DNA from: Mytilus californianus
Taxonomy: Eukaryota
DNA length: 64,000 bases
NCBI RefSeq assembly: GCF_021869535.1
Contig: NW_026262701.1
Span: 58,590,001 to 58,654,000 of the forward strand
Direction of reading: 5' to 3'
Below, piece after piece: positions 1-64,000 of the stretch. Below the pieces are notes generated by a model that saw nothing but the letters and a program-made list of their open reading frames with translations, did no database searches and was not told the DNA's origin. Numbering within the stretch: position 1 is the stretch's first letter; each line of letters begins with the position of its first letter. Made by a program: the position numbers and the translations under genes.

Positions 1-204
1 TTGTCTCCCAATATACAAAAACAGTTACATTATATAACCTGAAAGCTAGAAGGGAAATCAAAGACGTTTCATTGACTTTCAAAATGTATAACACCAACAA
101 AAACTGCGATGAGGAACCTCCCTGTATGGGTTGATATCAGCATTATATGAGACAGTCTTTATATACGCCGAGAACCCAAAGTGACCCTTGTATAAAGTAA
201 AACA

Positions 205-495
205 CTCATCATAAACACATCGTACTAGGCTTAAAATTTTGTAAGCCAGACGCGCGTTTCATCCACAAAAGAACCACCAGTGACGCCAGAATCAAAAATG
301 CCAAAAAGGCCAAATAATGTACGAAGTTGAAGAGCATTGCGGACCTTAAATTCCGAGAGGTTTTGCAAAATACACCTAATGTAATCTTTTCCTGGGGAAG
401 AAATCCTTAGTATTTCGAAAAATTCTAAGTGTTGTAAACAGTTAATCTATATTTATGACCATATAAATAATAAGTCATGTCCACACAGAAGTCAA
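205..495 (-). mobile_element. Penelope-like pLTR/retrozyme-type repeat fragment carrying a degenerate hammerhead
   Basis: Minus strand reads CGTCA CTGGTGG TTC TTTTGT GGAT GAAA CGCGCG TC TGGC (244..285), a type I hammerhead layout with a mutated CUGANGA core. Related flanks recur at 21750-21930 (+) and 26280-26460 (-). Confidence 0.6.
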
Positions 496-1501
496 AAATT
501 AAGTCATAAACCACGAAGTATAAATTAAATACCAAATTCCAACAAAACACTTCCCATACTGAAAAAAACAAACCCTACTAAAATTCGGGGTGAACTCGTA
601 TGCTTCGGTTAGTTGTTCGTGACAAGTTAATATCACAGTGATAAATCGTGTTGTGGCAAAGTTACTAGTATTATGTGACAGTCAACCAAGTCATGGTGGC
701 GTTAGTTGAATAAGTTGCGAGTTGCCACATGTAAGCAATTATCATACCCAAGTGTCTAAAATACAAAGGAGGAGGTATAATAAGAGCCATTATTCGGCCC
801 CTGAAATTGAAAAAAAGTAGTAAAATTACTCGAGCCTTTCAGTATTATGTTAATTGTATTGATAAATGAACAGGTCAATATAAATTTCATATTTTAACCT
901 TTTGACAGCTAGCTTTCACCAAAACCGATAAGATAGTTTACACATATTAAAATCTATGTAAAATACATCTAGTAGCAAAATAACTTTTTATCTAAAGTTG
1001 TTCCACATATCTCATATCTCAATATATTGACAAGATCTAAACTTTATATCGAAGTAGCAGTGGTCACATATGAAAAATAGCGTAAAATTATAGTAGTTTG
1101 ATGCAATTAAGCTTTGACTTGTTTGTTGAACACATATTAGTCCTTTTATTAAGTGGAAATCACATACAAAACTCGTCCCTCACCATTGTTTACCGAGAAT
1201 AAACATTTTCCTTGTTTGCCCAAGGATTTGGCTTATCTAGTTTTGTCTTAGTTAAAGGAGCATTAGCTGTCAAATTCATATTCACCGATTTGACTCAAAT
1301 TCTCATATTTGATCTATAACATACTGAAACGTATATCCAAATTACAATAAGTCTGAAATAAACAATTAACATTGCATTGACTCGATAATATATATCAGCA
1401 TTTCGTTTGTATTTTAGTCTATATATTTGTACGCCATCTAGATCTCCGAAGACTGCCGACGGTCACATAACCCGATATAAACATAAACATAAATATTATT
1501 A

Positions 1502-1643
1502 GTTACATAGTGTGCTATTGACCTAATACGATATATATATTGGGTCAGTAAATTCCATATTGGATGAGAGCGAAGCTAAAATCACCATATGGAATTGACT
1601 GACCCCATATATGTCGTATTAGGTCACTAGCACACTGTGTAAC
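1502..1643. repeat. Long imperfect palindrome (about 60-bp arms) with AGC-GAA-GCT mini-hairpin in the loop
   Basis: gttacatagtgtgctattgacctaatacga...ttccatat is inverted against atatggaatt...tcgtattaggtcactagcacactgtgtaac. A partial arm copy occurs near 1897-1915. Confidence 0.85.
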
Positions 1644-2334
1644 AAATTTATCTTACCGACTATCTTAACGTGTGGTATTTAAACTAATGGCATATCAAAG
1701 TCTTCCGTTGGTCTTTACAAAAACAAATGCCAACTGAAACAACTTGAAAGCTTTTAATGTGTTTTAGGAATTTATTTCAATCGTTCATCATCAATTTCTT
1801 CGTCTGTTGAAACCTTACAGATTTTTTCTCAACACCGTGTTGTTTTTACAAAGGGACGTAACACCAGAACTAACCGTGTATGGAAATAAATCACGCCTAC
1901 TAACCCCATATGAAATGTAAACGGTCTCCACGCCGTTGCTTTTAACTAATCATATACCTAGAAATGTATAAGAGGTAAGATAAAAAAAGATAGCGACCTC
2001 GTCCAATTGGACTTTTCTTGGTCTGTTAGATTTCATGTTATTAGGTTAAAAGATAAAAATAAGTTAAATTCGTCGTTTTTTTACCTGTATAAGAATGATT
2101 TTTTTTGGATCGAATCAGTCAACGAAATGGTTCACCTTTGTTTCACTTTCAATGTTGACATTCTTTTTACTTTTAATCGCTGAACACGACTAATACATGC
2201 GTAACCAATCTCTTGTTAATGGGTTAAATTGAAGGTTACATGGATACGGACCAATGAGGTCGAACTATCCACTTGCAAGTGAAAAATTCATAAGCGATGT
2301 TTTTAGCTTATTTTAACAAAATTGAACTAAACCT

Positions 2335-2790
2335 GTGCTAGTATCATGAAGCAATATTAGTGCATAAGATGATCTTAAGATGATCTTATCTGCTAAGAGT
2401 GTATCTTGAAGTAATCTTATAATGATTGACAGCCCTTAAAATGCATGTCGCACTCGCAACCCTAAGAGTACTCTTTATCCTTCTCGGAACGCTCTCTTAG
2501 TTTTAATCTTAACCACCGAGTATCTTGAACGTCGACAATCAAGTTAAGATCGTCTTTGATTACTCTTAGCAAATTTTAAGTGTATCAGCATTCTTTTTTT
2601 ACTGAAAACTGAACAGAAATTTCTAAGAGTGGTCAGGGGCACCCCTATCTCTCTCTTAGTTGATAAAATGGCGCTTGCAATGTTCTTGCTTGTGCGTTCA
2701 AGAGAGCAAAATAGGATATCCATGAGGATCTTCAGAGATGGAACAAATCCATTGGATTTCCTAGACGACAGTAGAATTATCCGTGATTAC
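2335..2790 (+). mobile_element. PIF/Harbinger transposon 5' fragment (subterminal repeats plus start of a HARBI1-like transposase)
   Basis: ATG at 2668 gives MALAMFLLVRSREQNRISMRIFRDGTNPLDFLDDSRIIRDY, resembling the N-terminus of Harbinger DDE nucleases (FRD-x-x-NPL-D/E...Y). It is preceded by repeated CTAAGAG/CTCTTAG motifs and truncated at about 2790. Confidence 0.6.
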
Positions 2791-2895
2791 AATATCGGAA
2801 AATGTCCCGAGTACATGTAACAGTATTTTTTTTCATCTGAATAACTGTCAGCATTGTTTTCGATTCATCTTTGTTAAAATTGGCTGTTCTTATAA

Positions 2896-3412
2896 TAAGA
2901 AGATGTGGTATGATTGCCAATGAGACAACTATCTTGCAAGGTTCAAATGAAGTGGATGTAAGCAATTGTAGGCAATCGTACGGCCTTCAGCAATGACAAA
3001 AACCCATACCATATAGTCGGCTATTAAAGGCTCCGACATGAAAAATATGAACAATTCAATTGAGAAACCCAACGGCCTAATCTATAACAAAACAGTTTAC
3101 GAAAAACAAATATGGCAGACATGAGCCAACGTCAACCACTGAACTACAAGCTCCTGATTTGGGACAGGCACATACAGAATGTGGTGGGGTAAACATGTTT
3201 GAGAGCGCTCAACCCTCCCCTAACCTGGGTCAGTGGAGTTACAGCAAGAGCAAACTCTGTAAATCAGTTGAAAAAGGCTTAACTAATCAGATCGATACAA
3301 AGCAGAACAGCTAACAAATACACAAACCGGACATGACGCATGGTATTTATACATCCCTAACAACAAAAAAGACACAAAGTATAGATCTGAGGGTACTCGC
3401 AGTTACTGACAG
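2896..3412 (-). mobile_element. Interspersed repeat family A (long form) with degenerate twister-like core
   Basis: Same gatgtggtatgattgccaatgagacaact terminus as 4297, 20110, 23680, 24590, 61180, 62960 and 63410. The core lies at about 3135-3235. Confidence 0.85.
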
Positions 3413-3584
3413 CTTGCTGATTTACTGATAACAAAATCAATATTCATACCAATAAAAATAATATTAAAGGTATAATGATTAGAGTGTTGAATTGGTAACC
3501 TTCTAGAATAAGTTTATTTGAAGGAGTGATAAGTCCTGATAAGTTTACCCGGATCCTTTCTAAATTTTCAGGCTCGGTAAACAA

Positions 3585-3879
3585 GAGGGTAAGAATGCCC
3601 TTTACCGTCAGACGCCAAACGGTCATTTTCGGCTACCGTTAACGTCAAAAATGGTGATTTGTCAAAATATCCTTGTCTTGATTCGTCACAGGTCTCAAAT
3701 AATCATTCGTTACCGTTTTATTTTTGGAAAGAATTTATCGTGATTCGTCAAAATCAGTCGTTTTTATCGTCATTAAGAAAATGTACATTTTATCGTCATG
3801 TATTAAAAATTACGTTAACGTCATTTGGCAAGATTTTTTTACCGTTATTCGTCATGAAGGTACCCCCATTACAACCCTC
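3585..3879. mobile_element. MITE with GAGGG...CCCTC termini and 6-bp TSD (AAACAA)
   Basis: TIR gagggtaagaatgccct / ggtacccccattacaaccctc. AAACAA is present at 3579-3584 and 3880-3885. Confidence 0.7.
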
Positions 3880-4289
3880 AAACAAAATCACCGTAAAAAT
3901 TAGGATCTGCTATTCTGTTTGAAATACGTTTTCTACAGGTAGAGCCGAACTCGCAATCCAAATCTGTGTATCTATGGAAAAATTTAGTTCAGGTTTTAAG
4001 TAATTTGAGGTAACGAAATCCTGGACTTAATCATTTTAATAATCTATCAGTAACACATATATTATGTTCATTGAAATCTAAAACGTCACTACAGACAAGG
4101 ACACAGCGGACGAGTTGGGAAATATAAACACCGCAAGACGGTGCCAGTGAAACATCACCGTCAAAAAATGAAAAATTAACAATAGGGAAAGAAAAATCAT
4201 CCCTTGTTTTCTTCGGACCGTTTGGAGCACCTCCTTCTGCCCTTTTTGTTTTTTATTCAATGTTTGAAAATATTTCTTTAGTATAAAAA

Positions 4290-4730
4290 AAAAGAGATAT
4301 GGTATGATTGCCAATGAGACAACTATCCACCAAAGTTCAAATGAAGTAGATGTAAGCATTTATAGGCAATCGTAGGGTCTTCAACAATGAGAAAAACCCA
4401 TACCGTATAGTCGGCTATAAAAGGAATAGACATGAAAAATATGAAACTATTCAATTGATAAAACTAACGGCCTAATTTATAACAAAACAATTCACGAAAA
4501 AACATATATGACAGACATATACTAACGACAACCATATGAGCAAAAAAAAAAAAAACGACAACCACTCAATAGCAATCAATGGTCAATAATCAACTAATGA
4601 CTTTGGACCGAGCTTTTGACAGGCACATATAGGATCATATAGAATATAAGGCGGGGTTAAATATGTTTCTAAGCGCCAACCCTCCCCTAAGATTGGACAG
4701 TGGTGTAACAGTACAACATAAGAACAACCA
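4290..4730 (-). mobile_element. Interspersed repeat family A copy
   Basis: Colinear with 2896-3260. The twister-like core at about 4610-4700 has a damaged L4. Confidence 0.85.
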
Positions 4731-5196
4731 ATAAAAACAAGTATTTTAAGTATGTTTTTCGACCGTTCTATTAAACGCACAGATGACTTTTACTATCGAT
4801 TTTGCCTTAATATTCTCTTCAAAAATCAAAGGCGATCACTTCGAAAAGTCGATAGGAGTACTATGTTTACTCGCAGTCGTATGTGTATACTAAGATAGCT
4901 GTAAAATTGTTAAGAGTAACCCACGAGGGGGTTTGGAGATACGCTCTTAGCACCATCGTAACTTTCTCGATAATCTCCATCACAGAGTTCATATCAGTTA
5001 CGAACGTGCTCTACAATACTTTAAGGTATAGAACTACGCAGTATGGAACGGAACGGGAATGATCTGTGTGCCGGAGATCGATCAGGAGAATGAAACCCCA
5101 TAAATCGAGGAAGAAGCGGTAAAATTTTAACAAATGTGATGTCGTCTGTGTATAATGTTTTTTTGGCGATTCCTGATTTCCCTTTTTACATCTTAA

Positions 5197-5509
5197 GAGG
5201 ATTAGATAGAGAGAGAAGGAACAAGGTCTTCATTTCTGTATTTTAAAAGTTTTTAGGCCATTTTTCTCTATTCATTATCCACCCCTCCTATTGTTCTCCG
5301 TTTTTTTATATATTTTCTAGCAACCCATTAGACTTTATTCTTTATGTGTTAGCTCCCTGTTACTTAAATTTAAGCACCCAATTATTTTCTATTCTATATT
5401 TATATTTAAGAACCCAATTATTCATTTTTCTTCCTTTTATTACTCATTTTTCTATTTTCTTTATTTTTTATCTATTATTCTCTAGTCTGAGAGTCCCACC
5501 CAGACCCTT
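5197..5509. mobile_element. Degenerate GAGGG-type MITE
   Basis: gaggattagataga ... cccacccagaccctt termini. The strongly purine/pyrimidine-skewed interior resembles the reverse of 6507-6808. Confidence 0.55.
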
Positions 5510-5779
5510 TATTATAATAACACAATACCTAATGTACTTGTTTCATGCCATGGTAAAAAAAACCTTCCCTCTTTGGTTAAGAAAGAAAAGGTGCTTTACC
5601 ATCGCATATATCAAGTGCCTGTGCAAAACACAGTTAAAGCGGGACTGAACTAAAATGCTCTGACAGGAAAAGCAACCCACAACCAGTTTCACTAGTGACA
5701 CCCATCACTCTGTCGTTTAATTCAAAAAGAAATCATTTCGTATCATAAGTTTTATTCCAATTGTAAGTAAAACATGAAA

Positions 5780-6230
5780 ACAACACGTTATATAAATTCC
5801 ATGCGTCCGAAGCGCTTTTCTGGATTAACCTTCACCAGGAACGCTCAAGGCAACTATTTGAAAGCCAAGGATTTATAAGAACCAAAACAATTGAAGAGCT
5901 ATATAACCAAAAAGAACCTAAAAATAGCCAAATCCACCTAAGGCTAATTTTGCCTGAGGGAGTTGACACCTTAGTTTCAATACATGTAACACCATGTTTT
6001 CTTTTTTAAGGAAATTACCATTGTGACAACAAACTTGATATCACAGGTATATTCCCTGATGGACTGTTACTCCTCTAGGGTATCAACAGCTGAGTTGTCA
6101 GTGGTTCGGTACTGACATGGTTTATAACAAACTTAAACATGCGATTAAATTATCCGTCAATAAATTTGAGAAATTATTAAGAAACCAAGGTTCGTACCCC
6201 TTCAGGCAAAGTTGACCAGTAGTAAATATA
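5780..6230 (-). mobile_element. Second pLTR-like repeat family with hammerhead-like motif
   Basis: Minus strand 5844..5803 reads GCGTTC CTGGTGA AGG TTAA TCC A GAAA AGCGC TTC GGACGC. Plus-strand relatives occur at 38487-38530 and 39740-39902. Confidence 0.6.
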
Positions 6231-6247
6231 GCTATTTGTTATGTCCT

Positions 6248-7495
6248 TTTTGGCTCAACTGGCCATTAGTCCACATGAGCTACTCTCATCACACGGAATC
6301 CGTCGTCGTCGTCGTAAACTTTTGCAAAGATCTTCTCCTTTTAAAACTACCAAACTAATTTCAACAAAACTTTGAGTGAATGATATTGATCATAATAGAT
6401 AGAGATAATTTGCAGGGCAAAAAATGAAAAAAAAAAAATATCAAAATCTACCTAACTCCTTTTTTCAGCAAAATTACTCGACTGATGAATCCCTAAGGAG
6501 ACATAACGGGGTATGTATGGGGTTTACAGAATAGAGAATAATGGCAAAAAAGTTAATCGAGAAACATGAGCAATAAAGAAAAGAATAGAGAATAATTGTG
6601 GAATGTAAAACAATTAGGTTATTATATTATAATACTAATTACAGAAATAAATGCTATACAGAATTAAAAAAAATATCTAATTACAGAAAAAAATAATAGT
6701 AAAGTTAATTTCATGAGCAATTTACAGAACAAGCGTTATTTTAAAAATAAAGAAAATGCCATAAAACTTTAAAGAATACAGAACTTAATGACCCTCATCC
6801 AGACCCTCATATAATATTGACCTGAAATGACGATGTTTTGCCATTTTTTCATGTTTTTACCTATTATCTAAAACAACTACAGTAGTATATCAGATAAGTA
6901 AAAACTGTCATGGTTAAAAATAATCAGAAATACAAGAACTACACAAATGCATATATGACCTTAACCATTTGAAAACTACGTAAGGAGTCAATGCCCTTAA
7001 ATGACGATTTTTGGCTAAATTTGGTTGTTGTGCCTTTTATTTCTAAACCATGTATAATAGTTAGGAAGAAACTGTATAAAGCAAACTAATCAGATATAGA
7101 ACATCTACAAAAATGCGAATACAACTGAACAATGTGTCTACTGCGTATAGTCTTAAATTTTCGTTTACTTTCTGTACTTTTTCAAAGAATTTTCCCTCTA
7201 AAACTACTGAACCAATTTCAACTAAACTTTGGAAAAATGAACCTTAGATTATATAGAACATGCATAAAGTTTGACTTTTTTCGTTCAGTTAACAAATTTG
7301 GCCCCAGGGCTAGAAATAGAAAACAAGGGTAAAATCCATTATTGTTTTATATCTCGAAAATCATAATAGATAATCTAATCCTTCAACGTCTGCATCTGTT
7401 ATAACGATATATAAATATATGGAAAATATGAATTTTTTTCATAAATCATCGGTCAATTGTCAAGTGCAGGAACGAACCAATGTCCATAGTACTAG
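6248..7495 (+). mobile_element. Pearl/HINE-like (non-autonomous Helentron-type) element, degenerate
   Basis: Starts ttttggctcaactggcc...gagctactctcatcac, then a (GTC)n microsatellite at 6297-6314. Core units (aaaactact...aatttcaac-aaactttg) occur at about 6340 and 7200. It is interrupted by the MITE at 6507-6808. Confidence 0.6.
6507..6808. mobile_element. GAGGG-type MITE with near-perfect 6-bp TSD
   Basis: cggggtatgtatggggttt / aatgaccctcatccagaccctc termini; flanks ACATAA and ATATAA. Confidence 0.65.
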
Positions 7496-7837
7496 AATTC
7501 ATCCAGGTTAAGGAATGATTCGGGTTGCACAATCTTTGTACCTATAGCTATCTATGTAATGTTTTGTTGATCGTGGTTTTATTTTGCTTTTTCTTTTGAC
7601 CTTATCGGGTTTTCTTTCATATTTCAGTTTCAAATTTCCATCCTATGAAGTATTATTTGTCTGAGACCAAATACATATCTGTTTGAACGTCAAGCTTCAT
7701 TTGCTCTAACTTATTAGAGGATTGCAGATGATTAACGATCAGTAAGGACTTGAAGATGATGACATGTATGGCCATTTGAGGTTGAACTAAACAAAAACAA
7801 GCAACCATTTAAATTAAGCTGTCCTAGTTAATACTAA

Positions 7838-8398
7838 AGGAGAAGGTCCGGTAAAGGCTAATTTTGGCCTACAATTTGAAGTACATCTGAATAATGATTT
7901 TTAACATTTTTTAAACACCGCAGTCGATTCAATGAGTTGGTGTAAAAACATTAAACTGATTTGGTCATTAAAGACGCTAAAATTCAAGCTTAAATATGCA
8001 AAATCTGTCAAAAAAGCCGCAAAATGTCACTTTGCCGATGTTTCTTGTCTAAAATATAAGTAGCCGCATACGTGTTCGGTCTCTTTTATATACATGTATG
8101 TTATGTATCATCCTCAAATACAACAAAAACTAAAATATTAAGACTGAACACACTTCCATTTTAGACAAAATCTGTCAAAAAATTAGTACAAATGCTAAAA
8201 TTGTAAATATATTTGTAATTTTGCATGAATTAATGATGCTCGTACCTGATGCATGTGCATTGTATTGTCAAAAACAGCCCATATTTATGTAACAAAAGTA
8301 TTCTACTTTCCAATCAATAGCTAGAAGTTTACGTTTTAACAAATTTGTAAAAGTGCTATATTTTGGGGTCAGAAAGGGGTCTTACCGGGCCCACTCCT
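7838..8398. mobile_element. Kolobok-like MITE
   Basis: TIR aggagaaggtccggtaa / ttaccgggcccactcct. Flanks CTAA and TTGA look like decayed TTAA, and AG termini with TTAA targets are typical of Kolobok. Confidence 0.6.
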
Positions 8399-9554
8399 TT
8401 GATTATCATTTCTCAGAGTAAGGAAAACAATGGGCAATCAAAACAAAAATTTCAAAGGAGATACAAAAAAAGTTTGCATAGATGTATGACGATTTCTTTT
8501 TCAAAACATATATTGATTTTGTCCCATACATAACATATGTTTTGTTATTATACATGTCAAAGGTATGCTACGGGGATGATTATTTGATTTACATGCCTCG
8601 TATTGAGATTATGGGATTGCCCATACATTTTTACTTTATCATGACATTTAGGTCTCCTGATGAAATATTTTCGATTTCAATAGCTTCACTTTAAATATTC
8701 AACCCGAAAGTCCGCTTACGGTACTAGTATATATAGAGACAATATTGTGTCAGGAAACAAGACTAGACATTTAAGCATGGATCTGCAAAATCGGTTGACC
8801 AGAATGGAGAGAGAAAAAACAAATATGATTACTAATGATAAAAGTGTATTTAAGTTTTGGGAAGAACGTTTTTGTACGTGCAGAGCGTCTTATTGTACAA
8901 AAGCATTTTATGTTAGTCCCTATACCAACCGACGTGTGTGTGTATTTACGAACCGAACAACCAAACGCTCCTCCTTAGAATGGACTTTACTGTCAATTGT
9001 GAGAAGTACAGGTAAGCACATTTCTATGACTGTATATTCTTTTGGGTGTTCAAAAATCGAAAAAAATCTTCCAGAGACTAAAGCGGCTACTAAAGGACAG
9101 CATTGTATGTTTTCTTGTTAGAAACGTAAGATATGTACTGATAAATTATATTTTTGTAAAAGCAACGCTCGTTTGATTTTGGGGACAGAGAGGGTGTACT
9201 TGTTTTTTTTTAATCCCCCCCCCCCCCCTCGCCCTAGAAAATCAAATAGTAGTCCCATATAATAAGCTCGGTTATGATGTGTACCCCTGGGAAACTGGGG
9301 TCTCCATTAATGTGACTGCATTCCAGCAACACATCAAAACTTTCCCTATCACCTTAAGTCCACGCTATGGCTGTTGCAATTTACCTTGGAGTTCGATATT
9401 TTTGTTATACTTTTGGCATGTGAGTTCCCAATGCTGTTGCTAATTCTTCAGTCTTAATTTAAACACTCATAAAAATAAGGAGATGTTACATATAATTGCC
9501 AATGAGACAACAATCTAGCTGAGATCAAAGGACGAGAATGTGAAGGAGAACGGT

Positions 9555-11048
9555 AAAATTGAGAATGAAAATGGGGAATGTGTCAAAGAGACAACAACCC
9601 GACCAAAGAGCAGAAAACAGGCCAAGGTCACCAATGGGTCTTCAACACAGCGAGAAAATCCCGCACCCGGAGGCGGGCTTCAGCTGGCCCCTAAACACAA
9701 ATGTGTACACGTTTATTTGTTGATAAGGTTCATAAGTGTTTCTCGTTTCTCGTTTTATATAGATTAGACCGTTGGTTTTCCTGTTTGAATTGTTTTACAC
9801 TAGTCACTTTTGGGCCCTTTGTAGCTTGCTGTTCGGTGTGAACCAAGGCTCCGTGTTGAAGGCCGTACTTTGACCTATAATTGTTTACTTTTTACACATT
9901 GTGACTTGGATGGATAGTTGTCTCAAAATGACAATGATACATAAATTAACAAAGGTCAACTAGCAGTTACTGACATGCCAGCTCCAGACATCAATTAAAC
10001 TGAATGAAAGATTATGTCTTCATCATATGAAAATCAAGCACTGTACCTCCCGTTAGGGGTTATGTATCATACCATCATAAAGTATATGAGAAGAATATAA
10101 CCCGTATCATGCCAACAATTTCTTTGAGAGCAAATGTATTTATTTCCGATGCAAAGACCCTATTAGTGAATCAATATTAATTCCAAAATATGCCATCTTT
10201 TTTAATGACTGGACAACAGTATCGTAACTATATCCCTTCTTTATAAGTCTGTTTAAAGGTTTGGTTAGCTTTTGAAGTGAATGACGACATTTGTGTGCTT
10301 TGTATAGAAAATTACCATAAAAGATTGGATGTAAAATATCTGAACGTAATAGATGTCTGCATGTTGATTTATATTTACGAATGAAGTCCTTGTAAGTTGC
10401 ACTACTGTAAATATAGACAATGCAATTTCCCATTGCGGTAAAAACTGTGCCACTTTTACTATAGAGTTTCGTAAAAAATATATCCTAAAACGGAAAGTTT
10501 ATGTGCACTACTATTTTATTCAAAGGTCAAAACATAGGACTGTGTGGCATGTTTGCAACATTTATATGCGTAGAAATTCTAAGAGTTTAACCTTATACTA
10601 AAATTCTGTACTACTCCTACCTTCACTTTTGGTCTTCCTCAGAATTCAATTTTCACCGCTACCATGTGTTTTTATACTGATAACATTCCCAAGTTATGTC
10701 TCTATAAAATGAAACATAGAGTTCACATCGTGGAACCAGTACGTAAACAAAACAAAATATCTATGAATATTATAATTATACCTCCCCAAAAGAGGCATTG
10801 TTTGTGAAACAGCTATATTAACAAAGTGCAACCTGTACCGATGATAAAATTTAGTAAATGCTTTGTGTTTTGACTAGTTTGTGATATCGAAAACCTGGTG
10901 TAATAATTTTTCAGTAATACAGAGATTTCTTTCGTTAAAATCAAAACATTGTTACATACACGAGCAAATCGAACAAGTTGAGATATATAAACACCATCAG
11001 ATGGTGACAAGGGAAGTCACCATCTAGAAATGGATAATTAACAATAGG
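9555..11048 (-). mobile_element. Penelope-like element family B: RT C-terminal fragment plus 3' region, with internal deletion and a family A' insertion (9720-9925)
   Basis: ORFs 10813..11010 (SPSDGVYISQLVRFARVCNN) and 10140..10433 (HPIFYGNFLYKAHKC...SLHRK) are PLE RT thumb/C-terminal sequence with frameshifts. It is colinear with 54845-55910. Confidence 0.8.
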
Positions 11049-11436
11049 TGTATGTTTTCCGTTAGAAACACGAGTTTGCATATTTCCGAATTCCTTGTAT
11101 GTTCCAGTTGGAATCTGAAGGTTACAATGTTCTAAATAAAGTTACATGGGCGCAGCCATTCTCGAAGGAATCAAGGCATACAGATAAAAAAAAAGCCAGA
11201 TATCTGTGATTGGTTGTTATATAATTTTTAATTTTTTTTTCCTGGGAAGCATTATGAATAAAGTTTAATTCAAGCACACATTTGTCCTCAAACGTATATT
11301 ATGAAGGGCTGGCGATTTTTGGAATTTTATCAAAATTTCAGAAAATTTCTGCGAAATGGTTAGGTAAAAATGTATGGTAAACAAAACCAAAGAATTCCAA
11401 AAGAAAAGCCATCCATGAGAACATATATATATATAT

Positions 11437-11839
11437 ATGGATATGTCGTAGAGTTGTCACTTGTTTAGAATTACTCTAAATATCAGCACAACAATGTTAA
11501 ATCTGGAAATTTGCGGAAGCAAATGTTTGATCCTCTCTCGCCGGGATGCGAACTCATGCTATTGGGATATCGAGAGAACTACGCCTGCACAGTGTCCAGC
11601 GCTCTAGACCACTCGGCCACCTAGACTGAACTAAAAATTCAGCTTTCGGTGACCCAGTGTTAACTTTCCTCGTCAGTAGAATCTAGAGTTGTAACTCAGT
11701 ACATGATAGATTAGGCATTAAGATGTAATTGATTGCAGATTAGCTAAATTATCTATCGTAAAGGATCGTAAGATGCAGTCACAGAAATAATTATTTGATA
11801 AGTACGTATAAATAAGTGACAACTACACGACAGATCCAT
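11437..11839. mobile_element. MITE with about 28-bp TIRs enclosing a tRNA-like cassette
   Basis: atggatatgtcgtagagttgtcacttgttt is inverted against aataagtgacaactacacgacagatccat. Confidence 0.75.
11535..11626 (-). other. tRNA-Leu/Ser-like Pol III type-2 promoter cassette (not a full cloverleaf)
   Basis: A box TGGCCGAGTGG and B box GAGTTCGCATCC. The 5' part gtctaggtggccgagtggtctagagcgctgg resembles tRNA-Leu; the acceptor stem cannot be closed. Confidence 0.65.
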
Positions 11840-12438
11840 TCATCCATTGGATCACCAGTGAAGGTGATACACGGCTGAAAACACATACTATTGTTATATA
11901 TTTGAGTGCGGTAACAACACGAATGAAAATAGTGTTTTATAGGACATAAGTGTTTTCCATAGAAAAACAATTTATTGAAATATTAAATTTCAATAATTGC
12001 CAAAAATAGCGTTATCGGCATTCGGGCAAAAATTTAGTACTTTGAATTTTGAAGTTCGTGTTCCTCCCTTGCTTTTTGCTCACTTTTCTATAAACTTCTA
12101 ATCATGTACAAAGGGGAATTAGGCATACCACAAACTTGATTTCACCTACTGGAATTCTCTGATTGATCTTAATATTATTTTAAAGTATAACTTAGAATTA
12201 TACAGTTCCAAATATAATGACGATTTGAAATTTTCGGACGAACGACAAATGGACAAAAAGACGAATGGACTGACTTAGAACATTGCATGATGTCACCCGT
12301 AATGTATATTATTTCGTACATTCCATAAGAAACACGATAGCAAATTGATATGTAAATTGTCTACGTTGGCGAATTTCAAAACCAATTTTTACTCAAATTT
12401 TGTTCCGTTAACTTAAAAATGAATTTTCTAATTATAAG

Positions 12439-12574
12439 TTATATGGTTCGTTACTACCCCCCTACGGATCCATAGAGGGTTAGTAAAATCCAAAGGGTTT
12501 GGCTGAAGGCCGAATCTCCTATGGATTTTACTCACCCTATATGGTCCGTAGGGGGTCAGTAGTGAACCGTATAA
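12439..12574. repeat. Long imperfect palindrome with GGCT-GAA-GGCC mini-hairpin loop
   Basis: ttatatggttcgttactaccccccctacggatccatagagggttagtaaaatcca is inverted against tggattttactcaccctatatggtccgtagggggtcagtagtgaaccgtataa. An arm copy recurs at about 12700-12735, followed by aaccaatca. Confidence 0.85.
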
Positions 12575-14810
12575 CGAATTTATTACACACGGGACTTTTC
12601 CTGCTGCGTTTTGTAGAAAAACAAAACAATGAAATACAACATCATCAATAGATTACGTTACCATTAACAGTAGACGTGACGTCATGAACCCCATAAGAAA
12701 TTTACTAACCACCTACGGATCTATAGGGGGTCACCATGTGACGGCGTTAAACCAATCACAACGTCATAATTTACCTGCAGTGCGATACGGGGTTTTTGTT
12801 CACTAGGCAACAGCAGTACAAGGTGAAGTGTGGGTTTCTTAGAATTTAGGTTTAAAAAACAAGAAGTCGAAAAATACCATGTACCAAAAAATATGTAGTC
12901 AAGGCTCGTGTTCTATTTAATAAAAAAGACTAACGCCATAATGTTGAAACACAATGTTTGGTATTGAAAAGTTGCGAGATGCTTTTCGTTTATTGCCTTC
13001 ATTATCTTTACAAGAGTATACACTTCTTAAAATAATGTTGCTAAATAAAAATACAAAAAACAAAACAAAAAAAAAACACAAAGACACAAAGTAGTGATAT
13101 TTCACTTCAACAATAACATTTTATAAAACAAATTTGTTTTTCAGAACACCTGTCAGCTTCCATAGCTATATTCAATATAACGTTGGTGCCACAAGTGGAC
13201 TAAGCGTATGTGTGCCGGCAATGTGCACTAACAAAAGTAAGCTGCAATTCGATTTTGACAATTTGTAGATTGTCTCTGTTTTGGTTTAATTTTGTTTTGT
13301 GGATCGTTGTTTTTCTGTTGATCATTGTGTTGTTTATGTTGTTTTCTGGTCATCCTTATGGTATATTCGCTCCTTTTAAATAATAGAGATCTAGGAATTT
13401 TGCATAAAACGTATTGTTAGTACTAAACATTGGGACAAATATGCAAATCAAAAGTTAAAGGACTTTACGCTTTATCGGCAAAACTCTCAATATGTAGAGC
13501 CAAAACTTACTTTCCATGAATCACATTTAATTTAAAAATATATAAAAACATATTTGTATTGGTAACTCACACTATATCTTAACAATGTTAGGGTAGTCGT
13601 TTAGAGAATGAAACTCTTTCTTAAAAAATAGTAGAAACCTTTTCATAAGTTTCAAGATTAATGAATATACTTTTTTCAAATTATCAGAAATATTACATTA
13701 ATCTAATGCTAATTTGATAACATAAATCTGACATGAACTACATGTGAGATAAAGTTACATTTTCTAGTCTCAATAAGTTGAAAGCGGGTGTACCACCCAC
13801 GTCTTGTGGATCCGACTATTTTGAGCATATTAATTAAGAATACAAACGCTATGTATTTACTTATCTCTTCTAGCTAATTTCGACGTCTTTTCTTAAGAAA
13901 GAATATTCCATTCATTTGTTTGGTATGTAATCTGTGTGGTGCTTAAAGCGGAGGAATTGGTCGTTTTAAACTAGTAGTGCGGTGGAGTTTTTGTTTCGTA
14001 TTGAAGGCCTTACTTTTGATTTGTAGATAATGACAGCGGCAAAAGCGCCTGTTTTCTTTGATTCCCCTTGATTCGTGTCCATGAACCGGGATTCGACCGA
14101 AAGATCATATTCAGCTAAATGTTTGACACATTGTTTACTGCGATTATTTAGCTGCAATTGTTCTCTTATAAAAGTAATGATACAGGTTTCTGTTGAAAAC
14201 CATATTGAATATCTTATGTTAGAGATGAATTTATACTAATTTTGAATAATTAAATCGTTCGAATGAACTTAAAATACGAATTCCAGCAATGATGCCATTA
14301 CGGTTGTTTGGTTCGAAAATGAACAATAAAACAATGCATGTATTAACATGTAAAATACACACTTACTGCAAATTCAACTTATATTCACGTGGCACACACG
14401 CTATGATATTTCAGCTGTAAAGACATAATCGTTTTGTTTCAAAGATTAGGTGTGGAAAAGCAACAACCAAATGTTTTGGTACATTAGCCATCCATTAAGA
14501 TACGTTTTATGTCCGTTGAATGTATTTATGCTTTAAAATTTCGATTGGTTCCTTAATGGCACTCTTGATTATATCATAGTAGCCTGTTATTCTCGGTGGT
14601 GGGAGCCAGATACAAACACCGATCTTTGGTCCGAAACAGCCAATTATAAAAGAGCACGTTATCAAGCGTTATTTTGTTAGCATTTAAAAAAAAACTAAAC
14701 TGATGGATAAATTATTTAAAAGTTTAATTAATTTTGTCAACGATTATAATGTAATTATCAAATGTTATTTGATGAACTTAAAGTAATTATAATGTCCAAT
14801 TGCATAAATA

Positions 14811-17800
14811 CTTTACATACAAGAAGCACGAAGACAGAGTAAAAAGGCTTTCTTTAGGAGGGATCGCCTCTTCATAGATGGAGTTGCATTTTTTCCAACA
14901 GAGAAAACCGACCAGCAAAACTCTGGAGTGTCAAGACAACAACCGAGACGAAACTACGATGATGAAGGCGCTCGCCCAAAATCAACTCAAAGAAAAAACA
15001 ACGGGAGACGTTTCCAAAAACAATATTAGGACAACCCTGGAGGCAAAGATACAGAACGAAGTGACCAGTCAACCGATACCTGTGACTTTCACCTTTGTGA
15101 TTCGAATTTAACTGTAAATAAAACTGACAATATTATTAATCTGTTGTGTTTAAACGTATGTGGTATTAAAAATAGATTACTTTACCCTGAATTTAAATCC
15201 CTATTGTGTAATCATGACATTATCTGTCTTACAGAAACTAAACTAGATGATTGCGACTTAATTAATTGTGATGAATTTATTTTTAGTTTTAAAAATAGAC
15301 ACAAACTTTCTAACCATAGATCTGGTGGTATTGCATTGGGTTACCGGAAGTATTTAGAAAAATATATTAAACCTATTGAAACTGAATGCAAATGTGTTTA
15401 TTGGTATACTATTGATAAGAAAGTTTTAAATTTACCTGAAAACGTTTTTATTGGTATAGTTTACATACCACCAGTAAATACAAATTATACATCTGAAGAA
15501 GCTTTTAATGAGATAGAACTTGAACTTCAGAGATTTTCTGAAAAATCTGATTATATTATTTTGGTCGGAGACTTTAACAGTCGAACAGCAAATTTGTCCG
15601 ATTTTTATGATGAAGATGATATAGATGATTTTGTTATTGACTACCTTACTGATCAATCTGATTATACTGATGTATATATGTTAGACGATTTAAATATATC
15701 AAGAACAAGAAATAATCCAGACAAAGTTGTAAATTGTTATGGTAGAAAGTTTCTTGAATTTTGTAAAAATAACAAAGTATTTATTTTAAACGGTAGAGTT
15801 GGTCAAGATGTTATTGGTCGACCTACCAGTAGAAATAATAGTGTTATAGATTATATTGTTTGTACTTCACACTTTTTAAGATGCGTATCGAATTTTGAAA
15901 TTCTCGAATTTTCTAAACTTTTTTCTGATGTTCACTCGCCTATGAAACTATCTATTAATATCGTGAACCCTTCATTTGAACTACACACTACAGAGTTATC
16001 CTACCAAGAAGAAAGTAAAATTGGAAAATGGAAATTTGAGCAAGTGAATGATTTCAAGAATAACATAGATGGTGACAAAATAAGAAATGTTATTGATGAA
16101 TTATCTGTTTATAGTAATCAAGAAAATGTAACAAAATATGAAATAAATACTGTAGTTACAAATATTACTGATATTTTAATTGATTCTGCAAAAGCAACAT
16201 TTGGTACACATAATTTTAATGGAAATATGCTGAATTGTAATAGAAAGCATAATAAACAATGGTATAATTTTGATTGTAAAAAGGGAAAGAAAGAACTGAG
16301 AAAGGCACAAAGAATGTATAAACATTATGGGTCAAATTTATTTAAAGAACGATTACGACACTGTGAATATTACTATAAAAGTGTAATGGATGAACACATT
16401 AAGAAGTATAATAAAGAAATAAGTGATTATATGAAAAAATTAAAATTCAAAAATCCCAAAGAATTTTGGAAACTTTTTAACAGAGGTAGACAACGAGAAA
16501 AAAGCAATATATTGAAACTTTATTTGATTTTTTTAAAGAATTGAATGACAACAAGTTTGAAGACGAGTTTGTCATCGATAATGATTTGAACTCAAATCAT
16601 GTAAATGAGACACTGAATGGTGTAATTACACATGACGAGATTATTAAAGCTATTAAAAAGGCGAAAAACAACAAATCGCCAGGTGAAGATAAAATAATCA
16701 ATGAATATGTTGCAAATTCTCTTGACAGTATGATTGATGTATATTCTAAATTGTTTAATCTTATTTTTGATACGGGTATCTGCCGGAGGCCTGGCTTATT
16801 GGAAACATAATACCAGTGTTCAAGAACAAAGGATGTCAATAAGAAGCAAAAAATTATAGGCCTATTACTTTATTGTCATGCCTCGGTAAGATTTTTACAT
16901 CTATTCTTAATGATAGATTGGGGGAATTTGTTGATGAACTAAATATCTTGAACGAAAACCAAGCAGGCTTCCGACAGGGCTACTCTACCAACGATCATAT
17001 TTTTTCATTATATGCACTCTTCGAGTTGCTATGTGTCAAACGAAAAAAATTACATTGTGTATTCGTTGACTTTGAAAAAGCCTTCGACTTTGTTCAAAGA
17101 AACTCACTTTTGTATAAGCTTGTTTTAAATAAGATAACTGGTAAATTTCTTAGAATTGTAGAAAATTTGTATAAAGATGTTAAATCAAGAGTTGTACATA
17201 ATAATGAAGCATCTGACATGTTTGTAAGTGATATTGGAGTCCGCAAAGGAGAAAATCTTTCTCCTATATTATTTTCTTTATATTTAATGATCTTCATGGA
17301 TTTTTAGAAAATAGTGATTTAAAAGGTATACATTCAATTACTTCTGATATAGAAGATGAACTGGATATTTATTTTAAGATATTTGTCTTATTGTATGCTG
17401 ACGATTCGATTTTACTCGCTGAGACAAGCACAGATTTGTAATTACTTTTAAATAGTTTTTCTCAATATTGTGAAAAGTGGAAACTTAAAAATAATGTTAA
17501 CAAGACAAAGGTAATGATATTTTCAAAAGGTAGACCACAGAATAATTTGAAGTTTTATATTAATAACGAAGAGATAGAAATTGTTAAGAACTATAAATAC
17601 CTTGGTGTTATATTCTCTAGAAATGCTTCTTTTTTTGCAACTACAACATTTCTTAAAGACCAAGCTACTAGAGCTATGTATTGTGTTATTAAGAAGTGTA
17701 GATCTAACCATCTATCTATAGAATGCCAGCTCGATATGTTTGATAAAGCTGTTTTACCTATACTTTTATATGGGGCCGAAATCTGGGGATACGAAAATCT

Positions 17801-18652
17801 TGACATTTTGGAAAGGGTACATTTGAGTTTTTGTAAACATGTTTTACGGTTAAAAAGATCAACTCCAAATTTTATGGTTTACGGGGAATTGGGAAGATAT
17901 CCTATTTCTTTATACGTTAAATTACGGATGATAAAATTTTGGTGTAACCTTCTTGATAACACACTTGATAACAAGATTTCGTCAATTATTAATTATTAAT
18001 TTTAATAAGTATGGAATTGAAAACAAATGGTTGTTATGTATCAAAAGTATTTTTGATAATTGTGGAATGTCAAACATATGGCAAAATCAAGATTGTATCT
18101 CAAAAATATGGATTGTATTAAGCATTGAAAAAAAGTTAAAAGATCAGTTTAGACAAGAATGGCTAGCAAATGTAAATCAATCATCAAAAGGTCTATGTTA
18201 TAAATTATTCAAAACAGAACTTAAATTTGAAAATTATATTTCAATTTTATCGTTAAATAATTCACTGAAACTGAAAAATTGCAAAATGTTCAAAGACCCG
18301 AGAGACTATGCCACCTTTGTGAATCTACTGACATCGGCGATAAATTCCATTATGTAATGTCTGGTCCTTTTTTCAAAAAAGAACGATATAAATATTTACC
18401 ACACTATTGTTGTACAAATGTTAATATTCTTAAATTTAAAAATGTATTCACTACAGTCAATATTGTCTTACTAGAAAAAATGTGTAGATTTATAAACTAT
18501 ATCATGTGTATATATCAGTGAAAGTCTGTCCTCCTGATTAAATTACATTTATTTATGTATATTTCACACATGCAAAATATGTTGTATTTTGTTTATATTT
18601 TCATCTCTGTAACTATGTTATTTAGTTAATGAGAATAAAGATCTATCTATCT
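14811..18652 (+). mobile_element. 5'-truncated non-LTR retrotransposon (APE endonuclease-RT; RTE-X-like by C-terminal CxxC..H..C region), inactivated
   Basis: ORF1 tail 14820..15029 (QEARRQSKKAFFRRDRLFIDG). APE motifs LTETKLD, GDFNSRT and SVIDY..SDH lie in 15144..16544. RT pieces include NQAGFRQGYST, FVDFEKAFD, GVRKGENLSPILF, LYADD and YKYLG. Several frameshifts and a C-terminal deletion near 18278. The 3' end is AATAAA followed by an (ATCT)n tail at about 18634-18652. Confidence 0.92.
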
Positions 18653-18876
18653 GATAGAATATAAAATGCTTCAATAGCTTAATATGATGATCACGTACAA
18701 TAAATTTTAAAGTGATAAAAAACAAATAACGACATAAAAATTAGAAAAATTAAAGGCACATAATATCTCATCTGATAACAGAGAACTCGCTATTTAGAAG
18801 TCTTAAAATTTGCCGTTCTATAAAACACCACTATTCTCTTTTCGAGGAGGATACTGCATTTCAAAAACATCTACAT

Positions 18877-18991
18877 CTACGTTCTCTTCAAATTGGATTC
18901 CAGTTCGCTAACAGTATTTTCTCTACCTATCCTATTGTCTGATGACGTGGTCTTCTGATCAGGTTCATCTCCGTAAGAAGCACTTTTTGCT
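18877..18991 (-). CDS. Putative terminal exon (cytoplasmic tail)
   Basis: Acceptor tttttacag; phase 2 matches the TM exon; reads AKSASYGDEPDQKTTSSDNRIGRENTVSELESNLKRT*. Confidence 0.5.
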
Positions 18992-20753
18992 CTGTAAAAA
19001 GCCATTTCAGAAATTCATTATTTCAGTGAAAATATATACGTTTTTATGTGTGAGTGTGAAAAAGAAAAACAAGCAACGCAACTATACATAATGTTTACTT
19101 TATGTAAGACTCAGACGTATACTGCATTTGTAATGAGCGACGGAACATTTTCACGTTTACCAGAATATAATTCAAATGAACAAAAAGTTCATAACACATG
19201 CACTATTTGTACGTGAGATACGTCAGATGCTAAAGTAATTAAAAATTGTGTCCCGCTTGTGTGTCTGTCTCCGTAATACTGTCACTAATGTGGGATGCTA
19301 AAAATAATACAATTCAAAACAAGCAGCCATTGATGTGATGGGTTCAGCTCTTTTCAAATGATTTTTATAGTTTGTTCTTATTATGTTGTAGTACACGTAG
19401 TACACGGTCGGGGGAAAAGTGTAGGGAGTGGATTCTTCGAACATGTTAAATTCCGCCACATTTTATGTGTGTCTATCCATAACCAGGAGCCTGTAATTGA
19501 GTGGTTTTTAATTGCTGTTATTTGTACCCGAGGATAGAAGAGTGCGGGCGCATTCAAACATATTTAACCCCGCGGTATTCTTTATGTGCCTATCCCAAGT
19601 CACAAGCCTGTAGTTTAGTGGTTGTCTTTGGCTTATGTCTGTCATATTTGTTTTGTTATAACTTATAACAACTTATTCGTTGTTCTATTGACACAAAAGG
19701 ACTAGTAATACACATAACCAAGAATCAAGTTATATTTTGTAGTCATACAGTATGAGTTATGCAATAAAGCGTATGTCTTTCGTTAAAATGTCTAGCGATG
19801 TTATCATATTATTATTAGGTTTATATATAATAAAAAAAACCGCATCCCAACAAAAATCTAAACTTTTCACTAGACGCTTAAAATTTATCCGAGTACTCGA
19901 GTACTCGAGAATTAACCTCAGATCTTTTGACATCCCCAGCTATAATTAGTTATCAAAGGTACCATAAGTTATTCCGTTAGTTTTCACAATTGATTTGCTT
20001 CATATTTTCCATGTCGGGGACTTTCATATCCGACTATACGGTATGGGTTTTTTCTCATTATTTTTTCTATAATTGCTCACATTCACTTCATGTGTAGTTT
20101 GGCTGGATGTTTTTCTCATTGGCAATCATACCACATCTCCTTATATTTATGGACAAAATAATAAACAATTTTAACAACAGTTAAATCAAAAACGTTTTAC
20201 CAAAGCGCTGTCAAGAGCCTTTGACCTTTGATCTCTTCACTAGATATAGTGCAGGATTTTCTTTTTCATCATCACGATTCTTTACTTTTAAGTACTGTCT
20301 TATGTTATTAATAATGTTTTCTCGTTTGAAATTTTATCAAAATTGTTGTGAGTCATGTGATATTTTGGTGTCTGCTCGGCGTTGTGTGTAGCATTTTTCA
20401 AGATAGAAAAAAACTTATAATTTCTTGCTTTGACTGATCGAATTGTATAGTCTTACACAATAACATACTTGTAACATAATATTAAGAATTGTCAACATTG
20501 TCAAATATATTGAATTTGATGGCAATTGCTTATATTCGCGACTTTCGCGTTTAGAAAATTAACGCGAATTTAAATCGTCGCAAATACGTGAAACTTTAAT
20601 CATCTCTTATATAATATATCAAGAAAATGAGAAGATCGCGAAAATAAATGACCGTGAAGTTGGCAAGAAATATCTTATCGCAAAATAGAGTATGAGCGAA
20701 AATGAGTTGGTTAACAGCTTTTGATATTTAGAATTATTCATTTCATCACTTAC

Positions 20754-20850
20754 TTTGAAGCTTTGGTCCTCATCTTGAAACAAATTACACCTGTTATAGC
20801 AATGACAGCAACTACTGAAACTGTTACTATGACCACAATTATAATGAAAT
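20754..20850 (-). CDS. Transmembrane exon
   Basis: tttatag|AT...AA|gtaagt; reads DFIIIVVIVTVSVVAVIAITGVICFKMRTKAS, a hydrophobic helix followed by basic residues. Confidence 0.8.
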
Positions 20851-21238
20851 CTATAAAATATAATGATAACAATATATATATATATATAGCATTTATAGAA
20901 TCCATGTTTGTTGTCAAACATTTAGAAAATTACAGTTACAAAACCTTGCACTTCGAAATACCTTTTCAAACTTTGACATAAGACAAACTTAACTGAGAAC
21001 TAGATGTAAATATGAAAATTAAGGGGAGTAATTCAACATAATTATAATGTCATGCATTGTTTTAACATTGTCACGGACAGCACGTACAGCAATAGCTGTT
21101 GTCTTTTTAACTTATTTCGTATATATATATTAAAAAGTAGCTATGAATTGCATCATTAGTTGATCTATAAAAGTTATGAAATACACGATTCAGAAATAAA
21201 ACGTTTCTGTAGAATATAAAAAGTATAATGACATTTAC

Positions 21239-21278
21239 CTGTTTTTGTTTTGCCGTCTTCTGATGATTCGACCACAAC
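21239..21278 (-). CDS. Short juxtamembrane exon
   Basis: ttttcag|GTT...G|gtaaat; reads VVVESSEDGKTKT; phase 0 to 1 bridges the neighbouring exons. Confidence 0.6.
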
Positions 21279-21883
21279 CTGAAAATTGAGTATCGACATA
21301 TACTTTCACATGTGCTACAGCATGAATGCATCAAAGCGAATGCAAAGACATCTTTCAGACATATGAAAGGAAGAGCATGAGAAATAGTTAAAATATGGAA
21401 AGCAAGAAAATAAACATACACAGACCATTAAAAACAATTTGTTTTAGTTTGTCCAATGTCTTTTTTTTCTGAAATGCATCTTTAATATTTTTGTCTTTTA
21501 GTCGTTTTTCGTTTTGTGCATGGCATTGTTACTAAGTTTGTTTCGACTTATGAGTTCACTATTCATTTGGTATCTTTTACCTCTCTTATTAAAGTATATC
21601 ATAAATGATATGAATGAGTTTCTTTGTTGTCAGTAATAATTCCAAAAATAAAACCAAAAAACAAATTAACATTATAAGAACATGTAAAGACAATATCGTC
21701 AAAAGTGTTGTCAATACACCGTAGAAATTCGTTTGCATTAGGATTTTTTTGCTTACGTAACGATTTTCATACATTGTACCAGTATATTACCTTAGCTGCA
21801 TTTGGCAAAATCTTATAGAATTTTAGGTCCTCAATGCTCTTCAAATTCGTACATATTTTTGGGCTTTTTAAACTTTTTGATTG

Positions 21884-21916
21884 GAGCATCACTGATGAGT
21901 CCTTTGTCGATCAAAC
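21884..21916 (+). ncRNA. Truncated/degenerate type I hammerhead in pLTR-like fragment
   Basis: GCATCA CTGATGA GTC CTTTGTC GAT CAAA C: the CUGAUGA box is intact, GAAA is mutated and the 3' strand of stem I is missing. Confidence 0.5.
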
Positions 21917-22186
21917 GTGCAACAATCCTGGTTTCCATAATGAGCTTCTTTACAGTTGTTATCTCTGAAAATCTCTATTTTGACTTACATGTGTATATGC
22001 ATGTTTGCGTCTGTTTTTATTTTTTTTATAAATTGTTGCCTTATATGTTTCGTTTTTAGAAGATCTAGATGTTCATTTATAATTATATATACGCATAGAA
22101 TCAGTAGCTGTCTGAAAAAGTTTGATCTATAAAGATTGATTGTTGGTGTAAGATGTTGGACATTTTCTAGATTCAGGCGATTTATA

Positions 22187-23613
22187 TACTGTTAAAAGAA
22201 AAAAAAAAGAAACACATAGCTCGGAGGAATTTTTCAAAATGCAAAATATATATTTCACATGGAAATATGAAACGGTCAATTGCATCTTCGAATTTTTACA
22301 GGTAAGGTTTGAACTTTAGATGCCCGTTCTGTTGATTTGGCTCTCTGTCACACGAAATTTGTGACTCGCTAAAAGTACATATGACCTTTTTGGCCGCGAA
22401 ATTTTGATAACGTTTTTCACGAGAATTTTGTGGTCAACTCAACTGTTACACTTATGCACATATCAGGACCAACGATTTAATTCACCACAACATTAAAACG
22501 CTGCAGTGCCCTGATTGGCCCTTATTATTCAAAATTTCGACATCGGCCGTCTCCAGGCCGGAGTGTCCCAAAGTGAAGTAACAAGAACTGAAAATATTAA
22601 TCAGAGCACAATTTCGCGTCTTTGGACAGATACCAGTAGACTGGCTGTACTAAGGACCACCCGAGGAGAGAACGACTTCGGGAAACGACTCCTGGACAAG
22701 ATCGCTTCATCCGAGTATTTCATTTACGGAATCGAATTGTTAACGCAACAGTCACTGTAGGTGAGATACCAGGATTGAGAAGAATTAACTCATAAACAAT
22801 CCACAATCGACTGCGACAACATAGCATAAGACCCAGGAGGCCGTTTTTTGGACCCGTTTTGAGGCCGTTCCACAGACGGAATAAAGTCCGATGGTGCAAC
22901 AGATTGAGGGGCTGGACATTCAGCAACTGCACAGAATCTTGTTCAGTGATGAGTCCATTTTTATGCTTATGATACGTGATGGAAAAACTCGTGTCTTCTG
23001 GGGCACGAATGAACGTTTTACTACCTCGTGTGTCCAAGAAATAGATACCACCGGTGAAGGAAGTGTTGTGATGTGGGTGGCTATTTTTAATGATCGTAAA
23101 ACAGAATTGGTATATGTTCCCGGTAATTTAATGCAAAGGTACAGAGACGAAATTCTCCATCCTCACATCATCCATGTTATTGGCCGACAGAGGGAGTTAT
23201 TCCAGCTGGACAATACTAGGCCTGACACGGCGCGTTTAACAATGGACTACCTTGAGCAGAATAACATCAATGTGATACCTTAGCCTTCAAAATCACCGGA
23301 CTTGAATCCTATTGAGCGTCTATGAGACCAACTGGATAAACGTGTGCACCAGCGTAAACCCCGCCTCAGACACTTGATCAGCTCCTACAAATGTTGCAAC
23401 AGGAAAAAGCGAGCAACTCCACACAACAACATCAAAACATTGATATCATCTATGCGAGAAGTAAAGCAGTCTTAGAAGCGAGAGGTGGTCTTCTCAATCA
23501 AACATGTTTTGAGTGAATATCTTTATTAATAATTGTAAAATTTCCATTCAAAATACATGTATTAAGATTCTTATAACTCCATTATGCGTTTTTTTTTTCT
23601 TTTTTGCACAGTA
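22187..23613 (+). mobile_element. Tc1/mariner transposon, decayed
   Basis: TIR tactgttaaaagaaaaaaaaaaagaaacacatag-cggag is inverted against ctccattatgcgttttttttttctttttttgcacagta, with TA on both sides. Fragments: HTH (GRLQAGVSQSEVTR..NQSTISRLW), DDE (ILFSDES, GSVVMW, FQLDN..P) and SPDLNPIE after the stop at 23281. Confidence 0.9.
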
Positions 23614-23674
23614 TAAATTATAATGCTTGTTGTCGTTTGTTCATTGTGCATTGATCACTAGATATCTTAATTTT

Positions 23675-24255
23675 GGATTATAATTGCCAATTAGACAACT
23701 CTCCACCAGAGATCATTAACAAACGACATATAAGTTAACAGCTATAGGTCACCGTACGGCCTTTAACAATGAGAAAATACCACACAGACAGATATAAAAG
23801 GCTCCGGATTGTTAAATGTAAAACAATTCAAACGGGAAAATTTACGGCCTGATTCATGTAAAAAAAACCAATGAAGGACATACAATTTACAGCAACAAAC
23901 GACAACCACTGAATTACAGGCTCTTGACTTGGGACATGCACATACATAATGTGGCTGGTTAAACATGTTAATTAGCGGTTTCTAATCCCCCATAACATGG
24001 GACAGTGCAACATATGAAAAAAGCAATAAAAATCAGTTGAAAATATTTAAAGGGATTAACTCATCAGATCAATATAAAGCTGAAAAACAAGTAGCAAAAA
24101 CACAGATCGGACGTTGCAGTGTATTACATGTATTACATTCATACAACAAACAAAAAAAAACACGAAGTACAGATCTGAGAGTACTCGCAGTTACTGACAG
24201 CTAGTTCAAAGCTAATAACAACTAATAAGAAAATCATATATATAAGACTAAAATA
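23675..24255 (-). mobile_element. Family A (long form) copy
   Basis: Colinear with 2896-3412, including the gtacagatctgagagtactcgcagttactgacag segment. Confidence 0.8.
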
Positions 24256-24279
24256 TCAATCAGTACACATCCAACATCG

Positions 24280-24625
24280 TCCCAGAGGGGAGGGTTAGGA
24301 TCCCGCTTACATGTTTAACCCCGCCACATTCTGTATGTATGTGCCTGTCCCAAGTCAGGAGCCTGTAATTCAGTGGTTGTCGTTTGTTCATGTGTAAGAT
24401 GCTTGTTTTTCGTTATTTTTTTTGTACTTTAATTAGCCGTTAGTTTTCTCGTTTGAATTGTTTTACATTAATTTTGTAATTTCGGGGCCTTTTATAGCTG
24501 ACTATGCGGTATGGGCTTTGTTCATTGTTGAAGGCCGTACGGTGACCTATAGTTGTTAATTTCTGTATCATTTGGTCTCTTGTGAAGAGTTGTCTCATTG
24601 TCAATCATACACATTTTTCTTTTTT
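24280..24625 (+). mobile_element. Family A copy with the best preserved twister-like core
   Basis: Ends in agttgtctcattgtcaatcatacac; inverted relative to 23675-24010. Confidence 0.85.
24286..24377 (+). ncRNA. Candidate type-P5 twister ribozyme
   Basis: AGGG GAGGG (24286-94) ... U^AA (24316-18) CCCC GC, P3 CACAU/AUGUG, P4 CCUG/CAGG enclosing UCCCAAGU (24348-55), then A-GCCUG..CAGUGG as the P5 3' strand. Confidence 0.7.
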
Positions 24626-24869
24626 ATATGTTTATAACAATAGTTTGGTTTTAATTGGTTCTAAACTAGTTCCATATACTCCTGTAATCTCAACTTTTTT
24701 TTATTAAAAATTGTTCCTCCTTTAAACATCCGAATATGTATTTTTGTTGTTGTTTTTGTTAAAACAACAGTGCAAGTTTATTTTTATGTTAATCAAACAA
24801 AGCAGATTCAGACGAGTATATATTGTTATAATTGTATCTAAGATAACAACAACAAAAATGTATACATAC

Positions 24870-25121
24870 CAGGGATACGCAAGTTTTTGTCGTTGCATTA
24901 CATGAATACTTGAGATCATCGTAAATGATGATACTGGTTTCCTCCCCAAAATTCTTGCCATCATAGGAAAAGCTGATGTCATAACCTTCTGACAAAACTT
25001 TGTTGTCCACTGATCTTTTCTTCCTTGACATCGGAAGATCTAGAGTTAACATTGAAGGGTTTCTATATTCAGCTAAAACAAGTTCTTCGCTTGGTGTGTA
25101 CAGCAGATCATTTTCTAAAAT
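24870..25121 (-). CDS. VWDE-like exon with RKKR furin-type site
   Basis: ttttcag|ATT...CTG|gtatgt; 84 open codons, ILENDLLYTPS...MSRKKRSVDNKVLSEGYDISFSYDG...CNATTKTCVSL. Confidence 0.8.
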
Positions 25122-25892
25122 CTGAAAATATTCAAGTCATTCCAAATTGAAAAATAATCAACAGTGTCCAACGTCAGTTAGTTTGGTGAAAAATGTATTA
25201 AGTTCAATATTTCTTTGTGTCATCAGGAAATTTACCTCCTGAACACAAACTCCTTATCTGTATTTTTTTTATAATAAACAAAGGTACTGCCGATATATGC
25301 GGGATATGCCAGAGTTGTGTTGGAAAACTAGATTTTTTACGTCCTAAATATAGAACATTAATAAGATTATCATTTTCCTGCTTGATTTCGATACAAAATA
25401 TAATTATCATAGATAGTTTATGACATTGCAAGATTTAAATATCAGTTATTGTAATTTTTAAATTGCATCTATCATACTTCCAACATTCTCAATATAAAAT
25501 TCAATCACTGCAAACTATCCACATGGTAAGATATTAATATTACAATTTATATATGAGCAAAAACTTTATCGTAACAGTTATTTTGGAATAAGATAAATTA
25601 TACAGTACCTTATTGTAAGTAAAAAAGATACGTCTGTTCATATTATATACTAAACATGCTAAAAGGTATTGATTAAATGTGTTAAATTGTCATTTCAAAC
25701 ATATTAAAGACGTCGCATTGACACCACAAATGACAATTCCTTCTTGAGATTTCCAGATTTTATAATTCGATATCCAGAAGCAAACTAATGACTCTGGACA
25801 TATCGTCTTCGGTTTTGTTCAGGGAAACACCATCTGTACCTAATATTAATTAAATTGTTATTTTTCTGGTGGAATTCCCCTAAATAAATAAA

Positions 25893-26200
25893 GGCAACAG
25901 TAGTATACCGCTGTTCGAAATTCATAAATCGATTGAGAAAAAACAAACCGGGTTACAAACTAAAACTGAGGGAAAAACATCAAATATAAGAGGAGAACAA
26001 AGACACAACAGAAACACTAAAATGCAACAGAAACGAACTATAAGATAACAATAGCCATTTTCCTGACTTGGTACAGGACATTTTTAGAACCTGGTTTTGT
26101 GGCTAGCCAAACCTCCCGCTTTAATGGCAATGTTAAATATAACACTAAAATGACAACATTACATGACAGGACTACAGTACAAACAAATGGAAGAACATAC
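25893..26200 (-). mobile_element. Interspersed repeat family C copy (twister-like core partly deleted)
   Basis: aataaaggcaacagtagtataccg terminus, shared with 27303-27680. Confidence 0.8.
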
Positions 26201-27302
26201 AGGACAGAGAAACACACAAATAAAGAATACAATAGAACATTACGACAAGCTAATAGATATCATAGGTGCCAGGCCTAAAGATGAAGCACATTTATGACCC
26301 GAAATTCCCAAAAGTTGTGCCAAATACGGCTAGGTTATCTTCCTGGGATAAGTAAATATTTAGTGTTTTGAATAATTCATATTTTTGCAAACAGTAAATT
26401 CATAAAATATAAAAATGACCATATAATTGATATACATGTTAACACCGAAGTGGTGACTAACTACAGAATAAAAACGAATACGTAAAACAACCTAGATCAG
26501 CACATAAAACAGCACAGCTGAACAACGCATTGTATGTCATCCGATTAGATCGACGCACAAAAGTGACGTCACAGGTAAATTTCTAAAAATTTCCAAAAAA
26601 AAATGGATCAAGTTCAAGATTAGGTTTGTAATACTGATATTACATGTATTTAATAACAATGAAAATTACAATACTTAATAATATAAAATTGTGTTAGTAA
26701 TTAGATAATTAATTGTATTATCTAGCTATGTCGCTATTTCTTCTAAATTAAACTGAAAACCAAATATATAGTGTAGTTTAGTTGACCCAAACTAAAATCT
26801 TATAAATGAACTGGGTGATAAATTATCTTTACACTCACACACAAATAGAACAGAAAAAAGTAAGAATTACAACTACAAACGATAAGACATTTGACAATAA
26901 CAAATATAACATCAAAACTAAATACAAGAATTTTGGATGCGAATTCACATTCCAGTAAGTCAGTTTCAACTTATGAATACTAATACTATTCATTAGTAAG
27001 TTTTAACAAATGAATAGTATGTGAATGATCAAATAAAAAAATATGTTTATCGCTACAATATTGGCATTCATTTAAGTACGAAAACAAAAAATACTATGTA
27101 ACATGTCAAAATATAGATTTGGTGCTTCTGGAACGCCTCTTATTGATCAAACAGCAAAGCACCAAAGCACACATTTTAAAGGCGATTATGTATAAATACT
27201 CTATGCGTTATCTGGCCACATATGAAGTTATCAAAATAGAAGTAACCATCTAAGTTCTGCATTGCCTGATGTAGTTGAACCTTAGTGTGTTAATAATTTC
27301 TA

Positions 27303-27680
27303 AATAAAGGCAACAGTAGTATACCGGTGTTCAAAAGTCATAAATTGATTGAGTGAAAACAAATCCGGGTTACAAACTAAAACCGAGGGAAACACATCAA
27401 CTATAAGAGGAAAACTGGCGTGCAACAAAAACAAACTCCAACATACATGGAAACAAACTATTAGATAACAAATGCCATATTCCTGACTTGGTACAGTACA
27501 TTTTAAGAAAAAAATGGTGGGTTGAACCTGGTTTTATGGCTAGCCGAACCTCCCGATTTTATGGCAATATTAATAAATATCGCTAAAATGACAACACAAA
27601 GTGACAGAAATGCAGCACAAACAAATAATATTATACAATAATAGTCGATACAACATGCAAACCGCAGAACAACAACGAAC
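27303..27680 (-). mobile_element. Family C copy; twister-like core at 27473..27566
   Basis: Minus strand: UGCCAUA...GAGGU..GGCUAGCC..UCAA CCC AC CAUUUU/AAAAUG..UACCAAGU CAGG A AUAUGGCA. Confidence 0.8.
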
Positions 27681-28563
27681 ATCTTTCATCAACGACAGAC
27701 GCCACAGTTTGTCCACAAGTTTATCAAAAACAAATAATGTTATACAAACCCATCAAAGGTACAAGGCTTATAAATTGGTATGTCGGATGTGTATTTCATG
27801 CGATAAATTCACCAGTGGCGCTCGAATCTGATAGAGTAGATGGCACTATATAGTACGAAGTGAAGCACGTTGAAAACAAACTTTATTAAAGGTTGATCCA
27901 AATTTTGGACTAGACCTTTATTTTATCAAATTAACCATTTCAGTATTTAACTTATAATATTATAAATGTTAATTTACTTTGAAAAACTAATAGAATATTT
28001 TTTTAACAAATATAACTATTGTATATTACATTGAGTGCTTTCAAATTATAAAAAAAAACTTGTGTACGTCGAAATTTTTGTGTGTAATATCAGCTACTTG
28101 GCTGATATTAGGAGCTATGTAAAACATAGCAAAGTTGTACATACGTCGTAGTTTGTACGTCTACGGATCAAAATGTTTAATTTTATTTCCATATGCATAG
28201 TTACTATCATATATCAAAAAAAAAACATCAGAGTATTGTATATTTATTATCAAATGTAAATTTACAAATAAAGTTAATGTGTTAAGTAATAGCTCTATAT
28301 CATTTATATCACCATGAAGATATGGGTTAATGTTTTGATTCTGATGCCATTTATGTCTATGTCCTCTGGAAAAATGATCACAAGACTCTTAAATTTAGCA
28401 GGTTGTTTGTTTTCAATCGCATTCAAGTTGTATATCGAAAGTTGAACACGGAAACTGCTTATTAGATTATAAAATTTGTATTTTTAATTGTTTCATTGGT
28501 TCAAAATTTAACACAAATTTTGATTAGCATATTACCCCCTTGAACATATATGTAACACTATAC

Positions 28564-28748
28564 CTGAAAATGTCTCCGCTTACACCATACAGAGGTAGTT
28601 AGATAGTCTCCAAATATATGCATTGCTTTACATGAACGAGTTGTTAGTTTACATTCACCATTAAAAGGAAGACTGATACCAGTCGGCGGTGACGAAGTTT
28701 TATAAGAGCAATCTTCACCCAAATGTCCGTTATCACAATTGCAAACCC
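28564..28748 (-). pseudogene. EGF-like exon
   Basis: ttttag|GG...CAG|gtatag; GVCNCDNGHLGEDCS...VWCKRRHFQ. Open, but begins in phase 1 and so depends on the stop-containing exon upstream. Confidence 0.8.
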
Positions 28749-29014
28749 CTAAAATTGAGAGCGCAAAACACTATTGATTACAACTGCTCAATGAACCAGC
28801 GGAAGTTGAAAAATTAAAGAGATTTGATAAAGTTTTTAAAATACTTTAATATTATTGAACAAATTTTGTGAACTAATTACACATATATATATATATATTA
28901 CTAGTTATACATCGAATCGTAATGTTGATCTTACAGAGCTTATAAGGAAACATAGAAGTATAACTTATACATTAAACGCTTTATTTAATTATTTCAACGA
29001 AAAATATATTTTAC

Positions 29015-29201
29015 CTGATTTACAAATTCCGTTATCACTGCAGTTGTTTAGACATCATGCACTAGCATAATATTCTAACATCGTTTGTGATCCATCGCTA
29101 GATTTTTGGGTGTACAGAGATTCAGTCTTTACTAGCTCTGCCATAATGCTCGTTACCATGGTATTGACTGTGTCTGTAAGAAACGTTGTGTCGCCTGCAA
29201 C
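29015..29201 (-). pseudogene. Exon with in-frame TGA (29055-29057) before the EGF cysteines
   Basis: VAGDTTFLTDTV...YYASA*CLNNCSDNGICKS. Confidence 0.8.
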
Positions 29202-30066
29202 CTAAAGGTATTACAACAAAATGCTGCCTTAAAATTAACAAGATTTCAACCAAATTATTAAGAGATATTTTACCTATGCATGTTTTAGTAAATACCATAT
29301 CAATGAGCCTGAAATATGTGTTTCTAACATGAAACAAACAAAGGCTGAAAACAATCGAACATAATTAGTTATTAGTTTATTCTCAAGTAAAGCTCAATGA
29401 AGATTCATATTTTCCTACAGATATTTATCCACTAAAGTCAAATTTAAGCAGATTCTAACAACTACAGATCACTGTGCAACCTTACTCAATGAGCAAAACC
29501 AATATCATGTAGTCAGCTGTAAGAGGCCTCGACATAAACAAATGTGGAATAGTTTAAATAAAACTTAATGATTTATGGAAAACAATACAGGAGAAAAATA
29601 TGACAAACAGAAATAAACGACTAAGACTAGATAATTATGTAAGTAATTCCACTTGGAGGATTTTTTTAATGAGGTCGAGTAAATCTAACACTATCTGTAT
29701 AAAAAGGGGATCGGAAATGGCTGCTGAACATTATAGCTGATTTTAAAGTGTTATGTTTTCATTACGAATCATTTGAAATAAAATCATTTTATTAACAATT
29801 TGTATTGCAGTCCTTTGAATCTGTACGGCTACTTTTCAGAAAATTTTCTACATGTATCAATTAATGTTTTGCGCGAATTAAGAAAGATATTAAACGCAAG
29901 GTGTGTCGAACAAAACAGAGTTTGTAATAGTAAATATTGTCTGATTATTTTCTATAAAAAACTTTTCAAATCCATTCTAGGTTTCAATGCAAAAGTTTAT
30001 CCTTCTGATAAGAAAAGGTTTTGGATATTTCGTATCCCCGTTCTTAGATAATGAAAAACGTTATAC

Positions 30067-30219
30067 TTCTATATCCTTTACACACGCTTCTATGAACTTT
30101 TCGACAGGTACATCAACATAATCCTTGTACATATCATTTTGTAACGCGTCGTTTATGCTGTTGAAACATATGTTATATGCTCTGTCAGACGTCCAACTAT
30201 TTCGAAAGGTTGCTGGTGG
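30067..30219 (-). CDS. Open phase 0-0 exon (post-VWD, C8-like)
   Basis: ttttacag|CCA...GAA|gtataa; PPATFRNSWTSDRAYNICFNSI...EACVKDIE. Confidence 0.75.
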
Positions 30220-30451
30220 CTGTAAAAGAAAAAAGTATACATATAAGCAATGTAATGTTGTTGTTTCTAATGTGGTGAAATGTGTTTTCTTACTTTGAAT
30301 CTAAACATTTCCAAACATTTCTTAAACAACCGGTTTAATACAGAGGGAAAATTTCTTAACTTTCTAGGTATAATTTATCATAGATTTATTATTTCTTCTA
30401 TATAGTTTTATCATAGAAATGCAAAAAGGCGCAGTCTGAGATTGAAATTAT

Positions 30452-30815
30452 CTTAATCTCTGTCTCATTTACGTCAGCACTGTATGTTAACGGCTGGAAA
30501 TCTACCACATCATCATCATTACTTAAACTGCGTTTACTTATTTTATGAGGAAAATTTACGGATCGTCTTCTCCGCAGGGGCTGAAAGCATGAATCGTATT
30601 GAACATATGAACCGGATGAACTTGATGAGTCTGAACATTGCTCACTGCTGTCTGTTAAATTACAATTTACACTGTTAAAGTCATCTAGCGAGTCCGTACT
30701 CCCAGTTTGTTGGTCACATGAACAAAATGTTTCTAAATTAGGTTTATTTTTATTGTTGTCAACAATAACAATCGATTCATACGCATCGTTGATTTTTTTT
30801 TTTAAATTCCGGTTC
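30452..30815 (-). pseudogene. Cys/Ser-rich exon with RRRR site; donor reads AT instead of GT
   Basis: Matches ORF 30398..30865. Acceptor ttttgttgag in phase 2. The exon ends ATT AAG|ataatt, with no GT before the next stop. Confidence 0.6.
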
Positions 30816-31646
30816 CTCAACAAAAAATATGTACAAAAAGAAGCAAATATTATCATTAGTATCAATTGTAATTTTAGTAATTAATTATTGACAACAATAA
30901 ACTTATACGAGTGTAGTAACGTAATCTATACGCGAATATTCCATATCAGATCTGAATTCAACTTTTTCCATGATACAAACATGGTCGTGAATTATTCTTT
31001 ATTCTTAATTTGAAATACACAACATGCACAATGAGTGCCCTTGCTCTTGATTTTATTGTGAATTCCTCATTTGAATTATTGCTTTTAGAAGTTGTTTACT
31101 TAGACACTTCAGGGTATTTGATTTGATAACGCTTCATTGTAGAATAGACAGATAATGATTTGCAAAGGATTTCTATATTGTTGTTACTCAGCACATGCAT
31201 TGCCTCACCTTCTTAGGTTTCATAGCTTAAATAAGACTCAAAAGCTTTTCTTGGCATTTGCTACTACCAATTTGCTCTAATTATAGTACACTATTGTAGT
31301 TTCCGGGAATGAATAGCTCTTTCTTGCCTGAATTTTTCTCCGAAGTGCAACCGCTGGTAAGTTTTATTTATATTTACATCACTTTTCTTCACTCGCGGTA
31401 CCGGTGATGTAGAGTCTAAGATATTGTGTAGACTTTTATCTGTAGTTTGAGACCGACTTCTACACTTTAACGTGTTTTTCTTACTGTATTGCTGTCCGTT
31501 TATATCTATCCCACACTCTATAATTCACTCGGCTGTAGGCTATATCTTTTCTAGAATTTTTATAATAACTTAAGTTTGTTCTTTCAAATGCAGTAAATTT
31601 CAAAGCATAAACATAGAAATGATTTTTTTTTCCAAAAGACAAATAC

Positions 31647-31848
31647 CTCCAGGAATCTTCAAAGATTTGGTCATCACTGATTGGTCAATTTTCACGGTGG
31701 GTGAAGTCATCTGATGGATCTTTTGCTGTATTGCTCCACACAGACCTTTTGCTGTATTAATATCTTTTACAGATTGTTTTATCGAAATCACACTTATAAA
31801 TCGCCTCGCTACGGAAAATTGTATTTCTGTTGCAATTCGCAATACAAT
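31647..31848 (-). pseudogene. VWD C-terminal exon with frameshift and TGA
   Basis: IVLRIATEIQF...TAKGLCG, then a shifted frame KDPSDDFTHREN*PISDDQIFEDSWR; TGA at 31685-31687. Confidence 0.75.
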
Positions 31849-32619
31849 CTACATTGTAAATTGAAAAATGTTTGATTAGCGAAATAGTGCAAATATAGTT
31901 TATATAAAGAATACTTAACGTCACTATATACAAATACAGTGATTTTCCTTTTCTTAGACACTATTGATTGATTCAAATACAAAATTAAATATAACGATCG
32001 AAAGATCAGAGTGAAAAATATACCCAGATGAAAAGTTAATATCTGTTCGTAATTCATTTTACCAAATCATTCATATATGAATGTATACATGGACTGGAGT
32101 TTACAGCTTTATCTGCTTAACTGTCATAGCTAAATCAATCCGTGTAAATGTAATTCAGATGTCACAGATTAAATATGTGATAACTGAGAAATATATATGT
32201 ATGAATGGGAATATTCTTTAAACCCTTGCAATGATTTGTGCCCGAACCTTTAAGTGGGACACTCCTCTGTGTCAATACAATCAAACAAAAATAATAATAT
32301 GAGACGCTCTTTTATGCAATGCTTGTTTTCGAATATGTGTGTGGACGCGCACCTCATTTCCGTTTGTAGCAAATAGAAGGCACCTTAACTATAGGATAGC
32401 ACACGCGACAAGATCGCTATGAATGAATACACTTACTATAAAAGTAACATACACGTGTAGCTTCTGAAGTACATTTACATTTAAAAAGGATCCACGTATA
32501 TATGCATTACTATAATAATTGCATAAGCTTAAGGTCAATTCAGATGTTTTACAGCCTAAGTATTGTCTACTATGCATCAATCACTTATATCCAGTTGTAA
32601 AAGAGAGGCCAAAGATACC

Positions 32620-33010
32620 AAAATGGAAAGTCAAATCATAAATCAAAATCGAACTGACAATGCCATGATAAAAATAAAAAACGACTAAGGACAAACAACG
32701 GTCTACAAAACACAACTTGGGGGTGGTCTCAGGTGTTTCTAAATGGTAAGTAGAACCTGCTCCACATTAAGCACCCTTCGTGTTGTTCATGTAAGTACAT
32801 ATTCGGTGATAAGTCTAATTCGGTAGGTCACATTCGAGGATAAGATAGTGTAAACGACAATTGGAACATATTCGTCGTCATCTGTGAACCAGATATTCCT
32901 TGACGATCAATCAACTGATGATGGCGACCGTTTACTTTTTTGATGAGGAGACTCCCACTTCACCACGTAGAACGCTTGCCTCACTAGCTTCCTTGTAAGC
33001 AGGAACCATC
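32620..33010 (-). mobile_element. Penelope-like family D fragment (RT C-terminus plus 3' region), degenerate
   Basis: Reverse complement aligns to 46900-47350 (LLLTRKL...GRHH.L.DR.GIS.SQMT). Confidence 0.65.
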
Positions 33011-33061
33011 TATGAAGAAACTCTTTTAAATTTTATAAGACGAAAAAGAAACCATAATAAC

Positions 33062-33274
33062 CTTTTAATTATTATTGGTGTTAATGATTGACATATCATT
33101 TTTATCACAAGACGTCAGTGTGATAACAGGTTGTTTGAGCAAATATTTTTCACTCCTTGAAATCTTCTTACATGTACGTAGAACGAACAACGAATCTTTG
33201 CTCCGTATTGCTATTCCACAAAGGCATGAAGTACCGGGTAAAACGGACCCACAACTTGTAAATAATGCATGTAC
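33062..33274 (-). pseudogene. VWD exon with in-frame TAA (33065-33067)
   Basis: catttcag|GTA; VHALFTSCGSVLPGTSCLCGIAIRSKDSLFVLRTC...NTNNN*K. Confidence 0.8.
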
Positions 33275-34015
33275 CTGAAATGTTTAAAAAATGTGTATCA
33301 CAATGGAAAAAAACTTTATGGGGGTATTTAACAACATCATGTTTTGTTGTTATTAATTTATTATCAAAACAAAAACTAATATACATTCAATGTTTAATTG
33401 AGGAACAAATACTTGCTTGATGTATTCTAAGAAAAAAAATATTAGCACCTATAATTATTTGCTTTCCCTTCCGGAGCACCTGAGATCACCCTCAATTTTT
33501 GGTTGGGTTTGCATTTCTGTGTTGTGTTTTGTGTATTGCTGTTTGTATGTTGGTCTGTTTCCTTTTTTAGCCATGGCGGTGTCAGTTTATTTTCGACTTA
33601 TGAGTTTGAATGTCCCTTTGGAATCCGTCGCCTCTTTCTCTTCTGTTGCAGAATGAAATACAACAAGGCTTCTATTACTATTTTTTTTCTTAAGAATTTA
33701 AAGCTTTTAGACTGATTAACTTGGAAAAAGGATTGGGTACAAAATCGACGTCACAATTAAGGCTTTTCTTCATGTTTTTCGTGCAAAATAGATATAGTTT
33801 TTGTCACATTTCAGAATTTGATATCCTTTCACCATCAAATCTCCGAAAATATTCATTAATTTTTAAATATCACAACCAAATAACACATATTTAGCCATTA
33901 TCTGTAATCCGGAATCTCCTGGTTTAAAAACAAATTTAAGCCAAAAAAGGCATTGTTCATGTTGGTGCATCTATTTAGAACATAGCTCGTCTTGTAGAAA
34001 ATTCTCCCTTAAAAA

Positions 34016-34049
<34 letters not shown>

Positions 34050-35431
34050 TATATATATACTTATGATGCTAATTAGACAACTCTTCATTAGAGTTTGAAT
34101 GACGTGGATATGAGCAACTATATATCTGCCGTATGGATTTCGACAATGATTAAAGCTCATACCGCATAGTCAACTGTTAAACGCACCGACATGACACTAT
34201 GTTAACAAAAACCAAACGACAAAACAAACGGCATGATGAACGACCAAACAATTCACGAAATCAAATATGATAGTCTGCAACCAACGACAACAAATGAATG
34301 TTTTTGTACAGGTACAATAATAATATGGCGGCATTAAAGCTAAAAGTCTGCGAAATATTTTCTCTTTTTTTTAGGACACAATCGGTTACCACGGTTACAT
34401 TACAGTTCATAGATTAGACGACTATTTTGGTATCTAAAGATCTAAGACTGCAGAAACATGTCGGTAGTAATTTAAGATACAAAACACATCGTAACGTTCA
34501 AACAGGCTAAAGAAATTGGCCCTACCTTTATTCAGTATTTCGTTTGTGTGGTAATTTCTTTTTCTTTTTAACTTTACAAATTTTGTCAACATACAGCATT
34601 TTTTTTTCAATAAAGATGGAGAAAAAACTGGTCTGGCGTCTGTATTTTTTCTGATGGAAAATACATTCCTTTTTGAAACAATGGCACTAATATTCCTGAA
34701 CTTGTCCACAGGAAAATTAATTAATTTGTAATGGACATTAATTAAATTATAATTCTGAAGTTAAAGATAAACATCTATTTTAGTTCCTTTAATCAGCTTC
34801 TGTTTATTTGGTTTTGGTATTCTTTCATATTTTTTTTTCTGTGTGTAACATAACAATTGATTCAAATTTATGTCGTCTGGAATAATTAACATATTTTTAT
34901 AAACTTAACAGAAAACTAATTGTTGGCGTTATATGGTTCAGAATTGCTCCTATATTTTGAGGAATGACATTGAGAATTGAAATGGGGAATGTGTCAAAGA
35001 GACCCGAACAAAGAGCGGAAAACAGCCGAAGGCCACCAATGGGTCTTCAACACAGTGAAAATCCCGCACCAGGAGGCGGGCTTCATCTGGACCCTAAACA
35101 AAAATGTGTACTAGTTCCGTGAAAATGGACGACACACTAAGGAAACGTATATAAATTGTTTACGTTGTCATAAAGATGATTTGGTCAATTTTAATCAGTA
35201 CGATATAGCGCCTTCTTACATGATTGATTTGACTTTTGGTAAGTATACTAAACGATATTTTGGTGCATCTCACTAACCTTACACACGTTAAAGATACAGG
35301 ACCGCAATTTATAGCTGGGAACACATTTAAGATTAACAGCCAACATCTAAAACTTTAACTTACAAATTGGTACTTATTTTGGTTTTTAAGAATTTTCCAT
35401 AGAAAACAAAACCAAAAAGCATAAAACTTAC

Positions 35432-35581
35432 CCTATAAGGACCAATGTCATTTTTGTACATTACAAATTCTCCGACTTACATGTAATCATAGTATTTTCC
35501 ATCAAAGGTTCTAAAATGTGGATCATTGTACGATTGGCATAATCTGTTTTTCAAGACTGAATCTTTATCTACTACAGTTAC
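35432..35581 (-). pseudogene. First VWD exon with in-frame TAA (35477-35479)
   Basis: tttttag|GTA...AGG|gtaagt; VTVVDKDSVLKNRLCQSYNDPHFRTFDGKYYDYM*VGEFVMYKND, containing the VWD start motif DPHFRTFDG. Confidence 0.88.
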
Positions 35582-37998
35582 CTAAAAAACAAAAGCGTTG
35601 CTTCACAATATACATAAAACTTGTAAATCAAAAGATGCGAAATACTCTGAGCCCTAAATGTCAATACATAATGCATTCTCATAGAGAATTCTTTATATAA
35701 AAAAAGGCTCGTATTGTTGCACATCTAAACATTACAATTATGTTTTAATTTTGTTTAAAGGGAGATCACAGCAACACAATGATATCAAAAACAAAATGTT
35801 TCTTTCCTTTTTTGTAGAAAAAAAGGGAAACCCTGACTTTTGTAAGGATTAACTAAATTCGTTCTTTTTCAATCATTTCTTAAAATTGAATAAAAGGTAA
35901 AATAGCAAAAATACCGACCTCCAAGGAAAATTCAAAAACGGAAAGTCCGTTATCAAATGGCAAAACCAAAAGCTCAAACACATCAAACGAATGGAAAACT
36001 AATATTCTTCTCCAATTTTTTTGGCAATTTAATCCTTTCTGAACCCATTGCTTAAAAAAATAATAATCAACGTGTGGTTATAGATTATCTCATTAGATGA
36101 TTGAATAATTGAAAAGGTCAAAACCTTTATCAGCTCCCTGCAGGATGATGCTAACACGTATTCGAGAAATCGACAACTGCATAAAAACTTCTACTTCGCT
36201 GAATTGGTTCCACCTTAAAAAAATATTGTTCAATTTGTTTACTTAATATGAGTTCACATTTTTTTACAATACTATAAGCTTAAATAAAGTTTATCTTTTA
36301 TTACGGTGTGCTTGCATTTGATTTCTGAGATACATACATGAAGTGTTTACGCATCAATTTTGTAGGAGTACTACGAAGAAATTGAGATAAGGAATGTGGA
36401 GGTACTCGAGAGGGAATTTGGTAAATTTATTTGATAATCAATCGAGAAGCAGATTCTTATATAGTTACTTTTGGATTAATATTGATTTCTGTCATATCGA
36501 TAGTTTAATTGTTGAATTCTAAAGTTCTGGATTAGATAAATCTGATAATCAACCAATAGCAATGTTAGCATATATGTGTATATCGCTTTAAGGGTTTATT
36601 TTGTTTGGCCTTTGCCTACTGTTTTGGACTTATTATCGGTGTGAAACGTTGCAGTTGCAGTCAAAACCTTGTGACGACATATGCTGATTTATGCATTTTG
36701 GACCGATAATCAGCATAAGTTTATGAGCAACACACATATGATATATAGTGGAAAAGAATAACGTTCGTACTGATTCAGTTTTTTTTCACCCTTGCTCTGT
36801 AAATACACATGGTATATTTTTATCACTTGCCGTGTCGACGCTCCAGGTATTGCTCTTTTTGGAGAAGCCCTCGGCTTCTTGTTGTGTCCCTGGTCTTATT
36901 TTTTGTCCATTTATGAAGTTTTAACAATGGTTAATTATTTTTATCAAGGGACTGTTTGTTTCAATTCGTTTAAACAGTCTGTCAGTTTGTAAAAATGGAA
37001 GGGGGCCTACCAAAGGAGCAAATACAACATTAAGTAAAAAAACACTTTGGAAAAAAAAAGACATAATTATACAAACCAAAATTATATAGAAAAATAAATT
37101 TGAGAACCAAGAGCCCACAAAAAAAAACAAGGAGTAGAATGAGGTGATTTCTGTCCAAGGTAAGCAGTTTCTGCTCCAACAGTTTATTCGTTGCGTTGCT
37201 AAAAAAAATGAAAACATCCGGTGATAAATCACATTAAGTGATGTCATATGCGAAAAAAAGCGGAATTGTGATATGCAAAAATGAGATCAACCCTCTATCT
37301 AGGAGATGTTGTAAGCAGCAAACCTTTATCAAGGTATTATGGAACGTGTATTAATCACGAAGTGATTTCATATACAGATATGCATTGGTTGTATCAGTTG
37401 TTTTAGTTACAGGTCAAAATTATTAATCAGTTTGGATATAAGAATAAAGAAAACTATTGATGAAGCGCATACATTTCAAATACAACGAAACCGAGTGCGT
37501 CGACACCGTAAGCATCCCCTCTTGTGGATTTATCGTCCGCATCAAGACGTGGACATGCTAAGAGAATAGTACACAATAATGTCATCGATACTTGGTCCAA
37601 ATTAGAGAATAGGACAAAATTAAACCCTCGGAACTTGGCCACATTTAAAGAATGGGACATAATCAATAGCTTTCAACATGTTTAAGTTTAAACTACAATT
37701 CTGATTTGTTCAGATTCAGACCATGAATCATATCATTTTCGCCAGTTGAGACATAAATACATCGTATCGTTACAATAAATGGCGAATGTTATCTCGATTT
37801 CATTTCTATAAGTATTTTATTGGGGTAATAACATAAATAGACTCATAACAGGTATATTGCTAAAATTACATTTGAATGGGATGTGTCATTCATAAAACAT
37901 TGAAAACGTTCGTAGATATTGCCGTATTTTCAAATGCTACTAATAACCCGGGTCCTATTTGATGGGAAGACGTTTAAATAGCATTAAATGATAAGTAC

Positions 37999-38376
37999 CG
38001 TTATTTGTTGTATATACACATCTTTCCAGATATTATTAGGTGTTGAAACAGATGACGGTGACAGTTTTAGAGAAGCATATCTATTGTTAACATTGTAGAG
38101 TCCATCATTGTATCCACACACCTGTAATATTCTCTTCTCCATCCAGTCAAGATGTCCCAATCTGATTCCACAGGACTCTGCTTTGAATACAATATCTCTT
38201 TTAACCATGTTATTTGTGCAAGTAGATTCTTGATAATTCGGTCGAAATATGTAAAAGTTCTGATCACAATGAGATCTAAAATCTGTATGTGATGAAATAC
38301 ACCCCACAGGAACAGTTGAGGTTAAGGTGATATTAAACGATTCCCCTTCATTTAATGTGTAATGATTTCTGTCCGG
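37999..38376 (-). CDS. Open VWDE-like exon (126 codons)
   Basis: tttag|CCG...ACG|gtactt; overlaps ORF 37984..38307. Confidence 0.82.
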
Positions 38377-38544
38377 CTAAATTCAAACAAATCATTATTT
38401 CAAGATACAACGTATGATCAATTCAATGTAAAATTGTTATTTGATTGGAGATCCATTATGTACGGTTTTTGATCCTTATATTAAAGAAGTTTTTCAGATG
38501 AAGGTAAATCTAGAAAAAGGCTTCGGCGCATGCAAAAAGTAAAA

Positions 38545-39290
38545 ACACAAAAATACTGAACTCCGAGGAAAATTCAAAAAGGAAAGTCCCTAATCAAATG
38601 GCAAAATCAAAAGTTCAAACACATCAAACGAATGGATAACAACTGTCATATTCCTGACTTGGTACAGGCATTTTCTTATGTAGAAAATGGTGGATTGAAC
38701 CTGGTTTTATAGCTAGCTAAACCTCTCACTTGTATGACAGTCGCATCAAATTCCATTATATTGACAACGATGCGTGAACAAAACAAACAGACACAATAGG
38801 TAAAAATGTCAAAAATAGGGTTACAGCAGTCAACATTGTGTTATCATCTTTGTCACTATAAAAACAAACAAATGTAACGAAGAAGCACAAGAAGGCATAC
38901 ATCAAATTTAACATCCTCATTTAGCTTATACTATACGATTTTATTTATCTATGTAAAATCCACCCATAAAGTATGGAAGGTTTTAAGAACTGGCGTAAAA
39001 TCACGAGTTTGAAATTCGCACAGGTAGACATAAAATAATTTTGTCGTTCAAAGTATGAAGAGATACATAAATACAGAGTCACGTAAAATGGATATCACAA
39101 AAAACAGACTTAACAGTAAAAGTAATATTAATAAAATAAAATAATTGTGTGGTTCAAATTATGACGGGATACATAAGTACAGAGTCACGTCAAATGTATA
39201 TCACAAAAAAACAGACTTAACAGTAAAAGCAATATTAATAAATAAAATAATTTTGTCGTTCAAAGTATTATGGGATACATAAGCACAGTA
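38545..39290 (-). mobile_element. Interspersed repeat family E copy with internal tandem duplication; twister-like core at 38642..38741
   Basis: aaaatactgaactccgaggaaaattc terminus (also at 35905 and, inverted, 39335-39665). About 130-bp units repeat at 39030-39290. Confidence 0.8.
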
Positions 39291-39334
39291 AACTATGACG
39301 CGTTTTGTTTTCATTTTTGTTTTGCATTTTTTTT

Positions 39335-39665
39335 ATACCTCTGCTGGTAGTCTCCGAGTGTATTATCAGCTCAGTATTTAGTCCTTTGATATTTTTTTTT
39401 ACATTTTTGCCGATTATTTCTGTTTGTTTTGTTTACACATCTTTGTCAATATATTGGAATTTCATGCGACTGTCATACAATTAAGAGGTTTAGCTAGCTA
39501 TAAAACCCGGTTTAATCCACCATTTTCCTCATAAGAAATTGCGTGTACCAAGTCAGGAATATAACAATTGTTATCCATTCGTTTAATAAGTTTGAGCTTT
39601 TGATTTTGCCCTTTGATTACGGACTTTCCGTTTTGTATTTTCCTCTGAGTTCGGTATTTTTTATT
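39335..39665 (+). mobile_element. Family E copy, inverted relative to 38545-38830
   Basis: About 250 bp of clear colinear similarity; core at about 39468-39567. Confidence 0.8.
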
Positions 39666-40301
39666 TCACTTTTTGGTACTAACATGATTTCTAAATATTG
39701 TTTGTTTACAGATTTTGAAATTATAAAGAAACCAAAGTATCAACCGGTTCAGGCTTAGTTGACCTTAGACGGATTTGGGTATGCTTAGGCCAGGTTTTGT
39801 TATATAACTCTTCAACTGTTTCCGTTCTTATATATCCTTGGCTTTGAAATTTTTGGCTTTGAGCGTTCCTTATGAAGTTAATCCAGAAAAGCGCATCGAA
39901 GGTTATATCAGTTACTTAATTTCCCTTTTTAACATAAAGCATGGTTAAAAGAATCAAATGTCCTTGGATTTTTATATAATCAATTTTCATGATTGATGTT
40001 GGTTAAACATATAATTAATGTTTTTCTTATTAAGAAAGTAAAGAAGAGAAGTACACATTTTAAAAATTAATTGACAACTCTGTCAACATTACGAGTAAAT
40101 TGTATGCTTTCTGTGATACCATTTTTTATGTAAAAAGAGGTCAAATATGAACACATATGTTGAAAATGGTAACAGTAGTTTCATTTTCTTATATAGCATG
40201 TCAATTATAATCTAGTTTGCCAAATCAGGGTGACCATACACATTCAGATCTTAGATAAATATTTATAGAACTTTTCGTGATGATCAGATAACTTTGCTTA
40301 C

Positions 40302-40388
40302 ATACAGTCCAGCGTGAAAGACAGGACTATATACATATGGCCCTGGTGTTGACTCTTTTGAATTTCTCAGTCTGATAGCACATTTCAC
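40302..40388 (-). CDS. Open exon
   Basis: tttgcag|GTG...TAT|gtaagc; VKCAIRLRNSKESTPGPYVYSPVFHAGLY. Confidence 0.8.
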
Positions 40389-41006
40389 CTGCAAATAGAA
40401 AATATTCGAAATGATCAGCAAACTAACTGGTTATTTGTTCAAATACTTTTTGTTCTGTTTTGTCAAAACATAATTGACCTCTATTCAAAACTTTTTAACT
40501 GATTTCAAAAAGTTTATTTAACTCCTGCACTCGAAACGTAGTTGTTTAAACAAAAGAAAAAAGAAGCAATTGTAGGAAAATATCATGAAAAAAATATGTG
40601 TTAGCCTTCTCCGAAAGAATTATCTATCCGTGCATTTTTCAACGATTTTGAATTAAAGATTTGCAACTCCTCCTTTTAAATACTATTAAAATCTTAAATA
40701 TTAATAATCATTTTTATGAGTTGTATGAGTAAAACCAACATCTTGATATCGATTTATTTCATAATTTACTTTGAGTATTTTACATTTTGCATCATACATT
40801 TTGAAACAACCCAGTACTGTTTCATGATATCAAACCCTACTACAAGATTTGCCATACCTAACCAAATGACTGCACAATTTTTTAATCTATCTTAACACCA
40901 GCGTGCGCTCTGTGAAAAAAAACTATATAAAACGAATAATCTGTTATTTTCTGTTTCTCGATCGTCTGTGAACAACCTTAAAATTTACAGAAACAAACAG
41001 TCATAC

Positions 41007-41284
41007 CTGCATGTTCATCCAGTATTTACCATGCCAATCCATTTCTTTTAGAACTATGGCATCAGTGATGTCTTTGAACAACAAGTTGTTGTTGTTCTTA
41101 ATAACATTTCCACATATCAGCCAGTTAACGTCGTAGGCATATGATCTGTTGGATTGGTCTTCAAATACGCATTTAAAAATTGGAATTAAACTTGGCGTTG
41201 GATCAAAGTTAGGTATTGGAAAAATTTCACCTTCTGTTAAAAGAGCTTTAACTTCCACGGATACGCTGTCCGTTGGAAAATTAG
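41007..41284 (-). CDS. Open VWDE-like exon
   Basis: ttttag|CT...CAG|gtatga; within ORF 41001..41318 (FKCVF...YDVNWLI...LKEMDW.GKYWMNMQ). Confidence 0.82.
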
Positions 41285-42169
41285 CTAAAATTATAAACAT
41301 GCATGAATTCAAATACAAAGGGCGACAACAAATATCATCGATTTAATCTTCTTGTGGTCTATAAATAACGTTATTTCATATAAAAAATATTCAAAAACAG
41401 TTGTGTGTTTATATTCTTTATATATTTTGTTATTGAGAATTTTAAACTCCTCAAAGACACCAGACTTATGAAGTAGGTTGCCAGTGAGCGTTTTGTCTGA
41501 ACAAGGTTAAGCAGCTGAGCTCGATAAAGTTTTTAAATTAAATATTTAAATTTATGTTTAAATTATCAGCAAATATATAAAATTCAGCATGTGTCAGAAA
41601 CATTTGAAAACCCATCGTGAAAACACCAATGACATATTTCTCATTTTGTAAACTGACGTGATTTTTAGCACTTTATTCTTATTTAAAAGATTCATATATT
41701 CTCAATAAACCAAATCCCTCGGACAAAGTTGATCTTATATGAATACGGCTTTTTAAGGTAAAGTGTATTAGAAACTGGTCTACCTAAAAAGTATACAACA
41801 CCTGCCTCACATTCAAACTTGACGATCTATTCACTATGAAGGTGCCTTAGGAAGACATAATATGATAGAAAAGACAAATTTGGAGTTGACAACAAACGGA
41901 ACAAGCTCGAGCTTGTAAGTAGAACCCAAGCAATACAAGGAAATTCTGTTGAAATATGCATCATTTTTCGTGCTGTTATCCCCTTATTGTATTGTAAAAC
42001 TTTAACAATGTTGTATTCATTATTTTAATAATAACAGTTACAGTTTAACTTGACTTGGTTTTGAAAATGTATGTTAGAAATGTCAAAACAAAGTTCAAAT
42101 GAGGTGGATATGAGCAACTAGTTTGTTCGAAACAAAATTTATCTGATCATAAAGATATGCATAACTTAC

Positions 42170-42235
42170 AACTACAACCTGGATAATATTCCGTTTCTGA
42201 AGACATACTAGCGGGACAGTGCACCGGTCCACTTC
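42170..42235 (-). CDS. Open 66-nt linker exon
   Basis: ctctctctag|GA...T|gtaagt; GSGPVHCPASMSSETEYYPGCS; phase 1-1. Confidence 0.8.
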
Positions 42236-42742
42236 CTAGAGAGAGAGAGAGTTAAATCATATTAATTTTTTTCTGTTGATAAACAATGATTTATCAAGAA
42301 TAATTGATACATCACTACTTAAAGTTCAGCAGGAAACAGTAGATACAGGTTCGTAACGATTCCATGTTAAAGAGAAATAAACATACCCTTCGTATCACAT
42401 GATTAAGACAGACAGTTAAGACGGATGTTTCATTTGTCAGCTCACAAGGTAGTTGTACGCAGCAAGAAACTATATCACTTCCTTAGAGTAAAAACAGCAC
42501 AAAGAAAAGTTATGGCTGAGGTTTGACTAATCAATTGATCGAACTTATGACCTCCCAAGACTACACTAAGGTTTGGATCTATTCAAATAATTACTTAAAA
42601 TGCAAAAAAAATTATGCTGTAGTTAAATTTAACTATGACAAATTTTACTCTTATATTATATAGAAAAAACAAAGAATTGGGAAAATTAAAATGCATCTGT
42701 TAAAATGGTCGTGCAGTGTAGTGTAGTGAAGTGTAGTGTTGT

Positions 42743-42743
<1 letters not shown>

Positions 42744-42786
<43 letters not shown>
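42744..42786. repeat. Poly(T) run preceded by (GTGTA)n
   Basis: 43 consecutive T. Confidence 0.95.
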
Positions 42787-42787
<1 letters not shown>

Positions 42788-43301
42788 TTTTTTGTTTTTT
42801 TTTGTTTCTATAAAAATAAATTGAAAAAAGACGAAATTTAATTGAATGTAAAAAAAAAGAGGCTAAAGGTAAATCGAAGTTTATCCTGTCGTAAATTAGG
42901 AAAAGAGGACACAAAAATGGTGGAAATGAAATAACGTTTAACAAAAAACGGTACAAAATTAAAAATATATGAAAACCAGTTTCCAGCAGTGAGTGGTTTA
43001 ACCATTTATTATTGTTATTGTTATTGGTGTTCTTTGTCTGTACAATTGCTGACATGTCTTTTACGACACATAAACAGTAAAGACCCTTTAGTAAATAAAA
43101 GACGGTCTCTAGATTCGGCTCTCAGATTTTTACCAAATTGAATGTTCGCAACACATAGACGATAAGTTTTCCATTATCAAGTTAATTGTTACATGTATAT
43201 TTAACTTCCTGCAATGACTTTACTATAACAAATTAAATTAAAAGACAAGTATTTCATTTTTTTCATATTTTGTTTGCCCTGCCGTAAAACAAATACATTA
43301 C

Positions 43302-43463
43302 CGAAACAATAAGATGAATTAGTTGGTGTTGGTCGTAGATAATATACGTTATACCCATCACAGTTCCTTATAACAATATGAACAGACTCTTCACAAACAC
43401 TTTGATTTGTCTGCATGCAGGCTTCTATAGTCTTATTTCCGTCCACAAAATTTGGCAAAGTCC
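43302..43463 (-). CDS. D8C domain, second exon
   Basis: ttttgcag|GG...G|gtaatg; GTLPNFVDG...AC...C...IVIRNCDGYNVYYLRPT..SSYCF, matching the uromodulin/GP2/OIT3 D8C pattern. Confidence 0.88.
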
Positions 43464-43951
43464 CTGCAAAACCGTCAATTATGTATACATGACCCTAACC
43501 TAGATATTATTGTTAGGTAAAATTATTACACAAGTAAAACAGGACTTTAAAAAACAGGACTTAAAAAAATGAAAAATCTGTCAACTTTACATGACTGTGG
43601 ATTAAAATAAAGTATTCTAAATATTGTGCTCTCATTGTATAAGTTTGGTACTTATCGATATGGTCTGATAAGACAAAAACAAAAAAAACAAAGGATGGGC
43701 ATGCAAAAGTTTTAATTTTGATTGTTGGTAAACATTCTTTTGTAAGTTACCTTCTCATTTTCTTCAATTTGTGACAGCAAAATTATAGTTTTTTAATGAA
43801 AAGCTGATTCATTTTGGAAGGGATTTAACTGTCTATATTTCAATTGAATAAAAAACCTTATACCTTATTTAAAAATGTCGCCGTCTTAACCAAAACATGT
43901 TTTTTTTTTAATCAATCTTGCATTTAATTGTAAAATAATTTCGTTTTGTAC

Positions 43952-44164
43952 CATTCAACCAAAAAGGATTCATTGTTCCACAATACTTTGTTCCAGGCTG
44001 TGTGGTAGGCATATCATCACCATTATCACTGTAAATTCTATACCAGCCTTCAACTAACATGTCGTCACTTAATGGTTCTTCTGATGTCCAATCAGCAAAA
44101 AATCCAGTTGAACGTTTTGCTGCATTCTCAAATCTTGTGCACGTAACACACGGGTCCTTTAAAA
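43952..44164 (-). CDS. D8C domain, first exon
   Basis: ttttag|TT...G|gtacaa; DPC...RS...LVEGWYRI...MPT....YCGTMNPFWLNG. Confidence 0.88.
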
Positions 44165-45133
44165 CTAAAAGGATATAATGTATATTGCAGTATTGTTATA
44201 AATTACTAGTAATCTATATTAAAAAAGAAACATGCTTTCAAGTCAATCAAATCAAACATTTATTTAAAGAGTGAAATTCTGAATAGTGTGGGAATGGAAT
44301 TTCGATTCCACTTAGATTTGAAAAGCGTATTCAGAGGTTTCTTACATACATTTTATCTAGTTTCCAGAAAATCGTTCATTGTGATGCATTGCCAGTGTCT
44401 ACTGAATGTTAAATATTGGCACTAATAAAACTTGTACTTTATTAACACTATGTTTTATCATCAATGGTTATGTTTGGTAAATAACATGCTAATGCATTTT
44501 ATTTCATTTAAATGTCTGATTTGGTTTAACAAGAAACTTCTTTATCACCAGAAATGCATACATGTAAAAGTACAATACCACAAAAAATATATTTATGTAC
44601 TTTCAATTCTTGAACTTCATGAATATAGTAAACTATTAATGCTTGTTTCAATTAACAATTCAATAAATAAACACGAATTAATTATCCGAAAAGTTAAACT
44701 TAATATACATATGTAAAGCCCATGGACTGAAGACCTATATTGTGAAGGGTTTCATTATATCCTTCCCCTTCGTTAAATCACTTCCTAATATAAAATATAG
44801 CTTGTAGTATTCCTTAAGCTATGCTCCATAGTTTTTGGTTAAATACTGACACATAAAGTAATTATCGATAAATGATAAACAGCAGGAAACTCATGGTAAA
44901 ACAAGAATAGGTTTTAATATTTTTTTGTTGTCATTCTTTTCATTTCTCTCCTTATAAACGACTTATTCTGATTTTCTGATTAAAATATGCTTTGTTTATC
45001 TAAAAAAACATAAAATCCAGCATATACTAGTTGTATGTGGAGATTTCATGATGAAATTATCATAGCTTCATACGGAAACCAGCGTGAAAGCAGAGACGGG
45101 TGTGTAATGATTTCTATCTTTTTATTAACTTAC

Positions 45134-45415
45134 TGCTTCCATGATACATCTTTACGTCGACTATAGTACTATGAACATAAGCCACATTTCTATAATTGAT
45201 CCCTGTTTTTTCGACCTTCTTCACATATCTACTATTATAACTATTCTCTGTATAGAAGAGGTAGTCGCCTTGCACAGCGATTCCAAACAAGTAATAATAT
45301 GACCTCTGATACACTGAGTACCCGTACGATTGTACTTCCTTTAGATCACTTCCGTCGAATGTGGCAGACCTTATTATGTGTCGTACTGTCCAATAAATTC
45401 TGCTTTCTTCAAAAT
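45134..45415 (-). CDS. YWTD (LDLR class B) repeat exon
   Basis: ttttaag|AT...A|gtaagt; DFEESRIYWT...SATFDGSD...GIAVQGDYLFYTE. Confidence 0.88.
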
Positions 45416-46127
45416 CTTAAAAAGAAAATTGCATTAAAAAATAATTAATAATATCTTGTATTACTAAAGTATGAAAAATTCTGCAGTGTTCCGTTTTTCT
45501 GTGTAGCAAATATGATTTGTATTTTACATTGCATAATTATGCTCCTGAGAAAAAGTGTCTACTAAACATCTGCTCCGGAAGGATTTATGTATATACATTG
45601 AATGTAATAAAGATGTAGTATTTCCGTTCTTTTAAAATGAAAGTAGACAACTGTCAAAGCAAATTCATATACAGGTAACATATTTCGGTTAAAAATGAAG
45701 GGCAGTTAAATATCTTGAGCAAATACTAGAAAAATGTCAGTTTTGACAATGATTTATACGGCATAGTGACAGACTCACTGAAAATAATAGACACTTTCAG
45801 TTGTTCTCGCTAAGGCATATGAGAGAAGCGATTACAAACATCTCAAGATGGAAAACGCTAAAACTGATGAATGGAAATTTCGCGTCCAATTGGTTAAGCT
45901 CACATACTAGAGTAAAAAAAACACATAAACTATAGGGTGTAATTTTATATAAATAAATATTTTTTTGACAAAGTTGTATTCCTTTGATAAATGTTCCATC
46001 ACTGTATTGGATACCTAAACGACATAAGTGTCCTTACAAAAAAACTTGATATTGCTTGGTCTTCCAAGTGCTCCTTGAAACCTCTTTCTAAATTATTAAC
46101 ATCAATTTTATCAAAACCGGGCTACCT

Positions 46128-47360
46128 ATTCTAGAGGTGGCGTGAATCAGCGTGAATTAGATGTGGATACTAAAACATTCCAAAGATCTTTCAGAGTAAT
46201 ACATTCTTTCATCTTGCAATAATATTAAAACGTTTGTCTTTTCTACACTTGACGCCAATATTCCCAATTCAAAACTAAAAGACAAATTGAAAGAGTTGGT
46301 CCTGTTTGTTTCATGAAAAAGAATGGCAAATGTAGATACAAGTATTTTGTCTTAGGGAGGGAAAAATCCTACTTTGTAAAAAATCACTATGATTCAAACA
46401 AGAAATTCTCTGAAATTGACTATATCAAGATAATTTTTACGTTTGGAGGACGTGTTTTTCAACAAACTATCGGCTTTACCATTGGAACCAACTATGCCCC
46501 TTTACTTGCCGTCTTGTTCCTTTATTCATATGAGGCTCACTTCATACAGGAACTTCTTAGGAAGAAAGAAAAGAAATTAGCAGTATTCTTTTACTTTACT
46601 TTCCGCTATAACGATGATGTTCTCACACTAAATAATTCAAAATTTGGTGACTATGTTGAATGCATCTATCCCATCGAGATTGAGATAAAGGATACAACAG
46701 ATACAGTTGAGTCTGCGTCATATCTTGACTTACATCTAGAAATTAAGAATGAGGATCTGTTGAAAACAAAACTTTACGACAAATTGTGAACTTTCCATAT
46801 CTATGTATCAACAATCCAGCAGCGCCTGCATACGGAGTTTATCTCCCAGTTGATACGATATTCCAGGGCTTTTATTTCCTATCATGATTTATGTGACAGA
46901 GGGTTGCTGCTCACAAAGAAGCTATTTAACCAAAAGTTCATAGTGATGAAATTCAAATCAATCCTTCGTAAATTTTACGGACGCCATCATGAGTTGGTTG
47001 ACCGTTAATGAATATCTGTTTCACAGATGATAGCGGATATGTCACAAATATGGTATCTACAATCCCAACCCCTTTCCCAGAATGTGACCTACCGAATTAA
47101 ACTTATTAGTGGTTTTGTACTATCATTAGCAACACGACGAGTGCCACATGTGGAGCATGATCTGTTTACCCTTCCGGAGCACCTAAGATCACTTCAAGTT
47201 TTTGGTGGGGTTCGTGTTGCTCAGTATTTAGTTTTCTATGTTGTGTTTTGTGCCCTATTGTTTGTCTGTTGGTCTTTTCTTTTTTTAGCCATGGCGTTGT
47301 CAGTTTATTTTCGACTTATGAGTTTGAATGTGTCTTCGGTATCCTTCGTCTATTTTTGAA
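46128..47360 (+). mobile_element. Penelope-like element family D: RT fragment plus 3' region, decayed
   Basis: MWILK, FSTL, QTIG..GTNYAPLLA.LF, RYNDD (mutated YIDD), KTKLYDK and AYGVY.SQLIRY motifs. The 3' region contains cttacccttccggagcacct, also seen at 33465, 53455, 37160 and 32740. Confidence 0.88.
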
Positions 47361-47793
47361 TGAAGGTCGTACAATGACTTAAAACTATTCACATTTGTGT
47401 TATTTAATATTTAGATTGTTGCATCACCGGTATGGATGATAGTGGTGTAATTGATATGCCCATAAATCTTATCTCATAATTTTATAATAGAATTTCCTTT
47501 ATGACTGCCTTGGTCCATTTGGCACATTTTAATGCGTTTACTTTAACTATGCGTCATTTTGTCGCATATTTCATTTAGCATCCAAAACATTTGATATTGG
47601 GGGTCCCTGTATCCCAGGACCCACCAGACAAAAAATTAGGAATCTCTGTATCCCAGGATTCATTTTATTTTATTGGATGCTTCATTTATTGTAAATATTT
47701 AGTTATCTAGTTAGTTATCTAGTTATCTTTTTGTAGTGTGCCAATATGAAAGGCGACTACATTCATTTATCTATCTATCTAATTATCTATCTG

Positions 47794-47843
<50 letters not shown>

Positions 47844-48625
47844 ACTGTTTATCTAGTTATATGGATTTATATTTGTGTAGTTTGTAATAAAGCTTTGGCC
47901 AAATACTGATAAACTGTGTTTCTGATCTTTGCGCATCAATAATTAATAGAATTTATGATTCAGCATAAATTCGGTTATTAGTGTAAGCTATGTGTGTCAT
48001 TGGCCGTTCTACTTTTTGTCTAATGTGGGTTATCACTTATCTGATTGATCACGCGCAGTATGACTGCGCATGCAATCTTTTCAATAGCTACATTCGACGG
48101 AAGCAGACGGATATATTTTGGTGATTTCAAAAACCCACCCACCCACCACTATTTGTTTCAACATTGCATACTATATTTGGACAAATTTTTGCTGTGTCTT
48201 GATATATTTTTTTCAGATTGTTCCTGCTACAATTAAAGGTGTGAGACGTCAACAAAATAGTCACTGTATATGGAGCGTATCAATTTAGTATCCACTGTGT
48301 ACTTGTCTGTAGTCCGTAGTTTGCTGGTACCATCTCAACGTAATGTGCGTGTTCTGTTTCAAGACTATGCGTTTTAGATATATATAAATTGAGTAATCTG
48401 TACATTTCATCCGTATCACAAAAAAAAAACAAAAAAAACAATGCTTGCATACGCCCGCTTATATGAACATTTTGTACTGTATTAAGTTATGGGCACATTT
48501 CGCTGCGTAAATATTTAGTTATCTAGTTAGTTATCTAGTTATCTTTTTGTAGTGTGCCAATATGAAAGGCGACTACGTTCATTTATCTTTCTATCTAATT
48601 ATCTATCTGCTATATATATATATAT

Positions 48626-49155
48626 AAAAGACCAAAAAAGTGAAAAAGTATATTTTAACAAAACGCATTTGACTAACAGGTCGAACAACAAATGTTCTTA
48701 AACCCTGCTGACTGCCATTGGCGATTGCCAAATAAACGGATCACCGATGTAATAAATGGATCTTAATTAAAAATTTAATACTAAACAGAAAACAATAAAC
48801 TTGCGGAAAAGATGATATACCGCAAACAAAAGGTGCAAAGGTTTTTGTACATCATATCCGGATTTCGACAATTAATGTCTCTTCAGTGATGTTAGGAATC
48901 GAAACGGTATTTGGAAAGCCATACAATTTACCTCAATTTAGGATAGACTCTTGAATTTTGAGGAGTCAAAATAGGATGAACGGATCATATAAACCCGAAG
49001 GCAAATATAATACAAGCCCAAACGGAAAAATATAAACAAGTCTAAATTGAAAACAACGTTCAAACCTAAGAAATTTGTTTTGCATGCACACGTATAAAAA
49101 TTGCGGTTTTTATCCAACGCAATCATAGGTTTGAACGTTGTTTTCAATTTAGACT

Positions 49156-49158
<3 letters not shown>
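48626..49158 (-). mobile_element. About 530-bp hammerhead-bearing non-coding insertion in a (TA)n tract
   Basis: Bounded by TA repeats on both sides; 33-bp perfect inverted repeat at 49036-49068 / 49126-49158; hammerhead at 48849-48892. Confidence 0.75.
48849..48892 (-). ncRNA. Type I minimal hammerhead ribozyme, core intact
   Basis: ACAUCA CUGAAGA GACA-UUAAU-UGUC GAAA U-CCGG-A UA UGAUGU: 6-bp stem I, full core, 4-bp stem II, palindromic stem-loop III and an AUA cleavage triplet (cut between 48855 and 48854). Confidence 0.88.
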
Positions 49159-49194
<36 letters not shown>

Positions 49195-49700
49195 TAACTG
49201 TTTATCTAGTTATATGGATTTATAATTGTGTAGTTTGTAATAAAGCTGTGGCCAAATACTGCCAAACTTTGTTTCTGATCTTTGCGCATCAATAATAATA
49301 ATAGGTTAAGAGGATCCATTGTGTGTGTACTATACAAATATGCACAGATGTAGTGTTTCAATTTATTTGTCATACAAAATTGCATGGTAAAATTAGCAAT
49401 AAAAGGACTTGCGGTGACCTCTAGTTGTAAATTTCTATATCATTTAGTCTCTGGTTGTGAGTTGTTTCATTGGCAATCATACCACATCTTCTTATTTTTA
49501 TATATATATATCAGTTGCACTGCAAATATTGATGACTTGATGGTTAAGTTGCAAGCTGGCAAGTTAAACAGTCTGATTAGATGAGACATTTTGCAATTGG
49601 AGTAGAATTATGAATGAACTATGATAGGTGGTTCGAAACACTAATGTTAAAGTCACTGTAATAAACAATTTTGTGTTTAACTTGTAGTAAATTTAAGTAG

Positions 49701-49806
49701 TAGAGAATTGATAAGAAGTAGTGGATTCGTAAACGATAATCAACGAGCGACTTTAGTCGCAAGTTGATTATCGTTTCCGAATCCACTACTTCTTATCAAT
49801 TCTCTA
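49701..49806. repeat. 106-bp near-perfect palindrome
   Basis: tagagaattgataagaagtagtggattcg-t-aaacgataatcaac-ga-gcgact TT agtcgc-aa-gttgattatcgttt-c-cgaatccactacttcttatcaattctcta. Confidence 0.92.
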
Positions 49807-50585
49807 GCTTAACCCATTTCTAGTAAAACGACGACTGTCTGTTGTATGTTTTGACAATGAATCAACGGAATTTCATAAAAATAATTTCGTATTTTGTCTT
49901 TTTTATTTTATAATAGCTGGAAATGATTATATCCACACGGTTCACGTCTATATTTAAGTTGACATAAGTTTAATATAACTTAAATGGGTTGTTAGCTCCC
50001 CTTTTTATTACCAGATTTCATACTTGTATATTTATATTTCATTTAATGCTTTATCATTACAAAGTATTTAAATTATATAGATTTTGGTATTTATGATTTA
50101 TTCAAAAAGACATATATAAATATACAGAATTTATTTATCTTTTTTTGAATAGTTAAAAAATTGTAATTACCAAAATTTAGAAACTTTGAAATTTACATAT
50201 ATAGTATTTAGCAATCTGCTATTGTTGACAGCTGATTAAGGATTGTCTACAATTTAACCGTACTAAGTCAAATACATATATTTAGCGTAGTTGCCATAAT
50301 ACTACAATTTCATGATGCTCCAGTTAATGATGCTTTCCGAAATAAATAAAATCATTGCTTAAGGTCTTTTTTGAACAATTATACATGAATTTTGTTTAAA
50401 CTGTTTCCCTTTCATTAAGTTTAGATTATTTTTAACGTTATTACATTTGGCATCCGTCGTAAACCAGTCAATAAACTAGTTTTATCTGTGGTACGCATTC
50501 TGAATCTCCAGCAGAATTGCTCTTGCTACAGATGTACAATGTATAATTATGTAATTTTTTTACTTTTACATTCAAGCTGTTCATA

Positions 50586-50660
50586 GCCGTGATCGTCTAG
50601 TCGTTGGTACCGAAAAACATAACTGTGACATTAACAGTGCCAAGTTCAAACCTTATACCC
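50586..50660 (+). other. tRNA-His-like degenerate head
   Basis: gccgtgatcgtctagtcgtt matches the 5' end of tRNA-His; B-box-like aagttcaaacc at 50642; no cloverleaf. Confidence 0.45.
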
Positions 50661-51413
50661 GAATTGAAATTTTTTCATTGTAATTTTTTTCTCGACAAAA
50701 ATATTGTTTTAATCTTAGAGGTATTATATACTTCATTTTCATTTAAAGGCGATGATTTTGTTTCTGGTTTTACAATCAAAGAAGTAGTTTTACGGTCGTA
50801 GCTTATATATCACACTTTATTCAAATTAGAGTCCGTTCAATGTTGACGTGATGTATATTTGGACCATTTATAATCAAACAAAGAAAAAAATATTGATAGT
50901 ACGATATCAATATAAGACTAAAACCATAGGTAAGTATTTGCTATGATAAAAAGGAAAAGTCCTTGTACGTTAAAAGTGACAAGTGTAATGGACATATGAA
51001 TGTTTATTTTATCAAGGAATTGCACTAATATATACAATTCCTTGATTCTCTAGTGTTTAGAACTAGTGTGTAATAGCCACAATCGTATAAAGACCCATCG
51101 GTTCATTATAACGATGTTGAAAATCGACCAATGTTCAAACCTGACATCGTAAATAAACTCTGTTTTAAGATATTTCCATACTGCTATATAACTATAATCA
51201 AGAGCGTTCAAATGTAGAACATAATCTTCCTTAAAAAATAACGCCCAAAATAAAACAATTTAAATAAATTTGAAAAGAACATGAACAAATCCAGACATAG
51301 TATATATATTTTATTAGATAACAAAAGCGAATTATCTCTGAGACATACAGTTTATTGGCATGTATTGACAGTTGTGCGCTTGATGAGTGTTATTTAAATA
51401 TTGATTTATGTCA

Positions 51414-51506
51414 GCACTCGTGGTATAGTGGTATCATGCATAGACTGAAGACTCTACTGATTATGAAGAAAATACGCGCGAGTTCGAACCCTTCTTATGC
51501 CACTCG
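51414..51506 (+). other. tRNA-Gly-like degenerate head
   Basis: A box TGGTATAGTGG followed by tatcatgca; B box GAGTTCGAACCC at 51480; A-B spacing about 60 nt. Confidence 0.5.
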
Positions 51507-51759
51507 TTTTTGAGAGGATAAAAAATCGTACGTTAAAAGTTTAAAGTTATAAAATAAGTTATCTTAAGTTAACGAAGTGGTCAGTGGATTCTTGAAAAAT
51601 AATCTACTGTAAGAACAATAGACTGACGTCAGAGAAATGGGTTAAGTGGTGTATAAACAGTAATTGTTGTATTCATATAATTGGTTTTAGAAATAAATTG
51701 ACAATTTTCATATTAAATTGTTTTGAATATTGAATCATGTCGATAACTGAAATATTTAC

Positions 51760-51878
51760 CTAATAATATGCGGGACTCTGTAGTCATGACAGAGTCACTA
51801 ATAATTGTTGTTTTATCTGTTCCATTTAATTTACATCTGTCGATTGATCCAATTTCATTATCCATATAATAAATAAAG
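51760..51878 (-). CDS. YWTD repeat exon
   Basis: tttttag|C...G|gtaaat; NFIYYMDNEIGSIDRCKLNGTDKTTII...RILL; phase 2 to 1 fits both neighbours. Confidence 0.85.
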
Positions 51879-53845
51879 CTAAAAATTGGAAAATCGGGAA
51901 ACAATGAAATGATTTGCTAAATGTCATATACACCTTTTTCTCAATCAACATAGTTTTTGTTAGTTGATTGTAAAACATGATGATTTATTGCATGTTTGTA
52001 AACTGGAATGAAACTATGTACTTTTTCCGACGCGAAACAGAACTTAGGTAAGACTTTGCTACATTTTTCCACAGAAAGCAATTTGAGTTTTAAAAACATT
52101 CTTACCGGTGAACTTATAGTACGCATATAATTTCTAAAGAAGTCATGATGAAAAAATATTGATTTGGGAAAACTTCGAAACATAGAAGTATAGTAGTATT
52201 GTAAAGCATAATTACTGTAAAGTAGTTAAATTTCGCGTAGTTTAAAATTTGCGATTTCAGTCTTTGTAATATCAGTCTCCACTCTTCCACAATAAACATC
52301 AAAACATTGTAAAAAGCACCCTCTCCGAAGTATGAAATTTATCTTTCCTTCACTAAACATGAGAACGACAACCTACGAGAAAGCACCAGCAGCCGGGCTT
52401 AAATACCTATCCGTTCCACTCCAGGCTGTCCCAGATATTTATCAAGATGTTAATGGCTGCTCTGATCTTTTTCTGTGTTGGTTTAAGCACCTTTTCCGGT
52501 TAGGTCTGTATTTATAAATATTTTGTTTCGCGTTTGTGTGCTTTCTTATCATAATGTACTCCATATCTGCTTGTGTGAAGCTAAGGGAATGGAAATTATA
52601 AAATATTGACGTGAAGTATCGTTGATATCTCCCTATCTACTCCAAAATCAACCCATCAAAGATCTTACCAACTCAAAATATTGACAACTGGTACACAATT
52701 GTTCGAGCTTCATAAAAACTTTTTTAAAATTATTGCCGACCTGGTTTAAGATGGTTTTGACTAACTAAAAAGAATCGTACAAAAATAAAACAACTAACAA
52801 TATATATTCAATTATGATTTTACAACAATTAATGACTCGCGATTCATAACATGCCGAACGCCACTACAAAACACCTCACAAATGAGGAGATGATGAGCCA
52901 ATGAATTTTCGAATATACCGTTGAGATAGCGGCAGCAGAAATAGCTTACGATCTACAGTAAAATCTAAAGTATGCATGACAGGAGCACCCCCAAATCGTA
53001 ATGGAATGGCCTTCATCCCATCCTTGAGTAGTTTCAGCAGCACAAGCGGCAGCAACAAAACCCGAAAAACCTGAAAATATCTAGACGTGTATGACTGCAG
53101 TAGCAAAGATGATTATATTCCATTCTGAAGCAGCAGCAACAGTAATGCATAAGTCATTCAGCAGCAGATACAACAAAAATGTCCTGTCTCTAAAGAATTT
53201 TATATGACATTATTTCAGGTTGAGGACTTCGCAAAGGGATAACATAACGAATGTTCCTGCTGAATTCTCTTTAAAACCACCTCTTTACTTCTTGCATTTT
53301 ACCTTCATTATAATGGTCAAAAGCAAAATTTTCAGAAAATAAGATAGTTTGGTCTATAAACTACAAATGTCACATTGACTTCCAGAATTATAATGATACA
53401 TGTATGAGCAACATTACGGGTAAAACATGTGGAGTAGAATCTATCTGTTTTACCTTCCGGAGCACCTGAGATCACCCCTCGATTTTGTTTGAGTTTGTGT
53501 TTCTCAGTATTTAGTTTTTATGCTATGTTTCGTAGAATGATATGTATCTTCATTACTTTGGCAGTTCCTTCTCGACTGACCAATGTCATTAAATATCTTC
53601 TGCATCTTTATAATAGTACAAGTTTTGTTTAAAGAACTACAAATATATTTCGCTACCGAACCACGTGTTTGCAGGTAACCAATACAACTAATTTGGAAAT
53701 AATCACTGCAAACAGTGCGTACTAACTTAACTTTAACATTTTCATAAAGAGACAAAATTTAAGTTAATTCAAGTTAAAAGTTTCGTGTTAACAACTTGAA
53801 AGTGTAATGCAAAATGTGTTGCTAATTTAAAAATAATGTTCTTAC

Positions 53846-54073
53846 TTATTTTTAACATCTAAAGCAATATGTCCTATTTTAGCGCTGCTGTTTATTATAA
53901 CCAATTCATTTGACCCATCAAGCTCTGAGCGGAAGACTGCATTATAGTCACGATCGGACCAGTAAATGTGATCATTGTCGGAGTCTATAGCAACGCTATG
54001 TGCATGGTAATTTGGCGATTTTGGAATAATAACTTCAATCTTCCTTTCATTATCGTAGCATGGATAGCAAGTT
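53846..54073 (-). CDS. YWTD repeat exon (most 5' exon confidently placed)
   Basis: tttgcag|A...AA|gtaag; SVAIDSDNDHIYWSDRDYNAVFRSELDGSN...IALDVKN. Confidence 0.88.
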
Positions 54074-54844
54074 CTGCAAATAAGATCAATACACATGTTA
54101 TTATTACAACTTTAGTGATATAACATTTTTCCTGTAGATGATACAGGAACTGATTAGTCATTTTGCAAAACATTTTATGTATTTGCATAATGTTGCATTT
54201 TCTAACTACAAAAGACACCACAGCATCTTGTTTCTTAATTTTTTCAAATTGTTGTCTTGCCTGAAATTCTACGTCGGTCCCTAAGTCAGTTAGTTACGAG
54301 GGTTCATTTTGTACTTAACAATATGTTACTGTTATTTTATTTTGAAAGACAATAAAACCTACAAAACAACAGAATTGGTGCATTTAAAATCAATTACCAG
54401 AATGTAACTTATCGATTAGCATTAATTGTTTACCTGTGTATAGTACCATAATAAGAATCTACCCAATAGATATAGGATTTTTCATGATGATAATCTAATT
54501 CAGGTCTGTACATGCCACCCTGCGTGTCAACTACAAGCTTTGTTACTGAGCTGTCATTCAAATTTATCAAATATATTCTGTTCGAGTCTGCAACTAGTAA
54601 ATTTGGACCTGAAAAATATTGTATATATTATTGCTCTTAGAACTTAGACAAATAAACCTAAATTGATATAATGATTTTTTCCAAATATCGAAAACCAGTG
54701 CCATTGTATTACCACTTATAAGAGGGTTTTCTTTATTAAAAGTTTCTAAATTTGAAATAGTATTTTATCCTATCACTAAAAATATTAATTGAGTGCTTTT
54801 TTCGTGTAAAAGACTTGGTTCTCTGTTTTGAACAGTATAAAATT

Positions 54845-55910
54845 AAAATAGAGAATGGAAATGGGGAATATGTCAAAGAGACAACAACCCGACCAAAGAG
54901 CAGAAAACAGCGGAGTCCACCAATGGGTCTTCAACACAACAAGAAAATCCCGCACCCGGAGGCGGGCTTCAACTGGCCCCTAAATAAAAATGTGTACTTG
55001 TTCAGTGAAAATGAACGTCATACTAAACTCCAAAACATATAAATGAACAAAATTTAAAAAAAAACAAACAAGACTAACAAAGGCCAGAGGCTCCTGACTT
55101 GGGGCAGGCGCAAAAATGCAGCGGGTTAAACATGTTTTGTGAGATCTCAACCCTCCCCTATACGTTTAGCCAATATAGAATAAACAAACACACAGCAAAA
55201 CGCACAGTAAAACTCAGTTTAAAAGAAGTTCGAGTCCGATGTCAGAATAGGTGTTAAAAGAAACTAGACAAAATGACAATGATACATAAATTAACAAAGG
55301 ACTACTAGCAGTTACTGACATACAAGCTCCAGACCTCAATTCAACTGATTGAAAGATTATGTCTTCATCATCGATCATATGAAAATCAAGCACAATCCCT
55401 CCCGTTAGCGGTTTAGTATCATACCATCATAAAATATATGAGAAGAACATAACCCGTATCATGCCAATAACTGGTTTTAGAACAAATGTGTTTATTTCCG
55501 ATGCAAAGACCCTATGAGTGAATCAATATTAATACCAAAATATACCTTCTGAATAAGTCTGTTTACAGGTTTGATTAGCTTTGGGGTGAATGCCGACATT
55601 TTTGTGCTTTGTAAAGAATATTACCATAAAAGATTGGATGTAAAATACCTGAACGTTTAAGATGTCTGCATGTTGATTTATATTTATGAATAATGTCCTT
55701 GTACCGGTGATAAAATTAAGTAAATGTTTTGACAAGTTTGTGATATCGAAAACCCTGGTGAAATAATTTTTCAGTAATACAGAGATTTCTTTCATTAAAA
55801 TCAAATACGTTGTTACATACACGAGCGAATCGAACAAGTTGAGATATATAAACACCATACGATGGTGACAAGGGAACGTCACCATCTAAAAATGGATAAT
55901 TAACAATAGG
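54845..55910 (-). mobile_element. Penelope-like family B copy: RT C-terminus, then 3' region with twister-like core (55082-55170)
   Basis: RT C-terminal sequence homologous to 10140-11048. Continuous through cagttactgaca and the core to the aaaatagagaatggaaatgggg terminus. Confidence 0.85.
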
Positions 55911-57486
55911 ACATGAACAATCATAAATTTTGGTATTAAATTTCCCGTTGAAGATATAGACATCAAGATCCAGGAAAGGACAGTGTTCATTGTTGGTGTT
56001 AGCTTCATTTAAAGTAATTTGTATCTACCCCCTCAAGTATTTTCAGGGATAGAACACTATTTGATAACACATAAATCGCTCTCGGGTCTGTAAACGTCAA
56101 TAAAAATATCATGGTAACAATTCATAATACATGTTCATGTATTTGAAATACAAATCCTTCTGCAAACATTTGCTCAATTTGTTTTTGTTTTTAAATATAA
56201 GACGTTTTGTGCAAAGCTGTAAGTAAGCGACAATATTTGCTTGACATATTTAACATCATGAAAAGCACAACTGAGTTTTATTGGTCAATATGTAAGCAAT
56301 AACATGTGTCTTCGCCTCTAATATAATTTACAAATCATATATAGCCACACCTTACTCTTTAGATTAATTATGTAATCAAACAAAGCTACGCTTTTCGTGC
56401 AGTATACAATTACGTTCATTCGTAAAAGGCGTTCTTTAAATATAACTTGTACATCAGAATTATGCATTTAATCTTTTATATATTAATATTTTTAAAATCA
56501 TAAAATTTATAAATTTTAATAAAATAAACAAAACAACAATAAGGAAGTATAGAAATAACGTAAGACATCCCAGTATACTTAATACTTATCCTAATGTTAT
56601 GGTTTTTAAATGATGATTATCGTCATTGAATAAATAAAACTTATTCAGGTATAACATAAGTGTATTGATTGTATATTGTGATTACTTATACAGGAGGCAA
56701 ATAGATTTTGCTTTAAATTAAAAGAATTTTAAAATCACGTTTGTAAAAGATATCTTTTTCTATTTTTTGTTTTTACATCCTACATCTCCTTTCATTTATA
56801 CTTATAATTGTGATCACTGTTCTTATTACCATTACGGTTGATACGTAGATGAATCCGTCTATTGACTTCACCAATACCGCGTTATTCATAATTATTCACA
56901 CTGGTTTGCCCTTTACATGCGGGGCAGTGATGAACACAGAGTTTATATTGATAAGGAAAACACATACGGCAATTTGATCAAAATGTGCCTTTTCAACCGT
57001 GTATCCAACATGTTAAGTTTTTAATGCGCTGTAAATTTATAGAAGTCTTGTGTTGATAAATGTCTTTCCACAACTATTTTATTCACCTGAGCTTATCAGA
57101 GTGCGATGTACAATAACCAATTACAAACTGGACGAACAACTATTTTCTGGCAAAACTGTCTTTTACCCAGGGCAACAGGTACATGTAAGGTTAAAGGTAA
57201 ATAACACAAAGATTCAGAAGCCAGTTTATAAATGATTTGATAGCCAGCTAATATTAAAATCACTGAAATTCAATCCGTTGAATACATGCAATTCGCTGTC
57301 AAAGTAAATCACGTTAACATTATTATCAAAGATTTCCTTCTCGCCAGTCGGTCCAATCCAATCAACTCTCCAATTTCAGAAGACAATTATGTTAGAAAAA
57401 TTTAAACAAAAAACTTGTGTACTTATGCTCCTTATTTAGACCCAAACGAAAGCGGATGCTACATTTGTACATCAAGTTTGGCATTT

Positions 57487-57876
57487 TTAGGATGTACTTA
57501 GGGGAAATTTAAAAAAATTAGAATTTACATTTACAAGTCAGAAGAGCATTCGTTAAGGAACAAGATTAAACTAAAAATATTGATAGGTTATGAAGCTCCT
57601 TTTCGAGATATTTAATTTCCAAAAACTGGCGGGAAAAGGCTCACTTGGACTTTTACCTTATATTTGCAATGGTTTTATTTTGGTTTTAAATCAAAAGATA
57701 AGAAACCTTGAATCTGCATAAATTTTGATAAATTAACTTTTTTAAGCTATTAAAGTCTTATATGATATGACTTTAATGGCTGTTATGGGGCAAAATATTT
57801 TACCATGTATCGTAGAAAAAAGACCAAGGAGTCCGAACATCTGAAAAAAATTCCTAAACCTGACCTAAGTGCGTAA
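57487..57876. mobile_element. Possible Kolobok-like MITE remnant
   Basis: ttaggatgtacttaggg is loosely inverted against cctgacctaagtgcgta. Confidence 0.35.
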
Positions 57877-58033
57877 TGCATGCTTTGCTGGTCGTACAAT
57901 TGTAAGGTTATTTCCAGTAGTAAGTGTCAAAGAAAATAATTAACATTACTGTAAACATGAATATATGGCCGAGTGAATAATTCTCGTTCTCAATTAACAA
58001 GAATAACAAGAATTTGCTAGCTGACTGGAACTC

Positions 58034-58582
58034 CATCTTCGCTAGCCAAGGGTTACGATCCACTTCCCTCCTCTCCACCCTTGGCGGATTGAGATAGAAT
58101 TTCGGAGACACAAGGTAATGCTTTTCATTGGTTGCAGTCGTAACTGGCTGCATCTAATCAAAAAGCGCCTATAACATGATCACGTGTAAATATGGGAAAT
58201 GTAGGTAAACAATTACCACGTGCTGATTGTGCAACAAGTCTTTACATCCCAAAACATACGATGATATTTAGTGACAATTTAAATGTTTTTAATCATCTAA
58301 TAGAATATTCTGTTATGTTTCTTGCACAAATGTATGAATGTCAACGTATATTTTCGTTTCCGACTTCACCAAGTTTGTAGACTCTAGACGCTACCGTGTT
58401 TTCACTTCCAAACTGAAGAGTTTAAGTGCTACCATTGGTCAAGAATAATGTATTCGAAATTCGAAATGGGCGTGACTTTAATCTACCGAAAGATGGCGCA
58501 ACATTGTTCTCACAAATGTTGGCTTAATCTGCCAAGGGTGGAGAGGAGGGAAATGGATCGTAACCTTTGATTAGCGAAGATG
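58034..58582. mobile_element. MITE with about 60-bp TIRs and perfect 9-bp TSD (Mutator-like)
   Basis: catcttcgctagccaagggttacgatccacttccctcctctccacccttggc and its inverse; CTGGAACTC at 58025-58033 and 58583-58591. Confidence 0.88.
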
Positions 58583-59196
58583 CTGGAACTCAATTTGATA
58601 TTTACCAGGCGTCCGTCTGTATGTGTATATCATAAGGATATCTTATATTAAGTTCTCAATATCAGTAAGAAAATAACTGATAAGAAGGATAAGAAAAACC
58701 AATTATACAAACATTAATGACGGTATGATTGGTTTAACGCCGTGTTTATCCGTGGGGGGTGGGGGTCAGTAGCAAATATATATATATATATATATTTTAT
58801 AGTATACTACATGTAGTGCATCCAGAAGAGAAAACTAGTTTTAACAACTTCCTCGTGCACTTTACCATGTCGAAGGAAGCTGTCATGTTGAAGAGCATAC
58901 AATTTCCAGATGCTTCATATTGTGAAGACATTGTCCTCAATAAGAGTCGGAAAAAATCAATAAAATAAAAAATCAATATACCAGATAGTCCAAAATCGTT
59001 TACTTTTGTTCATCATTTGCATTACGGCATTACCCTTTTGATGGAGATTGTCATGTTCTAAAGTATACGCTTTTCCGCAAATGTGTATATCTGATTATCA
59101 AAAAGTATCGTGAATATAATAAGGGGTTCGTCCTCTTTCACACGTAATATATTATCGTCAAAAACCAAATTCCTTGATGGAACTGTACGGAAGCCG

Positions 59197-60115
59197 CGGT
59201 TAGTGTCAGGTTGTACTTTTATTTTTAAGTCGTTCTAACAACTTAGATAACTCTCTATAACGACTTATCTAACTCGTTATAACGACTTAGCTTATCTTAC
59301 TCGTTATAACGACTTAGCTTATCTTACTCGTTATAACGACTTAGTAACTCGTTATAACAACTTAACTTGGTTAACAATTATAGGTCGAAGTACGGCCTTC
59401 AACACGGACCCTTGGCTTACACTGAACAAAAGGCTATAGAGGGCCCAAAAATGACTAGTGTAAAACAATTAAAACAGGAAAATCAATGGGCTAATCTATA
59501 TAAAAAACGAGAAACACCTTTGAACCACACCAACAAAAGACAATCACGGAACAACAGGCTCCCGACTTTGACAGGTGCATAAAAATGCAGCGGGTTTAAA
59601 GGTTTTAACAGGCACCAACCTTCACCCTAACCTGAGACAGTAGTGTAACATTACAAAATAAAAAGGACACACTTCATTTCTAATTAATGAGCACTTAGTC
59701 GAAATTTAGAAAACTATAAATAAAAATATAATCGAAAATAAATCACGACCAAGATATTAGGGGGTTTGTTAAGTCCTGAAATTAGGAAAGTAGCTAAGTC
59801 GTTATAAAAAGTAAGCTAAGTAATATGGTATTTGAAAATTATTATTTTTGGTACTCTGATAGCTAGGTCATTATAACGAGTTAGCTAAGTTGTTATAACG
59901 TGTTAAAAAGTCGGTATAACGAGTTAGATAAGCTAAGTCGTTATAACAAGTTAGCTAAGTCGTTATAACAAGTTACCCAAGTCGGTTTAACAAGTCATCT
60001 AAGTCGTTATAACAAGTTATAGCTAAGTCGTTATAACATGTTAGCAAAGTCGTTATAACAAGTTAGCTAAGTTGTAATTGAGTTTTAAAAAAAAACTTCA
60101 ACCTGATACTAACCG
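59197..60115. mobile_element. Foldback-type element with short TIRs and inverted subterminal tandem arrays; family A' inserted
   Basis: cggttagtgtcaggttg / caacctgatactaaccg; arrays of 20-25-bp units built on tcgttataacga at 59235-59365 and 59790-60075. Confidence 0.8.
59385..59655 (-). mobile_element. Family A' copy; twister-like core at 59555..59634
   Basis: Minus strand: CAGGUU A GGGU GAAGG ... UAA ACCC GC ... CCUG UCAAAGU CGGG AGCCUG. Confidence 0.75.
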
Positions 60116-60844
60116 ATTTTCTTAGAATTGGAAGGGTCAAGCGTAATTTATGAATGAACAAAGTTTTGTGTAAGAGATAACAACTAAAAAACATGGGCAT
60201 GCTTTCTTCGTCAACAATTTAAAACAGTATTTATGGAACCATTTGTGCACTGATCGTGTTTGAGGCTAATAAACTTGCATCTCGTGTCTTCTCTTGTCTT
60301 GAATAAATAAAAAAATGAAAAACTGAGGATGTATACAAAACATACAATTGCAATGTAAATAAATTAATATTCTAGATGAAAGAATATTTTTATCTTTAGT
60401 TACATGTCAGAATTAAATTATGATTTAACAAAACATAAAGATATATAATATTAGCATAACTATCTTTCTCAAACTTCTAATTTTGTACATAAGAAATTAT
60501 GCATTTCTTTTTTAATTGTTTCGGAATAGTACTCGTAGAATAGTGCATTTTTTAAGTTATTATCATTTTGTTTACATTCCTAGATACATTTAGATAAAAT
60601 AAACAAAACAACTTACATCAGGAAGTACAGTTCAGGGGCGTAGCACTGTAACAGTTATTGGTACGGTGGAATCATATGCGCACAAACCTTCCACAAAGAA
60701 CTGATATTTGTGTCTTGGAAAACTGCTTTCACTATAGCTTTCAATAACTGAGAGTTCTCTAATATCGGAACTTTGTGTATTTTGTCTTTTAGTTATTTTT
60801 TTTTTTTGTAATTCGTGTCGATTTGATAAGTCAAGACTTTCCAA

Positions 60845-61215
60845 ATGAATTTCAAAGTTTGTTCTTATGTTGTGCTGTCACATTTACACTACTGTCCTAG
60901 GTAAGGGGAGGGTTGAGCGCACGCAAACATGTTTAACCCCACCACATTCTACATGTGCTATATGTCCACTAATCAGGCGCAGTAATTCAGCGAATGTGAT
61001 AGTTAAAGTCAGTCATATTTGTTTTTCGTTTATTGTTTTATCAAAATGATGTCGTTGGTTTCAACGTTTAAATCTTGTCATGTCGGAACCTTTTATAACT
61101 AACAATACGGCATGGCTGTTGAGGGCACAGCGCTAACTTTTAGTTGCTTAAATCCACGCATTTCGCCTCAGTTGGATAGTTGTCTCATTGGGAGTAATAT
61201 ATAACATCTGTTTAT
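60845..61215 (+). mobile_element. Family A copy, degenerate
   Basis: ggggagggttgagcgcac..acatgtttaacccc..cacatt; ends agttgtctcattgg. Confidence 0.75.
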
Positions 61216-61951
61216 GTTCATTTTGATAGGAGCAATTAGAATTGTGGTCCCCGTAATTGCAAAAATATAGTTATAGAAGAAGAAGAATCAATCTATTCAA
61301 TTATGTTTTAATTTGGTTAATTTTGTCCGTCCTGTCTCAGTAAAGCTGATATTATCATACAGTGTTTTCTTTTTAATGTATATCATTATACTGATCATCA
61401 TAGATGTATGTTATAAATGTAGTCAATAATGCAAATTTTTATCAAATTTTAAAAACAGAAACAATTTAGTTGCACTTAAATGTCAATTGCATCGCTATAA
61501 ATGGTCATGTGCGGCAATTTTGATCAATTGATATCCGTGTACTATAAATGTATCTATGCAAGCAAACAGGATGTAGATCGATAATGACAAATTTCTAAAG
61601 AAATATTAATTTTTTCATCGTATGAAAAATGGTTTGTCGTGCTTTGAATTCAAAAACTTAGGTTGACAGACATCCGTGTACTTTATCTTTTAAAAATATA
61701 CCTTGAGTGAATAAGAAACATATATAGCTACGTTGAAAACGTTGATGTACCTTGGTAGTATTATGGGGTATTGGTACGGAAATCCTGGTTACTTTTTTTG
61801 AAAACGATAAAAATCATCAACTGGTTTTGACGAATGACGATATGTTTATTCCTAAATAATAGTAACAGTTATATAATTTAGATACCTGACGAATCACGAA
61901 AACAAAATGATCAATTTGATGTTAAGGATAACCAAAACTTGAAATTTTATA

Positions 61952-62210
61952 TAGTCCGTTTGACTTCTATAAATCTTCAGAAAATAATTATTAAAAATTC
62001 ATTTTTACAAATAAACATTTTTTTTTTCTTGATGTATGTTAATGTATGATATATACGAACTCTGACTATGAATATCATAATTTTAGGCCAATAATCAAAA
62101 AAGTTACCCATTATGTCTCTATGTTACTCCTATTTTTTTATATAAGATACTTGATAAAAATGAATTTTTAAGAATTATTTTCTGACGATTTATAGAAGTC
62201 AAACGGACTA
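61952..62210. mobile_element. Small MITE with about 52-bp TIRs flanked by TA
   Basis: tagtccgtttgacttctataaatcttcagaaaataatt is inverted against aattattttctgacgatttatagaagtcaaacggacta. Confidence 0.8.
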
Positions 62211-62954
62211 TACCAGATGTGTTTGTATCGTTCGTTTAAAAAAAATCCAGAAAGACACGTATAAATTTCGATTAATCGTATAGTCTGGAAGCCTGAACAT
62301 AACTTTAACTACCATCTGTGGTAAAATGTGGAAACATGGTTCTACTTTTGCTGTAACAAAAGATATTTCCATTTGTTTTGGTAAAATGGCATGCCGTACG
62401 CATGGAAAATATTTGTACGGCGACGGCCGTGTCTGCCATGCTGGCTGCTAAACCCCTGCAGGTACATTTTTTATACATGTAATACATATTAGTCTGTCTA
62501 AGTAAATGGGGTTAATCTCATTCAAGTTTAACAACAAATATATTTATGGTCAACTTTGATTACACATGCAGTTGGCAAGCATAATTAATTAAAAGTATCG
62601 TAAAATCACGTGTCTATGTGTACATTGAAAACATAATTTAGCTCATTTATTTCGTTGGATTGCTGATTCATTGACGTTCTTTTTATTCGATCTTATCTTC
62701 CACGAAACTGCAATGGTTATGATAATTATCACACAGAAAAGTGTCGGCAATTTCATCAACATTAAATATGCTCATATCTGTATCCAACTGGTCAGATAAC
62801 TGCACAATGATTTAAAGAAGTTTTTTTGGTGAAAGGAAACAACTATTTTATTCACCTGAGCTTATAACAGTTCGCTGTTGAATGTATAGTTGGTTATTAG
62901 GGTGAACATCTTTTTTCTTGCAAAACAGTCTTTTACCAAAGCCAACATGTACAA

Positions 62955-63670
62955 AAATAAGATGTGGTATGCCAATGAGATAACTCTCCACAAGAGACCG
63001 AATGACACAGAAATTAACAACTATAGGTCACCGTACGGCCTTCAACAATGAGAAAAACTCATACCGCATGATCAGCTTTAAAAGGCCCCGAAATGACAAA
63101 TGTAAAACTATTCAAACGAGAAAACTAACGACCTGATTTATGTACAAAATAATGAACGAAAAATGAATATGATAGATGTAGTTTGCAGAAAGGTTTAGGG
63201 GGAAAAGATTGAAAACCTTTATCCAGGAAGCCAGTTTATAAATGACTTTACAAACATATAATACCAATTACATTGTAGGCCAATCTTCTGCAGTTAATAA
63301 TTAAAAGATTGCTCAATTGGTTGGTGCTTTCTCAACGTTTACAAATGTATAAAATTAGTATGTTTTGTAACTGAGTGGGTCGACGTAATGTAGAACGGGG
63401 AATTTTGAGTTGATGCCAATGAGACAACCAAATGACGCAGATGTTAGCAACTATGGGTCACCGTACGGCCTTCAATAACAAGAATCAATGCACCGACATG
63501 ACAAAATAAAACGATTCAAATGAGAAAACCAACAATCCAAATTTATTTAAAAAAAGAAGAAATAAACGAAAAACAGATATGATATACAGCAACAAACGAC
63601 AACCACTGAATTTTACATTTTACAGACTTCGAACTTGGAACAGGCACATGCAGAATGTGGTGGGGTTACA
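62955..63670 (-). mobile_element. Two partial family A copies
   Basis: agatgtggtatgccaatgagataact at 62960 and tgccaatgagacaac at 63415. Confidence 0.75.
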
Positions 63671-64000
63671 TATGTCTGGTACAATTTTGCAGGATTGGGA
63701 TAGAAATGTTGTCTTACGAAGGGTCACCGAAATATTCGTCTAAGAGTTATTGCATGGGTTCTTTAACATACGTTCAGAGAACATGATACACTCTCTCTTT
63801 ATAAAGTGTTGTTTATATTTTTTAGATGTGATTTAACAGACAACAAACGAGCTGTATTTGCAATGCTTTTGCCATGACTCTTACTTAAAAAGATTAAAAA
63901 CGCAGGAATCAAAAATTAATCGTTTCATCTAAAACCAAGAGGATATCACCAGGTCAATACATTATTGCACAGACGAATGCAAACAAGTTATAAAAACACT

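What the first reader, a model, noticed from the sequence alone, without database searches (positions are those of the whole stretch)
24286..24377. A dispersed superfamily of type-P5 twister-like ribozymes shared by unrelated repeat families
Seen in sequence: at least 12 repeat copies (about 3135, 4610, 19400, 19530, 23905, 24286, 26050, 27473, 38642, 39468, 55082, 59555, 60895, 63600) from families with different bodies (A/A', B, C, E) share one core in the order P5-P2'-GAGGG-linker-UAA-P2-GC-P3-P4-UCCCAAGU-P4'-A-P5'. Established: the twister core is U^AA-P2-GC-P3-P4-UCCYAAGC-P4'-P5-P2'-GARGG, with permuted types P1, P3 and P5. Covariation between families: pseudoknot T1 GAGGG/UCCC (24290-94, 24348-51) becomes GAGGU/UACC (38721-25, 38661-64; also family C); T2 GC/GU becomes AC/GU; P2 CCCC/(A)GGG becomes ACCC/GGGU with GAAGG (59591-59627). 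P3 and P5 differ entirely in sequence but stay paired (CAGGUU/AGCCUG, ACUGUCAUA/UAUGACAGU, UGCCAUA/UAUGGCA). Inference: short family A has this motif at its 5' end and no A/B boxes, so it may be a ribozyme-headed rather than tRNA-headed retroelement. P2 is short or uncertain in families C and E, and most copies are mutated.
Basis: partly seen in the sequence, partly recalled or inferred. Interest (0 to 1): 0.92.

Follow-up and report, generated by a model that had tools for sequence, protein, structure and literature searches.

The report
Twister ribozyme module in Naiad retrotransposon tails
The repeated core is real: it has the fold and the key bases of a twister self-cutting RNA, and it sits in the tail of Naiad-type jumping genes (described as lacking ribozymes) and of their short derivatives, but cutting is not shown and RNA reads show no cut ends.

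Summary
Across 68 distinct copies, 91.7% of the proposed pairs form, both pseudoknots included. Controls with the 3' partner slid by 1-3 columns give 27-43%. The bases needed for twister catalysis never vary among 18 family representatives.

The families are related, not unrelated. The module lies about 330 nt after the stop codon of a selenoprotein-coding Naiad Penelope-like element, downstream of its SECIS. It recurs in Naiad relatives with 48-62% RT identity from four other assemblies and a thyasirid clam metagenome. Families A, A', C and F are tail-derived elements without an ORF.

The copy at 24286 is a 5'-truncated, slightly decayed A' copy, so it is not "ribozyme-headed". Stem P1 is replaced by two self-complementary stretches, with 13 distinct perfect palindromes among 15 representatives at the first site. 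That suggests pairing between two RNAs.

Limits:
- Rfam Twister-P5 scores 17-23 bits, below its gathering score of 37.6.
- Raw RNA-seq shows no pile of molecule ends and no dip in depth at the predicted cut.
- Three more distant Naiad-like elements lack the module.

This scan reached the same reading earlier on other stretches of this genome.

The parts
24284..24361 (+). Twister-like module of a 5'-truncated family A' copy (element 24286-24632). P2' 24286-89, T1 strand GAGGG 24290-94, palindrome 1 GGAUCC 24298-303, palindrome 2 ACAUGU 24309-14, predicted cut U24316^A24317, P2 24319-22, PK1 GC 24323-24, P3 24325-43, P4 24344-47/24356-59, L4 24348-55, P5' AGCCUG 24360-65.
   Evidence: sequence; Rfam Twister-P5 17.4 bits, E 0.13, same register; R1 77.7 bits; aligns to positions 221-546 of a 590-base extract of a full-length family A copy
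3151..3223 (-). Family A copy (element about 2891-3414), decayed. One A of the UAA is lost and L4 reads UCCCAAAU.
   Evidence: (73.1 bits)
55091..55160 (-). Module in the tail of a degenerate Naiad copy. P2 is reduced to 3 bp by one loss on each strand, and L4 reads CCCCAAGU.
   Evidence: (63.4 bits)
55376..55440 (-). SECIS-like element upstream of the module in the same Naiad remnant.
   Evidence: SECIS_1 26.5 bits, gathering score 35; intact relative L023:5136-5200 scores 31.7 bits, E 3e-4
55578..56024 (-). Degenerate C-terminal reverse-transcriptase remnant of the Naiad element.
   Evidence: translation; 47,404 genomic first-look candidates, open frames up to 537 aa
59559..59629 (-). Family F copy (GAAGG, ACCC/GGGU) with a 1-nt deletion in L4 and a mutated palindrome 1.
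   Evidence: 57.2 bits
60902..60979 (+). Family A-like copy. Its 5' half is intact and P4/L4 is destroyed.
   Evidence: 50.8 bits
23921..23994 (-). Family A' copy (element 23679-24202), head-to-head with the 24286 copy. GAGGG and P2 are mutated.
   Evidence: 43.8 bits
38651..38731 (-). Family C copy (element 38533-38815): GAGG+UU, L4 UACCAAGU, PK1 AC, palindrome UAGCUAGCUA, P5 ACUGUCAUA/UAUGACAGU. P2 has only 2 bp.
   Evidence: 37.3 bits
39482..39559 (+). Family C copy (element 39395-39675), head-to-head with 38651. P2' and P4 are mutated.
   Evidence: 22.8 bits
27480..27556 (-). Family C' copy: palindrome GGCUAGCC, P5 UGCCAUA/UAUGGCA.
   Evidence: 28.1 bits
26060..26121 (-). Family C' copy with an internal deletion that removes the cut site, P2 and P3.
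   Evidence: (20.1 bits)
4606..4690 (-). Decayed A-like copy with a broken L4/P4.
   Evidence: 35.4 bits
19422..19489 (+). Decayed copy.
   Evidence: 31.4 bits
19538..19606 (+). Decayed copy. GAGGG is lost and P4 is broken.
   Evidence: 22.4 bits
63627..63671 (-). Copy truncated inside the module. It lacks P2', T1 and most of the linker.
   Evidence: 14.7 bits

Best explanation
The shared core is one conserved RNA module, not a chance motif and not a SINE core. It has the fold of a circularly permuted (type-P5, with P3) twister ribozyme.

It belongs to the 3' untranslated tail of Naiad Penelope-like retrotransposons. In intact elements it lies about 330 nt after the stop codon, downstream of a SECIS, and about 290 nt before the element's 3' end. 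Short elements made of the tail alone (families A, A', F) or of tandem repeats plus tail (family C) inherit it. There are on the order of 10^5 copies in this 1.65-Gb genome.

The copy at 24286-24632 is a 5'-truncated, slightly mutated A' copy.

Shown:
- The fold, both pseudoknots, the invariant catalytic bases and the link to Naiad.
- The replacement of stem P1 by two self-complementary stretches.

Inferred:
- The RNA self-cleaves at N^AA (U24316^A24317 in this copy), using the A after the cut as general acid and the G of GAGGG as general base, as in known twisters.
- The two palindromes pair between two copies of the RNA, so cutting is conditional on a dimer. Penelope-like hammerheads are reported to work this way.
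- The module processes tandem or read-through element transcripts.
For: Link to Naiad:
- L023 holds an element at 2096-5730. All of its in-frame stops are TGA (2238, 2331, 2364, 3639), with TAA at 5082.
- The TGA codons fall in CX4UxxC, before the GIY-YIG motif, between IIY and YVGET, and 8 aa after DKA. These are the selenocysteine positions that Craig et al. 2021 describe for Naiads (PMC8557442).
- A SECIS lies at 5136-5200 (31.7 bits, E 3e-4) and the module at 5397-5494.

Conservation:
- RT homologues with 48-62% identity carry the same architecture after their stop codon. They come from four other assemblies and a Thyasira cf. gouldi metagenome.

Structure:
- 91.7% of 1151 cells are paired, against 27-43% when the partner is slid.
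- The covariation score is 0.424 against at most 0.064, with 160 double-change cells against 8-14, and 0 of 500 shuffles reach the observed values.
- The pseudoknots were not in the model. Alone they give 87.7% paired against 13-44%.
- In 18 representatives, T1 position 3 is G-C 13, A-U 4, U-A 1. PK1 is G.U, A-U, C-G or U.G. P2 is CCCC/GGGG, GCCC/GGGU, CCAC/GUGG or ACCC/GGGU.
- The G and A of GANGG and A6 of L4 are invariant, and A5 is kept in 17 of 18. A1 and A2 were required by the parse.
- P5 duplex z-scores are -3 to -9 in 12 of 15 families.

Palindromes and Rfam:
- 13 distinct perfect palindromes occupy site 1. Site 2 holds AAACAUGUUU, AAACGUUU, AAACCGGUUU or AAACUAGUUU.
- Rfam's best family for the stretch is Twister-P5, in the same register.
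- P1 is dispensable and wobbles in the pseudoknots are tolerated in tested twisters (PMC11662667).
Against: - No cleavage is shown.
- Raw RNA-seq reads from four runs were laid on L023:4700-5900. No place near U5440^A5441 has molecule ends reaching a fifth of the depth. Depth is flat across the site, and both strands are covered about equally. Most reads therefore look like read-through of dispersed copies that stay uncut.
- Rfam scores are below the gathering score: 17.4 and 23.1 bits against 37.6. The whole-window scans list nothing.
- There is no P1 in cis.
- Family C has only a 2-bp P2 and a 2-bp T1.
- A cut 290 nt before the 3' end would separate the ORF from the tail that copies share, so constitutive cutting would seem harmful to the element.
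- Three more distant Naiad-like elements (34-45% RT identity) show no such module.
- The nested helices of alignment A3 were fitted by the model, which inflates their pairing.
Confidence: 0.72

Rival explanations
1. It is a conserved structured element of the Naiad tail that keeps a twister-like fold but no longer cuts, or never did. It might serve instead as a recognition or dimerisation signal for the element's reverse transcriptase or for RNA packaging. The palindromes would then act as a dimer linkage.
For: - No cut ends and no dip in depth in RNA-seq.
- P1 is absent in cis.
- The position 290 nt from the 3' end makes constitutive cutting costly.
- Elements without an ORF share exactly this tail, as expected for a feature recognised in trans.
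Against: Every base that twister catalysis needs is kept across lineages with only 48% RT identity, while the helices change sequence freely. The bases are the A after the cut, the next A, the G and A of GANGG, and AAG of L4. A mere scaffold would not need all of them, although several also make tertiary contacts.
Confidence: 0.2
2. The core is a SINE-type conserved central domain or a chance look-alike of twister. It would be shared by unrelated tRNA-derived or other SINE families.
For: - A loose twister descriptor alone is not significant in the window (3 hits against 1.56).
- Rfam scores are below the gathering score.
- Family C contains GGTTCAATCC, which looks like a B box.
Against: - ARAGORN finds no tRNA-like sequence in the window.
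- The 'B box' is palindrome 2 plus the cut site plus P2.
- The module is physically linked to Naiad ORFs.
- Both pseudoknots covary.
- Copies show variable 5' truncation and head-to-head inverted pairs, as Penelope-like elements do.
Confidence: 0.03
3. The two palindromes act at the DNA level, for example as sites for the element's GIY-YIG endonuclease or as hairpins during second-strand synthesis. They would not be RNA-RNA dimer contacts, and the twister would work as a monomer without P1.
For: - The palindromes are perfect Watson-Crick in nearly all families, as DNA sites would be.
- P1 is dispensable for twister cutting in vitro (PMC11662667).
Against: - Thirteen different sequences at one site argue against a sequence-specific protein site.
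- L047 has AACUGGUU, which is self-complementary only with G.U pairs, so only as RNA. This is a single case.
- The palindromes sit exactly where the two strands of P1 would be.
Confidence: 0.15

Closest known systems
Twister ribozyme, type P5 (Rfam RF02684, clan CL00120; Roth et al. 2014, cited from my own knowledge; features as tested in PMC11662667)
   Same: - Order P5-P2'-GAGGG-[P1 region]-N^AA-P2-GC-(P3)-P4-L4(UCCCAAGY)-P4'-P5'.
- Two pseudoknots: GGG with CCC of L4, and GC with GY of L4.
- Invariant AA after the cut, G-A of GAGGG, and AAG of L4.
   Different: - No hairpin P1 joins GAGGG to the cut site. Two self-complementary stretches of 6-10 nt sit there instead.
- L4 ends in U or G, so PK1 uses G.U, A-U or U.G.
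- Some families have a 2-bp T1.
- Scores are below Rfam's gathering score (17-23 bits against 37.6).
- Activity is untested.
Hammerhead ribozymes of Penelope-like elements, which cut as dimers (Cervera and de la Pena 2014; Lunse et al. 2017, as summarised in PMC6765202)
   Same: - A small self-cleaving motif built into the terminal repeat or tail of a Penelope-like element.
- A closing stem reduced to a short palindrome that can pair only between two copies.
- Elements often lie in tandem or inverted arrays.
   Different: - A different ribozyme class (twister, not hammerhead).
- A different clade. Naiads have an N-terminal endonuclease and were reported to lack canonical hammerheads (PMC8557442).
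- Two palindromes rather than one.
[quoted passage not shown]
   Same: A twister-type ribozyme that is a built-in, high-copy part of a retrotransposon.
   Different: - In S. mansoni it lies at the 5' end of an element with an AP-type endonuclease. Target-site duplications abut the cut site, and cutting is shown in vitro and in reporter constructs.
- Here it lies in the 3' tail of a Penelope-like element. Copies do not start at the cut site, and cutting is not shown.
Naiad Penelope-like elements, including the selenoprotein-coding families of clams and spiders (Craig et al. 2021, PMC8557442)
   Same: - N-terminal GIY-YIG with CX2-5CxxC and CCHH fingers, the DKA motif and a C-terminal RT.
- UGA at the conserved cysteines, and a SECIS just after the stop codon.
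- Length of about 3.6 kb, very high copy number in bivalves, and inverted or tandem insertions.
   Different: That paper searched for hammerheads only and reports none. No twister is mentioned in it (0 occurrences).
Retrozymes: retroelements without an ORF that carry hammerheads and form circular RNAs (PMC7229834, PMC7761336, bioRxiv 10.64898/2026.07.22.740005)
   Same: Short derivatives without an ORF that keep the ribozyme-bearing terminal part of an autonomous element.
   Different: - The families here are mostly dispersed single or inverted copies, not tandem ribozyme pairs.
- No back-joined reads at the site were seen.
- The ribozyme class differs.

Membership tests
Twister ribozyme (Rfam clan CL00120) | Helices P2 and P4 with the pseudoknots T1 (GGG of GAGGG with CCC of L4) and T2/PK1 (GC after P2 with GY of L4) | tested here: met
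   - helix pairing is P2 90%, T1 84%, PK1 93%, P3 97%, P4 92%. Controls with the partner slid give 27-43%.
- the pseudoknots alone give 87.7% against 13-44%.
- compensatory pair types at P2.1, P2.3, PK1.1, T1.3 and P4.1-3.
Twister ribozyme (Rfam clan CL00120) | Conserved catalytic and core bases: A1 and A2 after the cut, G (general base) and A of GAGGG, and A5-A6-G7 of L4 | tested here: met
   -, 18 representatives: G 18/18, A 18/18, L4 A6 18/18, A5 17/18, N-1 is U 16 and C 2.
- AA was required by my parse, but it also aligns without gaps in the unbiased MAFFT alignment A1.
Twister ribozyme (Rfam clan CL00120) | Stem P1 formed in cis by the bases just 5' of the cut site and just 3' of GAGGG | tested here: not met
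   No complementarity exists between these two stretches. Each is self-complementary instead. P1 is reported as dispensable for cutting (PMC11662667).
Twister ribozyme (Rfam clan CL00120) | Score at or above Rfam's gathering score | tested here: not met
   - Twister-P5 scores 17.4 bits (window copy) and 23.1 bits (intact L023 copy), against 37.6.
- twister-P1 scores 14.5 bits on L044.
- Nothing is listed in the whole-window scans.
Twister ribozyme (Rfam clan CL00120) | Site-specific self-cleavage that leaves 5'-OH and 2',3'-cyclic phosphate ends | tested here: inconclusive
   In raw RNA-seq from four runs, no place at the predicted site has ends reaching a fifth of the depth, and there is no dip. 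Ordinary RNA-seq of mostly read-through copies has little power here. No biochemical test is possible with these tools.
Naiad clade of Penelope-like elements | GIY-YIG endonuclease N-terminal to the reverse transcriptase, with CX2-5CxxC and CCHH fingers and the DKG motif changed to DKA | tested here: met
   - L023 translation: C-HAKK-U-LT-C, IIYLLT-U-NKPG-C-GIQYVGET, PADKA, then the RT motifs PKLHK, SFDFSTLYTTLPH, GIPMGTNCAP and RYLDDIL.
- This was read by eye against the description in PMC8557442.
- Pfam and PDB sequence searches gave no significant hit.
Naiad clade of Penelope-like elements | Selenoprotein-coding subtype: in-frame UGA at conserved cysteines plus a SECIS just after the stop codon | tested here: met
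   - All four internal stops of L023 are TGA, at the positions the paper names (PMC8557442).
- The SECIS_1 match begins 52 nt after the stop codon and scores 31.7 bits, E 3e-4. That is just under the gathering score of 35.
Naiad clade of Penelope-like elements | No canonical hammerhead | tested here: met
   No hammerhead family appears at E up to 10 in the window or in the L023 tail.
tRNA-derived SINE | tRNA-related head with A and B boxes | tested here: not met
   ARAGORN finds nothing in the window. Full-length A/A' copies begin with sequence related to the Naiad 3' UTR.
Retrozyme | Unit flanked by two ribozyme copies in tandem, yielding circular RNA | tested here: inconclusive
   Window copies are single or head-to-head inverted. 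There is no well-supported back-join in the reads. Tandem arrays elsewhere in the genome were not surveyed.

The most novel reading that the evidence does not exclude
Naiad retrotransposons, thought to be the Penelope-like clade without a ribozyme, use a twister in place of a hammerhead. Its P1 is split into two intermolecular helices, so it cuts only when two element RNAs, or two tandem copies, pair. That would be an independent second origin of dimer-gated self-cleavage in Penelope-like elements. With roughly 10^5 copies, it would be one of the most abundant ribozyme families in any animal genome.
Probability: 0.35. Interest if true: 0.85.

Novelty: new variant of a known kind. Interest (0 to 1): 0.68.

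Why it matters
Penelope-like elements other than Naiad and Chlamys carry hammerheads whose role is still unclear. Naiads were taken as proof that such elements can thrive without a ribozyme.

A twister in the same place would overturn that reading. It would show two unrelated ribozyme classes recruited to the same job. It would also give a second, independent case of a closing stem turned into a palindrome, which makes the dimer idea testable with simple RNA assays.

The result also explains one of the commonest repeated strings in this bivalve-type genome. It warns annotators that these 'SINE-like' families are tails of Penelope-like elements.

In the library I could search, no paper links twister to Naiad or to Penelope-like tails. 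One survey lists bivalves among organisms with predicted twisters but gives no detail (PMC11662667), and its supplementary tables are not held here. Some of these sequences may therefore already be catalogued as candidates.

Tried and rejected
- **LINE tail.** An AP-endonuclease + RT LINE lies at 15144-18357 (+), upstream of the copies at 19422 and 19538. It ends near 18650 and the two copies are separate fragments, so I rejected this reading.
- **tRNA-SINE reading of family C.** Rejected (the parse).
- **Protein family searches.** Pfam on the Naiad ORF pieces gave no hit even at E 10. phmmer against PDB chains gave nothing significant. The clade was therefore assigned from motifs read against the paper's description.
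- **Descriptor-only significance.** A loose descriptor gives 3 hits in the window against 1.56 in shuffles, so it carries no weight by itself.
- **In vivo cleavage.** I looked for it in raw RNA-seq and found no ends, no dip in depth and no step in depth at the site. This also argues against many genomic copies starting at the cut site.
- **Generality across Naiads.** Three elements with 34-45% RT identity (L059, L060, L061/L062) have no module. The tests were R1 with filters off, Rfam at E up to 10, and a strict descriptor in both permutations. L060 has only 132 nt after its stop codon, so it says little.
- **Literature.** One search returned only irrelevant papers. The supplementary tables of the twister survey are not held.
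- **Alignment caveats.** MAFFT alignment A1 puts families X, C and N one column out of register in P2' and T1, so I did not count pairs on it. In A3, row L047 is out of register in T1. Its true GAUGG/UCCA pair is therefore scored there as unpaired.
- **Dimer folding.** ViennaRNA gives dimers 7.6-17 kcal/mol below two monomers. Any hairpin RNA can domain-swap in such a calculation, so this is weak support only.

Full report
**1. What is at the coordinates**

The elements are (A)GGG, GAGGG at 24290-94, a 22-nt linker, U24316^A24317-A, CCCC, GC, a P3 hairpin, and CCUG-UCCCAAGU-CAGG, followed by AGCCUG.

The 14-mer core with up to 3 mismatches occurs 16 times in the window, against 2.2 expected.

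Rfam lists nothing at gathering scores, and no twister at E up to 10 on the whole window. An intact relative, L023:5410-5476, reaches 23.1 bits with E 0.0025.

**2. What the repeats are**

A self-comparison of the window shows that the 24286 copy continues for about 300 bp downstream. Other copies also extend about 200-290 bp upstream.

*Families A and A'.* Genome-wide, family A is an element of about 520 bp with more than 14,800 first-look candidates. Family A', to which the 24286 copy belongs, is about 560 bp long. Six of eight sampled copies carry about 215 nt upstream of the motif. The window copy aligns only from position 221 of a 590-base extract of a full-length copy. It is therefore a 5' truncation, not a "ribozyme-headed" element.

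*The link to a coding element.* The copy at 55091-55160 (-) lies downstream of a SECIS-like hairpin and of a degenerate reverse-transcriptase C-terminus. That protein piece has 47,404 first-look candidates in the genome.

*An intact relative.* L023 holds an element at 2096-5730.
- Its reading frame is interrupted only by four TGA codons and ends in TAA.
- The translation shows C-HAKK-U-LT-C, IIYLLT-U-NKPG-C-GIQYVGET and PADKA-7 aa-U. RT motifs follow: PKLHK, SFDFSTLYTTLPH, GIPMGTNCAP and RYLDDIL.
- This is the Naiad arrangement: endonuclease first, with DKA in place of DKG. The TGA codons sit at the conserved cysteines that Craig et al. 2021 give for selenoprotein-coding Naiads (PMC8557442).
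- A SECIS lies 52 nt after the stop codon (31.7 bits).
- The twister-like module lies at 5397-5494, and the element ends near 5730.

Pfam and PDB sequence searches gave nothing for the ORF, so the clade assignment rests on these motifs.

*Family C.* It is young (95-99% identity), shows variable 5' truncation, and has internal tandem repeats of about 105 bp. No ORF lies within 1.5 kb.

*Insertion pattern.* Three head-to-head inverted pairs in the window fit the insertion pattern of Penelope-like elements: 23921/24284, 38651/39482 and 59559/60902. ARAGORN finds no tRNA-like sequence.

**3. Conservation elsewhere**

The RT piece has thousands of homologues. I fetched the DNA of homologues with 48-62% identity. 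They came from four other assemblies and from a metagenome of the clam Thyasira cf. gouldi (identified through PMC7807488).

Each carries the same order of elements about 250-540 nt after its stop codon. The order is a long P5, P2', GANGG, UU, palindrome 1, a short spacer, palindrome 2, N^AA, P2, two bases of PK1, a P3 hairpin, P4 and L4. The helices differ in sequence between lineages.

Three more distant elements (34-45% identity) show no such module by three methods. One of them has only 132 nt of downstream sequence. As far as tested, the module marks one large bivalve-associated Naiad subclade, not all Naiads.

**4. Is the fold supported?**

I built covariance model R1 from nine copies, using only the nested helices P2, P3 and P4.
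- It finds 77 copies in the 252 kb I held, including all 14 window sites.
- It gives about 259,000 rough first-look candidates in the genome.

I counted pairs on its alignment (68 distinct rows) with both pseudoknots added.
- 91.7% of 1151 cells are paired, against 27-43% when partners are slid by 1-3 columns.
- The covariation score is 0.424, against at most 0.064.
- 160 cells changed on both sides, against 8-14.
- No shuffle of 500 reaches the observed values.

The nested helices were fitted by the model, which favours them. The pseudoknots were not in the model, and alone they give 87.7% paired against 13-44%.

My own parse of 18 family representatives gives 209 of 222 cells paired. It shows these changes:
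- P2: CCCC/GGGG, GCCC/GGGU, CCAC/GUGG, ACCC/GGGU.
- T1 third position: G-C (13), A-U (4; GAAGG with UCCU), U-A (1; GAUGG with UCCA in L047).
- PK1 first pair: G.U, A-U, C-G, U.G.
- P4 at three positions.

The G and A of GANGG and A6 of L4 never vary, and A5 is kept in 17 of 18. These, with the AA after the cut, are the positions whose change abolishes or strongly lowers twister activity in the large survey (PMC11662667). The AA was required by my parse, but it also aligns without gaps in the MAFFT alignment.

P5 is a strong duplex in 12 of 15 families, with z from -3 to -9.

Those families have GAGG followed by the invariant UU, and a sister family has U opposite U.

**5. The missing P1**

The bases after GAGGG and the bases before the cut site are not complementary to each other. 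Each stretch is self-complementary.

Site 1 holds 13 different perfect palindromes among the 15 representatives: UGAGAUCUCA, GAGCGCUC, GGAUCC, UGGUACCA, GGGCCC, UAGCUAGCUA, GGCUAGCC, AGGUACCU, AUGGCCAU, AGGAUCCU, GGCGCC, GGGAUCCC and CGGGCCCG. Five different central tetranucleotides occur among them.

Site 2 holds AAACAUGUUU, AAACGUUU, AAACCGGUUU or AAACUAGUUU, with imperfect forms in three families.

A hairpin would leave the central bases unpaired and free to vary. Their palindromic covariation points to pairing between two molecules, or to a constraint at the DNA level. Dimer folds are predicted to be 7.6-17 kcal/mol more stable than two monomers, which is weak support.

The parallel is the hammerhead of other Penelope-like elements. 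Its stem III is reduced to a palindromic loop, and it is reported to cut as a dimer (PMC6765202).

**6. Does it cut?**

This is not shown. I laid raw reads of four RNA-seq runs on L023:4700-5900.
- Both orientations are covered about equally.
- Depth rises smoothly towards the element's 3' end, as expected if reads follow the number of 5'-truncated genomic copies.
- Depth is flat across U5440^A5441.
- No place near the site has molecule ends reaching a fifth of the depth.

Efficient constitutive cutting of these transcripts in vivo is therefore not supported. There is also no sign that many genomic copies start at the cut site.

The result is compatible with conditional (dimer-dependent) cutting, with re-ligation, or with a non-catalytic role.

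**7. Verdict**

It is wrong about unrelated families and about a ribozyme-headed element.

The closest known things are:
- type-P5 twisters;
- the dimeric hammerheads of Penelope-like elements;
- the 5' twister variants of Perere-3 in Schistosoma (PMC8501958).

I found no paper linking twister to Naiads. One survey mentions predicted twisters in bivalves without detail.

Earlier notes of this scan reached the same reading on other stretches of this genome. I used them as leads and re-tested the claims here.

Noticed in passing
L023:2096-5730 (G000:C13:5056500-5062800); remnant at window 55376-56024 (-): Near-intact Naiad elements here code for a selenoprotein. Four in-frame UGA codons sit exactly at conserved cysteine positions, and a SECIS follows. 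Craig et al. 2021 reported this for clams and spiders. This 1.65-Gb bivalve-type genome holds tens of thousands of RT copies of the family.
   Followed up: partly
window 15144-18357 (+): A non-LTR retrotransposon remnant: an ORF with an Exo_endo_phos endonuclease (E 3e-8), followed by RVT_1 (E 1.6e-14). It ends near 18650 at a (TCTA)-like microsatellite. It is unrelated to the twister copies downstream of it.
   Followed up: partly
window 49689-49813 (both strands): A long, near-perfect inverted repeat scores 38.9 bits against Rfam mir-268 (gathering score 47, E 5e-4). It is probably a transposon-type hairpin rather than that microRNA.
   Followed up: no
window 39030-39288: Tandem repeats of about 105 bp lie between the two head-to-head family C copies. 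The same repeats occur inside longer family C copies elsewhere (L028-L039).
   Followed up: partly
window 2760-3540; L002-L009: The family A copy at 2891-3414 shares at least 120 bp of flank on both sides with eight other genomic copies. It is therefore nested in a larger repeated unit.
   Followed up: no
window 48849-48892: Another first-stage note calls this an intact hammerhead ribozyme. The Rfam scan of the whole window at E up to 10 lists no hammerhead family, and I saw no obvious CUGANGA...GAAA core on the + strand.
   Followed up: partly
L059, L060, L061/L062 (metagenome and Tara contigs): Full-length Naiad-like ORFs of 962-996 aa without in-frame stops, with 34-45% RT identity to L023. 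No twister, hammerhead or SECIS match appears in their available 3' sequence.
   Followed up: partly
L023:5430, 5484, 5399 in RNA reads: Expressed copies mostly differ from L023 at three places in or next to the module: T>C at 5430, A>G at 5484 and C>T at 5399. The two changes in P5 turn Watson-Crick pairs into G.U wobbles rather than mismatches.
   Followed up: no
window 12454-12559: A palindromic hairpin of about 100 nt gives weak matches on both strands to a plant microRNA family (25.8 bits against a gathering score of 83). It is probably an inverted-repeat element.
   Followed up: no
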